A DNA stretch of 63,453 bases, the filler included, from Rhabdomonas costata (Eukaryota), in assembly GCA_019059605.1 (NCBI GenBank). It is 29 parts of 29 records of this genome, joined end to end, with 100 filler letters (N's around TTAATTAATTAA, not from the genome) between each part and the next. Parts side by side here need not be neighbours in the genome. Positions count along the whole stretch, not along the records: positions 4,386 to 6,477 come from JAHMHO010005717.1; 28 more parts are not named here. One strand, 5' to 3'. The notes under the pieces were generated by a model. It saw nothing but the letters and a program-made list of their open reading frames with translations, was not told the DNA's origin and did not search any database. Shown here in pieces: positions 1 to 63,453 of this stretch. Each line of letters opens with the position of its first letter. Position 1 is the stretch's first letter. Made by a program: the position numbers and the translations under genes.

Positions 1-77
1 TGTGTTGGGTTTGTATTGCTCAGGGCTGGCGCTGGAGCTGACACCAAGAACGGGGGGCGCGGGTGGGGGGGGCACAC

Positions 78-162
78 CAACAACGGTAACCACTCGCCTG
101 CGCACGGACACGCGCACGTCCTTCGGGATCACGGCCTCCTCGATAGCCTCAATCTTGCGCAT
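78..162 (-). CDS. RPL9: 60S ribosomal protein L9 (uL6), first exon
   Basis: ATG at 162 gives MRKIEAIEEAVIPKDVRVSVRRRVVTVVG, matching the uL6 N-terminus (IP.gV.v....r.VtV.G-prG); G|gtgtgc donor at 77. Confidence 0.8.
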
Positions 163-786
163 TGTGGAAGGGTGGTGGTGGGGGAAGCGGTGCGGTTGAA
201 GCTGAGAACAAGAACAAGACGTAGTTGGAGGAAGAAACCAAAACTTTGACCGCCCTGAAGCAGCTGTCCGCACCTCTGCTCACCACTGTCCGCACCCTTT
301 GGTTTTAAAAAGGAAGGCGCCGAGATAAAGGGAAGGTGTCCGGCGGTGCACAGATGTTCAGGTTATCTCGGGATACGCACGGCTTACCGTGAGTAACTTC
401 ACTAGAACTTTTGCTTTACAACACTTTCCCAACGACGGGACGGAAGCCCTGAAGGTGGGTCCCACCAACAGCGTAGGCAAGCAAACAGGGGTACGGAGCA
501 TTCGTACAAACTCAGGCCTCCAACCCGACGGAACCGCAAATTTCTTCCTCTTCGACGGCTGGACCCTTTGACTACGATGCTGGATTTCGGCTCAGAGCAC
601 GTATGTCCAACGTCCTCACACGAGACAAAAAAGTGTAACAGGTGGGGCGTTAACAAACGCTCACACTCCGAAAAACACTTCCCAATTAAGGACAATCCCC
701 ATTTCTATGTACAACACACACTGGCAAAGTACAAACACGCACAACGAAGGCCAAAGCCTCCCCGAAGGAGTCCCGTTACAAAACAT

Positions 787-2059
787 TCACGGGGAGGACT
801 GCAGCTGGGAGAGGAGCTGCGCTCGCTTGCGCTGGAGGGCGTTCAGGTACACCAGCTCACGGTCCTGCGGGAAAAACATCCGTATCGTACCCTCTGGGAC
901 AAATTCGCGCGGAACCACTCGGCATCACGCAAGGTAGGGGGGTGTATCCCAGAAGCAACACTAGTATGAAACTCTCGCAGAAACCCTCCAAAGGGAATGG
1001 GTCGGCAATAGCACACCGCCTCCGCTGTACGGCCGCTCTGGCGGTAGGTCCGCTCGCTGGCTTGGAAGTGTGCCAGCTGGGTCTCCACCATGGTTAGCTC
1101 CTTCCGCACGGCCCAAGACGCGCCCCCACCTGCAGAGGGGCTAGGCGCGGCCGTTTCCACGGGCCTTAGATCGGAGGCATCGGTGACGGTGATAACGGGC
1201 ACGGGAAGCTTCTCCTGCAGTGTGCAGAACCGCCCCCACCCTTCTGCAGACGCAGTGACGAGTGCAAGGCGTGTTGCAATTAAAACCTTGGTAGGTGTCT
1301 GACAATGACTGTGGGGGTCAGCAAAACTTTTCGCAATTGCCAACAAAGAAGGCAGCTAAATCCTTGAGAAGGTGCAGGCCCCAGTTCCAGATGTACCAAG
1401 AATGATGTGGGCACGCAACGCAGCCTAACAAAATCCCCGCTTCAAGCCTCGCAGGACCCTTTTAAGTTCTGAAGTCATGGTCTCGAACATGAGGCTTATT
1501 CAAGGGAACATTGCGATCACTGGAAAAGCCGACCTACGATCCACGCAAATTCCAGAAATTCTTGAAATGGGAACTCTGCACCGGTAGAACCACATGCGAA
1601 CGCCATCCATCCGTCTTTTTCACATCTTCCAAAGCAGACCGCATACGCCAACTTTCCTGGCCTTTTTTTCTTCTGAACAATCTGCGCACATCTTCCTCTT
1701 CCTTCCTACCTCTCTCCGATTTTCTTTTGCCCCACAGTGTTTCAGTCGCGTGGTGACCCTGGGGAAGCGAACAAACGTTTGCTGTAGCAACTTGACTCTT
1801 CTTCTTGCCTTATTCCACAACAAGTGAGCTGCAACAACTCTTGGGGACACGCCTGCATCGCCGGCACCCGCAACTTGGCCTTGCGTGCCTCCCCGGGAAC
1901 CCCCGGCTTGCGAATCACAACCACCCGCGTGGTACCATCGCTCACCCCACTCACCCGCGAGCCCTTTGTTGGGGTCTTTGCTGGAGTCTGGCAACTCCGA
2001 GGAGGTGCCGCAGGGGTTGGTGCACCAACAGATGGTGGCCGCCTGGGCGGTCGCTCCAT
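787..2059 (-). CDS. Hypothetical protein, Pro-rich N-terminal part and helical C-terminus
   Basis: Phase-0 exons 2059-1853 (CAG|gcgtgt, GC donor), 1214-1017 and 864-787 (DRELVYLNALQRKRAQLLSQLQSSP*). Confidence 0.5.
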
Positions 2060-2093
2060 GCTACAGGATCTCCGCCCAAAGGCGACGGAGGCG

Positions 2094-2193
2094 NNNNNNN
2101 NNNNNNNNNNNNNNNNNNNNNNNNNNNNNNNNNNNNNTTAATTAATTAANNNNNNNNNNNNNNNNNNNNNNNNNNNNNNNNNNNNNNNNNNNN
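2094..2193. other. Artificial contig spacer (44 N + TTAATTAATTAA + 44 N); first of 28, recurring about every 2.19 kb
   Basis: Same six-frame-stop linker between unrelated contigs of near-equal length; neighbouring contigs are not genomically adjacent. Confidence 0.99.
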
Positions 2194-2315
2194 TGTGGTT
2201 GGTGCCGGTGGCACCCCGCACGTATTGCTTCACTTACAGGAGGCTGCTATTTTGACTGTCAACCGGTCCTACACAAAGGGAAGGGAAGGGCGCAACCGCT
2301 TCTGTCGATGTGCAG

Positions 2316-3909
2316 GGTACGCCTGTCCCAACGGGAGCTCTGCGATGACTCCGTGCAAGCCCGGCACCTACTCGCCGGTCGCAATGCTTCCCGCCTGCCT
2401 TGCCTGCCCCGCAGGGAAGTACTGTGAGTATCAGACCGTAGTCCCGACCGATTGTATGTGCTGCCTTTGCTTTCGGCCCTTGTTCAGGTTCTTTTGTCTC
2501 TCGTGATTGATTTATCCTCAACGATAGCGATTCGCGTGACGGGCGGATGTCGGTCGATGTCCTTAGTGCTGTCCTTGTCCAAGACCCATGTCATTGTTTG
2601 TTATCGGAAAAAAGAATGATCAACACGCCGGAATCATGCCAAATGAAAAGAGTATGGAAAGACATTGCGTCTCATGGTTATATATCTTTAGGGGAAAGTT
2701 ATCATCGCGCAAATGTGGAATATCAGCCTGGTAAACTATCAAGATGGAATGCAGCCTGCTGCTACTCGTGCCGCTTGTGCGCTTCAACAGTCGACCTTCC
2801 CTTTGGTGAAAATACTTCCGACAACCGCTAACAAAAGGCCATCCACTTGGCCTGTCTGTCCGTTCCCTCCTTCCCTAAATATACCGTCGATGGTGTGACC
2901 TAAGGGAAGGGGAGCAGAGAGAAAATAACGTGGAAAACATGGGCCAGGGATGCATCAAGACTGCACATCTCCAGAGGTAAGGAAGATTGAAAACACCCAA
3001 CCCTCTGGGCATCTTATTTGTGGCACTCGAACCTGCAGGCCCCTTGGGAAGGTACTGCCCCCAGGGCTCAGGGCTGGAGCACGGGCGCGCATGCCCCACG
3101 GGGAGCTTCAACAGCCGCACCGGAGCGGCGAATATCACCGACTGTCAGCTCTGCTTGCCGGGCAGGTGGACCTGCATGTCTGTGTGGGGCGTTTGGTCCC
3201 AACTTCAAGTGACATGCAGACGACCAACTGTCGAACGAAAGCTCTTCCTATGTGCTGAGTGTGAATTACTGGGCTATTCAGCATGTTGTGTGCCATAAGT
3301 AGTTGCGGTTGGCGTCGTGGGTAGCTTGTGCATCGCTCCCTGTGATGAGGTTTTCCGCATGCCGGGTGCATCCGTATACACCATCCCATTCACGCAAACC
3401 AAATTGTCGTGGAGGGAAGGGGATTTCCGATTCCCGCTTCCTTTTTATTCCCGCTTCTGCTTTTGCGTCGGCACTATTCTCTCCTTCTGTCAGGTTCTGC
3501 CCAAGCGCTGGCATGAACGCCTCTGGGAATGGGTCCTGTTTGCCAGGTACGCGTGCTGTTGATTCCTCAAATGCGCTTCTTCCGGGCTCTGACGATGAAG
3601 CTTGGAAAGCATTGCTCTTATTTGCCATTTATTGCCGAAGCAGCACTTTCTTTCGCATGAAAATGCAGTGTGTGTGAAGACTGTCGATACTCTTGCAAGC
3701 TTTCTGCCCATACTCCGAGAATATCTCTTGTGAAGCCCGTAGAACGACAGGCTTGCTTCGCAGTCAAGCTTCACCGCTTGCTGTGCAGGGTACTACTGCA
3801 CCAGCGGCGCGGCGGATGCGTATGGCACCCCCGGGGTGCTGGGTGGCGAGGGTGGCCCTTGCCCAGCGGGGTCGTACTGCCCTGCTGGGACCCCGTCAGC
3901 CTTGCCTTG
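2316..3909 (+). CDS. GCC2/GCC3 (ephrin-receptor-like) Cys-rich repeat protein, internal exons
   Basis: Exons 2316-2453, 3039-3165, 3494-3546, 3789-3909 join in phase; repeated CP.G.YC / CP.G.(Y/F)...C..C..G motifs. Confidence 0.85.
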
Positions 3910-4689
3910 GTTTGTGCTGTGTGCTTACTTCCGTCATGTGCACAGGCGAACCTGCAGAGGTTTAGTTCGGCACTGGGCGCCCGCCTCCATTGGCACGCTG
4001 CGCACGTCTTGTGACGTGTCTTTTCGGTCTTTGCTCAGATGGAAGCTTCTGCCTCTGCACATTCGTAGCGTCCTCACTCGTACTGGTGGGTCGGGCGGGT
4101 GGGTCGTTGGCGAGGGCGAATGAGTTTGCAGCACATTTCCCTTTCCGAGCTCACGGTGCACTGGAATGCCCATTCACTGCGCATTTTCAAAATTGAAATG
4201 AGGGAAAATGAACCAAAAAAAATAAATAAAACAACAGCCCCCCGGGCACGTACAATCCACCACACCCCCCCCAAACACACCAACANNNNNNNNNNNNNNN
4301 NNNNNNNNNNNNNNNNNNNNNNNNNNNNNTTAATTAATTAANNNNNNNNNNNNNNNNNNNNNNNNNNNNNNNNNNNNNNNNNNNNGGACGGGGCTTCGAT
4401 TGAAGCGCTGGCCACCTCACCCGCCTGCGCCTGCGCCGGAGGTGGAATGAGGATTTTTTGATAGGGTGCAAACTGGCAATTCCCCGCTGGGAGCACCATC
4501 TGTGAGTCTCTTGTGTGCGTTGAGGCGCTGGGCCGGGAATCGGGAAAATTGCTCGCTCGAGATTCTCTTAAATTACGGGCAGGGAGAAGGGGGAGAACGG
4601 AGGGCTGCACAAAAACTTAATCCCATTTTTGAATCCGCTTTGTTAACCACATTTTTATTGTGGAGGCCAAAACGGCTATCGTCGCATTG

Positions 4690-6441
4690 GAGAGATGGTG
4701 GAGGAGGCACCAGTTCCATGGCTTCAGGAGGAGCCGCTATGGTCGGGTCAGCCTCGGAGGTCTCCGCCGGGGTGCGGGCGGCGATTTTGGAGGCCCTTTT
4801 CTGCGCTGCCCTCTGCGCCGCCCTCTCCTTGCGCTCCACGAGTCTCTGCTCGTGTCTCCGCACAAGGTAGGCACACTGCAGGTCGTGCAGCTCGTTGAGG
4901 CGGTCCACGTCGAAGAATTGCCACACCGGGCTACCCCCCCCCCCCGTAGCCACCCACCTAAACCCTCTGAGTTGGGTGTAAATGATAAACGCTGGTACGG
5001 ATACTGTCAGGCACCGAAGTTAGCTCGAATCCACATCACGGTCTAACACGCTGGTCTCGATTAGGCGTAGGGGTGAAGGTCTGACCTCATTGCGTCCGAA
5101 GGAAGAGTCTGATTCCGGTATAGCCTGCCTTTGGATTCTTCCCTTCCGCCTGGCTGGAAAAAAGGCCAGCAGTCCGAGGAACCAGTCTCCAGGCTGCTGC
5201 CTCTGACACACATACACACAGAGGGTGCAAATGCCCAAATGAGAAATTGTTCACGCTACTTGGATGCTGCCACCAAAGTGCAAATCCCCCATCAATATGC
5301 TATCAAAGCCAATTGTAGTGAAGGTTTCGACATTGGATGCTCAATCAGCGAACCCCCGGGCTTGATTCATATGAGCAAAAGTCAAAAGGGGCATTGCCCA
5401 AAATCATGTAAGAGAGTTCAGGGGAATAGGAGGTGGATCAGGGGCATACTATGTTTTCCGCTTCGGCAGTTTGGGCCCCTTTGGAGGCTTCTCCTGCTCC
5501 ACCGCTGTCATCTCCCGCATCGCCGCGTTAATATCATAGCTAAAAGCACAGTGCACAAAGGCAATGCCCCTCACAGTGATCATCATTCCCCATCATCCCC
5601 ACCTCGACGGCTAGGGGCAAGATGGTCTTCGCATTTGCATGGGCAAAGCTTGCCTCGCTGCGTCCATGCTGCAAAACCTAACTAAAAGTCCACCAACAGG
5701 CTCCCAGGACCGTTGAGGCGCCAAGAACAAGATTCCGCAAAATCTTAACAGGCCTCGTGCTGCTTCCGATCTCCGTCAATGTGGGTAAGACCACGCAGTG
5801 CCACCACGAAATATTGTGTGAGAAGCCCCAGAAGAAGAAAGGGAGGAAACGGACCACACGGCACGCGAAAAAAGGGATATGGACCCCAAAGGGCACACTT
5901 CACGACGCAGGCGCGCTTCCCTCGCACGGCGAACGCCTTGGAAATGTCCTCGGCGTCGATGATATTCACCTGTGAAAGATACGGGAGAGCTTGAACTATA
6001 TGAGGAAAACTGAGAGAGAGAGAACAGAAGCAGAGCGCTATTTCGCAACCCAAACCAGAAGCCACAAGCCATAAGAACTTTGCCAGCGAAGGACACCACT
6101 TGCCCTGCACATTCACGCGAAATCATTTAGATACATACCCACACTCGACGACACGTTAAGTGATTTTGACAAAACTATCCAACCAAGGCCGAAACAGCAT
6201 GAGCACGTTCAAAACCAACTCCTTAAAAAGAGCTTGGGGCAGACCGCCACAGCAGTAGCAGCAGCTACACGACGACCAAACACAAGCTCACTCACTCACG
6301 TGCCTTGTTCCCGAAGAGGACCTCGACGTTGGTGCACGACCCGATGCGCTTGCTCTCGCTCAGAGCGGCGTGTGCCCGCACCGCACTTGGAAGCGAGCCC
6401 ATTGTGACGGCCGCGGCGTCCCGCTCGGGACTAATCACCAC
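4690..6441 (-). CDS. ISWI-type HAND domain protein fragment preceded by an RRM-like exon
   Basis: Exons 6441-6304, 5969-5899, 5539-5450, 4930-~4690 give RGKRACVVNYDINAAMREM..KPPKGPKLPKRKTYPVWQFFDVDRLNELHDLQCAYL, resembling the ISWI HAND pattern KR.RK.NY...P+.P...dfQFF...RL.EL. Lower boundary approximate. Confidence 0.7.
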
Positions 6442-6795
6442 CTGCGTTTACGTGGTATGCAGCCACCAACACACAAANNNNNNNNNNNNNNNNNNNNNNN
6501 NNNNNNNNNNNNNNNNNNNNNTTAATTAATTAANNNNNNNNNNNNNNNNNNNNNNNNNNNNNNNNNNNNNNNNNNNNGGTTGTGGGGAGGCCAGAGCGAA
6601 AAGCCCCGGAACAGAATCTTCAGTTTCCCCAATTTTTACAAAATCCAGAAGAACGGCAGTGAAGAGCGAACCCGTGAACCCGACTCTGCTGCCGGCAACA
6701 AGGTCCCTATTTCTGCTAGCAACCCAAATCCAAGGGAAAGGGAAAGAAGACGGAAGGGGTGGGGAAAACTGGAAAGCACAGAAAAAATGCAAAGG

Positions 6796-6926
6796 AAAGA
6801 GAAGGAGAAGAGAAGAGAAGAGAAGAGAAGAGAAGAGAAGACAAGAGAAGAGAAGAAAAGAGAAGCGAAGCGAAGAGAGGAGAGAAATTAGAAGAGAGGA
6901 GAAGAGAGGAGAAGAGAAGACAAGAG
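6796..6926. repeat. Degenerate (GAAGA)n pentanucleotide microsatellite
   Basis: Directly visible; lies just after a predicted donor on the minus strand. Confidence 0.95.
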
Positions 6927-6956
6927 GTGAGTGACGCAGCGTCCTTTCCCACGTGC

Positions 6957-8669
6957 CTGGCTCCAGACTTGCCTGTGGTAAGCGTCGGGCAGGCTGGGGA
7001 GCAGGTACAGTAGAACCGTCCGGGCCATGGCGCCGCTGGCACTTCCCCAGCAGGCAAAGAGGTCTCCCACCCGCTCTGCTGTGGGCATCCACCGCCGCAG
7101 CAGAGCGTCGGCAAGGAGCCCCCGCCACGTGAAACCTGCGCATTCAAACACGTCATCCTGGAGATCTCATTCAATAGCACCAAGCGTTACCAGTGACGGC
7201 AGGTGTACGGTTTGCGTGTGGCACACCGGGAAGATTTCGGGCGATTTGTACTCAGACCGTGGCGCTTACTTCCGAAGCGATCATGCGCACACCAGAAAAT
7301 ACCAGACTAACCAAGGTCCAACTGCTATACACCGTCGAAGTGGAGCTGCTACAAACCCTGTGCCGGTTCCGAAACGCATAAATAAGGCTTCGCCCCCTGC
7401 CTCACCCAAAACCGATTATTTGATTCTCTGGAAACATTTCCGAATTTTAGACTTTTGCGAAAAATTCACAATGGATCGGGTACTAAGCCTATAAGACCAC
7501 TCCAAAATACGAACTCTCAGGCCGGGAGGGGTGGGGGACACACTCACACAGCGGCAAAAAGCAGGAGCAGCAACCTTGCACCATGAGCCCCTCCTGCCGG
7601 ACCTGAGCGAGGTACACCCGCTGCAGGCTGAGCATCGGCCCATCCACGGTCTCCCCCAACGAAACCTCGCCCTCTCCACACCCCAAGAACGCGGCAGAAA
7701 GCCACCCCAGCTTCACTGCCCCACCCAGGGCACACAGCACCGGCGGAGGCTGCGCTATGAACCCTTCTGGCTCGGCCCCGACGGCGCATGGGATGCTGCC
7801 GGAGCGGGCCTCTTCCCATGGCAGCATCCATGGCAGCCACTGTGACAGAAGAAGCTCGCGGGACTCCCGAGAGAGTGCGGGGGGGCCCATCGGGGCACGG
7901 GTAACGTTGTGCAGCACTGGGGAGAACATCCACAGCGGGTCCACCCGCTCAGCAGGGGCACAAGAGAGGCTGTACAGCGTGCAAAGGTCCTGTGAGGGTG
8001 GGCGAAAAGCAGAAGGGAGCTGAGAGAGGAGAGGGGACGAGGAGAAAGACCATGGTCTGGGAAGAAAGAAAGAAGTAAATTGAGAGACAGGCTTTCTTTT
8101 TCTTAGACGGATTTCACATCACCCAAGAAGAAGCAGAAACAGCAAAGCTTCGTACCAGGGTACCAAAGGATGCCGCACGGAGTGTTGGGCAAGCCAAGCG
8201 GAAAAAGCAAGCCACAAAAAGAAGCAATAGGCTAAGAGGAAGAAGAAGATCAGATATGGTGATGGGCGATGGGATTCTTTCCTCTCGTCGTTACAGGTCT
8301 GGCAAACCCCGAACTCTTCTTCCGTCACCTTCCCAAAGCACAGACCCTTGATGGTTGAGCATGAGAAAAACTGAAAAACGTGTTGCAGAGCGGATTCCAG
8401 TGCCCTCCGCGAAACTGCTACTAAAGAAATCAAAGGGATGAGCAAGCATGCGAGCCTTGCTTGAGAGAGCAAGACGAGCTACCTTGGTGCAGGTGCTGGA
8501 GGACGGAAGTAGACTTTGACTGAACCACGGCCGAAGCACGGAGTCCGCGCTGACCGCCCGGGACAGAACCAGCTGCAGGACCTGGGCGTGGTCCCTGGGG
8601 CATAGGTACGTGGTCAGACTTAGCCCCAGGCCAGCATTCGCTCCCCCCCAGCAGCCCACCCCAACCCCC
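6957..8669 (-). CDS. Helical protein fragment, possibly RPAP1/MINIYO-like C-terminal region
   Basis: In-phase exons 8669-8483, 7989-7575, 7135-6957 (CAG|gcacgt). DPLWMFSPV and FACWGSASGAMARTVLLYLLP..YHRQVWSQ loosely recall RPAP1 C-terminal motifs. Confidence 0.4.
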
Positions 8670-8769
8670 NNNNNNNNNNNNNNNNNNNNNNNNNNNNNNN
8701 NNNNNNNNNNNNNTTAATTAATTAANNNNNNNNNNNNNNNNNNNNNNNNNNNNNNNNNNNNNNNNNNNN

Positions 8770-9713
8770 CTGGTTCAGTTTTTGCAGTGGCAGTCACTCC
8801 TGATGGATCACACATAGTAAGCGGAAGCCTGGACAAAACCGTTAAAGTGTGGAAATTGCTCACAGGCAAAGAAGAACGAACAATGACTGGACACAGTGGT
8901 ACAGTGTGTGCCGTTTCTGTAACGCCGGATAGCGCGTATATTGTGAGTGGAAGTGCTGACAGCACCATTAAGGTCTGGAACTTGCAGACAGGGTTGGAAC
9001 GTTTGAATCTCCAAGGACACAGCGAAGGCATCTGGGCGGTTACGGTTACCTCTGGTGGGAATCGGGTAGTGAGCGGTAGTGGCGACAAAACAATAAAAGT
9101 GTGGGATCTGCAAAATGGAAGGGAGGAGGCAACACTTGTTGGCCACTCTGACATTGTTTTTGCTGTATCCGTGACACCAGATGGGAAATCTCTAGTCAGC
9201 GGAAGCGGGGACAAAACTGTCAAGGTGTGGGATCTCGGGACAGGCAAGGAAGTGCGAAGCATGTGCGGTCACAGCAATGCTGTTTATGACGTGGAACTGA
9301 CTCCGGATGGAAGATTCGTTGTGAGTGCGAGTTCAGACAACACCATTAAAGTTTGGGAGATGCAGACAGGAAAAGTGGTGGAAACTCTCAGTGGCCATGT
9401 CGGCACTGCCTTATCCGTCGCGGTGACCCCAGACGGGAGAAGCATTATAAGCGGAAGCGCCGACAGTTTGGTCAAGGTTTGGGCCCTAAAGGAGCAAGAC
9501 TTCATTGTCCACAATGAGCTCGTGGGTTCCCCAACGCCCATCCCTGAAGTGGCGTTCTCTGTCAGCGAAGGCGGTGAAAACACTTCGATGACATCTCATG
9601 TCCCCTGTGTCCTTATTCTTGGTTACAATTCCCCGGTCATCGAAAATGTCCTGCTAACTGACGAGGCTCGCGCACCGTCTTTGCTTCGGCGCAAACCAAA
9701 TCCCTCATCGTAG
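8770..9713 (+). CDS. WD40 repeat protein, 5'-truncated
   Basis: Six regular 42-aa units V.VTPDG..IVSGS.D.T(I/V)KVW.L.TG....l.GH in one uninterrupted frame; the non-repeat tail may be partly intronic. Confidence 0.95.
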
Positions 9714-10333
9714 GGCCTTTCGGACTACGGCGGTTAAGGTTAAGGTTGCTTGTGCATGGTTTGTGTGTTCACTGCGATTCAAACCACCCACTACCCACTG
9801 CGCTCACTACATAGTGCTCTGGCGGTGCGCAAAATTGTTTCGTTGGACAGCACAATGCAGTTAGTGACCTGTGGTGATCTTTGTTCTTTTATCTGTATGA
9901 AGTGAAGGAAAGGGGGTTGCACACACTGTCAGCTGGTGAAATAAAATCCAGGTATTCGTTGGGAACGGTCGCCTCATGGTTTCTGCACACTAGCATTGGC
10001 AGGACCCTTTTTGTGTGCGATGGTTGTTTCGATGGTGCCTCCTGCGCTCTTCTACTGCAATCCTGTGACTTCAACTTGTTTCCGTGAAGACAAGATGCGA
10101 CCTTTGGTTTTTAGATTGCAGGGTTAATAATTGCAGGGAAAGCGCAAAATACTTTCCCAAGTTTTTTGCTTGGTACTTCTTTGCGGAGACGTGAAGATGC
10201 GGATCGCCCTTCCTAACTTTCGACCTTGCTGAAGTCGCGTTTTTTCCACAGTATCTCTGCATCCATTCTGTGGGTCCGCGCGAGAGCACTATTTCAGCTT
10301 CGTGCGAGCACTGCGCTTTGCGCTCAGTTGAGA

Positions 10334-10791
10334 ATGGCTCTGGAAGCTATTCAATACAGCAGGTGCCTGATGCCAGCGCAGTCTCACAAATGGAAGTAGG
10401 TATAGTAGTTCGAGTCGGCACAAATCGCTGTGTGCAGGCGCGTACCTATGTGAACCGAGGCTCTGATTGTATTAGTTTTTTTCCATCGCTTCCTTCCTCT
10501 CCTCAGGGCTTCAAGGTTGGAAATAGTGATCATCTTTGCAGGGAAGAGGTGGTGCGCTTGTTACAAGGCAAAGTTTCGTGTATGTGTATTCCCCCGAAAA
10601 GATTTGCGGGAATGCATATGTCGCATTCCCGCGCAGCTGATTGAGGCTTCGTGTGCATGTGTAATGGGGCGGGGGGTCTGGGTGATAGAGGCTCTCTGCG
10701 GCTGCTGAACCAGCGACTTTTGCCGGGTCAGGCGGTCTTCGAGGATGTTCAGAGTTGCGAAGAGGCGTTTTCTGCCATTTTGGAGATGAAG
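10334..10791 (+). CDS. MRI1: Methylthioribose-1-phosphate isomerase, first two exons
   Basis: Exons 10334-10362 and 10689-10791 give MALEAIQYSRGSLRLLNQRLLPGQAVFEDVQSCEEAFSAILEMK, matching the MRI1 N-terminus, which normally continues VRGAPAI. Confidence 0.9.
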
Positions 10792-11007
10792 GTATGCTGC
10801 TGCGGTCAAGTGTTGAATTCAGGGATATATGTAAAAGGTCAAAACTTCTTGGTATGACTGTNNNNNNNNNNNNNNNNNNNNNNNNNNNNNNNNNNNNNNN
10901 NNNNNTTAATTAATTAANNNNNNNNNNNNNNNNNNNNNNNNNNNNNNNNNNNNNNNNNNNNGGTTGGGTGGATGGCGGTGGCACAAAGCAAAACCAGCTT
11001 TTTGCAC

Positions 11008-11157
11008 CTTTCCGTCCGTGTCGCTGATAAGCTTCGCGTCGTACGCCCTTGCAATTTCAGAAGTTTTGATGTCGCAAAAGGCACCGCTCCCCATAATCAA
11101 GAGCCGCTTGTTGATGCCGACAGTCGTTCCCGAAGAAAGACACCGCAGAAAGCCGTA
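11008..11157 (-). CDS. Exon of unknown protein, weak resemblance to an adenylate kinase N-terminus without an intact P-loop
   Basis: cag|...|gtgcaa phase-0 exon YGFLRCLSSGTTVGINKRLLIMGSGAFCDIKTSEIARAYDAKLISDTDGK. Confidence 0.3.
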
Positions 11158-11482
11158 CTGTAGGAGGCCAAACAATTGAGAGAAATGCCATGGTGGCAAC
11201 AAGCCGTAGTCTTGAGCATGGCCCTTCCTCCTTTGAACAATGTATGTTCACCACAAATGCGATGCCTGATGGGTGCCAAACTACGCGAACGAGAACTCTT
11301 TACGCTCCTTTACACTCGTAGACGTTTGGGGTAATACCGGGTGTACAGGTACAATAGTACAAAATTCCATATAAAATACTTTTTCTATTGTATATTAAAC
11401 ATATAGAAAACGGAGAGGAGTGAAATACCATTTTCAAAGGGCTTTAAAAAGGACCTTAACACTGACGTCAGAGTCAGTACCA

Positions 11483-12744
11483 ATGGCTTGTCCAAACCGT
11501 TATCGGCTTTTCATTTTTGGGACCGTTGTTATTCTGATGTTCTTTACTCCTATACCACGTCAGAGCTTGTTTTCTGAACCAGAGGAGCCTTTGCGAGGTG
11601 TGTGTTGTTGCACAATGTGATTTCAACACAATTCCGCAGGATCCTAGTTGCTGATTTATTTGACGGACTTCATAAAGTGAGTATGGGATCCCATAAAATT
11701 CAGTTACACTCGGAGAATGCAGGAAAATACGGTGTTTCCTCCAGGGTTTGTGCGGTGTGCGTTTGTCAGATCAGTACTCGTGGACTTTGCTTAGTGCTTC
11801 TCCTGGTTGGGTAGCCCGTGAGGCTCACTGTGCTGTTGTCTTCAATGAGGAACTGTTTGTTATCGCCGGGCACGGTTCCGCGGCGAACCTGGGCGATGTC
11901 TGGAAAAGTAATGATGGACTTAGCTGGGTTTTGGTGACGACTGCAGCAGGCTTCGGCACCCGCAGTGACATGTCGTGCACAGTTTTGGGTGGCACATTGC
12001 TGGTGCTGGGTGGAACAAAGGGCGCTGCTCGTCTCAGTGATGTGTGGGGCAGCAGTACTGGTTCCAAGTGGTTGCCCCTTTCCGAGGGAACCGGAACCTT
12101 TACCCCACGCTGTGGTCACAAGTCATTGACCTTTCGAGGAAAGATCTGGGTGACTGCGGGCTTTGACAGCCGTGGTTTGCCCCTGAATGATGTTTGGAGC
12201 AGCGAGACTGGCGCTTCCAACAGCTGGGTCCAGTCGCGAACCACAAGGCCGTGGTTTTCCGCCCGTGGTAACCACGGCTTTGCGTCCTTTGACGGTTGGA
12301 TGTGGATTGTCGCCGGATGTTGTTTCAAGAATGACGTATGTGCAGCATTGTTTGCGCTTTAAGTGTTCAGCTTTGTCAGTTGTGTCTTGCTTTCTGTGAA
12401 CGTTGTGGACACAGGTGTGGCGCAGCTCGGAAGGAGCAGTGTGGTGGTCTGTGGTGCCCTCTGGGGCGCCCTTTGCTGCTCGCTCCTCCGGTGCATTGGT
12501 TGTTTGGTTTGGGCGACTCTGGTTGATCGGAGGTGACGCAGGTGCAGCTGCGACCTACGCTGATGCGTGGTCCTCCGGTGACGGGGTTACCTGGTCAAGT
12601 CGCTTCTCTTTGGGAACACCTGTGACTTCTTTTGCGGCGGCTGTTTTGGGAAGAACGCTGTTGGTCACGGGGGGCAGCAACCCTTGCTGTCCCAGACCAA
12701 CCCTCATTGGCCCGTTGGTGGTCTCCATTGGTATTATCCGTTGA
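11483..12744 (+). CDS. Kelch-type beta-propeller protein with N-terminal signal/anchor
   Basis: Exons 11483-11597 (hydrophobic LFIFGTVVILMFF), 11770-12335 and 12415 onward; repeats R..H....f...lwv.(A/G)G.....NDVW.S..G..W. 3' end uncertain. Confidence 0.85.
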
Positions 12745-14179
12745 AACACCGAGTCGGGAAATTTCTGTTGGTTACTGGGCAGAATTGCATTGAACTGACT
12801 TTGAACAACAAGTTACACGTTGTTTCCCACGTGGCAATGATTATTTTGAGCTTTTGAGAGCCACATCGAACTTTGCGGTTTTTGCGACTCTGCACTGGGG
12901 ACTGAGTTGCTGCGATATGGCACAGCACAAGACTAAAGCTTCCTTGGGCTTTCTAGCGAAGGTCAAAATAATCATTGCCACGTGGGAAACAACGTGTAAC
13001 TTGTTGTTCAAAGTCAGTTCAATGCAATTCTGCCCAGTAACCAACACAACAAANNNNNNNNNNNNNNNNNNNNNNNNNNNNNNNNNNNNNNNNNNNNTTA
13101 ATTAATTAANNNNNNNNNNNNNNNNNNNNNNNNNNNNNNNNNNNNNNNNNNNNACACACACACACCACCCGCAAACGCAGCACCCGCACCCGCAGACACA
13201 GCTGGTGTTTTACCGCTTACCTCTTGACCTATACACAGATCACAATACAATTTGTCATTTGTGTTCCGGAACCCTCTACCTCCCCACCTTGTAAAAAGGA
13301 AAAATGATATCGACAAAATCGACGTGGGGCTAAATTTTTGGGTTGAAATGTGTGCTTATTTGCTCCTGAATGGACACTGGCACCCCGTTTGTGCGGGCAT
13401 GCCCTGTGATAGGTTTTCAATGATGGATTAAAAAAAATTTTGTAATTGACTTGAAATGCATTCTTTTTGCAAATGATACAAATCACAAATCGCATCTTTT
13501 TTAGGCAGGCAGGTTGCTATTTCACCCCCCTTCCCCTGGTTTTCGAAGAGGATTGGCAATCTGCGCATGTATCCACTTAAATGATCTTCCTATTCCCGTC
13601 AGTGCTGCTGGCGATGTTCCTGTTTGTTTGTATTATCGTCCCACCCCGCTGCCTGGCTGCTGTTTCCGGATGCCCCTGTGAGATTGGTGACACTGTAAAA
13701 TCAGAACTCAATGCTTTTCCCGAGGAGCGTTCCCAGGAACAAGGAATTTCGGCGCACGTTTACCCTGTGTCCCCTAGATCTACGGTCTTCTTTTTTTCAA
13801 AAGAATTGTTCGTTTATTTCTCGTATGTGGTGTTCCTCTTGTGGCTTGTGTACTCAGCGTCTCGACGGTAAATGGGGTGACATCAAGAATACTGTTGGGG
13901 GTCGTCGTGGCGTTCTCGTGCACAAGCAGAAGAAGTAGAAGAAGAGACAGATAAACTTATTTGCATACTGGGGCGCCACAGCATAAACTTGTTTGCATTC
14001 TGGGGGGCCACTTTATATTTTGATCTATGGGGGGGGGGCCACAGGATAAACGCATGCCACGAAACACACTAAAATCTAAGTTTCTTCCTTTTCTCCATCC
14101 CAATCACGGAGGTCGCTAAGGTCGTTCTGAAAGTGGATGTGGACTTTTGCTGTGCGTGTCGGTGGGTGGGTGTGTTCAG

Positions 14180-14922
14180 CCCCGCTAAGTGAATCCCCTT
14201 CGGGGCACGCGCCAACAGCCACCGTGCCTGCGCTTGGTCTGGTGGTCACCCTCGCTGACCACGCGGTGCAGGTCTCGCAGCTGCTTGGCGAGGCTCCAGA
14301 GCGGGCAGGGGTGCAGGCTGGGGATGTGCTGGAGCGGTGCAACGGGGCCACCGTGAGTTCCGTGGGAGAGCTGCTGCGGATCTGCCGAGCCATTCCTTCA
14401 GGTTGCACGCGTGCCCCATTTCCGCCACTCCCACACCTTGTCCTTCGGCAGGTGCTTTGACTGCGCAGAATAAATAAGCAGTCTTCATATTTCCCTTCGT
14501 GCAAAATTAGCACCAGTCGTGCTTTATCATCCGCTTGTGGCCCTGATATCCGAAATCTGACCTGGTAGTTGGTGGCTCTCCCCGAGATTGTTTCATTTGC
14601 GACCTCTGCAATAAATAATGTCGGGTCTTTTGGCCTTGATGGCAACACGGCACTCGACTTGATGGCAACACTGCACTCGAATCAAATTCAACTTGTTGAG
14701 AATGAAAAGACATTCCGGGTGCTTTCGAAGCCCCGAAAGGACTGCCCTTGCCTATTGTGACGCCCGCATCTACCGCACCTTCTGAGTCTTTGGGGCTTTT
14801 GCTTGAATGTCTGCCCTTTTCTCAAAACAGGCCAGCCTGTGGTTCTGGAAGTGCGCCGAGGTGCGGAGCAGCTTAAGCTCACCCTTAACATGGGACCACA
14901 AGGTCCTTTCCCTCCTCTCTAA
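14180..14922 (+). CDS. PDZ domain protein, last exons
   Basis: Exons 14180-14401 and 14831-14922: LGLVV..VQVSQL...PERAGVQAGDVLERCNGATVSSVGEL..GQPVVLEVRRGAEQLKLTL (HtrA-like PDZ pattern). Confidence 0.85.
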
Positions 14923-15803
14923 CATCCTCCACCTTCCGGGGCTGTTACACCGTTAAACGGTCGAAACCTAACAAATCGTATTGAGGGCAGAAGAACAGTA
15001 ACCTAACCCCTAAAAAAATAACAACTTCTCAGTGGTACAGGCACAGGTAACCTTCCCACGTACCACGAATATAAATGTTGGACAACAAGAATTTTTGGCG
15101 TTTAAATCTGTTCAACGTTTAATGCCGTTTAACAGGAAAAGTCAAAGTTTTGCAAGACCCCTCCCCCCATGGAATGTCTCCCCTCATCTGTCCGCGCGCG
15201 GCTGAGCCCATAACCAATGTTGTCCCAATCGATCCACAAACCACNNNNNNNNNNNNNNNNNNNNNNNNNNNNNNNNNNNNNNNNNNNNTTAATTAATTAA
15301 NNNNNNNNNNNNNNNNNNNNNNNNNNNNNNNNNNNNNNNNNNNNGGGTGGTGGTGGCACATCAAGGATTCAGGAGATGTCATATCATGCGAGCTGCATTT
15401 TTGTGCACTTTCCTTTGTGCAAGGCTGCTGTTATCGCTGGATTTAAAGATGCAGTGATTCCCATTGTCCAGATGGTTAAGAGCTTTGAGTTCAAGCATGA
15501 ATTTCCAAACGGAGCTCAGTTTAGTGTAAGTGTTTGAAGGCGCCAGGTCCACTTTTACCGGCCTGCGTCAGGACATCTACAGATGTGCAGGGTGCTACAT
15601 TTACAGGTGCGGATATTGCGCGGCTCGAGGGTCAACATCTATGTTCATCTCTCGCTCGTACAAAGACTCTAAGATCAAATTGTACTAAGGCCCTTCGATC
15701 ATCTAGTGCTGCAACATCCTCTGCTCGGAAGAAGTTGGATTTGTTTTCTGTTTATTTCAGTTTGCAAATCACTGCAGCGGTTCAGAATAAGAGCCTCCTT
15801 ATT

Positions 15804-16664
15804 TGGGGTGTGCAAAATCCTTGCAATTACATTTGCTTTCTAGGGGATTTAGTTTTTTTTGGAAACTTCCGGAAAGCCTCCGGTTGGAGAGATTTTTAGT
15901 TTCTGTTGAACGAGCGTATGATTTTTCATGCGAGATTCTTATTTATTTCCGTGCTTCTGCAGAATAATTTGATCAGACGCTCAGATTTCTCCTGAATCTC
16001 AATCGCTTTTAGCCATATTACGACACACAAACAATTATGGAGCAGTTGTCATGCAATATTTTGGATTTTGCCAGGTATTAGCAGAACGACGCTTCTGAAT
16101 TCCTTCATCGAATTTGTGACCATCTCTTTGGTGAATAAGATGTTCTTGCTTTGCGCGTTCTTCTATTTTTGAGTGAGTTTGCCTTAAGGAATGTCTGAAG
16201 TGTAGATGGATTGCCTTGAAAAATGAGAGGTACCACTTTCTTGCTATTCACAAAACACTCGATGATGGCGCTTCTTCTTCTTCTTCTTCTTTGAAAGACA
16301 TTTTGGATGCGCATATTGCGTACGAAGTTTTATATTCCCTTGCGGCGGATGCGGCGTGAGATCCACCTGTGTCCTTAAAAAATCTCTCCCATACAGAAGA
16401 CAGCAGGCAAAAGTGTACTGAATGCCTCGTTTTCGTGAGAGTGATGAATTGTGTCAGAGAAAACGCTTCTGGACTTTTGTGCAAGTGGAATCTTCAAAAG
16501 CACGTTTCTGTCACGCTAGGAGGACAATGATGTCAGGACATTACGTTTGTTTCATCAGAACACCTGGCGAAAACGGTTGGAGTTTATTCAACGACCATGC
16601 CGTGGATGATTTCGAGGATATCGGCAGCGAGTTGTTGCAAGGGTCGTATCTCTTTCTTCAGTAA
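15804..16664 (+). pseudogene. Decayed intronless ubiquitin-specific protease (peptidase C19)
   Basis: Motifs in the expected order but in different frames with stops: GVQNPCNYICFL (Cys box, ~15807), QNDASEFL (16082), CLKC and CGGC (Zn ribbon), SGHYVCFIR..WSLFND (His/Asp box). Confidence 0.75.
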
Positions 16665-16935
16665 TTCTATGTGTTGCGATGTGTCCCGTGTTGTTTGTGG
16701 TCGATGAAGTTTGGGTCACCTCGCACTCAGCGGCACTCTATGTAGACAGTGGTTTTCATGTACGTGGGTATCCCACGTGTTGAGATGTGTACTTTGTTGT
16801 TTGTTGTCGCTGAATTTAATTCCACCGCGCACTCAGCGGCACTCTCTATAGACCGTGGTTGTCATGTACTGGTGTATTCTATGTGTTGCAATGTGTCAAG
16901 TGGTCAATGTTTTTGCTGAATTTTGTGTCACCTCA
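16664..16935. repeat. Diverged tandem repeat, period ~106 bp
   Basis: CGCACTCAGCGGCACTCT at 16722 and 16828; ATTCTATGTGTTGC at 16664 and 16877. Confidence 0.75.
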
Positions 16936-19474
16936 GTTGGTTGTTGTCTTCTTATGGATATGCAGATAAGGAACGTAAGCAAACAAATCACAAAAACATG
17001 TTTTCAAAACGAGTTTACATGATGTCTAGTGCCCTTGAAATTGTTTCAAAAACTGAATCTAAAGACAGCTTTTGTTTAAATGTCGAAAACGTTTGCTTTC
17101 GTGAATGTTGTGCACTCCGTGTTTCATTGTGCGGAAGAATCATCGGTGGAAGCTTTCACAGGTATGGAATCACAGTTCACACGGTAAGTTCAAAACAAAC
17201 ACAGGAAGATCGAAAGATGTAGAAGGAACTAACAGGAAAAGCACGCCGCCTGATTCCGAGACGTCGGCTGGCGGTTGGAATTTTACGATCAAATAGAGGT
17301 GAAAGAAATCCAAGAGGGAATTTACAAGTAAAGCATTGGAAAACTCTCAGAAAAGTAAAAGCTTTGATGGAGATTGATTCTAAAGCCTGATGATTAATTT
17401 GGAAAACACGGTAGGAAATTTCCGACAAATTTCAGCNNNNNNNNNNNNNNNNNNNNNNNNNNNNNNNNNNNNNNNNNNNNTTAATTAATTAANNNNNNNN
17501 NNNNNNNNNNNNNNNNNNNNNNNNNNNNNNNNNNNNTGTGTTGGGTGTGGGTGGGGGTGTGGGGATGATGGAAAGACGGGAGTGGATTGTGAGTGGGGCA
17601 ATACGACAAGCGAGAAGAGGCGGAAGAAGTGAGAGGGTGCGCGTGCGAGAAATAACGTTAGACAGGCGCAGGGGCGTGCTTTGGAAAAAAGAGGCAGCGC
17701 GGAGCGAGGACAGCTGTGGGCGGTCAATGGGATCCAGCAGGACACGGTGAAAGAAGTCGACGACAACGATCCCACAGCCTTGCTGGCCACTGATGCAAAC
17801 ACCTATCAAAAGCCCAGTGAGTTTCGTGGTCACAGAGGGCCAAGACCGATTTGCCTGGCCCGGCTCGGCGCGGGATGAGGGGTGGGGTGGGGTGTGGGTT
17901 TTGTTGTACATACATGGTGGGTGCTGTCATTAAACCCTTCGCCGCGTGGGGCAAAAAGCGGCGTAAAAGGGATACTAAAGAGCCGCCAAACCACCGCCGA
18001 CCTAGGGGGAAAGGCAGAAAACTCTGACCCCAAGGACCGGCTGCGCAGTGTTTTGGGAGGCCTGCTGTACATACAAAGACTTGCCTCTGCTTAGCTCTAA
18101 TGTGAATCCCGATTATATGCTCCGCGTCAGGTAAAAAGTTAGAACTCAGTCCAAGCCAAAAACATGCATGGAAAAGGGTGGAAAAAGGAGCTGTTAGGCA
18201 ACGAAAAAGTATGGTTTTAGACGCCTTTTTCGCTCTGTGAGTCCGAAATATTAAACTTTAATGAAAAGCGAGCAAAATTCTCGCTTTTGAGGTGACGCGG
18301 GCAATATGACCCGATTCACATTAAAAGTGAGAGTTTTAGAAATCCAATGATAAAATATGGGAAGCATCAATGCAACGAAGTGGGCAGTTCGTCTTTTCAT
18401 TTTTTTCTTCACTTTTTTCGCTCTTGAGTCCGAAATAGTTTCATTTAATGGACAGTTCTCACTTTTGAAGTGAAGCGGACAAACAAAACATGTCCGGTAT
18501 AAACCCATTGCCGGCTCCCGGTCAACCACCATTCGTCCAAACACCGACCTCAGAGCTCACAGAAGAAAAAAGAAACCCCCCTGTTCAGTTCTTGTATGTG
18601 CAAAGCCACAAATCACTGGTCACCAGTAACCATGAATTTCTTCCCCTTCCCTTGCCGGTTGCAATGACCTCCCTGCTTCTGTTAATACTTCCGGCTGAGT
18701 GTATACGCCCATCCTCAAGATAAGAAGCCGAGCACTGCGTGGGTGCCTTTTAAAACCGCCACGGGGTGGAAATCCTTCACCATTGTCCGGTACCTGAAGT
18801 TGAAATCCGATTGTTGTGTTTCAAAAAATGACCCTTGGACACGGAAGGGCCACGGGGACTGTTTTCGGAAGAAAAAAGAAGCAAAGGCAAGGGCAGAAGC
18901 AAAGCGACAGGAACGAAGCAGGCCGATAAACCCGGCACATAGAAGGAGAGAAGATTTACAGCCAAGACAGCGCCTCTCCCTGTTTACTCCCAGTAAAGCT
19001 GCGGAAACGTAACTATACAGCGCAGAAATCACACGGCAGCCTCAAAGATGAACCCCTTCACTCTTCCAATTTCCGAAGCCAAAGTGAGAAGCGAGGACTT
19101 CCTCTGACCCCCTCCTCGAGTGAGAGAATTCCAGGAATAGAAAATGCTCCCCTTCGGACCCTTCGGGTTTAGTGAAGGAGACGTGTGGGTGGGAACGAGA
19201 ATAAGTGAGAAGTCGAGAGAGGGAGACAGCGAGCAGAAGCAGAAGCAAGAACTTCTGTGGGCGCGGGTGGGAGTAGGCGTAGCGGAGGACCTGCGTTTGG
19301 CTTGCGTTTGGGTGTACGTGGGGATGAGGCAGCGAGAGAGGGGACTGCACAAAGCTGAAGAGATGCCAAGAAATAATTCTGCCTTGCAGCTCTCCAGTCT
19401 TTAAATCCCCGGGGCAGCCCCCCCACGGGTTGAGCGGAAATCGGGAGGTGTTCCCAGGGCCCCTAGCACACCAC

Positions 19475-19628
19475 TTAAACCCTGCGCAGCGATGGGCTGT
19501 TGCGGTAGGGGTGGTGGGTGTGGGCCTCGGCGCTCTGCACAAAGTCGTGGAGGGCGGAGCCCGCGCGGCGGATGAGCTCGGCGGGGGCCCCGACCTCCAC
19601 CACGGCGCCGCGCTCCAGCACCACCACT
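19475..19628 (-). CDS. ABC transporter subfamily C (MRP), C-terminus
   Basis: VVVLERGAVVEVGAPAELIRRAGSALHDFVQS...* matches the end of ABCC NBD2. Confidence 0.75.
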
Positions 19629-19728
19629 NNNNNNNNNNNNNNNNNNNNNNNNNNNNNNNNNNNNNNNNNNNNTTAATTAATTAANNNNNNNNNNNNNNNN
19701 NNNNNNNNNNNNNNNNNNNNNNNNNNNN

Positions 19729-20281
19729 TGTTGGTGTGATGCACATGTTAATCAGGAAGTAGAAGTTCGAGACCTTCCGGAACTGCTCCAGGAGGTTCAG
19801 CGGGAGGAAGGTCAGGATGGTATACTTCGTGGTGCGGATAAAGTTGGTGGGGAACCCCGCGTTGCGGGCCCGGTCGCTGTGGACGGTGATGGGGCCATCG
19901 ACGTGGGAAGGGGCGTGGCCTCCTCCCGTCACCGCGGAAACCTTTACCAGCCCCGGCGCGGGGCTGGTAGGGTTGTTTGGGTTGCTCTTCTCCGTTTTTG
20001 CGGATTATCCTTTCCAGAAGGCGTCCCAAGAAAGAAAATCCGAAATCCGAACGAAGGGCAGGTCAATGGGGTTGCTGGGGGGTTTGGAAGACTCTGTACA
20101 AGGGGCTCTTTACAAACACTGCACAGGCATTCACGAAACCACTCGGTGCGGGGGGTAAGGGAGAGGGGGTTTGGGGGACGTAATCAAGGAAAAATAAAAA
20201 ACACAGGGGGATGCAATTTCCTAAAGCAGAGAAATGCGAAAGAAGCCTTGGCCTCGCCGTTCTTCTGATGGAAATCGGCAT
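19729..20281 (-). CDS. P4-type phospholipid-transporting ATPase, N-terminus
   Basis: [34 protein letters not shown] signature in exon 19963-19729; probable first exon 20281-20247 via an in-phase GC-AG intron. Confidence 0.9.
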
Positions 20282-21496
20282 CTCATCTTCCGGCAGTCTA
20301 CGTAAGTAAAAGCGCTGCTAAGCTGCCAGAACACTCAATGAACAGCGAAAAATAAGACACTGAGCACCCCGAAGCTCAGAATTTGAAATCAGATGCATTT
20401 CCACCTGAGGTCGTTTTTGAAAATGCAGATAAATGCAATCACATGTGAGCAGCACTTTAGGAACTGAGGTTATGCGATACTGCCTTCGAAATTGCTTGAA
20501 CCGGGAAGAATAGAAAACAATTAGGATACACCCAAGTCGCATTCCCTTTGCTTCGCAACCAAATTCCGAAAGGTACCCAAGGACAGAACTATACAATCAA
20601 GAGGGGTTGCAGTTCTGAGATTACAAGCATAGAAATTGAGCGAATCCGTTCCACACGTCCCACGCAGAAAATGCGGCAAGGGTTGCGGAATCGGACGATC
20701 TCCAGTCAACAAGGAGGCTCAGCAATCAGGGGCTACTCGCAATGCTGTTATTCTCGGACCGGCCGAGTGTGCAGGAACTGGTTCAGCCCACGTGCAAGGT
20801 AAACGGGCTCGTTCGGATGCCGTGCCGAAGCCCGGCCCTCGTCAAGGATGTCCCAGAAAGCAAAACCTCGAGGGGCTCGCCCCTCGGTTTCAAGCTGAGC
20901 GTTGGCATCGTCAACCTGACAAACACGGAGGCAGACATGAAGCTGGGGGACATTTGCCGCCTTGTTCCCATTTTAAATGAATGTAACATAAAAAGCGCCG
21001 TCGCACTCGGAATCACGTATAACATGCGAAATACATGACGAAGCGCAGGAGACGCTTCCTAAACAGGGGTGCGAGAAGATTCGGGCATGCGAGCCCGCGG
21101 AATCAAGGTCCTCCTCGAAGAGTCGGTAAGGCAATGACGAGTTGGGCGTCGGCAAACCGCCCGTCCCCTAACATCCCTCTCGCGGCTGCAAATGGTCCCG
21201 ACAGGCCCAGACCTCGTCGGTTTCACGAAGGAATGCAGTAATAGGAGAGAAGGTGGGAGAACATATCTAACAATGAAATAAAGAGCAACACATGTGAATA
21301 CCAATGAAAAACGTAACACAACACAATTCTCGAAACTCCGACTTCTAGAAAGGTCAAAATTGGGAACCCTCTTGGGGAGCCCACCCTTGAAAAACCGCCC
21401 GAACCAGGACACGACCTCAGGGGGCAGGATCAGCAGAAACTTCCCATCGCCCGCCCAGCCGTTTGCCAACCCCACCACGAGCTGAGTGGGTCTCAC

Positions 21497-21625
21497 CTCC
21501 ACACGGGCCTCACAGACGGGGTACCGCAACTCGGGGTCCCTGGAGAAGTCCAGGGTAAACCCCGCATCCATGGAGCGCACAAAGTCGACCAGCACCGAGG
21601 ACGGCGGCTTTTTCTCCACAGAGAC
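21497..21625 (-). CDS. Exon of hypothetical protein
   Basis: cag|VSVEKKPPSSVLVDFVRSMDAGFTLDFSRDPELRYPVCEARVE|gtgaga, GC3-rich codons. Confidence 0.45.
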
Positions 21626-23513
21626 CTGCAGCAGTGGGAAAGCCTAAAGAATACGGAGACGGAATGTCCCACTTGTGCTGCTGCTTCCCTTCAGCTTCCG
21701 GAGCAAACATTAGAGAGTGCACAATTGCTATTGTTATTCTGTGTTGTCTCTGCTACACCCTCTCTTAACACTCACTTCACAGACCCTAACAACTGAATAA
21801 GTTGTTCCGCGCAAAACAANNNNNNNNNNNNNNNNNNNNNNNNNNNNNNNNNNNNNNNNNNNNTTAATTAATTAANNNNNNNNNNNNNNNNNNNNNNNNN
21901 NNNNNNNNNNNNNNNNNNNTGTGTGTTGTAGGCAAGGGACCGTTCTCTTTGCGTGTGTACTGAGGGTAATTGGTTTTGTCGTTGTGCTGTTTTTTTTCTC
22001 TTTTGGCGAAATTCTCTCCACCTGCAGCCCCAAAATTTTGCGTGTGTGTTGGTGCGCGTGCGTTGGGTGGGACCCGATGCAAAGCATTCTGCTACTTCAG
22101 CGTGTCCATCAGGTTAATACAATGGCAATGGCAGCATAAGTCTTCGGGAATGTTTCTACCATACCTCATCAGCGGGAACATCTGCTCCGCTTTCATCTTT
22201 GCATTCACACCGGGATCCATCTATCCTCTGTCCCATTGTGTCCCATGTCAAAAGTCACCGATAGTCCATATCACGGCATGCATTGCCACTGGGGCTGACG
22301 GAGCCAGCTCTGTGATTTCGGTGCCGTGCTGGTCCTGCTGCACTGATGTTTTGACCTGGTGAGAAAGAGGGACCCAGCATCCCTAAAACCGCTGAGTATG
22401 AAGAAAACACTTCCCTACCCCTTGATTTCTCAGAAATATGCGGTTCAGATTGCACTGGAAGCCCGCGGACGGGGGGGATCCAGCATCAAAGTGTTGCCCT
22501 TCACATGGCCCTTCACAGGGGTGTCAAGCAATCCCAACGAAAATGACGTCGTGGAATTTCAAAATTCAAATCACGATTTGACGCACAAAACACCTAAGAT
22601 AGATTTAGCAGAAAAACCGCCAAATTTTCACCCTTTCAGATAATGAGACAGGAGAGATGTGCACCAGGAAAGGAGAGATAAACCATGGTGATTCTTGCTT
22701 AATTTGATGGAAGAGCCTCACCCACTTTGAGCAAGCAATCACGCCAAAGCAGTGTCTGTGTCCGGGGGTACAATCCCTAAACGTGACGCAAAAACCAGCG
22801 AATTCTCGCTTGCAACTGGTTTCGTCACGACTTCACAAGTAAATCGCGGCGGTGACTCCGAAGAGACGACTTGCAGTTCAGGGTTGGATTCATGGCACAG
22901 CAGCAGGGCACAGCAACACTGCGACAGGGTCTGGCGCAGCAGAAGGGATCACGGGACACGATAGTACCCCGCACGAAGCACGTGCTCGCACAGGATGTCT
23001 CCTGAGAAGCCAACGAAAAGGGAATGCAGAATACCAGCGAGGAGCAGGTGCGCATAAAAGGGGAAGGAAGGGCAGACATGCATAGAATAAATGCGCCTGT
23101 GTATGCGGGGGGAGGCGAATCGATGCAGTGGAAAAAGGCACAACGTGGTGGTGCGCTCGATGCCTCCAAGTTTCCGTCACTGTAATCCGAACGGCTTCAC
23201 TCCGGTAATTGGGTGCTCGGATGTTTTCCGTTTTGGGGCGGCATCACACCCCCGACCCCTGTTGTGCTGTTTGTGTTATGTGTGTATGTGTGTTCGTTTG
23301 TACCCATCCAGTAGCAGTTGTACAGGCTGGGAATAGGAGCAAAGCTTCCATCTAATCCATCACTCTATCTTAACGGCCTCACGACACTATCACCTACCAA
23401 AACCGAGCTGCGCAAGACATGTGCATCCCCATCATCACGACCACAAAGCCTACGCGGTCAATTGAAACCCAATTTCCCCAACGTACAGTACACACGGGGC
23501 AGAAAAGGCAACC

Positions 23514-23792
23514 TGGGAGCTGTCTTGCCGACAGGCAGGGAGGCCCCCCCAATGCGGCACTCTGCATCGCAGAACAGGCCCTGCCTTCGCTGGAAACCTC
23601 GCCATCCTTTCCTGCAGTAGCCACCAGCCCACGGCCACAACCCTGAACGCAGGGGGCCACCCCGGCCATGTCTGCGCAAGCCACCCCCAAGGCGGGCTCT
23701 TCGTATTCCTCCTCTTCCTCGACTACGTCCTCTTCCGACTCCCCCGCAACCTCGCCGTCGCCTGCGCCACAGGGCGTGGCGCTGCAGAGGTC
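23514..23792 (-). CDS. Acidic low-complexity exon of hypothetical protein
   Basis: Open frame DLCSATPCGAGDGEVAGESEEDVVEEEEEYEEP... between cag and gttgcc; boundaries approximate. Confidence 0.3.
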
Positions 23793-24172
23793 CTGCAGAG
23801 GCCTCCTACCGCGGCTGCCGAGTTGGGAAGAGGCAGCAGGCGGGGCTGAAGCAAACCGTCAAGCAGTCAAAGGGAGGCGGCAGAGGTGGGTGAATAAGCG
23901 ATCCGTTTTTACACGGAACCCAAACTAAATTCGTGCACAGATTGTAATCAGCCAAATGTCCGTCTACCCATAAATAAGCGCGGCAACAAACAACCAAACA
24001 CACCCACCACNNNNNNNNNNNNNNNNNNNNNNNNNNNNNNNNNNNNNNNNNNNNTTAATTAATTAANNNNNNNNNNNNNNNNNNNNNNNNNNNNNNNNNN
24101 NNNNNNNNNNGGTGGTTGACGTTGTGTGTGTTGGTGTTTGAGTTTGTGTGTGTGTGTGGGGGGGCGGTGCAG

Positions 24173-26199
24173 TTCCCGATGGCGGCGCCTGCTACGTGGA
24201 CTCCTACCCTCCGGGAGTCAGCCCGGGGCTATGCACGGGATCGGGGCCCTTCTACCCCGCCGTGTGCGGGCAGGACGGCTTCGTATGCGCCCCGAACTTT
24301 CACGGCACCCCAGTGACGTCGTGCCGGAGGCAGGGGGCCCAGATGCAGTTCGCTGGGTGCTACGGTAACCTGAGCTCTCTCTCTCTCTCTGCCTCTCTTT
24401 CGGGCAGTTTAGCTGTGGGGTTCGATTTTTGGTGGGTGGTGGGAGTGGCCGTCGGGTCACAACCAAAATCCAAGGCAGTGCACCTCTGACTGGTCAGCAG
24501 TCTGTCCAGAACGAAGAAATGGGCGCCACAGCTGCATGAAAGAAGAGGCCAAAGTGTTTTGCGGCAGGATGCAAACAAGTGCGGTCCAGCGGCCAGGGGC
24601 TGACTTGAGGTCTGGTTTCCGAGCAACTCGTGCTCCGTCTGCGCCGAGGCAGCACTTTGCGTCCATCTCGGATGACGGATGGGCCCGATTTCATGATATA
24701 TTGGCGGGTGGAATCGCAGAGTGATAAGTAACACAGCTCGAACAGGCTGACAACCTATTTTGGAGGCGCTGGTTTGTTTGGGGCCCTTCAGAGTCCGTAT
24801 GTGGAAACAATGATGAAGCAAGCATTGAAAGAAGTATTGTTTGGGCACACCCCACCCATCTGCGCATTCGTTTCCGCAAACAGAGAACAGGTGCACGTTT
24901 CCGGATGACTCCACGATTTTCGTGCGGGGCCCGGGCTGCTCGGGGCTGCGTACCGCGGCCGCATGCACCACGGTGGCCTGCGCGGTGGGTTACTACGGTT
25001 CCGTCTCCAAAAGCTGCCTCACTGATGGAGGGCTGTTCAACCTTTCCGGCTGCAATCGTATGCGTGTGTGTGTGTGTGTTGGGGATGGAATTGGACAGCC
25101 GACCACACAGCTTGAGGATTAGCTTTGGCTCTAGGTCACCTTGCTCAGGCTTCTCTTGCAACATCTCTTGCGGGAAGGTGCAGCGGGATGGAAGTTCGCC
25201 CACGTCATCTCCAAGAAAGGCACATATCATTTTTGCGTGTTTCGGGTGCTGGGACCCGATGACTCCGATTTCGCCATTGGTTTGCATTACTTCCGAGCCC
25301 TCTGTGTCTTTTGAAACGGTAAACAGTTAGCCGTTATTGGCATATCCCCATCGGCTCACTCCTCACACTCACACTCACACACTCACTTTTCCGCCAGCCA
25401 AGCAGTGCACATTCCTCCCACCAATCGCCGCGCCGTACTCCGTGCCTGAGGGAGGCAGCTGCGTCTCCCAGTCCGGCACTGCGGCGGACTGCGCGGCCCT
25501 CGCCAATTGCAGCGCGGGGTACCGCGGCACCGTCAGCCTGCTCTGCCCGGCCGACCAGGGGGGTTTCCGATTCTCGGGATGCATTGGTGCGTGTGCGTGC
25601 GTGTGTTTGAGTGCGTGAGTGTGTGTGCATCCTCGGGTTCAGCTGATGTTGCTGTGTTTGAGTTTGTTTTTCATGCCTGCGTGCACTGTGCAGAAACCAT
25701 TATGAGACCTTTCGCGTGATCACAGTCCCAACCCCAGCCATTGTGCTTTCGAAAAACTGTGAAACATTTACCCGGTGTCCCAGTTTACAGTATACAGTTT
25801 TTTCTTGGGTTGTGAGTTTGGTCTCAACAGATGGCTGTTACGCTCCCATTATATTAAGGAGCCAGTTCAGCTTTGTAACAGAACAGTGGGTGAAAAATTG
25901 AGGTGGAGTTTCGGAGATTTGCGCAGAAGAGGGAGAATCATCTTGTCTTAGGGAAGCAAGGCTCATGCCGGATGTACGATTTTATTCTGCCCATTTTTTC
26001 GGGATTCACCTCGGATCTCTTCATTCTAACTGGGTGACGCTGTCCCTCCTTCCCTCCCTCCGCTTTTTCAACGTGATCATCGTCTTGTGCCCCGTCTTTC
26101 AGAGAACGTGTGCGTGTTGCCCTCCCCGCTGCCTGTGGGGTACGTGGGGCGATGCCCTGCCGTGGGCCCTGTGATGGCCTCATGGTGCCAGAAGCAGCG
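24173..26199 (+). CDS. Cys-rich repeat protein (likely extracellular), one repeat per exon
   Basis: Phase-1 exons 24173-24364, 24884-25057, 25398-25586, 26103-end; each complete exon ends C...(F/Y).G.....C...G....(F/L).GC. Confidence 0.8.
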
Positions 26200-26432
26200 N
26201 NNNNNNNNNNNNNNNNNNNNNNNNNNNNNNNNNNNNNNNNNNNTTAATTAATTAANNNNNNNNNNNNNNNNNNNNNNNNNNNNNNNNNNNNNNNNNNNNT
26301 GTTGTTGTTGGCACCCGCACAGAGGGCGAGTCATCTATGCTTGGGAAGAGAGGGGGCAATAGATATTCACCGCCGTTACGCGCCTGACAACGTTACAAGT
26401 CTGTGCTACAATGCCCTACATTCGCTTCGGCG

Positions 26433-26472
26433 GTCGAACACCGTCGAACACCGTCGAACACCGTCGAACACC
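26433..26472. repeat. (GTCGAACACC)x4 tandem repeat
   Basis: Four perfect 10-bp copies, no spacers. Confidence 0.95.
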
Positions 26473-26743
26473 CGTTAGACAGGCGTCCCTCCCCAAAAGG
26501 TGCACCCCGAGGGGCAGGTCTGCGGCCTTCATACATTTCTCTTAATGGGAAAAAGCCAGAGAGAGGCCACGATCCTCTCTCTCCGTTCTGGCATACGCGG
26601 CTGCAAGACAAGCGCGGGCCCAATAACAAAACAGGCACTGGGCAAGACTTTTCATGGGTACAGATTTGCTAACACCTCTGTGGGAATGAGAGTGCGAGAG
26701 TGAAGCATGAGGAAAATAAGGCGGGGCCGTGAGGCCTGAAGAC

Positions 26744-28283
26744 CTTGAACTCTTCTTTTGCGAGGAGGTCATTAATCTCCTTGAACAGCAGCTTCATGTC
26801 GCTGCAGAACTCGATCAGCCCTGTACATGAAGAGTGAAACACATCCGCACTTACATCTAAGCGACAGACAACACAGGACGCACCACAATATATCACGGAG
26901 GGTGGGGGGGTGAACATGCGATTTGTGAAGAAAGCGTGCGGGAAGGTTTTCGCCGAGAGCCGAGAAGCCGAAATGCAGACTCAGGCTCAGTGCAGGGTCA
27001 GTGGGATGCAAGGGTTGGTGTCCACGCACGCAAGCCACACAGCGATACCGTCCGGGATGCAGATAACGCCGTAGTTCTTGTCATCCTTGCTTCTCTGGAG
27101 GACAATGGCGACGACCTGAGAGTAAGGCAGGTACAGGCAGGTTCCAAAGCCCCTCTGGCCGTCATCAACCACAGCTTTCACAATTCTCTGTCCCCGCCCT
27201 CCTCCCTCGATATGAGTGCCTGTAGGAGCATGTGGTGAACTTTTTGTGACCACTTACGTTTCTGAAGAACACGTAAAAGCCCAGCGTAACCGCAATGCAT
27301 ACTACAATACATACTGCTGGCTAAGAGACGCGATCATAAATCATGGTTGAAAATGTGCTTCGAGCAGTCCGAGAGGTCTTCTTTGTACACGAGCGGTGCT
27401 CGTGGGTTTGTCAGTTTGGCTTCTTTCCTTTTCTCTGGTGCACTGGTACAATCGGGTAAAAATCGCCCAAAGAAGCCCCCATGAAAGTTTCGTTGCCCTT
27501 CAGGGAAGCTGGTGAGGGGGAAGGTAAGTGGGGGGTGGGATGAATGGTCAAACGAGGAGAGGAGGAGGAGACCTCGTCGACGATGTTGCGGAGGGATAGG
27601 TGCCTCCCCTCGACCTCCTCGGATACCACACAGTAGTTGACATGGGTTCGCAGGGCGCACTCCAGGCAGATGTGGGAGGCACTCCTGCGGCACCACACCG
27701 AGGGAAAACGGCTAGGCTGTGCTTGGAAGAGGGGGGTTCAGGTATTGGGCCTTCAAGAGGGTCTGCTGAATCTACAACCTAGAATCTAATGTAAGTACAA
27801 TGCTTTATTTGTATCACCCCACAGAGCTGCTCAGCGAGCGAGCGAGCAAGTCATCAGTAAGAGCGATGTCACAGCTCCCATCACAACTTGGTGCCACTTT
27901 ATAGCTAGCCCCCGCTGTGTCCTGTTGGAGTGCTATCCTATGCGTGCCATGGCGCCTATTTACTGGTTCACAGGCGCAGGGACAGTCGACAAGTTAAAGG
28001 CTGAAAGGTTGAGAGGGGGGCATCATTCGTGAAGCGCTTCAGTGGCAATGGTGCCAACGCATCCGCGCGGGTAGCACGTTTGTCCCTTTGGTTAATAGCA
28101 CATTACGGAATTGGATCACCGCAAAAAAGTTCAATGCAAAAAAAAACCGCAGCAAACGCCGCACCTGCCCAGAAGTCGGACAAAGTGATACGTAGTCTTG
28201 GTGCACATCGCCTCCATCGTGATGTTCGACAGCAGCTGCGCGTACACCTTCGTGCAGGTATCAAACCCGAAGGACATCTCCAC
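26744..28283 (-). CDS. PFP: Pyrophosphate-dependent phosphofructokinase (long, plant-like type), internal exons
   Basis: Exons 28283-28165, 27684-27573, 27115-27049, 26820-26744: SFGFDT...[24 protein letters not shown]....EEV...[15 protein letters not shown]. Confidence 0.92.
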
Positions 28284-28898
28284 CTGTGACAATAGAAAGA
28301 AAAAGAGCGCACAGTGCTTCCGATCGCAGAAGGGGGCAAGGGGCGCGAAGGAAACGTTTGAAGTTCACACTGCCACATGCATACCACACANNNNNNNNNN
28401 NNNNNNNNNNNNNNNNNNNNNNNNNNNNNNNNNNTTAATTAATTAANNNNNNNNNNNNNNNNNNNNNNNNNNNNNNNNNNNNNNNNNNNNTTACAACGTG
28501 TGGTGGTGCAAATTGAGAGGGGTAGCGCAATCATTTTCACTCCGCTCGGCCAGCCCGGACCACGTTGGACCTACCCACCTTCCGCTGAAAAGATGGGTAC
28601 ATACGAGTAAGTAGCTACTAGCTAGTAGTATTCGGCTTTCCTCAAACACTAGATTTCATTTTCTGTATGGGCGAAATGAAATGCATTTTTTAGATTTTGT
28701 TTTACTGACACAAGAAACCCTTTCTTAAAACAATGGTCTGGGTTAGCGTGGTTCAGCCTAACAAGGACGCATTCGAAGTCTGACGGGATTCGCATGTCTG
28801 CCCCAAAGCACTATTAGTATGAGTATTAGCGTGGCAGGTTGTGATGGAAAGTAATAATTCAGACTCACGGGTTGCCTTGTTCCACTGCTGGAAATCAG

Positions 28899-30394
28899 CT
28901 ACAGGACAAGTACGGCGTGGACGAGCGCTTTCGCGTGGTGCGGCTCCTGGACTACTTCATGCACTACGACCACCTGTGTCTGGTTTTTGAGCTGCTGCAT
29001 GTCAACCTTTATGAGCTGCTCCGGTCCAATGGCTACAAGGGCCTCAGCCTGACTGTGATCCGGGTGTTCCTGCGTCAGCTGCTGAACGCTATGAGCCTTC
29101 TGGAGGAGTGCCACATCATCCACTGCGATTTGAAGCCGGAGAACATCCTCCTTTGCGAGTACGCACGCTTTTTTTGTTGGAATAGGAATAGAATGAAAAT
29201 GAGCTCTGCGGCGCCAGTTCTCTGCATTCCCGTGCCTTAGTCTTTGGGCTTGCTTTTGCAGAAGTGCTTACCCCTCTCTCAACATTTGTATGGCTAAGTC
29301 TGCCCACAGAACGAATACAAGATTAGATACCCCAACACCAGCCCACAAAAAGAACAGACAGACAGACAGCGTTTGCGAAACTGAGGCACGCGGTCTTAGG
29401 TGGGCCTGGAAGCACGTGCTCATTATGCAACTGCCGCAGAAGCCTTCCTGGCTGGTGTTCATTCATGTGGCTTTTTGTTTGCAGTCAAAACACAGCAGCC
29501 ATCAAGCTGATCGACTTCGGTTCTGCCTGCCTGGAGAGTCAGACCGTGTACACTTACATCCAGTCGCGGTACTATCGGTCCCCGGAAGTACTTTGTGGAT
29601 ATCCGTATGCCACTGTGAGCTGGCTTTAGCTTTCCTTCCCTTCCACTCGTGAAGGAGAACCAAAGCAAGACAAGACTGGTCAAAGCAGATCGCAATAGTG
29701 CCCATGCCCATTTCATCTAAAAAATCATAATTTAAAAAAGCTACCGGCTGCTCTCAGTTTAATTGGTACTATGTTTCGTGTGAGAGGAGGGGGGCCCTTT
29801 TTTGTGTTGTGCCCTCGTTGACCTTTGCTGACTCACAGTGAACTCGTCGTCCTCTGAAAATCGAACCACCATTGATGAGCTTCGCAACGCATTTTCTAAA
29901 ATTGTTTTATTTTTTGAAGGTCTTTTGAGTCATTTTTTTTCGCTCGCTTCTCAAGCAATTTATTTTATTTATTTAGCTCTCTTCATTGTACGCGCCCCCT
30001 CCTTTGTTGCAGCTGGTCCCTTCACCCTAACCTCAATCCCCCTTCAACACTGCATTACCTATAATCGTTTTTCTTTGTGAAAAGTTTATGAAAAGTTGCC
30101 CTGGTATCGTGACCACAGGAGAATGAGAAGATGAAAATGCCTGGAGCACGAGATGCTGTGCGCGGCTGGAGCTGCGCCATGCCGGGCTGTGTATATCAAC
30201 ACAAACCAGCGCGTACAGGGTTGTATTCGATGACAATGAATATTTTATTTTTTACGGCCTGGTGGACACAGATACAACTCCAAGATTGACATGTGGTCAC
30301 TGGGGTGCATTCTGGCGGAGCTGTTTCTGGGGCTTCCTCTGTTTCCCGGTGGCAGTGACTACAACCAAGTGGCCCGAATCGTGGAGATGTGCGG
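28899..30394 (+). CDS. YAK1: YAK1/DYRK-family dual-specificity kinase, catalytic exons
   Basis: Exons 28899-29158, 29485-29604, 30272-30394: [67 protein letters not shown]. Confidence 0.93.
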
Positions 30395-31087
30395 GTATTG
30401 CGCTGCGCTTGTAGTGCCCGTGCAAGAGCAAGGGGAAACCAGGGAACCTGAACCACGGTAGGGTCCCCACCTCTGTGATAACCAGAGAAAGTCATCGGTA
30501 TGACCGAGTCAGCAAACGCCATCCCCTTTGGTGCTCTTGCTTTCGCTTGCGGCCGCGTTCGTTTGAGTAGAACCCCAACCCNNNNNNNNNNNNNNNNNNN
30601 NNNNNNNNNNNNNNNNNNNNNNNNNTTAATTAATTAANNNNNNNNNNNNNNNNNNNNNNNNNNNNNNNNNNNNNNNNNNNNGTGGGGTGGTGTCACCGGG
30701 GCAATGCAATGATCCCATCTCCCATATTCCGATGTGCCGGGGGGAGCTTCCGGTAAAATGTTGCCACACTCACGATTCGTACTACTGTGTCAGCTAGGAA
30801 AGCGCTTCACGCTCATCATCTCCATCTCAGGCACATGGAGATTCACAAAATCAGGAAAAAAGGCCTATGGGTACATGGATTGAATAGATGTGCAGGTTGA
30901 ATTACGGGAAGAGAATGTAACGCATTCGGGTTTCCCAAACCCGAATGCCTTTGGCGCTTTGAGCCCCGGCTCAATCTCTGTGAAATGCGCTTCCGGAAAC
31001 CCTGCAAGCCCATCATCCTATGCCCAAGCAGCGCCCATGCCAGCGGCCACGCTCGCCAGGAGGCACTCAGAGCATAGGAGAGGTTTC

Positions 31088-32772
31088 TCAGCGAGCCGCA
31101 CGAGGGTCACAGATACAGAAGGTGATCTCCACCTTGGGATCCGCACAGCTCCGAAAGCGTTCATAGCGAGTAACCTTAAAACACCACGCCCCCGAATCCC
31201 TAGCAATGGCCCCACGTCAACTCACGGATCTCAATCGAATGAAAGCCAACATAACTGTGAGATTATGAGTGATCTAATACCAACTCACCAGAAAATGAAA
31301 AGATAATAACACAATATATGACAAAAAAAGGTGTGGCACTTGATGCCACAACAACGGGTTTTCTGATTCATCACAACGAAGCAAAAACAAGTTTAACTAG
31401 CACCCCCCCCCAAAAAAAAATAGCTTTGCACCAGCGCGAGCATGCAGGCCAAAGGAGAACCTACCAGCCGACAGGCACTGGTGAGAATTTATCGCAGTGG
31501 ACACTTATTTGGCGAACTTGTGACCCTCTTATTTTTTGTGCCATATTGCCCAAAAATGCGAATACTTCAGGACTAAATAGAAAAAGATAATCTTCACTGT
31601 GCAGCAAAATGATGATACTCTCTCTTTGTTCGGAAAAAGTAATCACCAGCAACATTGTCGACCGAGATCGTTGGTTCCTCAAAGCACACGAACGCTTTTT
31701 GATTCAAAATCTCTCCCTCGGTTTGAGTTGGAGAAAATGGTGTTGGGTGTGCATTGGTTTGGCCATAGGCCTACTAGCCTCTCTTTTGATTTAGGCAAAT
31801 AAAAGTGTCCAACGCGATACATTTCCATGATCTGATTCCATGATCCTATACACGTTGTCTTCTGCAGTTTACTGGAAGGAAGAGTGGAAAATCGCAGCCA
31901 ACGACGGGGGGTGGGGGGACCTGAATCCCGCTCACCACAGTGAACCGGGGGGTCTGCCCAGGCTGGTGCCCCACCGCCTCAGCCCGAACCGCGAATTCCA
32001 CGTCGGGCCGGCCCCGAGGAGTGAACTGCACGTAGAGGTGGCCTGGGAAAGCAGCGGTGGAAAATCGCTACACGGTGCAGGGCGAAGGGAAAGATTTCGT
32101 CCTCTGAGGCATAAAGTCGGGCCAAGTTGGGAGGACGCCAGTTGGGTGATGAACGGCCCCTCGCTCCCTTACGAGCGAATGGGGGAGGTCAGAACTAACA
32201 CCCTTCCACCAAAGAGCTGCATACGATGCAGCTCTCTGCTGTCGGCAACTCTTGGACCACAATGCACTAGGCGCGATCACATGCTCATACACACGAACGG
32301 ATGCCGAATTGCTATGAAATGGTGTTTCTTTTGAGGGGCACCATTCCAAATGGCCAGGGTGAAGACACACAACCAATACCATCACCTGCCCCACAGGCGG
32401 TGACCACCCAAACCGCTCTGCTCAAAGCTGTTCCAAAGCTCGTGCTCAACTCAAGCCAAAAGTTTCTCACGAAACCCCAGTTAGCTCCATATCCACGTTG
32501 TCGTGCATGACCCTTCCGCCTCTTGGGCGAAGTTCTGACAGTTCGGGAGGAAGCCAAAAATATAAGCCCATATAAGTGAGAGCACAGAGGCAGAGTGCGG
32601 CAGGAGAATAAAAGCGGGACTGTGCGCGGAGAGGGAAGGGGGACGGGGACATGGGTAACCGCTGACAGTGGTTCCCGCCTACCACACTACTCCAGCTGGC
32701 CATTCCCCAACAAACCTGTCAGGGCGCCAGGCAAGACCACCTCGTGAGCCGCGGTGATGTTTCCCAGGGCCA
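31088..32772 (-). CDS. DUF229-like protein, C-terminal exons
   Basis: HLYVQFTP...EFAVRA...RFTVVSGIQ|VTRYERFRSCADPKVEITFCICD...* (intron 31920-31175); the RY...C......FC.C tail recalls DUF229. Confidence 0.4.
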
Positions 32773-34489
32773 NNNNNNNNNNNNNNNNNNNNNNNNNNNN
32801 NNNNNNNNNNNNNNNNTTAATTAATTAANNNNNNNNNNNNNNNNNNNNNNNNNNNNNNNNNNNNNNNNNNNNGGTGTTGTGGAAAACTTGTGCAGGGGCT
32901 TACCAAGATGCTTCCGACCTTGATAGCCCAACCTGAACGTTACGTGTGTATAACAAGTGTGGGCAGTTGAAGACCTTTCCAAAGGATAGTTCACGAAGAA
33001 AGTGGTCGACGACCATAAACTAAACGAATGAAGTGCAAGTATGCGAAGGTTGGATTGTTTACTGGTGACCTCCACTGCGACTATAAACAAAAGTTCGGCC
33101 ACCTGGGACAACTTCTTTCGTGAAAATACTTTTATAACAGATTGCAGACCCGGTGCGAGCTGAGAATCAGTCAAGAGAAACCTGCTACCAAAGAAATGCA
33201 TACAATTTTCCTTTTGCGTGTGGACCAACGGACCGAAACCGCACAAACTTCTTCACAAGTTCCTTTTCGGATTCGGATTCGGTTTCGGACGACCACAAAA
33301 ATTCAGAAGCAGGGAAAACCCTTCTCCAATCATCCTTGAAAAAAAGCCGTCAAAGCACTTTGGCATGCACCAGCTGTTAAAGGCCGAGGGCCGAGCTGAT
33401 TAACACGCCACCACAGAAGTACTCTCCCAACAAAGTGCATTCACAGCAAATCAAGGGGACGCATCCCACTTTTACATGAAGCCGAAAAACCGCATACTCA
33501 GAAACTTACGATGACCATCTGATCAGGAGCAGACCTGATCTAACTTGGGGATTCAACGGAGTTAACGGACGAAAATACACAGAAACACACACGAGACACC
33601 AGACACTCGAGCGAAAAAAAGGACCGCCACTGAGACCACAACAAGAACCACTGCATGGGCCTTGCGATCCCGAAGGGACCGGGTGGGAGCCCAAGCCGGA
33701 CCAGAAATTTGAGGGCGAGCTGAACGCCACACCCCTTGCACATTAAAAAGAGATACAGACACGATCGAAGACAAAAGCCAAGGAAAGAGAGCAGCTATGG
33801 CACCTGCCACGACGGGAATCCCTAAAAAAAAATTTCCCCCAGACCCACTCCATCCTAACCGATAAAGTGGGTGTTCTGAAATGCATCCCGGCAAAGGAGA
33901 GATGCAAAAGGGATATTCAAAAGCCCTCTCTCGTGGATCAAGCAGACACGCGCGAGTCCGACATTGAACGGACAACATAGACCTGAGAAGAAATCCCGCA
34001 CACATAACCCCTCCTTAGGCAGCTTCGATGGAATCAAAACCTTCGAAAGCTGTTACACCTACAATAGCGAGAAAACCTGCAAGGGTTTGCAGCATTTTCC
34101 GCCCAGTCTTCCCTCCATGGTCAAGTCGCAAAATGCTATCATTCCTGAAACACCAATCTGGACACGCGGCTGGGGACACGTAGCCTAGCTCAGCCTCTCT
34201 TCAGGCTATAGGGATGAGGGGGTAGGAAATGGTCCCTTGCCCACGCGTTTCTTTCCTCAACAGACAATGAACAAACGGGAATGTAAGCCTCAAACATGCC
34301 TGCCTCAGACTAAACCGAAGCGCCAAAACTTGAACTTATCCATTAAAACGTGCAAAAATAGTGCTCCAAGAGATCGCCCTCAGCCCCTCAGCCTCGAGGA
34401 CTCGCCTCTTTCTGCTTGTACCCATAGAGTCAGCAAATGCGTGCCCTCAGGGTTGCCCTCAGGGCATGCCCGTGAAGCTTAGTTCTCAC

Positions 34490-34947
34490 CGCTGTTCCTG
34501 CGGATGTCCGTCCGCATCTTCATGTCGTTCTCCTTCCAGGCATGGTTCCACGCAAGATGAATCTGGGGCAAATGGCGAGCACAACCATCCCTGTCACCAC
34601 CAAAGCCCCCAAAAAACAAAGATTCGCAACTCTACTGGGGGGGGGGGAGTAACCTAGCATCGGAAGGAGAAAACCCACCCCTGTAGTGACAAAAAAAGGG
34701 AACACAATGTCAACAGTCCGTCGGAAGTTTCAACGTTGGTTACCACCCCCCTGGGTCAGTCGGTTTGTATTCAGAATTCAACCCTCCCCCTCCCAGTCCG
34801 CTTCAGACAGCAGGCAAGGAAGCAGGAGGCTACGCTCGCATTGCGAACTTTCCAAGCGCCAGTGGACGAGGACAGTGAAAGGCGAAGAAAGCCAATAAAT
34901 CGAACCCTCTTCAGCCGAGCGTTGCTCCGAGCCATCTGCAGCTTGTC
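34490..34947 (-). CDS. Exons of hypothetical protein
   Basis: In-phase exons 34947-34906 and 34562-34490: DKLQMARSNARLKR|IHLAWNHAWKENDMKMRTDIRRNS. Confidence 0.35.
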
Positions 34948-35517
34948 CTGGTGCCCAAAAACANNNNNNNNNNNNNNNNNNNNNNNNNNNNNNNNNNNNN
35001 NNNNNNNTTAATTAATTAANNNNNNNNNNNNNNNNNNNNNNNNNNNNNNNNNNNNNNNNNNNNTTGTTTTGTGCCTACTGATCAATTCATTCAAATCGAT
35101 CATTCAACTGATCATTCAATTCGAGATGCATGACGAACTGGAGGAAGGAAATTTCTTATCTCTATTTTTTTTCAGCGGTGCTGTTTCGGGTCCAGTTTCA
35201 AAATTTCAGAAGGGCTGTGTTTTGAAAATAGAGTTGCAAAACTGGAGGACGTGCCGCCTCTAACATTCGGCATATAGTGTCCAAAGTCGAATGTAAAAAC
35301 AACACCGTAGAGCGAGTACTAGATAAAGGTCTGAATGCCGCAGCCGCAACTTTGGGAAAACGCATGACTTCTTCGACGTAGTAGGCTGTGTGTCTCACAC
35401 CAGGGGGTCTCAACTGCCTGGTTCGAGTGTCTCCAAGGGTCAGATGCATTTCTTCTGGGGGTGGGGGTGTTAAATGGCTTAACGATGTTGAACCGTTCAA
35501 CACCCTCCCCCCAATTA

Positions 35518-37154
<1,637 letters not shown>

Positions 37155-37379
37155 NNNNNNNNNNNNNNNNNNNNNNNNNNNNNNNNNNNNNNNNNNNNTT
37201 AATTAATTAANNNNNNNNNNNNNNNNNNNNNNNNNNNNNNNNNNNNNNNNNNNNCCGCGGTAGCTGCGCAAAAGCTGTTGTGTCGTTTCCACTTCCCTGC
37301 CTTTGGGCATGCGACCAGATGATCCCCATCACGTCCAGAGGCTGACCGCAGAGATCACAGGGTGTACCTTCCGCCGCAG

Positions 37380-38060
37380 CTGGGAGATGTGGAAGTGAGT
37401 TAGCAGCAAGTACTCCCCTTTGTCAAAACGGAACTCCAGGAGAGTATGGAGCCACAACTATGCCTGCCTGACCCGCAAACAGGTTCCCAGAATACAATCT
37501 AGAGTGGACCGAAGGCCTTGCTCAGTCTTGTCTTGTCTTGTCTTGTCAGCGAAAGCGCTGCAGATGGGGGACTACAGCAGGGGCAGAAGATGATCGATCT
37601 TCTGCGTCCTCAAGCAATACCGCAACAAACAAAGTGCGACCTGAGATTCAGGCAACTTTGTCAGTCGCTGCAGTAATGCATGATCTTTAGACCGAACCTC
37701 GCTGAGGAATATCGAGACGGCCGTAGCCAAGCCAAACGGGGTCGCCAGACCGGGCTTAACTGAGCCCCAGTCTGACACAGGAACGGGGGTGTCGCGTGTC
37801 ACTCCTTGCGGCTCCACACTTGTACTTGGTGGGATTAACTTGAAGGCCGAGTTGCTGAATTGGTGTGTAATTCCTCTGGCACGCATTCAGGGAGCTCGGC
37901 TCGCCAACCAACCAAAGCAACCAACCAACCAACCGAGACTCAACAGACTTGGCACTTCCCGGAGGCAGCTGATCGCTCGCTGAATGGCAAGAGCGAAAAA
38001 GCGGTTCCCAACGGATCCCCTTGTTGGGTGCCAGAAAAGACCACAAAAGCTCAGATTGGC
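37380..38060 (-). mobile_element. Decayed CRE/SLACS-like non-LTR retrotransposon RT fragment
   Basis: Frameshifted motifs GTQQGDPLG, FFALAIQ, LGLQVNPTK, LATPFG, RLTKLPESQVALCLLRYC..KIDHLL; the expected YxDD region is occupied by a TTGG microsatellite. Confidence 0.75.
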
Positions 38061-38433
38061 AGAAAAGGGGCTAGGGATGCTCATGCGTAAACTCAAACCA
38101 GGGCAAGGTCAGAAAGTGCCCTTTGTATACTTCGAAGACTTACTCAGTTGAACGCGTTTGTAAAAAGAAAAAGCAGGACATGCCATTCCGAATAGTCATG
38201 CAGGACTCGCTGCACTTTTGTGCTGCTCTGTTCCGCGGCACCACGCACATTAACCCTCGACAGCTTCCAAATGAGTAGAGAATCGCTTTAGTAATCTCAC
38301 CCGAAGGAGGCTTGAAGGAAACCAACTTCTAAGAAGCCTGGCCTGCTTTGGTTTCACCCTCTTCCCCCGACTGAACTTCTGATTTTGCTTTTCGTGCGTA
38401 GTGTAGTGTCCTTTGCAATTTGAAGATACTCTG

Positions 38434-39270
38434 ATGGCTAGCCTCGTGGAATGGTACTCTGAGGAGACGGTTAGCCACCCTCTCGCCACCAAAGCTTTGA
38501 CCTGCTCGTTCATTTACAGCCTTGGTGATGTTGCGGTACAACTCCTGGACCGCCGCAAGCGGTTCGACTGGACCCGCCTACTCGCCGTCGCGCTGTATGC
38601 GCTGTTTGTGATAGGTATTTCCTCCTGCACAACGCCATTATGTTGAACGAAGTATTCATCGAAGGCACTCGCAAATTACTCGAAAGTGAAAGGTCTGAAT
38701 CATTAGTTGAAGCAAGCCAAGGGGTGATGCGCGGGGCATGTCACTGGACCACCAGGACTCGGAGGACTGTTCTATCTCCGAAGTCTCGAGTTCAAGAGAG
38801 GCATTTCACTTTTAATTCCTTTTCTGTTGCATCGGGAACGCAGGGCCGGTTTCTCACTACTGGTACGAACTTCTCGAGCTTGGAGTAACTCAGTTTCTGG
38901 GTGCTGCAGGATGGCAGGTTCGCGTTGCGGTTTTTGAGTGTTTTGAATATTCTTGCTGCCCTTCCCAGACCCAAAGCAGGCAACTCCAACCGAAGTTTGC
39001 AAGAGCCAAAAAGTTTATTTTCTCTGACGTACTCTGACGAACTTTTGAAAGGACTCCAACCAACAACGTAGAACTTGCCGGGTGTTTTCACCTCAACGCG
39101 TTAATCAGTTTTGGAGGCAAAGTAAACAATTGAAGGTATCTCTGAGATTGTGGCTTGATGAATATTTTTTGATATAGCTCGGCTGTGCTATATCAAATAT
39201 TTGTCCCGCAAAAAGTTCTGCATTTTCCAAACGCAGGTTATGTCTCGCTTGATCCTTGATTCTGTTTCCT
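38434..39270 (+). CDS. Mpv17/PMP22 family membrane protein, 5' exons
   Basis: Exons 38434-38614, 38844-38917 and probably from 39238: WY......HPLATKALT.....LGD...Q.....FDW.R....GPVSHYWY..L. 3' end uncertain. Confidence 0.9.
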
Positions 39271-40732
39271 CGAAAGCGAGCTCAAGCTGCTTCCGTATTT
39301 TGCAACACCACCACCGGAACTTGGAGACGCGATTTTTCAACAACACNNNNNNNNNNNNNNNNNNNNNNNNNNNNNNNNNNNNNNNNNNNNTTAATTAATT
39401 AANNNNNNNNNNNNNNNNNNNNNNNNNNNNNNNNNNNNNNNNNNNNGTGGTGGGTGTGTTTGGTTTGGTGGTTATTATCAGCAGCGGATTGTTGTTTGGT
39501 GGAAACCAATCCTAACTCATGGGTGGCCCAGCGGGTTCCCCTCTTTCTTTCGTGCCTCCCCGCGTGTACTGTGTAAGCGGAAATAGCGACTGCCTTGGCG
39601 GGTTCCTCACCTTGATCGTTTGTGTTCCCGGTTGTGCGGGTGGGACGACCCAAAAGTGAGCTTTCAAAAAAAGCCCCAAAATAAAAAACTCATGGGTTCC
39701 ATTGGTGACAACCAAAAAGAACTCATTCCCCGAACCCTAAAGAGGGTCTCCGAGGGGTGGGCTAGGGGTTGGGGGTTGTCGTTGAATCCCTGGAACCTGA
39801 AGAACAGCGCCAGAAACATCCGGTCCAATGAGGCAACTGTTGGGAAGACGCAAACACACGCGGCCAGGACAAAATCTCTTTCGTTTTGTGCGGCCCAAGG
39901 TGAGAGGAAGCAGAGGTATACACATTGTAGACGACCGTCACGCATTGCGCGGCCGACGGCCTTTCGAGAGCTTGATAGGGGCCTGGGAGGAGGACACAAA
40001 TACGTGTCTCTCCGTCTCTTTCCTCACCAACACTCCAATAAAGCATTTACATAAGCATTCAAACTAAAGCGCGACGCAGCACACAATTCACAAGACAGTG
40101 AAGGCCTGACGAAAGAAGGGAGGTGACAGGGGTGACAGGAGAGGACAAAAGAGGAAAGGAAACGCAGGGCGTGGTCTCCGACAGTTCATATCACTGAAGG
40201 GACGCGGTGCAAAAGTCATGCCAAGAAATACTGGTGACCCCATACTGGGCGAACATGCAGCAGGTAACCAAAAACACCTGAATCAGCCAGCCGCCTTAGG
40301 TACACCAGCGCCAACATAAAGAATTGACCATACAGAAGGTGCTTGCCACGCTGAACGTGGCAAGCACCACGTGCTACGATATCATGCAAGGGATGGGGAG
40401 CGAGCGACATGGGTCGAAAATGGGATCCAACCTGGCGCATGCTCGCCATAGACAATCACTCAAAAATACATGCGAAGAAACGAAGCAGCTGGGTGCTGTG
40501 TATGTGTGTGTGTGTGTGTTCGTGCGTGGGCACAAACCACTGGGTTTTGTGTGTGCGGAAAGAAACGGCCAAACAGAATGATGCATCTGCTGCCCAGAGG
40601 CTTTCCTAAGATTGTCATAAGAGGGTCCAAACTAATAGTCAGTAAGAATGTCCGCCCGCGATTGTTAAAAATGCCGTCGCCTCCGCTCAATGAGGCTCTC
40701 GCAATGCACTGGACCTCACCCCGAAAAACCCT

Positions 40733-41540
40733 TCACTTCGTCACCCGCAGCACTCCGTCTCGCGGAGAGGTGCCCTCGGCAGCCCTCTCGCAGGCCTCCA
40801 CCAACACCCGTGAGGGGCTGTCCGAGGGCAGCACGGAGAGGGCCTCGCGGAACCACACCACGGCAGCCTCCGGGTCGCCCTCCGAAAACAGGCCGATGCC
40901 CTAACAGCAACAAAGCAACGTACAGCACCACACCCACCAAACTAATGAGATGCGCAGGCATCATAGTGCCCAATCACGTTCGTGTGCCACCGACACGGAA
41001 AAGACTACATGCAAATGCAAGGCAGCGGAGTTTCAGAGATGCAGCAACAACGAGACGAGAGGACAACGCACTTTCTCGTAAAGGCTCGATGCCCGCAGCA
41101 CCGAGTCGCGAGAAACCCAATGCCACAGGTACAGCACCTTTGCGTCCCCACCTGAGCGAAATCCCATACCCCAACCCGAAATACCATGCAAATGCACAAC
41201 TCGCACTGTTGGATGGAAAAGGAGGTGAACGGGAAGGGCAGTATGAGCTAAAAGAAATAAAATCAGCATCGACACAGCCGAATCTGTTCACAGGATCTGG
41301 ATGTGTGGGTGGGTATGTTGCCAGATGCAGATTTCCAAAAGCACGCAGGGGCCAGACGGGACCTAGTGCTCCAAAACCCACCACACCTTCAAATACAAAT
41401 GGCTAGGTTTCGCGTTGGCACGTTGGCACGTCCGAGCGTAATCGCGCGCAATCGGCACACCGGGCTCGGAGCCTTGCGTGGGGGTGCCAGGCTCGTCTTG
41501 CTCGAACAGCAGCTCGTACACCACCACAGTCTGGGCCTTG
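40733..41540 (-). CDS. Class III adenylate/guanylate cyclase, C-terminus
   Basis: Exons 41540-41461, 41151-41072, 40900-40733: KAQTVVVYEL (end of catalytic domain), then YEKGIGLFSEG...A...F.EAL...PSDSPS......C...DGVLRVTK* helical tail. Confidence 0.75.
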
Positions 41541-41640
41541 NNNNNNNNNNNNNNNNNNNNNNNNNNNNNNNNNNNNNNNNNNNNTTAATTAATTAANNNN
41601 NNNNNNNNNNNNNNNNNNNNNNNNNNNNNNNNNNNNNNNN

Positions 41641-43419
41641 GTGGTTGGGGTTGACTGGCAGCTGCTAGTCAACCCCTATCACCACTGGTGCGAACTTTTT
41701 GGCCTGCAGCTCCACCTCATTGAGCTTCGCCCTGAAGTTCAAGCGACAGCCGCGCACGTGGAGTCGCGCCTTCCCAAGACTGTTCTTTTTGCTGGGCGCT
41801 TTGTGCTGAACAGACGTTTTCTCCTTACATGCAAGATCTTCGAATAAAAAACGTTGTTGCGGAATTTGTGCAGTTGCAGAATGATAGCCTTAGCTGTCAT
41901 TCTTTTTGAAAAGACCGCGCCATGACGGTTTGAGGGTGGGACTACAATATGAACAGAGGGAGCAGGGGATCCAAGCGATTAACCCCGTTAAAGTAGCGTT
42001 AAACGGTCCTAGATTTTCTTAAACGTGATTTGGGGGGGGGGCTTTTGCACAAGTCGAAGTAATTTTTCATCAATTTGTTCAAATTGAAGCGAATTGAGCC
42101 GAACTCTACCGGAGCTGCCTTTGTCTGTGCCGACAGGGTTGTGATGGGGTGAAAATTCCGCACTGTGAAACGGGCACGTGTTTCAATTTATTTTGGGGGT
42201 TAATGTCTTTGCAATCAGTGCATAGACTTGTGCAGCGATACGCAGCTTGCCTGACATTGTTGCTCTCAACTCGTTTACGTTTGTGCGCGGATGTCTTCTG
42301 CATCAACCACCCGTGAGCTGTCATTGCTTTCAATAATCTTGCTGCTTTTTTGATCCGCCTGGTGGCAGGTATCTGGGCAGTTGTAAATATTGAAGACTGC
42401 TTCACCTATTTCTGGCTTTCAATTACAGAGCCTTGTTCTTCTTTTTGTTCGGCGCTTTTGTTTTTGGTTTTGCTTTCCTTCCTCCTCACATTGGAACCGT
42501 CCTTCTCTCCCGCAACCAACACCCGGCGTTGTTGTGACTTTCTCGCTTCTTTGCGCTTTCGTTGTAGTTTTTTCTTCTTCGGTGTAGCTTCTTCTTCTGC
42601 TGCTTCTCTTTTTCCCGTGGTGCGATACGCGCTGTGGAGGCACCGCTGAGAAATGGGTGTAGTTTGTTCCAGCTGTCGGTACTGCGGTGTGGCTTCCGTG
42701 CAGCCCCAGCCTCGCCGGGTAGGCTGGGGCACCACCTCCCCACCCGCACCGGTGCTGTTCCAGCAATCCTTCTTCACGATTGAGGGGCAGCCGGTCTTCG
42801 ACCCCTTCCTGCGCTCGCCCCCGCCCTCACACTTTCCTCCCTCCTTTCAATGCACGTGAATGCGCAAAGGACACGCCAAGTAGGGCCGGCCTTTTCTTGC
42901 AAGGGACCTGTGGTTTTAGTTTTTAGTGGAGAAGATATGGTTTAGTCAAGGTGAGAAGAAATCACAGCTTACCCCTGTCCAAAAGTCCAAAGGGAACATT
43001 TGGGCAACACTTTTTCACCTATTGTGGTGGTGCGGTGGCACGGGTAATATTAAACTTGCAGATGAGTCCGAAAAAGTTGTCAGAAAGGTCAAATGTTGTT
43101 TCCCAGCTTAGACCCAGTCCGGTCATGTCTAGAAATTTTCGATGGGGGTAAATTTTCTGCGAGAAAATGTCGATTTTATCGAAAATAAAAGCATTCCAAG
43201 CATTGCTACTAATTGTGCTGGTGCATGGTCATAAAAGGCAAGGCCCTGGTGTCTTTTGCTGACCCATCCCCCGTAGAAAACTCAGTGTATTTGGGGACCC
43301 CCCCCCCCAGTTTACAGTGCATTTTATGGGCCCACAGGATGCACACCTCACCTCTTGTACCTGTAAGGACAAGATAGAAGATCTCGCAGTTATGGCGGTG
43401 CACGTGCCCCTACGTGCAG
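41641..43419 (+). CDS. Possible GT61/EOGT-like glycosyltransferase exons
   Basis: VDWQLLVNPYHHWCELFGL resembles the EOGT VNMYHHFCDF motif; later exons (~42700-42793, 43378-43419) have uncertain boundaries. Confidence 0.4.
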
Positions 43420-43892
43420 GTGCAGGTGGGATGAGAATCGTAGCCCCCCACCCCCCGCAGCGTCCTTACTTAGTAGTGAATTCTGGTCAGGTATACCTTC
43501 ACTTTTGGTTTCCTCGAAATCACAAGGAAACCTGGGGTGCGTAAAATGCGTCGTAAACTGGGAGTACCACGCCAAATGCTAACCTTACACTGGGAGCTCT
43601 GAGGGTTCGTAAGAAGCCAGAGGCAGGACCGCTTCACTAGAAATCAGCTCTGAAGGCAGTTGTTGCGAACACATGAATCCGAAACATAAAAACAGGAATA
43701 CACTATGTCGCAGAACACCGCTAAGCTTANNNNNNNNNNNNNNNNNNNNNNNNNNNNNNNNNNNNNNNNNNNNTTAATTAATTAANNNNNNNNNNNNNNN
43801 NNNNNNNNNNNNNNNNNNNNNNNNNNNNNGACGGTGGGTGCCGAAGTGAGAAATGCGTTTGCTTCGGGTAGTGTTGGTGACCTGGTGCGCGT

Positions 43893-45808
43893 GTGTTGAT
43901 TCACAGCAGTCCAATTTCTATTATTATCAACTTTTATTATTATTATTATCAACCTTTCACTTTTCAATTGTCTTCCTTTCGTCACCTATATTCACAATTC
44001 ATGGGATCTTTTGGTGCCTCGTCTCCGTTTGTTGTGTTGTCCACTGGGTTGCTTCTGATACTTCTGGAGCCAGCCTACTCTGCGTCTCCAGTGGGCCTTA
44101 GCGATGCACTCAACGTCTTCTTTTCCATCGCGGACTGCCGCGGCACCCCTGTAACCGACAGCAAAATTTTGAATGCGACGCAGCCTGCTGTGTGGCTGCG
44201 CTGTGCAATGCGTTCGGGCCCGTACCCATCGGTAGCCGTGGTGATGCCCACCCCAGCCTTTCGGGTCACCCCTATGCGAGTGGAAAACGTGAAGCAGAAC
44301 ATCCTGGAACCTCTCCATGCTGACCTTTTCTCCCATTTCTTGTATGTGAGCGAGGAGCCACCGCTGGTAACCCTGTCTCAAGTGTCGAGCATCGCTACCG
44401 GGTTGCTCATTGAAAAACAGCCCACCATCCGTGATATCCAGGACTTGATCCAGACCCGCCCACCACCGCACGCTGCTCGGCAGTATTCTCGGATGTTGGG
44501 AAACACGATGAGCCCCGTTTACGGAAAGATCAAAAAATGGGGCACCCTTTTTGCTTACCGCACAATGTCTCTCCTGTATAGATTGCTCGAAGTGTATGAG
44601 AATTCGCAGCGGCAGGGGAGAAGATACACCCATGTCATATACTCCCGGATGGATCTGCGATGGTTGCTGCCCCATCCATCACTGAGCATTCTGGACCCCA
44701 GCGGGTGTGGGTGCACTTTTATGACGACTTTGGGGGTCTCAACGAGCGGCATATAATCATGAACCGCACTGTAGCCCGAGTGGTGCTGTCACGGTGGGAC
44801 GCGATCTTGGATGGCTCCGCGCTGACCTCTTTGTGCCTGAAGACCCAAAACTCGGAATTCTTCTTCATGGTCTGGATGCTGCAGCATAAGATTCCGATCG
44901 GCCGCCACCCCGGTTTTGCATTTGTAGAATGCTGCCCACCGGAGGAGACGACGTGCGGGCACTCTGTGTGTTGGAGGGTCGCAGCCTTTTTATCCTGCGC
45001 TTAAACTGTGACGGAGCGGCGTTGAGGAGCCGCTCTTTTCCATCCTCCGCACTAACTGAGGAGAGTATTATCATAGGCCTCGAAAATTCCCCCAAAATTG
45101 ACTTCCAAAAGTTAATTATAAGGGTTAGTCCTCGGTTTTGGAACACCTCACAAGTGAGCTACAGGTTGTCGAATGCGCCTCCTGGCACCACAGTGTCTCC
45201 ATTGCCGCTTTAAGGGTAGAGGACTGCTAACACAATTGGTGATTTGGTCTCGCAGTCCTTGCGAGACCAAATCAGAGATAGTAATGGGGTGCGGTTGATC
45301 ACGCACCGATTAAGGTAGTGCAACCTTACTTTACACTGCATTGGGTTCTTTCACTGGGCTGTGGATGTCTGAAGGGAGGTGCTGGGTCAACTCCCCACCC
45401 CCACCACAGCAACCTTTTTTCGAACGTTCTTGGACCTTCCTATACAGCTTTGAGCGCAGGTGTGGTACAGGTTCCAAGGGATCGTCGAACACAACCATGG
45501 TAAAATATGTTGGTCATGGCCAGGCTGCTCTTGAGCAAACATCGGCTCTTCTAAACCACCCACTGCGGAACAGCACTGCTGTTTGGACCTTGTGCCGTGG
45601 GGATCCATCGTTAGTGGTGCTCTGCAACCAGACTCTGCCCTTCCACCGTAACGGGCGGGGTAAGATGAAGCTGGATCCGTTTCACCACAAGAACTTTCTG
45701 TGCCCGCCTCAGTGGCGCCCTGAGTTTCGGGCGTGGTCGAACCATCCTTTAGCGATTGAAGGCTTGGGCGAGTGTGACTGCAAGTTCAGGGTCCTCTCGC
45801 AGGACTGA
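43893..45808 (+). CDS. Membrane-anchored putative glycosyltransferase-like protein with one frameshift near 44699
   Basis: Hydrophobic N-terminal segment; YTHVIYSRMDLRWLLPHP..LDP / QRVWVHFYDDFGGLNERH across the shift; probable intron 44968-45459; start codon uncertain. Confidence 0.6.
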
Positions 45809-47396
45809 GATGTTGAGGCTGCAAGCGCTCGTCTTTGCTCATTTTTTTCCCGTTTCTGTTGCCTGTCTATTCCGTCCTTATACAGAGTGTTTGATTTCCG
45901 CTTACAGTCCATGAGAGGGNNNNNNNNNNNNNNNNNNNNNNNNNNNNNNNNNNNNNNNNNNNNTTAATTAATTAANNNNNNNNNNNNNNNNNNNNNNNNN
46001 NNNNNNNNNNNNNNNNNNNGGGGTTGGCGGGAGCATCCACCTCTGCTCCAGCCAGTGCTGTCATAACCGATGTTATAGCGCCCGTCCAGTCCAGGACCTT
46101 CAGAGCCCGTGAAACCGGCCCAGAGAGGAAAAAAGGATGCTCATTTTTTGGAAATGTTGGTTAGGGACCACACAAAGGGAGGCAGTTTGGAGGAGAACGG
46201 CAGAAATTAGTGCTGTGCTCAATTCAATTATCGATTCATGTTTTGTAATGCTAACCGGCCTCTTATTTCAATTGTATATCTGGCGGGCGCAGCAGAGCAG
46301 CAAAGCTAACACCCAGTTTTCAAAAATATATAAATGTGGTCAACATCGAATTTGAACCGTTGCGGCCCAAGACAAACTGGAAAACATAGCTGCTAATGAA
46401 TTCTTCTGAGGGTATTCCTGGGGACACGTGCATCGCCCTCTATGGTGGTGTGACTGGAGTGACGCTGGGCTGGGTTAGTTTGCTATATGCGGCGGACGAT
46501 TGGCTCTTCAGCACTGCTAAACGACCGAACATATGACGCATGAGTGATGTTGAGTGTTATTGTGCCAACTATTTCTGAACGCATTTATAGCACAACAACC
46601 GAACTTGGACCCGCCCCGAAAATGCCCAGGTCCGCCTCGTTTGCAAAGCAAAGGGCTAATTCTGATGATTCAAAAACCACACGAGCCTACAGCAGTGCTA
46701 AACGTTCAACGCACCCATGACCCCCACCCTCTGCGTAAATACCTCTTTATTTGATTATTTCTCTGCGCACTCCGTGTGCTTGCTGGCACTTGTTTTTTCA
46801 ATTGCGAGTGTGGATCCTCACAGAGGCTCAAAATACTTCGCACGAAATCCCATGGGGCAAAGCGGAGGCGACAGACAAGCGAGAGGAACACGAAAAAAAC
46901 CAGTGACGTAGTCTGCCATATTCGCAGGGAGAGATGCCGCGGTGGTGGGAAACCCGCACTGCAGCCCGGAGAACGCAAATATCACAATCTCTGCGCAGAA
47001 GAGATTGGACGGCGTGTTGTATTCATCTTAAAATCGGAATGGTATTCTATTGGTACTGGGTTTATTCAACCTCTTCCGGATTAAGATGCCTTAGCTTGGG
47101 CTGTGGTTTCCGTTTAACGGCTTGTTCCAGTTGACGCCTATTCACGCCCTTGACTAGTGCTGTTTTGCCGACGTACTCCTTGTTTGTGTGGTTACAGAGA
47201 ATGGTTCGCAGTAAAAATATTGATGGGCTTCGGCTATCCCTCGCTGCAACCATTTCTGTGGTATGGTCATTAAATGCGCCAGCTCACGTCCGCATCTGAT
47301 ATGTTGCGCAAACCCACAATAATGTCCAACCCCCGCCCCATAGTAAACTAAAGCCGAAGACAACCCGACGATACAATCACACACGCACGCACACCA

Positions 47397-47755
47397 AGGG
47401 CCTTCACGACCACGGCGGTCCACACCACAGCTCGGCACAGCCGAAGCCACGGCAACGGGGCCAGCCTCTCCGCCGAGTTTACCAAGCTCAGCAGCTGCGA
47501 AATGCCCGAAAGCACCCTGACCACCACGGGGTGGTTCGCCAGCGAGGACCCCGTGGACGGCAATGAGGGCACCGGCGCCGAGGAAGTGGAGGATGAGGTA
47601 GAGGAGGAGCTCGTGGACGGTCCCCCGGTGGTGCCTATTGCCGTCGCCGAGACATTGAAGGGCAGAATAGGAGTGGGATAGGTTGGAGGACAGGCCGAGG
47701 CGGTGTGGGGACTGACACCACAGCATGGGGAGTCGGAGCGTGCAGAGCGTGACAT
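47397..47755 (-). CDS. Ser/Thr-rich exon followed by a hydrophobic segment, hypothetical
   Basis: Open frame ending ...AVVWTAVVVKAL G|gtgtgc. Confidence 0.3.
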
Positions 47756-48699
47756 TCCCGGATTAATGGGGGAAGTGGTTTTCGCGATTGATCAGAGCAG
47801 CACACGAGGCGGAGGATGCGGAGAAGTCGAGATCGCCAATCACTGCACTTCACGGAACAGAGCGACGTCTGAACACACCGATGCACAAGCTCTCGCACTT
47901 ACGCTCTCACTCACACTCACACGGGGGAGTGAAGGGAGCAAGCGCGGTAATAAGAACACACAGCGCGAAAGGTAATTAGTGAAAAGTAGTTGGACCAGCA
48001 AGCGCTGTCAGCGAATGAGAAGATGAGGTTGAAAATGACTTCTTCACGAAGGGAACGTTAATTGGTGACTTGTTCTAGCAGAGTTTATGAAGCCTTTAAA
48101 AAACCACANNNNNNNNNNNNNNNNNNNNNNNNNNNNNNNNNNNNNNNNNNNNTTAATTAATTAANNNNNNNNNNNNNNNNNNNNNNNNNNNNNNNNNNNN
48201 NNNNNNNNTGATGGTCGTTGCGGATGTGGGCGGCGAGTTCAACACAGGATTCACCGGAAGGATGTGACAGTGCTGTGGAGTTGCAAAAAGCATCGCTACG
48301 CAGACGTACAGACGCACGTACACGAGAAATGACAAGAACCACATCAAATGTACCCCCAAAAGATCATCTCGAATTCAGTTCAGGTAGAGCATTAGAAATG
48401 CAATGAAATGCTCAAATGCTAAATGCTGTGGACCCATACGAGCACACGGAGGCAGATGCCATTTTATTCTGCACAGGCACTCATAAAAACATGAGGAGAA
48501 GCGCAAAAAAAAATACCCAGCGCTCTGCCCAGAGTGTTGGGTCCAGGCTCATATGTTGGTGAGATGTGAGTACTACTGAGATGAGTTAGTTGGTTGGCGA
48601 CTTGTGCCCTCTGTTCTAAGCCGAGTTCTTGCTGTCATTTGGACACTGTCCCCCATTTATACCGTTCCATGTGGGATCAGGAGAATGCCCTTCCATCGG

Positions 48700-50075
48700 A
48701 AATGCAGAAACCCCGGACCTGAAAGGGTGGGCTTTCCACGCCCCCCGAGAGCTGGGCCAACAGAAGCGGCAGAAGACGATCCGGATCCGAGGCCAGCCCA
48801 TGCAGAACTTGAGCCTGCACTGAGACGGGTAGCTCCTCAAAGCTTCGGTGAATCTCTGCAAAGCGGGCCTGGGTCACCCCGCTGGGGAGCCGGACAAGGC
48901 TCTCGAGTGCGGCCCGGCGCAGGGCGGATTGTGGCCCCGAGTGGCTCGGGACGCTCCCCGAAACACCCCAAGGAAAGCTCTCTTTTTGGATCCTCCGTTG
49001 GTTGCATCGAAAGTAACAAAAAAAAATGAAAGAAGCGACGCGGGGAGACGCCACCCCAATGATGGGCTCGCAATTAAAAGCATTAGTCTAGATGAATTTT
49101 TTCTCAGCACGTTACGTGGAGCTATGAAAGCTGACCTCATTAACCGGAATCCAGGAATCCAGGCATGTTGTATGTGTAAGAGCTGATGGGGAGGACAAGA
49201 GTTAGCTGAAGCGCAGGCATGGTAATTACCGCCTAAGGGACCACATTCAGGGAGCATCATAAAACCATGGCCAGGCAACATTTTTCCAGGCAGCCCCCAC
49301 CGAAACAGGGGAGATGCTGTGTCTTTGCTTTCCTCGGGCGTTCGCAGGTTTCTCGAGCCGCTCCCTTTGTGCAACTCCTGAGGAGTAGCCTTCGCGCCGG
49401 AAGTCAGCCCCAGCAGCTGAAAGAACCGTGGGACGGGTTCCCCAGAAGGGGCACCACCCGCGTCCCTTGCTGAACTGCATACAGACGGCAAGCTGAGCAG
49501 CGGGGTCCAAGTCAGCCCCAGCAAGGACCGCAGCATGGCACTACGCATTTCCCCCGCTCGCAAAAAAGCCGACAACACAGAAAAGAACCAGCAAAGCCAG
49601 AAAAACCAGAACTTCTCGGGCGAAAACAGTGGAGCATACGAGGAAGCTCACTCAACCAACCAAAATGCTCACAGCAGTCAAGCGAAGAGAGGTAGGAGAC
49701 TCCATCGTCACGCTCGGGAACACCAACCAAGGTTCTAGAGCAGAGTGCTACCGCTATTAACCGGCACCCACCGCTCTTTCCAATAAAATCCACCAAAAAC
49801 TCACCACACCGTAACATTTTTGGGCGTCTGCCAGTACATCACTGTAAACAAGCAAGCATTTTTAGATGCAACAACGACCTGACAGCGCTTTAAACCGGCT
49901 CACACCAGAGAGTTTCCCATAAAATCAAACACACCAACTCTCATTCGAGGACTGTCAAGCCGCAGCTGGGCCTGCAGTATCGTCTTCGCCCCCCCAAAAA
50001 AGTGGGACGCAAAGTAGGCACACAATATACTGCGACATACGAAACTCTCTCTGACTTTCTTATCAAGGCACCCAA
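48700..50075 (-). CDS. Multi-exon hypothetical protein
   Basis: Phase-consistent chain MLLGALIRKSERVS|SARDAGG...SPLFR|HSGPQSALRRAALESLVRLP...PPFQ; boundaries approximate. Confidence 0.35.
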
Positions 50076-50448
50076 CAGCATCCTGACGACAAGTCCGTCC
50101 AATAGCACTTCAGTCTTTCCGACCACCGCGGAAACAATCCATCCTCAGATTCTGCGATAGGCAGCGCTCACTGCCTCGTGTTTCGCTCGGCAAGCGAGAC
50201 AGTGAGAACGTTCCGGACAACCAGAGTTTCCGAGAGACGAAGACGAAGCAGACGAAGCAGCGTCACACTTTACGCAGCTTCATCTTCACCCCAAAACCNN
50301 NNNNNNNNNNNNNNNNNNNNNNNNNNNNNNNNNNNNNNNNNNTTAATTAATTAANNNNNNNNNNNNNNNNNNNNNNNNNNNNNNNNNNNNNNNNNNNNGT
50401 GGTGGGTGTGTTTGGTGGGGGGGGGAGGTGAGAGAGGACAAGCTCTCA

Positions 50449-51220
50449 CCAGCTCGTCGTTGCGGAACTTGTGCAGCTCCACCTCCTTCTGCAGCAGGGC
50501 CACCTGGTGGCCCAACTCTCTCAGGCGGTCTTCATACCGCTGTGCCACAAGCTTTTGGACAGAGCTGTCTGAGCCGTCTAAGATGGCCTCCAGCTGTGCG
50601 CAAAGGTACAACCGTCAACCCCTTGGCATTTAAAACTCCACCAGACTCAGCAAGACATAGTAACTTGATGATTGGTGGATTGATGATTGGCTGTGAACAC
50701 TGCAGGGGTAGTACAGTTCAATAATCTAAGACAAAGAGAGAGAAGCCGCAGCAAAAGAAAATGTAGCCGCAAACTGCTGCGCCCGCATCGTCCGTCTGCA
50801 CATATCTGTTAAGAAGGAACTGCGGACCCACTAGCGACCGAGAAAAAGACGTTCTCCTCAAAAGGATGAGAAAATCCATGGAAACCACCATCATTCCAAA
50901 ACCTATTCGCGCCCATGGAGAGCCGAACAAGGGCGCCATACCAACAACCTGCAACCAGCCTGTGGTTTGGCAGAGAACACAATTTCAGACCACTCACCCC
51001 GTCTCCTTTTTCTTCTCGGAGGAGATGCGGCACAACTTTTTGCTCCAAAACACGGTTGAGCTTCTCCAGCTCCGCGACTTTTGTGCGTTCGGCCAGAACA
51101 CTGACATTGGCCTGCTCCGTGGCGTGCTGCAGTGCCCGCTGGTGCTCCGCGGCCTGGCTTTGGGCGGACAGCTGGAGCTGCAGCTCCGCCCTTTTCAACT
51201 CCTCTTCCCGCGCCACGGCC
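50449..51220 (-). CDS. Coiled-coil protein exons
   Basis: Two phase-0 exons rich in E/Q/L/K/R heptads (AREEELKRAELQLQ...LEQK|LEAILDG...NDEL). Confidence 0.7.
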
Positions 51221-52780
51221 TGAGGATTACATTTTTTGGAAGGAGATTTATTCGAAATGCATCACAAAGCATTGCAGCAGGTGCGAAGAACACAGAGGCA
51301 CCGCTGGAATCGCCACTTCGAGCAAAAAAACAAACGAAGACCGCAAGTCGCTGGGAGCTGAATCCGCATTCTTAAAGACTGCTACCCATGCAACACCTGA
51401 ACTCGCAGAAACAAAGCGCGACTAAAACCAATCCACATGAAAAAAGAATGAATTTGAAACACGCAAAAGAACTCCACCAAGCAATATGGGGAATGCACTT
51501 GGATCAAATCAGAGGGATAAGGGAGGGGAGTTGGTGAGGAGATAGTAGTTTGCATATGTTTCGAGTTCCATTCACCCTATCCCGGGGGAATTGATGGTTA
51601 CAGGGGACAGAAAACAGATTCTTTTGTGGGGGCTTTATACAGTATAACGCCGTTACACGGTCATGGGATGATAAATCCAAAAACAATTATTGCCATTCTG
51701 GGGTCTGGAGCGGATGCAGAGGGTGGAGTAGCCCGTAGAGCGCGAGCTTCCAACCCGTCTGCTTGTGAGCAGGGAGGGGGAACCCGTCGAAGACGTTCTC
51801 TATAAACTCCACCGAAACTCAGCGAAACCCACAAAGATAGGAAGAGTCCGACAAGCGAGCGCCATCTAAACGCACCCAGCAATGGTCGCAACGTGAAAGG
51901 GTTTAATCTTTGGTGACCTCGCCCCCACTACGCAGGCCGCTAGATAGTGGACACGATCCATTTCCTCGCTCACGCCCCCCCCCCCACGCTTTGGCCGCGC
52001 CGCGGACTGGCCTCCGCGGCGGCTGGCCTCCACACCGAAAATAATTCAGTCCTTTCAGTACGGCAATCTCCTGGGAACCGTTCATCGCCCTTCAGGGGTA
52101 AACTGCCGTTGGATAGTGAGCACTATCCAACTCTGGATAGTGTGTGTGTGTGTGGGGGGGCACCAGACAGACGGAACCCATGAGAAAAGGCTGGGCCACA
52201 CGTCTTTCTGAAGGTTTCGACCACGTGCGCAACCATACAGACGCGGACAAGGAAACAAATGTGGGAAGGGAGGGCAGCTTTGCGGCGACCCATCGTGCAC
52301 ATTTGGCTTTAGTAGGAAGGGAAGGGGACGCGGATGGACATTCTGGGTCTGGGGTCTTTCATGTTAATTAACATTGTTGGTGAGAACCCCCCCCCCAAAA
52401 AAAAACAGGATCCTTTTAGTGGCGGATCCAGCCACAGCAGGAGTCAGTTGGAGGCGGTCCAACGTGGCAATGCACGCCAAAACAAAACACNNNNNNNNNN
52501 NNNNNNNNNNNNNNNNNNNNNNNNNNNNNNNNNNTTAATTAATTAANNNNNNNNNNNNNNNNNNNNNNNNNNNNNNNNNNNNNNNNNNNNGGTGGGTTTT
52601 GGAAGCTAAATGTTCTCCAAAACTGATGCAAGTCTCCCTGTAAATGCGAAAATCGCGAAACTTACGCAGAAATTTAAGATCACGAAGCCATTCATAAATA
52701 AAAAACGGAGGAAAACCAGCAAACAAAAAGTGATGAAGAAGTTTTGCGGGATTGCGGGTTTCTCATCTTTCCGCTCTAAG

Positions 52781-54314
52781 GTGAAGCAGCTTCTCCAGAC
52801 CCTGAGGCAGGCCAGCCCTGCCGCTGCTGCCGCCACGGCACCCTCGCCCGGCGCGGCAGGGCAGCGGATCCTTCCGCAGCGGCTGATCGCGTTGTACAAT
52901 AACCTCTTGCAGGAGTGCTTCCGCGGAGAATGCTATGACCTGGTCGAGGAGGTCGTTCGCCGTGTGTGTGTGTGTGGTTGAAGAATGGGCGAGCTTAGAG
53001 GGTTGGCCCTCCCTGCGAAGAGTGCCTGGGACGATGCCACGGTTGGGCTCTCCGTGGTAAAGGAAAATGACCTGAGCAGAAGAAAGTTCAGGATAACAGA
53101 CTCCCTAGAACCGCGGTGTAATACACCATTGACCCCAAACCTTTGACCTGTAGCAGAGGGGGGTGATCCGAACCTCGAGAAGCAGCCAAGGAAGGCAGAA
53201 GGTTTGACAAGCCCACTGGAGGCAGAAGAGACCTCCACCAATGCAATGCCTTGTACACGTAGTGTGTGACGTGTGTGAGGGTTTAAAGCCCGGTGGAAGC
53301 AGAAAGAGGAGTTAGTATTGAACGCATTGAACCATGTCTAGATCATGGACTGAGTTTTCAGCGAGTACCTGGTGAGGTTTTGTTTGTCACCTCTTACGGT
53401 TGTGGGTTTGCAGGCCCGAGCCACGATGCAAGAGGGTCGACTGTCCCCTAACAGCCACACCTACGGAATCCTCATGGAGGGATACTCCGCCGTTCCTAAA
53501 TTCCAAAATAAGGGTGTGCACGGGACCTTGCGCCCCTCTGCCCACCGTCCTTCCCCCTTTTCCATTTCCATGCTCTTGCTTTGTTACTTGTTGTGTTTGT
53601 AGAGTGTTAGTTTAGTGTTGTGCGCATCTGCATTTGAACGATCAGAAAAGGTACGCAAAGTGAACGTGAGAAGGAGAATTTGAGACATAAACGTGCGTTG
53701 CCCTCCAGACCGACTCTTTCCGACCCACACTCATCGCAGCGTTTATGTCATTCCAACAATCTTTCATTTTCTCTGACTACCCCTTCTCCCTCAATCGCGA
53801 ACCGGAAGTTAAGAAGACCCGCACGCACACTCTCATACATACTTTTTTGTGAGCAGGAGCAACGAGTAATGTTTGTGCTCCTTCTAGGGTAAGGAAACGA
53901 ATCTTCCAAGGTATACCTGCTGAGTAATTCTCGGATACTGAAGCGTATAAAATCTACAACCCGGTTCAGGTGTTGTGCGAATTGCTGAGGTGAATGCACA
54001 TCCATCTAACCGCCTGCTATTTTTGTGTCTTCGCCCTGCCGTTTGTCACCCTCAACCTCTCCACGGGGCATGTGGAGTAAGTAGGTGTGTTTTTGACGAT
54101 CTTCATGGCACTATATACTCCTCAAAATCGGAAAACTCGGCTTTGCTGGATTGTCGTGTCGTGTGCCTGACTCTAGTCTTGGACATCTTCGAGGAGATGT
54201 CCAACAAGAAAGTCATGGTCACGATCAAGTCGTACAACGCGGTGATCCGGTCCCGCGCCCTCTCTGGGGACTTTCACGTGGTCGATCAGCTGCTACAGCG
54301 AATGGAAAGCGAGG
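52781..54314 (+). CDS. Pentatricopeptide repeat (PPR) protein, internal exons
   Basis: Exons 52781-52951, 53414-53513, 54177-54314: LYNNLLQEC, M....LSPNSHTYGILMEGY, IFEEM......KSYNAVIR.....LLQRMESEG. Confidence 0.85.
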
Positions 54315-54974
54315 GTAATCCCCCTCCCCCCCGCCAACTGTAACGTTTCTGCATTTCTCCAGTAGACAGACCAAACTCAACCCAATCTCAGTTTGCCCGC
54401 CACTTTCGAAATCAGATCGAAAAGCACCCTGCTCGCCGGCGGGGAAAGATGACCGACCCCGTCTCACAGTCCATGGTGGGGATGAGGCTGCGGCCAGGCA
54501 CCCTATGGAGAAGCACCCCTGTGGCACGCTTCCTTCGACTCCTTGGCGGAAAAAGAAAAAAGAACTTCCTTCCCCAAACCGTGTCGCCAAACTCTGGGGT
54601 TTCTTCTTAACCGGTGATCCCTTTTCGATCTCAGGTAACATGGCAACCCCAAACCCCAAAAACCCCAACACACCCAACANNNNNNNNNNNNNNNNNNNNN
54701 NNNNNNNNNNNNNNNNNNNNNNNTTAATTAATTAANNNNNNNNNNNNNNNNNNNNNNNNNNNNNNNNNNNNNNNNNNNNTGCTCATGGTATTGCTTGGGT
54801 TGGTTGTTTCCCCTGTGGTGTGGGCTGTGTTCTGGGCTGGTGGCTGTGCTCGCGAATCTGTGATTTTCGATTTTGGGTATCACCTCCACTGAGGGACCTT
54901 TGATTTGGTCCGATGCCTTTCAGTTAAATAAGCGAGTTGATTAAACGGTCGATATGTCTCCGTCTTCCTCACAG

Positions 54975-55193
54975 GAGCTTCGTCTGCCGGATCAGCAGGG
55001 TGAGCAGATACTGTCGCAAATCCGCGATGACATGCACCTCGCGTCGCTTCGTGTGGTCGCCACTTCTGCGCACGTGCTGCCGTGCGAGGCGGGACGCCTG
55101 AAGGCTCTTGGCTTTGCAGCGGTGCTGCGAAAGCCGTTCGAACCCTCCTCCCTGAAATTGGCCTTTTTGGAGGCGGGCTTGAAGTTGCGGTGA
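54975..55193 (+). CDS. Response-regulator receiver domain (C-terminal half), Glu at the phosphoacceptor position
   Basis: ELRLPDQQGEQILSQIR......VVATSAH.......LGFAAVLRKPF matches D..lP..dG....iR....vialTA.......Gf..yl.KPf. Confidence 0.8.
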   Translation, partial: ELRLPDQQGEQILSQIRDDMHLASLRVVATSAHVLPCEAGRLKALGFAAVLRKPFEPSSLKLAFLEAGLKLR

Positions 55194-56449
55194 GCCCATC
55201 CACTCCCCAGACGTTTTTTAGGACGCGAGTTCCTCGGCTCCTCACACCAACCGTTCTGGATCTGCACTCTTGCAGGTGCTGCGGCAGGCACATTTGCATG
55301 TGCTTTCGTCTTTCTTTTTTTCTTATTTCATCTTCCCCATATGTGCTCGTTTTCGCTTCGTGCGGGGGGGTGGATCTGCTGCGGTGGGTTTGATTTTCCT
55401 TGCACTCAGCAGTGCTCTAACCCCCTAACTCACTCACTTCCTGCTGTTTGGTGCTACGTATCTTCATACCCTCAGAATATATATCTGATAGGTACGTCTG
55501 ATATATTCTCTGAATGTAGCTCTGAAATGACGGTATTGATCACGCATCCGCGCACATTACGCCATCGACACAAGGACAAACCCTCGCGTGCAATATTTTC
55601 TCTCAGAAGTGAAGTGGACTCCCAGATCTTTCCTTCGGCTATGGGGGATGGCAGCCAAGCGGCATGAAGCAGAACGATCCGCTGCCTTCGGCTTTTCTTG
55701 TGATCAAGCTAAGGATGGGACAGTTACAGTGAACCCTTCTTTCCATCCGGAAACGTCTGCATAAGCTTTGCTTGTGGGCGCGGACTTGAATGTTGAAATT
55801 GCCTTCTCCAGATGATCTCTTGTTTCCTCTCCGATCTGGTATGGTTTCATCATAAAATTCCGCTCATACAAGCAGACTTCCACCATCCAGCAATATATGA
55901 GCCCTCTATTGAAAACAGTGCAGACTTCAACACAACACATGCCTTCCGTTGATCTCTTCTCCCTTTCATCCGTGATTTCTGTGATGGGCATCATTTTTAT
56001 CATTTTTAGCCCCCTCTCCTATCAGTAGTGTTCCCTGCGAAAAGCAGACCTCTCGCTAAAATGCGCGGAAATCCGAGAAGCTCGGCTATTTCCCGAAAAT
56101 CAGAATGTTTTCTGTGTTCGACAATCCTGAATGTCCCCGTATCAGCCGTTGTTGGCCGGTATGTGGGAGTGTGTTCTCTTCAATGTTTTCGGTGAATTGG
56201 AAGTTGCTGCCTTTCCCCATTATCACCTTTCACGCCTTCGTCTGAATCACTGGAAAACTTACCCCCCGCTGCGCTCGCGGGATTTTACGCGCATTCGTCG
56301 CGTTTGCTGAGGCGGGTATCGCCCTGGTTCACTGGCATTTCATTTTTCTCGGCGTGGCGGTCCTATTGCATCATGCTGAGAGAAGCTCTTATGCTTTCGG
56401 AACACCCCCCTTTCCAATCTCAAGCTACTCTTTAGCCGTCCGGTGTACA

Positions 56450-56579
56450 ATGCACCGGGCGCTAATTCTTTTTCGAGCGGTTATCGCCGCTGCTGTTGTG
56501 CTGGGGGTGTGGAAGCTTGTACCTAGCCGGACCTCACAACAGGAGGTGGTGTTGAGAAAGGTCGTGGAAGATCAGCACG
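56450..56579 (+). CDS. First exon of a signal-anchored protein
   Basis: MHRALILFRAVIAAAVVLGVWKLVP... then G|gtattt; pyrimidine tract plus AG ending 14 nt upstream of the ATG. Confidence 0.45.
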
Positions 56580-56961
56580 GTATTTGCTCGTTTGTTCCAA
56601 TGGGTTTGCTTGCGCAGTTACTGTGTCTAAATGTGAGCGTGCGGGAAGGCAAACAGTGAGTTTGTGCCTTTCGTATTTTTCGCGTCTTTTTTTGTTTCCA
56701 TTTTTCTTTCCTCCGTACCGTCTTTTGGTGACTATGCGGCCTCTTACTTCCGGCTTCATTATTGTTGGGAGGTAACAAAAGTCTTCAGTTCTCATAGCAA
56801 AGCACCTCTTAGCAGCCAAGAGGCCGGCTAGTGGTCTGAGAACTGTAAGAACACCAACAAANNNNNNNNNNNNNNNNNNNNNNNNNNNNNNNNNNNNNNN
56901 NNNNNTTAATTAATTAANNNNNNNNNNNNNNNNNNNNNNNNNNNNNNNNNNNNNNNNNNNN

Positions 56962-59004
56962 CTTGTACCTGTGGTGCTTGTGGTGGTTGTGGAGTTTTCG
57001 GAGTCCATGACGGAGATCATCGCCATGTGCTCCTCGGCAGGAGAGGTGGTGCCGCTTAATTCGCCAGTTCTCATTAAACCTGAAGTCGACATGTGGCTGG
57101 GTGATTTAGATGTTCAAATGCGCGCCACTCTCAAGGACATGCTTGTTCAGTGCCTTGCCAACTGGGACATTCAGAAGCATCCCGCTCAGGTTCTCTGCTT
57201 GAGGGAGATGGAATGGTTCACCGCGGAGACCGAGAAGAACATCAAAGCAGGGTCGCTTCCAACGTTCAAGACGCTCTTGCAGCAAAAGCTTGCCGAGTTC
57301 ACTCAGATCGAGTCTGCTGTGAGCAAAGTTATGGAGCTAAAGACCAAAGCCTTGATTCTGGATCTCATTCACAACATTGAGGTCGTTTCTTCGCTTATCG
57401 ATGCGCATTGCAAGGGGGCTGATGAGTGGCCGTGGCAAAAGCAGTTGAGGTACTACATGAATTCCGAAAAGTCCTGCCTGCTGCGCATGGTGGACGCCGA
57501 GTTCCAATACACTTACGAGTACCAAGGCAACGCGCCCAGACTTGTGCACACTCCACTCACGGATAAATGCTACCTGACCCTGACTCAGGGGATGCACTTG
57601 GGATACGGTGGCAATCCCTATGGCCCGGCTGGGACTGGAAAAACGGAGTCCGTCAAGGCACTCGGGAATGCGATGGGCCGGCAAGTTTTGGTACGCCTCT
57701 TTGATTTTCTGGAGAAAGAATCGTTACCAAATCCTTCTTGTGCACCCATGCGCACAAAGACTTAATGTTCATATGTCAGGGTGGGCTGCGGTATTGTGTT
57801 TGCCAGTCGAGTACAACGAACATTATGTTGACGCCGTCATCACTTTTGTGAGTCCTTTGACAGGTATTTTGTTTTTGTTTTTTCAGGTGTTCAACTGCGA
57901 CGAAGGAATTGATTTCAAGTCCATGGGACGTATTTTCATGGGGTTGTGCAAGTGCGGTGCCTGGGGCTGCTTTGACGAGTTCAACCGGCTGAAAGAGGAT
58001 CAGCTGGTATTCAGCCCGCATTTCCCTTGTCTTTTCTGAGTTCAGCTTCTTTTGCCAGTTTGGCTGATTTTTCTTAGTATTGTCATTGGTCTGCACTAAT
58101 CCGTTGCTGCCTCCCACCCGCTCACCCACGCCTCCTGATGGACCTCTGGGGCGTGCCGGTTTAAGCAAGGCTTAGGAATGTAAAGAATACCAAAGGCTTT
58201 CTGGGTTGGGAGCAGTGCTTTTTTCAACTGTGGTGGCCCAAAAACCTCATCGCAACGGCCGCCGGGAGCGGTATATTTTGATATAGATGTTTCTTCACGG
58301 CGGGTGCACGATGGGGAAGAATCGAAGAAATAGGGCTCTTCTGGTGTTTTGAAGCAATTGCCGACGATCACCCATTCAGACTGCTTGTTCTATTCTTTCT
58401 TTTCTGTTTATTTTCGTTCATTTTGTGCTCTCCACAGAGTGCCATTTCCGACATGATTCAAGTCATCCAAGCAGCGCTCAAGGCCCGCGAGAGTCAAGTC
58501 TTCCTTTTGGGCCGAAACGTCGACCTGAATCCAAGCGCTGGAATCTTCGTCACTCTGAACCCCGCAGGAAAGAACTATGGAGGGCGATCGAAACTGCCCG
58601 AGAACCTCAAGCTTTTGTTCCGAGCTGTTGCTATGACTGTTCCGGACACTGGTCTGATCTGCGAAGTTGAGCTGTACAGCGAAGGCTTTGTCGAAGCCAA
58701 GCCTTTGGGGAAGAAGCTTGTCGAGGCCTTCAACCTTTGCCGCGATCTGCTATCCCAGCAGCAGCACTACGACTGGGGTTTGCGTGCGCTGAAGATGATC
58801 CTGAAGACCGCTGGTTCCATGAAACGCGCTGAGCGAAGGATTGCCATGAGCCCGCCAACGTCTCCAGACAAAGCTCCTCCGCCACTGTCTGACAAGGACA
58901 CGTTCAAGGCGGAGTGCGAGATTGTGATGAAAGCCTCTCGTGTCAATACGCTCTCCAAGCTCACGTTCGAAGACGCAGTGCGGTTCAATGAGATTATGGC
59001 GGAC
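56962..59004 (+). CDS. DYNC2H1: Cytoplasmic dynein-2 (IFT) heavy chain, linker-AAA1 region
   Basis: Exons ~56990-57690, 57887-58006, 58438-59004: [84 protein letters not shown]. Confidence 0.93.
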
Positions 59005-59194
59005 GTGAGCTTGGAGAGCGTATTGACACGAGAGGCTTTCACCACAACCCNNNNNNNNNNNNNNNNNNNNNNNNNNNNNNNNNNNNNNNNNNNNTTAATT
59101 AATTAANNNNNNNNNNNNNNNNNNNNNNNNNNNNNNNNNNNNNNNNNNNNGCCCTTGCACAAGAGACAGGGGATACGTGAGAAATGGTTGTGTA

Positions 59195-59196
<2 letters not shown>

Positions 59197-59228
<32 letters not shown>
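59197..59228. repeat. (TG)n microsatellite
   Basis: Directly visible. Confidence 0.95.
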
Positions 59229-59232
<4 letters not shown>

Positions 59233-59836
59233 CGGGCGGGCGTGCATGAGTGCATTGGAAGCATAGAGAGCTGGCTGTTTCCAGAATGGCAGCTACCCGA
59301 CGGGTTGCTGGTGACCGCTGTGAACTGACGGCACACGCTGTTGGCCACGGATGCTTGCGAGGTGTGGCTTTGGAATGCACGGTGCCGTGGGTAACTGGCT
59401 CCACGTCGTGCGTTCAGATGATAGGGTACCCTCCCTTCTGCCGCATCGCCTTTGTCCTCGCTCTCTGAGGCTCCTTTGTTGAGTTTTCTCTATCGGCATG
59501 CAAACATCGCCATACCCCCTTCTGGGTTTGGCATGACAAAGCTACCCCACAATCAGTGGCAGTGGTAAAGATACTGAGTTTTCGATATCATGGCAAGCAC
59601 GCCGGATCCCTCCCCCCTCATCTGCCTGAACGTCACCATGAAACGGACTGGTGTCGCTGCTTTCTTTACATCTTGCAACCGTGTCAAACGGTAAACCGCT
59701 ACTGCAGCGCTCTGCTAACTGTCTGTTCGTGCGTTTGTGCGAGCATCCCAGTTATCTACGCGAAGCTACCCAAAGAAATAACCAGAACCTGTCAAAGTCA
59801 GGACAATTCAGCTGAACTGAGGTGCCACACGCTAAC

Positions 59837-61090
59837 CTGAGGCCGCAGCGAGCCCTGGGGTGCCAGCCACAATGTCCCCCCGGAGGTGGACGTGCAGGAA
59901 GCCCACGCCCCGGGCGCACAGGGAGAACGTCCACTGCAGCCCTAGGGCCCGCACGTTGAACCCAAAGTCGGAGTTGAAGGGCGCGGTGCTGTCCGTCCAT
60001 AGCTCGAAGACCTCCACGTCGTCGGCCTGGAGAGCGGCCACGGGACCAAGGCGGACCCTCGGGAACAGTCGAAGCTCAATCTCAAACAAAAGCCGGTCCA
60101 ACCCCTCGCCTGAGCAAACCACCACCACCAACTACATCAGCGTCCTCATCACTCAGCGAGAACGGTGAATATACAACATACCTGTTCCTACGCATTCGCG
60201 TGTACGTCAAAAGCTGTACAGGGAAAGTCTTAATTATGAACAGCTACCTCGGAAGGAAAGACACTTTCCTCCGCAGCTGAATTATCTGTGTTGTGTTGGG
60301 ATAAGACCAGTCACCACTGAGAAAGAAATGCCTTCTTATCTCGGATACGCACACCCTAGGGAGAAAACAACATCATATCCACTTCAGAACGCAAAAATAC
60401 CGACGCCCTTTTGCCACGGATAGCTCACACAATGCCAACAAAAAAAGAGAGGATCGACGAGTGGAGACGTCAATGTCAATTCTTTATTTATCGCAAACCC
60501 ACAAGGGAGGCCGCAATCCCATTCTTCCTGGGAGGCACAAAGAGGTCACCCTCCATATTCTCTATCAATTCTCTCAAACCAATCAGAAGGCCCGTCCGGT
60601 TGCGCAGCTCTGCCAGGCTGAAGTAGCTGGAGTATCCCCACTGCTGGAAATCCTCGTACACCTGTGCGCATCGTGCACGTGAATGTTTGTGGCGAGCCCA
60701 GGACGATGCGACATTTTCATGACGAGCCAATTTCAAAGGCTGTCAGCTCGCAGGCCCCCTGGAAGAACACAGCATAACTCTCACTCACGCATGCACCATC
60801 AAGAAGCGAATAAAGCCTCTCCTCTCCCTTCCGAGAAGCGGCAAGGTCCGTTCCGTATGAGGAAAAAACAGCTGCACAGAGGTCGTCCGAGGAACCAACC
60901 GATCTTCAACCCAGTCCACAAACAGGCACCAAAGGAAAGGTACACAGACCCATGTGAAGTCACTGGTGTGCCGGAGCTCACCATCGCGCTGCCGCAGCGA
61001 CAGACGCACCGAAAGGACGAAGGGGTACGCCGCGTCGGCGGAGGGGCTGAACGACAGTTCGATCTCGCCGTCTTTGTTGGGCTCCAGCAT
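59837..61090 (-). CDS. MATH/TRAF domain protein, possibly tandem domains
   Basis: Exons 61090-60950, 60661-60580, 60109-59837; QWGYSSYFSLAELRNRTGLLI...DRLLFEIEL matches the MATH C-terminal WG...f..l..L.....l..D.l.ie motif. Confidence 0.65.
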
Positions 61091-62024
61091 CTGCCGACCG
61101 ATACAAAGAGAGGGGCAGAGCAGATCAGACCAGTGAGAAAGGGACCTTCGACCTTCAGTCACTCGCGGGAGGGCGAAGCACTCCTGCCCTGCTCACACGC
61201 GAAATTTATATTTTATATATCCCCGTAATGGCGCCTGAGTTCGCCAAACAGGAAACAAAACACCNNNNNNNNNNNNNNNNNNNNNNNNNNNNNNNNNNNN
61301 NNNNNNNNTTAATTAATTAANNNNNNNNNNNNNNNNNNNNNNNNNNNNNNNNNNNNNNNNNNNNTGGTGGGGGCGAAAAGAGCCTTTATCGGGGAACTCC
61401 CGACTCTCCAGGACGGACACACGCACTGGGAAGCATCCACCAAGAGGAAGCATACATACACTGGGGCACGCAAGTAAGGGCGATGCGAACACGCACACGC
61501 ACAGGGACACAGCCAAATCTGCCCTGCTCAGCAATTAAGCGTCACTGAAGCAATGGAGGTCCGTACGGTTGGATGCATGCCGGATGGACAAAAGATTGAA
61601 CGATTGCGCCACCAACATTGGCGCGGAAGCACAAGGGTACAGTAGCATAGGAAAATGAACACTACTGTACTTCCCTCCCCTCCACTCCACTGCTGTTTCT
61701 GCCCGGCAGTTTTGACATTCACTGTAAAAGGCAGGCATTTACACTTACTGTGCTGTAAAAAGATTGTTTCGGAATGTATGCGCAAAAGCGCGAGCTGGAG
61801 TCGACCTGACGACAGGTTTTGGTTCTCTGGTGGGTAGCCAATCCGACGGAGGGTTTTGCAGAAGCTTTAGAAAGCTTCAAAAAAAAGCGTCTGCAGCGAG
61901 CATTACCAAACAGACACTCACATGAATTGAGCAGAAGGGACCATTCCGGTAAAACTATTTCTCATTTCTGTTGCTACTATCACTTTGGCATGAAACCCGA
62001 CCCGCAGGCCGCTCGCGTCATTAC

Positions 62025-63318
62025 CTTGCCCGAACTGGCTCCACGCTCGCCGGAAGTTCTCTATCGCGGCCGTTTTGTTATAGTCCCTGACGAAGCGCAG
62101 GTAGGGCAGCAGCGCTGTGTTCTGCGGGAAGTACTTCTCGAAGTCCTCGAGGTGGGCCAGTGACACCTTGGAATCGGAAAAATTCCGGAGCCTCAAGTCG
62201 AAGCCCATGTACAGCTCGTTGGGGAGCATCAGCAGCCCCTTGTCAAACGCCTGCGAAAGCTCCTCGGAGCTGCTGCGAAGCAGCCAGCCTTGGACGCCGA
62301 AGGCTCCCCGGTTGGCTTGATAGACGCGGTACCCCAGCCGGTTGGGGAGCTGCTCCACCATGAAGGCTGCGAAGGAAGGGCGAACCTCGAACCAGCTTCT
62401 CCTTTTACCGCTTTCCCTCCCTCATTGTTCGGAGTTTTGGTGGCTTAGTACACTTCAGTTCACTTTAGCGAGGGGGGGTGGAGCCTTGGATCACTAAGTA
62501 CCTCCCAGGAGGAAAACTTGACGGGCGGCGTCGGCAGCAGTCGTCCACAACATGTTCCACTCAGGCGTTGAAATGCTCTCGCTGCTGCAAATTGACGCTG
62601 GTATCGGCCAAGCTGTTCTCTTGGTTGACTTCAAGAATGCGGACTGCAGTAAGCTGGATCGTCAGGTTATAGACACTGACATGGTACGCGTTCTCACAGG
62701 TCCAGACCACTTCGGAAAGCAACGGGGGTGATGGTCAAATTCCGAAACGCTGCCCTTGGGGACCTAACTTCAACAACTGGCGCTCTTCGGAAATCCCGGT
62801 CAGCGGGATTGGTCAGCGTGGAACCATTGACCGAATATCACCGAAAAGCTCCAGGAGTGCCTTAAGCGTCTGTCTCAGTTGGCAGACTCCTCTTCAGGGT
62901 TCCATGTTTTGAGGAGCTGCATCTGCTGACAAGGTTGAAGTATCTCTTCTAAATTCGACCATTCGAACGAAGGAAACATCAGCCGGGCCTCCCACACACC
63001 GATTCCGGAGGACTATGGTATGCAGATGGACATGCATCGGCTTCGGCCCAATGTACGGATAAATTAGGAAGGAGAAGCGAATAGAATTTCGGGTCCAACG
63101 AAGATGCAGGGGGCTGTCGGACAATGTTGTTTCCTCTTGTAGGTTACGGAGGGGTCACAACCACGCGTGATACCGTGCACGTGGTTTCCCATCAGCATGA
63201 ATTGATATAGCACTCGTGCCATGGTGATGTCCCGGCGCGCGGAAAAGGCCTGAACCAAGTCGTCTCCGAAGACCTCGACGTACCCAACACGAAAGTCATA
63301 GGGCAGGTGACGGTACTC
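62025..63318 (-). CDS. Hypothetical protein exons
   Basis: In-phase exons EYRHLPYDFRVGYVEVFG...GNHVH|AFMVEQLPNRLGYRVYQAN...SQFGQ; GC3-rich; boundaries approximate. Confidence 0.55.
62478..62960 (+). mobile_element. Decayed CRE/SLACS-like RT relic inside an intron of the minus-strand gene
   Basis: AVLLVDFKNA....LDRQ (RT DfkNAFn..dR motif) and LKRLSQLADSSSGFHVLRSC, with stops and internal deletions. Confidence 0.55.
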
Positions 63319-63453
63319 CTGCGGTAGTTGCAAAATAAAAGACAGCACGGGAGAGGCACAAGCCAACTCAGCAGGCACGCAGGTCTCCAAACAGGGGAGT
63401 AGGAACTGCCCAACTCTTTGTACGGAAACCACCCCTTATCGGTGGGAAGACCG

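Follow-up and report, generated by a model that had tools for sequence, protein, structure and literature searches.

We describe a contig that, in a model set by reading frame, intron borders and codon periodicity, contains part of a protein-coding gene. Three introns lie complete within it, a GC-AG intron followed by two GT-AG ones, all of ordinary spliceosomal type; the ends of the third are predicted to zip together into a long helix, which may aid its splicing, and we judge this combined reading to be evenly balanced. Intron 3 is confirmed as a real end-pairing outlier among the three introns, and its rare feature is that both arms of the helix lie exactly at the two splice sites. The initial annotation had proposed that the ends of all three introns pair. 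Every string that it quoted is present where it was placed, and the proposal holds for intron 3 (-42.5 kcal/mol, 32 bp) but not for introns 1 and 2, where complementarity is at chance level; since pairing in these two introns does not exceed that of non-cognate or shuffled ends, the claim for all three introns is refuted. As it stands, the case consists of a single predicted helix in a putative gene model, and the attractive three-intron pattern is absent.

The analysis draws on 61 kb of sequence and published work. The window, by which we mean the whole stretch of 63,453 nucleotides, consists of 29 parts of about 2.09 kb each, ordered by slightly descending length; a linker scan over positions 1-63453 locates N44-TTAATTAATTAA-N44 linkers every ~2.19 kb. 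Because the parts are merely joined by these linkers, neighboring "genes" in the window are not linked to one another. The gene fragment considered here lies on the minus strand of a single ~2.09-kb part (4386-6477), which holds all three introns and whose flanking parts are unrelated to it. The neighboring contig carries a long TC-rich, microsatellite-like tract built of TCTCT and TCTTC units (6780-6960, minus strand).

The gene model comprises four putative exons on the minus strand: exon 1 (6304-6441), exon 2 (5899-5969, 71 nt), exon 3 (5450-5539, 90 nt) and exon 4 (4690-4930), the last with an undefined 3' end and an open frame that continues to 4576. Each segment is open in its frame, and once spliced (6441-6304, 5969-5899, 5539-5450, and 4930 to about 4690) the four give one open frame, interrupted by introns with GC-AG, GT-AG and GT-AG borders, respectively, as found in U2-type introns. 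A CAG at 6444-6442 precedes exon 1, whose upstream intron is cut by the contig end. Third-position GC is 0.82 in exon 1 (against a second-position GC of 0.53, both computed on 6438-6304), 0.87 in exon 2, 0.69 in exon 3 and 0.75 in exon 4; values in this range (0.69-0.87) far exceed second-position GC and favor the view that the segments are exons coding in the frames given. For comparison, dynein exons elsewhere in the window have a third-position GC of 0.66-0.72, and introns have an overall GC of 0.48-0.53. The assembly of four segments into one open frame with coding-like third positions speaks against the possibility that the model is wrong or the locus a pseudogene, in which case the true junctions would differ (for example, with a donor at the GTGAGT at 6299) and the ends that we compare would be false ones. 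So does intron 3, for which no other GT-AG pair keeps a stop-free frame. What lends this possibility some weight is that intron 1 needs a GC donor despite a consensus GT donor 4 nt away, together with the absence of any Pfam or PDB match and of an exon 4 homologue in the searches described next; taken together, we consider it improbable.

The HAND-domain label given to this gene rests on what we take to be a resemblance to an ISWI motif. A Pfam search with the four exon peptides at E values up to 1 returned nothing relevant (the sole row was UvsW-1, E 0.13), and a PDB phmmer search with exon 4 and with its first 36 residues gave no ISWI at E values up to 10. Neither a word-indexed search limited to longer proteins nor a full HMMER search of 1.84 billion representatives brought up a homologue of exon 4, and the ESM Atlas gave no relevant match for the gene. 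Thus no match to the HAND family or to ISWI emerged from these single-exon queries, which, being limited to single exons, make a weak test of that homology. An Rfam search of the whole window yielded 0 hits. Elsewhere in the window, an ORF of 291 aa whose N-terminal region includes a hydrophobic stretch (43881-44756, plus strand) belongs to no Pfam family, and no homologue of similar length was found for it.

Intron 1 (5970-6303, minus strand, 334 nt) is GC-AG in the frame-keeping reading, has a strong pyrimidine tract (20 pyrimidines in the 30 nt before the acceptor) and contains a perfect 7-bp stem between GAGCTTG (6289-6283) and CAAGCTC (5993-5987). It begins with GC at 6303; the GTGAGT lying 4 nt inside, at 6299, was tried as its donor and breaks the frame. 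Intron 2 (5540-5898, minus strand, 359 nt) is GT-AG, with 17 of 30 pyrimidines before its acceptor, and its quoted 9-bp stem, which includes three G-U pairs, joins GTGCCCTTT (5896-5888; +3 to +11) to GAGGGGCAT (5572-5564; -33 to -25). The strings of this stem are present as described, but the 3' arm lies 25-33 nt upstream of the acceptor rather than at it, and the minimum-energy fold of the intron does not include the stem.

When the first 40 nt of an intron are paired with its last 40, the ends of introns 1 and 2 give duplex energies of -18.1 and -19.0 kcal/mol. These energies were reached in 11.7% (p 0.12) and 22.9% (p 0.23), respectively, of 1,000 dinucleotide shuffles; they are equaled or exceeded in stability by 31% and 27% of window segments of the same length (25-nt step, both strands) and by 18/72 and 14/72 of non-cognate intron-end pairs. 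A perfect 7-bp stem like that of intron 1 occurs in background pairs at a frequency of 84/5110 (W=25) to 286/5110 (W=40), so that this stem is marginal and, allowing for its post-hoc choice, not above chance. The end complementarity of both introns is thus no more than would be expected of two arbitrary 40-nt pieces of this genome. With normal pyrimidine tracts, they would need no special mechanism for their removal.

Intron 3 (4931-5449, minus strand, 519 nt, GT-AG) is the only in-frame canonical solution for its interval. CAG at 4967 and TAG at 4958 were considered as alternative acceptors; each produces an in-frame stop with the sole available donor. The nested strings at its ends are TGCCCC/GGGGTA, CCACC/GGTGG and TGAACTCTC/GAGGGTTTA, and in the minimum-energy fold of the whole intron a C/U-rich 5' arm (5411-5446; +4 to +39) pairs with a G-rich 3' arm (4932-4968; -38 to -2) in a predicted helix of 32 bp (23 Watson-Crick and 9 G-U pairs) that begins 3 nt inside the donor and stops 1 nt inside the acceptor. 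When each intron is folded with 10-nt exon flanks added, about 25 bp of this helix are expected in the ensemble, compared with 2.8 and 2.0 end-to-end pairs for introns 1 and 2. The composition of the two ends is strongly skewed: the first 40 nt hold C17 U13 A6 G4 (30/40 pyrimidines) and the last 40 nt G24 U8 A5 C3, ending in a run of twelve G's directly before the TAG acceptor (4934-4945). The initial annotation was right to place this run where a polypyrimidine tract would be expected, as only 8 of the 30 nt before the acceptor are pyrimidines, against 17-23 of 30 in the other eight introns that we analyzed. A pyrimidine-rich stretch does occur at about -60 to -37, upstream of three AG dinucleotides that the 3' arm holds ahead of the AG used. 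A canonical G-quadruplex motif (four tracts of G3+ separated by N1-7; 4934-4965 by regex scan), one of 12 such motifs in the window, overlaps the 3' arm, and judging from this motif the arm could form a G-quadruplex instead of the helix.

To place these values in context we used nine introns, namely the three described here and six others set by protein homology or motif continuity. Two of the controls (57691-57886 and 58007-58437) come from a partial heavy-chain gene of cytoplasmic dynein-2 (IFT) at 56962-59050 (plus strand), for which a search gave 212 hits, the best at 66% identity to an unnamed protein and the named ones at 46-57% in nematodes, a chytrid, a trypanosome and oomycetes. Two more (29159-29484 and 29605-30271) interrupt a protein-kinase fragment at 28899-30394 (plus strand), recognized by its catalytic-loop and DFG motifs and presumably DYRK-like, and the remaining two (2424-3038 and 3166-3493) belong to a cysteine-rich-repeat gene at 2243-3546 (plus strand) that matches Ephrin_rec_like weakly (E 0.005). 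Left out were two incomplete kinase introns and, for its mismatched phases, a third intron in the cysteine-rich gene (from 3547). All six controls, which make up a very small sample and lie on other contigs, are GT-AG introns with T-rich tracts, and 0/6 are nonconventional. Unlike the intron-dense genes on other contigs, an ORF of 313 aa with six WD40 repeats (8772-9710, plus strand) is uninterrupted and intronless.

Against this background, the end pairing of intron 3 stands apart by position. Its first-40/last-40 duplex has an energy of -42.5 kcal/mol in the sense orientation versus -31.6 kcal/mol in antisense, a value that 0/3,656 same-length window segments (25-nt step, both strands) and 0/72 non-cognate intron-end pairs attain. 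At a finer 4-nt step, 4/22,840 segments do so, including intron 3 itself, leaving 3/22,839 others, two of which share one locus. The 5' end of the intron pairs best with its 3' end, beating all 88 internal windows, and in the reverse comparison a partner for the 3' end equal to the 5' end turns up in only 1/88 of them. Intron 3 scores -12.0 kcal/mol in the 10+10-nt chimera test of PMC11170887, whereas six of the other eight introns fall between 0 and -6.0 kcal/mol. The kinase intron at 29605-30271 also opens with GTATGCC and has a 6-bp terminal pairing in this test (-6.0 kcal/mol). Elsewhere in the window, the ends of the 519-nt segments at about 27714-27196 and 8165-7647 (both minus strand) pair as strongly as those of intron 3, at -50.9 and -42.9 kcal/mol.

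The energy itself is less distinctive than the placement. In 1,000 dinucleotide shuffles of the ends of intron 3 the mean is -37.95 kcal/mol and 13.6% reach -42.5 kcal/mol (p 0.14), so that the cognate pair prevails over non-cognate ends but not clearly over shuffled ones; with shuffled ends averaging about -38 kcal/mol, the helix energy is mostly compositional and sequence order adds little. These figures are what one would expect if the helix were accidental, with a G run and a C-rich tract falling by chance at the two ends of an intron whose splice sites are used regardless. The sequence around it offers ample raw material for such an accident: the 61 kb contain 24 G/C homopolymer runs of at least 7 nt (eight of them of at least 10 nt) and 168 G-rich clusters of 40 nt. 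For many of these clusters a partner at -35 kcal/mol or lower exists within 1.5 kb, and where the position of the partner is left free G-rich windows often reach -35 to -48 kcal/mol over that distance. Strong duplexes with a free partner position are, in short, cheap in this genome. Moreover, when excised introns are folded alone the ends of controls pair too (17 bp in D1, 16 bp in K1), so that this measure does not discriminate. Set against an accidental helix are the rarity of having both arms exactly at the splice sites (the 3/22,839 segments above) and the lack in intron 3 of the pyrimidine tract that the other eight introns have, which means that something else would have to mark its acceptor. 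We regard an incidental helix as somewhat unlikely in itself, though almost as likely as a functional one.

Across the nine introns, a weaker pyrimidine tract tends to go with stronger end pairing, a trend anticipated by the initial annotation that is suggestive and falls short of significance (Spearman 0.60, p 0.089, n=9; 0.42, p 0.30 without intron 3).

We also considered whether intron 3 could derive from a transposon. A blastn comparison of the contig with the window, whose 61 kb are a small sample for this purpose, returned only the self-match and hence no other copy, and the two arms align poorly as DNA inverted repeats, with just the 23 Watson-Crick pairs of the 32 matching. A separate 91-nt inverted repeat (12763-12853 and 12959-13049; 98% complementary, 105-nt spacer) lies right at a contig end; possible sources are a foldback element and a chimera formed during assembly or amplification.

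If the helix of intron 3 does function in splicing, a model-dependent claim that we would place between one chance in three and an even chance, its role could be pictured as follows. The C/U-rich 5' end and the G-rich 3' end, including the run of twelve G's, would zip into the ~32-bp helix, which would set donor and acceptor side by side and bury the three AGs that lie between the pyrimidine-rich stretch and the AG used. In yeast introns, structure can mask competing acceptor AGs. The helix would in this way compensate for the missing pyrimidine tract and render a poor acceptor usable, as in the bridged introns of zebrafish and yeast. A functional helix faces the difficulty that it overlaps donor positions +4 to +6, which have to be read by U1. 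Low-complexity tracts like those of the two arms abound in this genome, and the helix probably arises from these rather than from a dedicated sequence code. The initial annotation had raised structure-assisted splice-site definition for all of the introns, and we find it plausible for intron 3 only, with its long helix and 8/30 pyrimidines, and not for introns 1 and 2. A bolder version would make intron 3 a structure-defined spliceosomal intron in a protist, in which the ~32-bp helix replaces both the pyrimidine tract and U2AF-type recognition of the acceptor, and which is one of a genome-wide class arising from G/C-rich tracts, the class being either a separately evolved form of the principle known from zebrafish or a step on the way to hairpin-dependent nonconventional splicing; we think this distinctly improbable. 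Were the helix required, intron 3 would also offer a candidate model for the origin of hairpin-dependent introns.

The closest point of comparison is with the introns of euglenids and diplonemids. As described in the relevant parts of PMC12501133, nonconventional euglenid introns require the motif N3-CDG...CH'G-N5-6 followed by an exon that starts with a purine; in PMC4770533, the hallmark of the class is a terminal hairpin by which the junctions are brought side by side. The terminal hairpin of intron 3 would juxtapose its junctions in the same manner. This likeness is the main ground for suspecting that intron 3 is a hybrid or intermediate intron of euglenid type, removable by the nonconventional, hairpin-dependent machinery in an organism that has it, and introns bearing both motifs are indeed on record, at 0.8% of Euglena agilis introns in the figures given by Nomura et al. 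2025 (PMC12501133). The differences are nevertheless several: introns 1-3 all have canonical GT-AG or GC-AG borders; none of the three has a frame-keeping border pair within ±15 nt that fits the nonconventional motif; and the downstream exon starts with a pyrimidine for introns 2 and 3 (a C in the case of intron 3) rather than with a purine. Compared with hybrid introns in particular, the CAG/CTG-type motif at +4 to +6 and -8 to -6 is absent, and the helix of intron 3 has a register of +4:-2 instead of +4:-6. The genomic setting differs as well from that of Euglena gracilis, whose tracts are reported to be C-rich and most of whose introns nonconventional (PMC11170887); the six controls here are GT-AG with T-rich tracts, a contrast that leaves other euglenids eligible, and one published euglenid draft is described as having mostly conventional introns (PMC8219788, in its account of introns). 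We therefore consider a hybrid intron very improbable, and return to intron 3 as a GT-AG spliceosomal intron with a predicted end-joining helix.

Introns of that description have been established in euglenids as "intermediate" introns (Milanowski et al. 2016, PMC4770533), and among the three introns here it is intron 3 alone that resembles them in combining GT-AG borders with a stable predicted end-joining structure. The initial annotation had suggested a possible bridge between the two intron classes; that idea is already in print in the form of intermediate and hybrid introns (PMC4770533, PMC12501133, in the sections that define them), and 0/3 of the present introns carry the nonconventional motif. 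Milanowski et al., in their treatment of such structures (PMC4770533), regard structure in conventional introns as probably no sign of a relationship to nonconventional ones, and in the genome-wide test of terminal pairing reported for E. gracilis (PMC11170887, as far as that test is presented) GT-AG introns as a class do not pair.

Outside the euglenids, the nearest likeness is to the (AC)m-(GT)n introns of teleosts, which, in the zebrafish cases set out by Lin et al. 2016 (PMC4691745, in its main description), are bridged by structure and splice without U2AF2. Complementary low-complexity tracts at opposite ends, a bridging helix, GT-AG borders and a poor pyrimidine tract are common to these introns (PMC4691745) and to intron 3. 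The tracts of intron 3 are, however, C/U-rich and G-rich, with AC/GT repeats absent from its ends, and we are concerned with a single predicted case in a protist-like genome rather than a vertebrate one. Yeast introns offer a second parallel, in that stems between donor and branchpoint or between branchpoint and acceptor aid site pairing (works cited in PMC4691745, as summarized there); as in yeast, intramolecular pairing in intron 3 would shorten effective distances and could hide competing AGs, whereas here the donor and acceptor ends pair with each other directly. Because structure-bridged GT-AG introns have already been described in euglenids, yeast and fish, intron 3 offers little that is new in kind; if its helix is required, it would carry structure-bridged GT-AG splicing without a pyrimidine tract beyond vertebrates and yeast into a distant lineage of unicellular organisms.
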